Shown in pieces: positions 1 through 4,005 of a stretch of 4,005 nucleotides of DNA. Positions within the stretch are counted from its first letter, which is position 1. Every line of letters starts with the position of its first letter. Under the pieces are notes generated by a model. It did not search any database. It was not told where the DNA came from and saw only the letters and a list, made by a program, of their open reading frames with translations. This DNA is from a virus. Lineage: Duplodnaviria > Heunggongvirae > Uroviricota > Caudoviricetes. Where the stretch lies: positions 1 to 4,005 of the IMG/VR virus record IMGVR_UViG_2778261504_000006; one strand, written 5' to 3'. The position numbers and the translations under genes are program-made.

Positions 1-807
1 CCGGGCTACGTCAAGCCGAAACACGAATTTAATTACCAGCAGGCGGTTGAGCGTCTTCCCGGTGAAGATCCGGCTCAGCTGAACGACCCGGCCTACCGTC
101 GTCTGCGTATCATCACTGATAACCTCAAACAGGAAGAGCACGCCATTGTCCAGGTGGAAGAAATGCAGGCGGTGAATGCCGTGCTGTATGGCAAATATAC
201 GATGGAAGGAGACCAGTTCGAGAAAATTGAGGTCGATTTTGGCAGGTCGACGAAGAATAACATCACTCAGGGTAGTGGTAAGGAGTGGTCAAAACAGGAT
301 CGTGACACGTTCGATCCTATACATGATCTTGACCTCTACTGCGACCAGGCCAGCGGTCTTGTGAATATTGCCATTATGGACGGTACCGTCTGGCGTCTTC
401 TGAATGGTTTTAAGCTGTTCCGCGAAAAACTGGATACCCGTCGCGGTTCAAATTCTCAACTCGAAACGGCAGTGAAAGATCTGGGCGCAGTGGTGTCCTT
501 CAAGGGGTATTACGGCGATCTGGCCATTGTGGTGGCGAAAACGTCTTATATAGCAGAAGACGGTATCGAAAAACGTTATCTGCCGGAGGGCATGCTGGTT
601 CTGGGGAATACTGCTGCAGATGGGATCCGTTGTTACGGTGCCATTCAGGATGCGCAGGCGTTGTCCGAAGGTGTGGTGGCCTCTTCCCGTTATCCGAAAC
701 ACTGGCTGACGGTAGGGGATCCCGCCCGTGAATTTACCATGACGCAGTCCGCGCCGCTGATGGTGTTGCCGGACCCGGATGAGTTTGTGGTGGTACAGGT
801 GAAATAA
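1..807 (+). CDS. E: Major capsid protein, lambda gpE family (HK97-fold); 5' partial, the gene continues upstream of the window. The ATG at 154 in the ORF track is internal, not the start.
   Basis: Frame 1 is open from nt 1 and translates PGYVKPKHEFNYQQAVERLPGEDPAQLNDPAYRRLRIITDN...EEMQAVNAVLYGKYTM...DPAREFTMTQSAPLMVLPDPDEFVVVQVK, near-collinear with the C-terminal two thirds of lambda gpE as I recall it. Stop TAA at 805-807. Confidence 0.95.
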   Translation, partial: PGYVKPKHEFNYQQAVERLPGEDPAQLNDPAYRRLRIITDNLKQEEHAIVQVEEMQAVNAVLYGKYTMEGDQFEKIEVDFGRSTKNNITQGSGKEWSKQDRDTFDPIHDLDLYCDQASGLVNIAIMDGTVWRLLNGFKLFREKLDTRRGSNSQLETAVKDLGAVVSFKGYYGDLAIVVAKTSYIAEDGIEKRYLPEGMLVLGNTAADGIRCYGAIQDAQALSEGVVASSRYPKHWLTVGDPAREFTMTQSAPLMVLPDPDEFVVVQVK

Positions 808-814
808 TCCGTGA

Positions 815-845
815 GCGGGGGCGAAATGCCCCCGTGTCTTTTTTC
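815..845 (+). terminator. Intrinsic-terminator-like hairpin plus T-tract in the E-FI intergenic gap (possible partial terminator or mRNA 3' stabiliser)
   Basis: GGGGGC (817-822) pairs with GCCCCC (828-833) around a 5-nt loop GAAAT; the stem extends by C816:G834 and G815:T835. It is followed by GTC and then TTTTTT (839-844). It sits 8 nt after the E stop codon. Confidence 0.45.
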
Positions 846-847
846 AC

Positions 848-854
848 AGGGGGA
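848..854 (+). promoter_or_regulatory. Ribosome-binding site for the FI-like gene
   Basis: AGGGGGA lies 4 nt upstream of the ATG at 859. Confidence 0.5.
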
Positions 855-858
855 TGAT

Positions 859-1233
859 ATGGCAACGAAAGAGCAAAATCTGAAACGGCTTGATGAACTG
901 GCCCTGATTCTGGGGCGTGAGCCGGATATATCCGGGAGTGCCGCAGAGATAGCGCAGCGGGTGGCGGAATGGGAAGAGGAAATACAGTCATCCGGCGAGG
1001 ATGTTCAGGTTGGGGATACGGTGATCCGGGAGCGGGAAACCGCGGCTCATGATGTTCGTGAGGATACATCCGGTGCGTTAACGCGCATCAGAGTTCTGAC
1101 CTGCCTCCATCTCTGTGGCATTGATGGTGAAACAGGGGAATCCGTTGAGATTGCGGATGTTGGTCGGGTGATTCTGATTATGTCCTCAGATGCAAAAACA
1201 CACGTTGATGGCGGAATGGCTGTTTATGCGTGA
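859..1233 (+). CDS. FI: DNA-packaging / head-completion protein, lambda gpFI-like (diverged)
   Basis: Occupies the position between E and FII and has lambda FI size (124 aa). It is acidic with a Gly/Ser/Glu-rich central linker (MATKEQNLKRLDELALILG...EWEEEIQSSGEDVQ...), resembling the FI domain architecture. Start is set at ATG 859, which has an RBS, rather than ATG 811, which would make the protein begin inside the hairpin. Stop TGA at 1231-1233. Confidence 0.75.
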   Translation: MATKEQNLKRLDELALILGREPDISGSAAEIAQRVAEWEEEIQSSGEDVQVGDTVIRERETAAHDVREDTSGALTRIRVLTCLHLCGIDGETGESVEIADVGRVILIMSSDAKTHVDGGMAVYA

Positions 1234-1579
1234 TTTTCAGAATGCCTTTGATGCTGCCCTTGCCGGGGTGGACAGTACGATTGTTGAAGTGATGGGGCTC
1301 TGTGCACAGTTCACCTCGGGGGCACAGTGTGGCAGCGAAGTTCAGGGGGTTTTTGACGATCCGGAGTCGCTGGGATTTGCCGGTAGCGGGGTCCGTATTG
1401 AAGGAAGCAGCCCGTCATTATTTGTGCGGACGGATACGGTTCGTGCTGTGCGGCGTGGTGACACGCTGACCATTAATGGTGAGACGTTCTGGGTGGATCG
1501 TGTTTCTCCGGATGACGGGGGCAGCTGTTATCTCTGGCTCAACCGTGGGCAACCACCCGCCGTTAACCGGCGACGATAA
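1226..1579 (+). CDS. FII: Head-tail joining (head completion) protein, lambda gpFII family
   Basis: Translation MRDFQNAFDAALAGVD...GVFDDPESLGFAGSGVRIEGSSPSLFVRTDTVRAVRRGDTLTINGETFWVDRVSPDDGGSCYLWLNRGQPPAVNRRR is near-collinear with lambda gpFII (MADFDNLFDAA...PPAVNRRR). Start ATG 1226 is chosen by homology; the in-frame ATGs at 1190 and 1208 are less likely. The start overlaps the FI stop (ATGCGTGA). Confidence 0.9.
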   Translation: MRDFQNAFDAALAGVDSTIVEVMGLCAQFTSGAQCGSEVQGVFDDPESLGFAGSGVRIEGSSPSLFVRTDTVRAVRRGDTLTINGETFWVDRVSPDDGGSCYLWLNRGQPPAVNRRR

Positions 1580-1583
1580 ACGC

Positions 1584-1590
1584 AGGGTGA
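1584..1590 (+). promoter_or_regulatory. Ribosome-binding site for Z
   Basis: AGGGTGA lies 4 nt upstream of the ATG at 1595. Confidence 0.5.
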
Positions 1591-1594
1591 AATT

Positions 1595-2170
1595 ATGGCG
1601 ATAAAAGGGCTTGAGCAGGCGATTGATAATCTGAGCCGGGTTCGTAAAAACGCCATTCCGGCGGCTTCTGCAATGACCATTAACCGCGTGGCCACAACGG
1701 CGATTAATCAGTCTTCATCACAGGTTGCCCGGGAAACCAGGGTGAGACGGAAACTGGTTAAGGAACGGTCCAGACTGAAACGGGCCACGGTCAGAAATCC
1801 GAATGCCAGAATTATCGTTAACCGCGGTGATCTCCCTGCTATTAAGCTGGGGATCAGGATGCTTGGTCATCGTCCGAACAGCATACTTAAAGCCGGTCAG
1901 CATCGTTATCAGCGGGCATTCATCCAGCGATTAAATAATGGGCGCTGGCATGTTATGCAACGTTTGCCAGAAGCCCGGTATGCGAAGGGCAATGACGATA
2001 AAGGAAGGAAAAAGCGTAATCGTCTTCCCATTCAGGTGGTTAAAATTCCGATGGCGGCCCCACTGAAGCAGGCTTTTGATGAGAACGTTAACCGTATCCG
2101 GCGAGAACGTCTGCCAAAAGAACTGGGCTATGCGTTGAAACAACAACTAAGGATTGTGATAAAGCGATGA
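1595..2170 (+). CDS. Z: Tail completion protein, lambda gpZ family
   Basis: The N-terminus MAIKGLEQAIDNLSRVRKNAIPAASAMTINRVATTAINQSSSQVARETRVRRKLVKERSRLKRATV and the C-terminus [25 protein letters not shown] closely match lambda gpZ as I recall it. The central segment is more diverged. Stop TGA at 2168-2170. Confidence 0.93.
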   Translation: MAIKGLEQAIDNLSRVRKNAIPAASAMTINRVATTAINQSSSQVARETRVRRKLVKERSRLKRATVRNPNARIIVNRGDLPAIKLGIRMLGHRPNSILKAGQHRYQRAFIQRLNNGRWHVMQRLPEARYAKGNDDKGRKKRNRLPIQVVKIPMAAPLKQAFDENVNRIRRERLPKELGYALKQQLRIVIKR

Positions 2171-2562
2171 AACATACTGATATCCGTGCTGCAGTGCTGG
2201 ATGCACTCGAGCAGCATGAACACGGGGCGACGCTGTTTGATGGTCGCCCCGCTGTTTTTGATGAGGCGGATTTTCCGGCAATTGCTGTTTATCTCACCGG
2301 CGCTGAATACACGGGCGAAGCGCTGGACAGCGATACCTGGCAGGCGGAGCTGCATATTGAAGTTTTCCTGCCTGCTCAGGTGCCGGATTCAGAGCTGGAT
2401 TCGTGGATGGAAAGCCGGATTTATCCGGCGATGAGTGCGATCCCGGCACTGTCAGGCCTGATTACCACGATGGTTACGCAGGGCTATGAGTATCGTCGTG
2501 ATGACGATATGGCGTTATGGAGTTCTGCTGATTTGACTTATTCCATTACATACGAGATGTGA
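2167..2562 (+). CDS. U: Tail terminator (tail tube terminator) protein, lambda gpU family
   Basis: [87 protein letters not shown]...[22 protein letters not shown] is near-identical in layout to lambda gpU. The start ATG overlaps the Z stop (ATGA). Confidence 0.95.
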
Positions 2563-2565
2563 GGA
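2561..2565 (+). promoter_or_regulatory. Ribosome-binding site for V, overlapping the U stop codon
   Basis: GAGGA at 2561-2565 shares bases with the U stop TGA (2560-2562) and lies 4 nt upstream of the ATG at 2570. Confidence 0.6.
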
Positions 2566-2569
2566 CGAT

Positions 2570-3322
2570 ATGCCAACACCAAATCCTCTGGCACCGGTAA
2601 AAGGTGCCGGTACCACCCTGTGGGTTTATAACGGTCAGGGTGATGCCTATGCAAACCCGTTGTCAGACGATAACTGGCAGCGACTGGCACAGGTAAAGGA
2701 TCTGACGCCGGGCGAGATGACGGCAGAACCCTACGATGATAACTACCTGGATGATGAAGACGCGGACTGGACCGCGACCGGGCAGGGGCAGAAGTCTGCA
2801 GGAGATACCAGTTTTACGCTGGCCTGGAAACCGGGAGAAGAAGGTCAGAAAGGGCTTATAGGCTGGTTTGAAAGCGGGGATGTGCGGGCCTATAAAATCC
2901 GTTTCCCGAACGGCACGGTGGATGTGTTCCGTGGCTGGGTCAGCAGTATCGGTAAGGCCGTAACGGCGAAGGAAGTGATCACCCGTACGGTGAAAGTGAC
3001 CAACGTGGGTAAACCTTCTGTGGCGGAAGAACGCAGCGAAATTACGCCGGTCACTGCGATTAAGGTGACGCCGACATCTGGTACGGTGGCAAAAGGGAAA
3101 ACAACAACCCTGACGGTTTCTTTTGAGCCGGAAAGTGCAACCGACAAAACGTTCAGAGCGGTTTCCGCCGATCCGTCAACGGGAACCATTGCTGTGAAAG
3201 ATATGGCGATCACTGTGACGGGGGTTAAGGCTGGAAAAGTGAGTATCCCCGTGATTTCCGGTAATGGTCAGTTTGCCACGGTAGCTGAAGTCACCGTTAC
3301 TGAAGCGGGCGCTGCAGGGTAA
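2570..3322 (+). CDS. V: Major tail tube protein, lambda gpV family, with a C-terminal Ig-like (Big_2-type) domain
   Basis: [86 protein letters not shown]...[40 protein letters not shown] matches lambda gpV. The C-terminal part (...[64 protein letters not shown]) has the Thr/Val-rich beta-sandwich pattern of the lambda gpV C-terminal Ig-like domain. Stop TAA at 3320-3322. Confidence 0.95.
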
Positions 3323-3324
3323 AC

Positions 3325-3330
3325 GGAGGT
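3325..3330 (+). promoter_or_regulatory. Ribosome-binding site for G
   Basis: GGAGGT lies 5 nt upstream of the ATG at 3336. Confidence 0.6.
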
Positions 3331-3335
3331 AATAC

Positions 3336-3767
3336 ATGTTTCTGAAAACCGAACAATTTGAATATAACGGTGTGTCCGTCACGCTTTCCGAGCTGTCTGC
3401 GCTGCAGCGTATCGAGCATCTTGCCCTGCTGAAACGGCGTGCAGAACAGGCTGAAGCCAGCGGTAACCTGCAGGTGAGCGTGGAAGACCTTGTCAGAACC
3501 GGCGCGTTTCTGGTGGCGATGTCCCTGTGGCATAACCATCCACAGAAAACGGAGTCACCATCAATGAATGAGGCTGTGATGCAGATCGAACAGGAGGTGC
3601 TCACCACCTGGCCTGCTGATGCCATTGCCCGGGCGGAAGACGTGGTGTTGCGTCTGTCCGGGATGAGCGGGGCTGTTCATGTGGATACGGATATCACCGA
3701 AGTGGCGAAAAATAACGCGCTTACTGATGATGATTTTTCTGCGGGAAAGTCTTCGACGGCGAGCTGA
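3336..3767 (+). CDS. G: Tail assembly chaperone, lambda gpG family (zero-frame product)
   Basis: MFLKTEQFEYNGVSVTLSELSALQRIEHLALLKRRAEQAEASGNLQVSVEDLVRTGAFLVAMSLWHNHPQKTESPSMNEAVMQIEQEVLTTWP...SAGKSSTAS matches lambda gpG, including the conserved ...SAGK ending where the frameshift occurs. Stop TGA at 3765-3767. Confidence 0.95.
   Translation: MFLKTEQFEYNGVSVTLSELSALQRIEHLALLKRRAEQAEASGNLQVSVEDLVRTGAFLVAMSLWHNHPQKTESPSMNEAVMQIEQEVLTTWPADAIARAEDVVLRLSGMSGAVHVDTDITEVAKNNALTDDDFSAGKSSTAS
3743..3749 (+). other. -1 programmed ribosomal frameshift slippery heptamer G GGA AAG (G to G-T recoding site)
   Basis: GGGAAAG at 3743-3749 sits in the G frame as gcG GGA AAG, encoding the terminal Gly-Lys of the shared region. 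This is the same heptamer and position as the lambda G/T frameshift site. The -1 frame is open from here to the window end and encodes a T homolog. Confidence 0.9.
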
Positions 3768-4005
3768 ATTTTGCCCTCAGACTGGCGCGAGAGATGGGGA
3801 GGCCTGACTGGCGCGCCATGCTTGCCGGGATGACATCCACCGAATATGCCGACTGGCGACATTTTTACCGTACGCATTATTTTCACGATACCCAGCTGGA
3901 TATGCATTTTTCCGGGCTGACGTACGCCGTACTCAGCCTGTTTTTTTGCGATCCGGATATGCATCCCTCTGATTTCAGTCTGCTTGTCCCCCGGCATGAG
4001 GAAGA
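3749..4005 (+). CDS. T: Tail assembly protein T, made only as the C-terminal part of the gpG-T fusion after a -1 frameshift at 3743-3749; 3' partial at the window edge
   Basis: The -1 frame from 3749 translates VFDGELNFALRLAREMGRPDWRAMLAGMTSTEYADWRHFYRTHYFHDTQLDMHFSGLTYAVLSLFFCDPDMHPSDFSLLVPRHEE, near-collinear with the T part of lambda gpGT (VFDGELSFALKLAREMGRPDWRAMLAGM...). It has no start codon or RBS of its own and is open to nt 4005. Confidence 0.9.

What the first reader, a model, noticed from the sequence alone, without database searches (positions are those of the whole stretch)
3743..3767. Conserved G/T -1 programmed frameshift site (GGGAAAG) producing the tail assembly chaperone fusion
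The slippery heptamer G GGA AAG lies 16 nt before the G stop codon, and the -1 frame from that point encodes a clear T homolog with no initiation signal of its own. In lambda this site gives a low fixed G:G-T ratio needed for tape-measure-directed tail assembly. It is a genuine recoding event that automated gene callers usually miss or report as two separate genes. It is well described for lambda, so it is expected rather than new.
Basis: partly seen in the sequence, partly recalled or inferred. Interest (0 to 1): 0.45.

Follow-up and report, generated by a model that had tools for sequence, protein, structure and literature searches.

The report
Lambda-type G/GT tail chaperone frameshift site
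This is the well-known ribosomal -1 frameshift site of phage lambda's tail-assembly chaperone genes G and T, sitting unchanged in a lambda-like E. coli prophage; it is real but ordinary, and gene callers still annotate it wrongly as two genes.

Summary
GGGAAAG lies at 3743-3749 and reads G_GGA_AAG in the G frame (3336-3767), five codons before the TGA at 3765-3767. The -1 frame is closed by a TGA at 3731-3733. It is open from 3734 to the window end.

The heptamer alone is not significant: 0.70 copies are expected by chance. The context is what counts.
- It is the only in-frame X_XXA_AAG in the seven genes of the window.
- It is the only in-frame slippery heptamer followed by a long -1 ORF.
- G and the -1 frame match the curated lambda G and T models (E 9e-49 and 1e-42).
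- The conceptual fusion ...SAGK|VFDGEL... matches a 290-position fused-GT phage family without a break. It is 74% identical to lambda gpGT across the junction.
- The T frame has no usable start. Its first ATG (3794) has no Shine-Dalgarno sequence, is absent in N15/phi80 relatives, and lies downstream of invariant T residues.
- In 75 of 78 loci from more than 20 enterobacterial genera, an in-frame N_NNA_AAR sits 0-5 codons before the G stop.

The verdict is an already known recoding site.

One side lead came up: a possible 71-nt structure 7 nt downstream. One pair covaries, but support in this window is weak.

The parts
3336..3767 (+). Gene G, the tail assembly chaperone (zero-frame product, 143 aa). 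It has a strong Shine-Dalgarno sequence (GGAGG) upstream.
   Evidence: ORF. PF06894 at 3e-50. TIGR01674 equivalog at 9e-49. SD duplex -10.8 kcal/mol.
3743..3749 (+). Slippery heptamer G_GGA_AAG, the -1 frameshift site. Gly-Lys is encoded in both frames.
   Evidence: Identical in lambda, phage 21 and ev099, and in all but one of 82 close relatives examined (81 keep it in frame; one carries an upstream 1-nt deletion).
3734..3767 (+). Stretch where both the G frame and the -1 (T) frame are open. Any shift that yields GT must occur here.
   Evidence: -1 frame stop TGA at 3731-3733 and G stop at 3765-3767.
3765..3767 (+). G stop codon (TGA), bypassed by ribosomes that have shifted.
   Evidence: GAGCTGA is invariant in 12 lambda/N15/phi80-type sequences.
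3749..4005 (+). T segment of the GT fusion in the -1 frame. It is partial: 85 codons, cut by the window end. Close relatives continue to 152 codons, giving a 290-aa GT.
   Evidence: TIGR01715 at 1e-42 starting at T-frame residue 5. PF06223 at 1.5e-10. phrog_32165 positions 140-223.
3794..3796 (+). First ATG in the T frame. Automated annotation uses it as the T start, but it is not a credible initiation site.
   Evidence: PGAP and other gene calls start T here. SD duplex is -3.0 kcal/mol against a background mean of -3.5. The codon is Phe in N15/phi80-type relatives, and invariant T residues lie upstream of it.
3757..3764 (+). Candidate only: 5' arm (CGGCGAGC) of a helix that starts 7 nt after the heptamer.
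   Evidence: Present in the MFE and centroid folds. 77% of cells are paired across 58 sequences, against 27-44% when the arm is slid.
3820..3827 (+). Candidate only: 3' arm (GCUUGCCG) of the same helix, lying within T codons M-L-A-G.
   Evidence: One pair is G-C in 19 sequences and A-U in 19, with no mixed case and at least 3 switches on a tree.

Best explanation
This is the programmed -1 ribosomal frameshift site of the lambda-type tail assembly chaperone genes, carried by a lambda-like prophage or phage of Escherichia.

Shown from sequence: most ribosomes translating G would read GGA-AAG and five more codons, then stop at TGA 3765. That gives the 143-aa chaperone G. The heptamer is in the right frame, the -1 ORF is open, and the two parts are homologous to lambda G and T.

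Inferred by homology with lambda: a small fraction of ribosomes slip back one base while tRNA-Gly and tRNA-Lys occupy GGA and AAG. In lambda the fraction is about 3-4%, a G:GT ratio near 30:1. Both tRNAs re-pair on GGG and AAA. The single E. coli tRNA-Lys (mnm5s2UUU) pairs weakly with AAG. Translation then continues in the -1 frame as ...SAGK-VFDGEL..., producing a fusion GT of about 290 aa.

From the literature on lambda: the G part binds the tape measure protein and the T part recruits the major tail protein V. The fixed low ratio is needed for correct tail assembly.

A downstream RNA structure may add modest stimulation. This is not established.
For: - Site, phase and spacing are identical to lambda: G_GGA_AAG, five codons, then TGA.
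- G matches TIGR01674 at 9e-49. The -1 frame matches TIGR01715 at 1e-42, from residue 5 of the -1 frame peptide, ten residues before the first ATG.
- The conceptual fusion matches the 290-position phrog_32165 as one stretch (positions 1-223, 438 bits). It aligns with the conceptual lambda GT across the junction at 74% identity.
- Nucleotide conservation rises from 0.54-0.69 in the 60 nt upstream to 0.87-0.96 from the site onward in 12 diverged phages.
- T residues E5, F8, A13, R14 and E15 are invariant in 7 lineages down to 35% identity, and they lie upstream of any start codon.
- In 75 of 78 loci from more than 20 enterobacterial genera, an in-frame N_NNA_AAG or N_NNA_AAA sits 0-5 codons before the G stop. 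It is followed by a -1 ORF of 114-162 codons wherever the contig is long enough.
- Gene order E-FI-FII-Z-U-V-G-T matches lambda, and the tape measure gene follows in relatives.
- Literature: PMC5009743 gives the mechanism, the 30:1 ratio and the roles of the G and T parts. PMC3296357 gives about 96% zero-frame reading and the tRNA-Lys thiolation effect. PMC4066793 Table S4 lists the gpG G_GGA_AAG cluster as a true case.
Against: - No protein or ribosome data exist for this element, so the shift itself and its rate are inferred by homology.
- The window ends inside T, so the whole T ORF and the tape measure gene were seen only in relatives.
- The bare heptamer gave only 0.28% frameshifting in an E. 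coli reporter without stimulators (PMC4066793 supplement). A native rate of a few percent therefore needs some context effect that I could not pin down here.
- The element may be a defective prophage that is never expressed.
Confidence: 0.93

Rival explanations
1. G and T are two independent genes, as annotated by PGAP and by the gene calls in public assemblies. T would be translated on its own from ATG 3794 as a 137-aa protein, and the heptamer would be incidental.
For: RefSeq annotation of the closest genome starts T at this ATG. So do the gene calls on six other contigs. The codon is ATG in lambda-type and CP-1639-type relatives.
Against: - The best anti-SD duplex upstream of ATG 3794 is -3.0 kcal/mol and abuts the start codon. 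That is weaker than the mean of all 20-nt windows (-3.5) and far weaker than G (-10.8) or FI (-9.4).
- The codon is TTC/TTT (Phe) in N15, phi80, mEp460 and Providencia-type relatives, where the next ATG is 8 codons further into the conserved domain.
- Fifteen T-frame codons upstream of the ATG are conserved at protein level, including five invariant residues. They are part of the curated T model.
- According to the reviews read here, lambda gpT is made as the frameshift product GT (PMC5009743, citing Levin 1993).
Confidence: 0.03
2. The site is a relic. The region belongs to a decaying or cryptic prophage, so the signal is inherited intact but no longer does anything in its host.
For: - The exact G protein is in 4087 blocks of the assembly collection, with up to three copies in one E. 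coli genome.
- Several copies are next to IS elements or have truncated neighbours.
- One relative has a 1-nt deletion that wrecks the G frame.
Against: All seven ORFs in the window are intact and in lambda order, with no frameshifts or stops. Near-identical regions occur in inducible Stx-converting phages. This rival concerns present use and not the nature of the site.
Confidence: 0.05
3. The GT fusion arises from RNA polymerase slippage on the A run, giving transcripts one base shorter or longer, rather than from ribosome slippage.
For: Transcriptional slippage does produce fusion proteins in some bacterial and phage genes (reviewed in PMC5009743). The CP-1639-type relatives have six A residues at this spot.
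Against: From general knowledge, productive slippage by bacterial RNA polymerase needs long homopolymer runs, and the window has only three A residues. What is conserved across the family is the in-frame A_AAG, with varied bases in front (GGG, GGA, AGA, GGT). That fits tRNA re-pairing and not run length. In lambda the effect of tRNA-Lys modification on the G:GT ratio points to the ribosome (PMC3296357).
Confidence: 0.01

Closest known systems
Phage lambda genes G and T (gpG / gpGT), -1 programmed frameshift at G_GGA_AAG (Levin, Hendrix and Casjens 1993; Xu, Hendrix and Duda 2004, 2013, 2014; as cited in PMC5009743)
   Same: - Same heptamer and same phase.
- Same five-codon spacing to a TGA stop.
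- Same junction peptide, SAGK|VFDGEL.
- Same gene order, V-G-T.
- The conceptual fusions are 74% identical across the junction.
   Different: - The C-terminal 30 residues of G before the site are unrelated in sequence and 3 residues longer.
- The codon after the slip is GTC here and GTG in lambda, so even the nominal GTG start used for 'T' in the lambda GenBank record is missing.
- Close relatives give a 290-aa GT, against 279 aa in lambda.
N15 / phi80-type G-T frameshift at G_GAA_AAG (annotated as a slippery sequence in the N15 record NC_001901)
   Same: Same gene family, same position, same five-codon spacing, same GAGCTGA stop context and same A_AAG element for the A-site tRNA.
   Different: The codon in the P site is GAA (Glu), which re-pairs imperfectly on GGA, so that heptamer is not canonical. 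The window has the canonical G_GGA_AAG form.
Stx-phage / CP-1639-type tail chaperone frameshift at A_AAA_AAG (cluster A_AAA_AAG_25, ECs1801, in PMC4066793)
   Same: Homologous G and T, same position and same spacing. Also found in E. coli prophages.
   Different: Different heptamer. G is only about 46% identical.
dnaX and IS911/IS3 -1 frameshift signals of E. coli (slippery A_AAA_AAG plus upstream SD and/or downstream structure)
   Same: Same kind of tandem tRNA slippage ending in A_AAG, read by the single tRNA-Lys. A possible structure starts 7 nt downstream, within the usual 5-8 nt range (PMC4066793).
   Different: - No SD-like sequence lies 6-17 nt upstream.
- The downstream structure is not established here.
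- The expected efficiency is a few percent rather than 15-50%.
- The products are chaperones and not a polymerase subunit or a transposase.

Membership tests
Lambda-type G/GT tail assembly chaperone with -1 programmed frameshift | The upstream ORF is a gpG-type tail assembly chaperone. | tested here: met
   TIGR01674 (equivalog) at 9e-49, 164.9 bits against a cut-off of 74.45. PF06894 at 3e-50.
Lambda-type G/GT tail assembly chaperone with -1 programmed frameshift | The overlapping -1 frame encodes a gpT-type domain. | tested here: met
   TIGR01715 (equivalog) at 1e-42, 144.8 bits against a cut-off of 77.35, for the 85 codons in the window. PF06223 at 1.5e-10.
Lambda-type G/GT tail assembly chaperone with -1 programmed frameshift | A slippery heptamer in X_XXY_YYZ phase lies near the 3' end of G, inside the stretch where both frames are open. 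| tested here: met
   G_GGA_AAG at 3743-3749. Both frames are open over 3734-3767. It is the only such site in G.
Lambda-type G/GT tail assembly chaperone with -1 programmed frameshift | The T frame has no start codon or ribosome binding site of its own upstream of its conserved residues. | tested here: met
   No ATG, GTG or TTG lies between the -1 frame stop (3731-3733) and 3794. The SD score at 3794 is -3.0 kcal/mol. Invariant residues lie upstream of it.
Lambda-type G/GT tail assembly chaperone with -1 programmed frameshift | The genes lie between the major tail protein gene and the tape measure gene. | tested here: met
   V (PF16461 plus Big_2) ends 13 nt before G in the window. The tape measure gene lies beyond the window end but follows T, with a 20-nt overlap, in a genome 97.9% identical to the window and in contigs encoding the same G protein.
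Lambda-type G/GT tail assembly chaperone with -1 programmed frameshift | The site and the ORF arrangement are conserved in diverged relatives. | tested here: met
   81 of 82 close relatives examined keep GGGAAAG in frame. 14 diverged phages and 75 of 78 genomic loci keep an in-frame N_NNA_AAR 0-5 codons before the G stop.
Lambda-type G/GT tail assembly chaperone with -1 programmed frameshift | A GT fusion protein is actually made at a low fixed ratio to G and is needed for tail assembly. | not testable with these tools
   Known for lambda from the literature (PMC5009743, PMC3296357). No expression data exist for this element.
Structure-stimulated -1 frameshift signals (dnaX, IS911, IS3 type) | A stable, conserved RNA structure starts 5-9 nt downstream of the heptamer. 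| tested here: inconclusive
   - An 8-bp helix (3757-3764 with 3820-3827) starts 7 nt downstream.
- One pair covaries (G-C 19, A-U 19, none mixed; at least 3 switches).
- For the window, z is -1.86 against dinucleotide shuffles and p is 0.22 against protein-preserving resampling. Lambda, N15 and phi80 give p of about 0.02.
- RNAalifold on 58 sequences does not predict the helix.
- PMC4066793 Table S8 reports a hairpin in 51% of this cluster, with a 7-nt spacer and a stability gain of 0.02 +/- 0.095.
Structure-stimulated -1 frameshift signals (dnaX, IS911, IS3 type) | An SD-like sequence lies 6-17 nt upstream of the heptamer. | tested here: not met
   The upstream sequence CTTACTGATGATGATTTTTCTGC has no GGAG- or AGGA-like core. 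PMC4066793 Table S4 also scores SD as 'N' for this cluster.

The most novel reading that the evidence does not exclude
The lambda-type G-T frameshift may not rely on the heptamer alone. A branched RNA structure of about 71 nt would start 7 nt downstream (window 3757-3827). It consists of an 8-bp closing helix plus an inner GC-rich hairpin formed by the LARE and DWRA codons. It would act as a moderate stimulator that sets the rate of a few percent.

Three things fit this. The closing helix has one base pair that switched between G-C and A-U at least three times without any intermediate. The bare heptamer gives only 0.28% frameshifting in a reporter. Lambda, N15 and phi80 fold more stably than protein-preserving controls.

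The window's own copy shows no such excess, and a weak hairpin call for this cluster was already published in 2014.
Probability: 0.3. Interest if true: 0.35.

Novelty: already known. Interest (0 to 1): 0.12.

Why it matters
The finding adds no new biology. It is the textbook lambda G/GT recoding site in one more lambdoid prophage, and an identical G protein is found on thousands of public contigs.

Its practical value is for annotation. RefSeq/PGAP and other gene callers split it into G plus a truncated 137-aa 'T' that starts at an internal ATG. That drops 15 conserved residues and hides the fusion. The correct annotation is G (3336-3767) plus a joined GT coding sequence (3336..3749, 3749..end).

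The side observation of a covarying helix 7 nt downstream would, if confirmed, help explain how a heptamer that shifts 0.28% on its own reaches the few percent needed for the 30:1 G:GT ratio.

Tried and rejected
- **Bare-motif significance.** Rejected as evidence: 0.70 copies are expected by chance.
- **Rfam scan.** A scan of the whole window at E up to 1 gave no hit, so no curated frameshift element covers this site.
- **Solved structures.** A sequence search with the fusion gave no hit at E up to 1.
- **Wide downstream folds.** Folding 3750-3850 and 3700-3800 gave z of -1.14 and -0.79, which is not significant.
- **Consensus folding.** RNAalifold gave a weak result on 15 sequences (-8.1 kcal/mol) and essentially nothing on 58 (-1.4 kcal/mol).
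- **Other slip sites in the two-frame stretch.** T_TTT_TCT at 3734-3740 is not an X_XXY_YYZ motif and is not conserved; lambda has CCT GTT TCT there.
- **Upstream SD stimulator.** None was found.
- **Independent T start.** Rejected.
- **GGAGG at 3798-3802 as an RBS for the ATG at 3818.** The spacing of about 15 nt is too long, the ATG lies inside the conserved domain, and the motif is absent from lambda.
- **Papers.** Xu et al. 2013 (PMC3762263) is not held. Levin 1993 and Xu 2004 were not available, so statements about them rest on reviews that cite them.
- **Source organism.** Not pinned down. The best complete E. coli genome is 97.9% identical over the window. The most similar T segment among the species-representative genomes is in Escherichia albertii, at 96% amino-acid identity.

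Full report
**What is in the window.** The 4005 bases carry part of a lambda-like late operon on the + strand:
- the C-terminal two thirds of the major capsid protein E (to 807);
- FI (859-1233);
- FII (1226-1579);
- Z (1595-2170);
- U (2167-2562);
- V, the tail tube protein, with a C-terminal Ig-like domain (2570-3322);
- G (3336-3767).

Each matches its Pfam family far above the cut-off. The best complete E. coli genome is 97.9% identical over the whole window (O55:H7 DEC5B). Stx2a-converting phages are 96% identical over the G-T part. Lambda itself is about 79% identical there.

**Check of the observation.** GGGAAAG is at 3743-3749 and is unique in the window.
- In the G frame it reads GCG GGA AAG, which is the phase needed for tandem slippage. 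Five codons (TCT TCG ACG GCG AGC) then precede TGA 3765-3767.
- The -1 frame has a TGA at 3731-3733 and is open from 3734 to the window end. From the site it reads GK VFDGELNFALRLAREMGRPDWRAMLAGM....
- As a bare 7-mer the match means nothing: 0.70 are expected by chance.
- In context it does mean something. It is the only in-frame X_XXA_AAG in the seven genes. The two other in-frame slippery heptamers (both in V) open -1 ORFs of only 6 and 17 codons, against at least 87 here.
- About 0.002 such motifs are expected in the nine in-frame positions available. Only 0.7% of off-frame stop-to-stop stretches in these genes reach 90 codons.

**What the two frames encode.**
- G matches the NCBI equivalog model for lambda G (TIGR01674, 9e-49).
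- The 85 -1 frame codons match the equivalog for lambda T (TIGR01715, 1e-42). That match starts at the fifth residue after the slip.
- In PHROGs, G matches positions 1-142 and the -1 frame matches positions 140-223 of one 290-position family, phrog_32165. This family is evidently built from fused GT proteins.
- The conceptual fusion (G residues 1-138 followed by VFDGEL...) matches that family as a single unbroken stretch, positions 1-223, 438 bits.
- It also aligns with the conceptual lambda GT straight through the junction at 74% identity.
- In the closest genome the same construction gives a 290-aa GT. In lambda it gives 279 aa.

**Can T be made on its own?**
- Between the -1 frame stop at 3731-3733 and position 3794 there is no ATG, GTG or TTG in the T frame.
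- Lambda has GTG right at the slip point, and its GenBank record uses it as a nominal T start. The window has GTC there.
- The ATG at 3794 is where PGAP and other callers start T. Its best pairing with the anti-Shine-Dalgarno sequence is -3.0 kcal/mol and touches the start codon. That is weaker than the average 20-nt stretch of the window (-3.5) and far weaker than G (-10.8) or FI (-9.4).
- In N15-, phi80-, mEp460- and Providencia-type relatives that codon is Phe.
- Five of the 18 invariant T residues in an alignment of seven lineages, down to 35% identity, lie upstream of it: E5, F8, A13, R14 and E15.
- These residues can only be translated by ribosomes arriving from G.

**Comparative evidence.**
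- All 82 close relatives examined carry GGGAAAG. In 81 it keeps the same phase and spacing; the exception has a 1-nt deletion upstream.
- In 12 diverged phages anchored on the G stop, majority-base conservation is 0.54-0.69 over the 60 nt before the site. It rises to 0.87 at the site and stays at 0.79-0.96 downstream. A_AAG and GAGCTGA are invariant.
- The end of G just upstream of the site is unrelated between the window and lambda and contains indels.
- Across 14 phage lineages the P-site part of the motif varies:
  - G_GGA_AAG in lambda, phage 21, ev099 and the window;
  - A_AAA_AAG in CP-1639 and a Stx2 phage;
  - G_GAA_AAG in N15 (where the record annotates it as the slippery sequence), phi80, mEp043, mEp460 and a Providencia phage.
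- Spacing to the stop is 5, 1 or 0 codons.
- A scan of one genome per species gave 78 loci in more than 20 enterobacterial genera. Of these, 75 have an in-frame N_NNA_AAG or N_NNA_AAA 0-5 codons before the G stop, followed by a -1 ORF of 114-162 codons where the contig is long enough.
- The three exceptions are a disrupted Shigella copy, a short contig that lacks the site region, and a distant MAG with A_AAA_AAC 12 codons before the stop.

**Mechanism.** The sequence fits tandem slippage. tRNA-Gly reading GGA can re-pair on GGG, and the single E. coli tRNA-Lys (mnm5s2UUU) can move from AAG to AAA.
- The literature on lambda supplies the rest.
  - The G:GT ratio is about 30:1. Neither protein is in the virion.
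  - The G parts bind the tape measure protein and the T part recruits the major tail protein (PMC5009743, citing Levin 1993 and Xu 2013, 2014).
  - About 96% of ribosomes stay in frame, and under-thiolated tRNA-Lys raises the shift and lowers phage yield (PMC3296357).
- In TP901-1, which has the same heptamer, destroying the site or fusing the frames permanently abolishes infectivity (PMC4493119).
- For this element these steps are inferred by homology and are not shown.

**Is there a stimulator?**
- No SD-like sequence lies upstream.
- Wide downstream windows do not fold better than shuffles, and Rfam has no match.
- However, both the MFE and the centroid folds contain an 8-bp helix, CGGCGAGC (3757-3764) with GCUUGCCG (3820-3827). 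It starts 7 nt after the heptamer and encloses a GC-rich inner hairpin (GGCGCG 3784-3789 with CGCGCC 3812-3817).
- Folding the 71-nt unit alone, against dinucleotide shuffles:

| Sequence | z |
|---|---|
| window | -1.86 |
| lambda | -4.84 |
| N15 | -4.33 |
| phi80 | -3.13 |
| mEp460 type | about 0 |
| Phytobacter type | about 0 |

- Much of this comes from the protein sequence. Resampling synonymous T codons gives p of 0.22 for the window and about 0.02 for each of lambda, N15 and phi80.
- In 58 distinct sequences aligned without gaps at the site, 77% of helix cells pair, against 27-44% when the 3' arm is slid. The measures that count pairs or pair types do not beat shuffles.
- RNAalifold does not recover the helix.
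- One pair is striking. Column 16 is the first position of a Gly/Ser codon in T. Column 84 is a synonymous third position of an Ala codon. The pair is G-C in 19 sequences and A-U in 19, never mixed. It switched at least three times on a neighbour-joining tree.
- A published survey already scored this gene cluster as having a possible hairpin with a 7-nt spacer in 51% of members, no more stable than background. The same survey measured GGGAAAG at 0.28% without stimulators, 3.8% with the IS911 stimulators and 43% with the IS3 stimulators (PMC4066793 supplement).
- The gap between 0.28% and lambda's few percent suggests that context matters. I rate a functional structure at about 0.3. It is weakest in the window's own sequence.

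**Comparison with what is known, and novelty.** All features that define the lambda G/GT recoding unit and can be tested on sequence are met. The one untestable feature is the protein-level event.
- The exact G protein occurs in 4087 blocks of the public assembly collection.
- The fused protein family exists in PHROGs.
- The gene cluster is listed as a true frameshift case in PMC4066793.
- The finding is therefore already known.
- The only practical point is that the closest RefSeq genome (PGAP) and the gene calls on public assemblies encoding the same G protein split the unit and start T at an internal ATG. Some curated phage records join the two parts correctly, for example phage 21.

Noticed in passing
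window 815-845 (+): A strong terminator-like hairpin lies right after the major capsid (E) stop at 805-807. The stem spans 815-835 (9 pairs, 7 of them G-C, 3-nt loop) and is followed by GTCTTTTTT, within the 51-nt E-FI spacer. It may be a read-through or attenuating terminator, or an mRNA-stabilising hairpin, in the late operon.
   Followed up: no
window 3757-3827 (+); alignment A4: A possible branched RNA structure starts 7 nt after the heptamer. In the closing helix one base pair is G-C in 19 homologues and A-U in 19, never mixed, with at least 3 switches on a tree. The fold is significant in lambda, N15 and phi80, but not in the window when the T protein sequence is held fixed (p 0.22).
   Followed up: partly
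L001 7293-7706; L098-L103 4459-4872 (equivalent to window 3794 onward): RefSeq/PGAP and the gene calls of public assemblies annotate T as a separate 137-aa protein from the internal ATG. This drops 15 conserved residues and misses the GT fusion. Curated records such as phage 21 (OL657228) use a joined CDS.
   Followed up: yes
L106-L113, L115-L120, L132, L134, L152 (genome-contig loci): Lambda-type G-T sequence (identical at the frameshift site, each 81% identical to the window's T at protein level) turns up on short contigs, many of them of very low coverage, in assemblies labelled Neobacillus, Oceanobacillus, Kitasatospora, Pseudomonas, Shewanella, Chromatium, Paenibacillus, Enterococcus, Pseudoxanthomonas, Psychrobacter and others. 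This is almost certainly lambda DNA contamination of those assemblies.
   Followed up: no
One IMG/VR relative, probably L080 (not checked), at the position equivalent to window 3734-3738: This relative has TTTT instead of TTTTT just upstream of the heptamer. The change throws G into the third frame, giving a 156-aa ORF with the heptamer out of phase. It is either a sequencing error or a decayed prophage copy.
   Followed up: no
L087, L090, L089, L094, L086 and L121-L180 at the G-T junction: Relatives use non-canonical or different shift motifs at the same spot: G_GAA_AAG, A_GAA_AAG, G_GTA_AAG, G_GCA_AAA, G_GGA_AAA and A_AAA_AAG. The G stop follows 5, 1 or 0 codons after the motif. Only the A_AAR part for the A-site tRNA is constant.
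   Followed up: partly
window 3798-3802 (+): An SD-like GGAGG lies inside the T frame, about 15 nt upstream of the second T-frame ATG (3818). It is specific to this lineage (lambda has GGCGA there). The spacing is too long for a normal ribosome binding site.
   Followed up: partly
window 3660-3742 (+): The last 30 or so residues of G before the shift site are hypervariable between lineages. They are unrelated to lambda's, contain indels and are acidic (TDDDF). Conservation resumes abruptly at the heptamer.
   Followed up: partly
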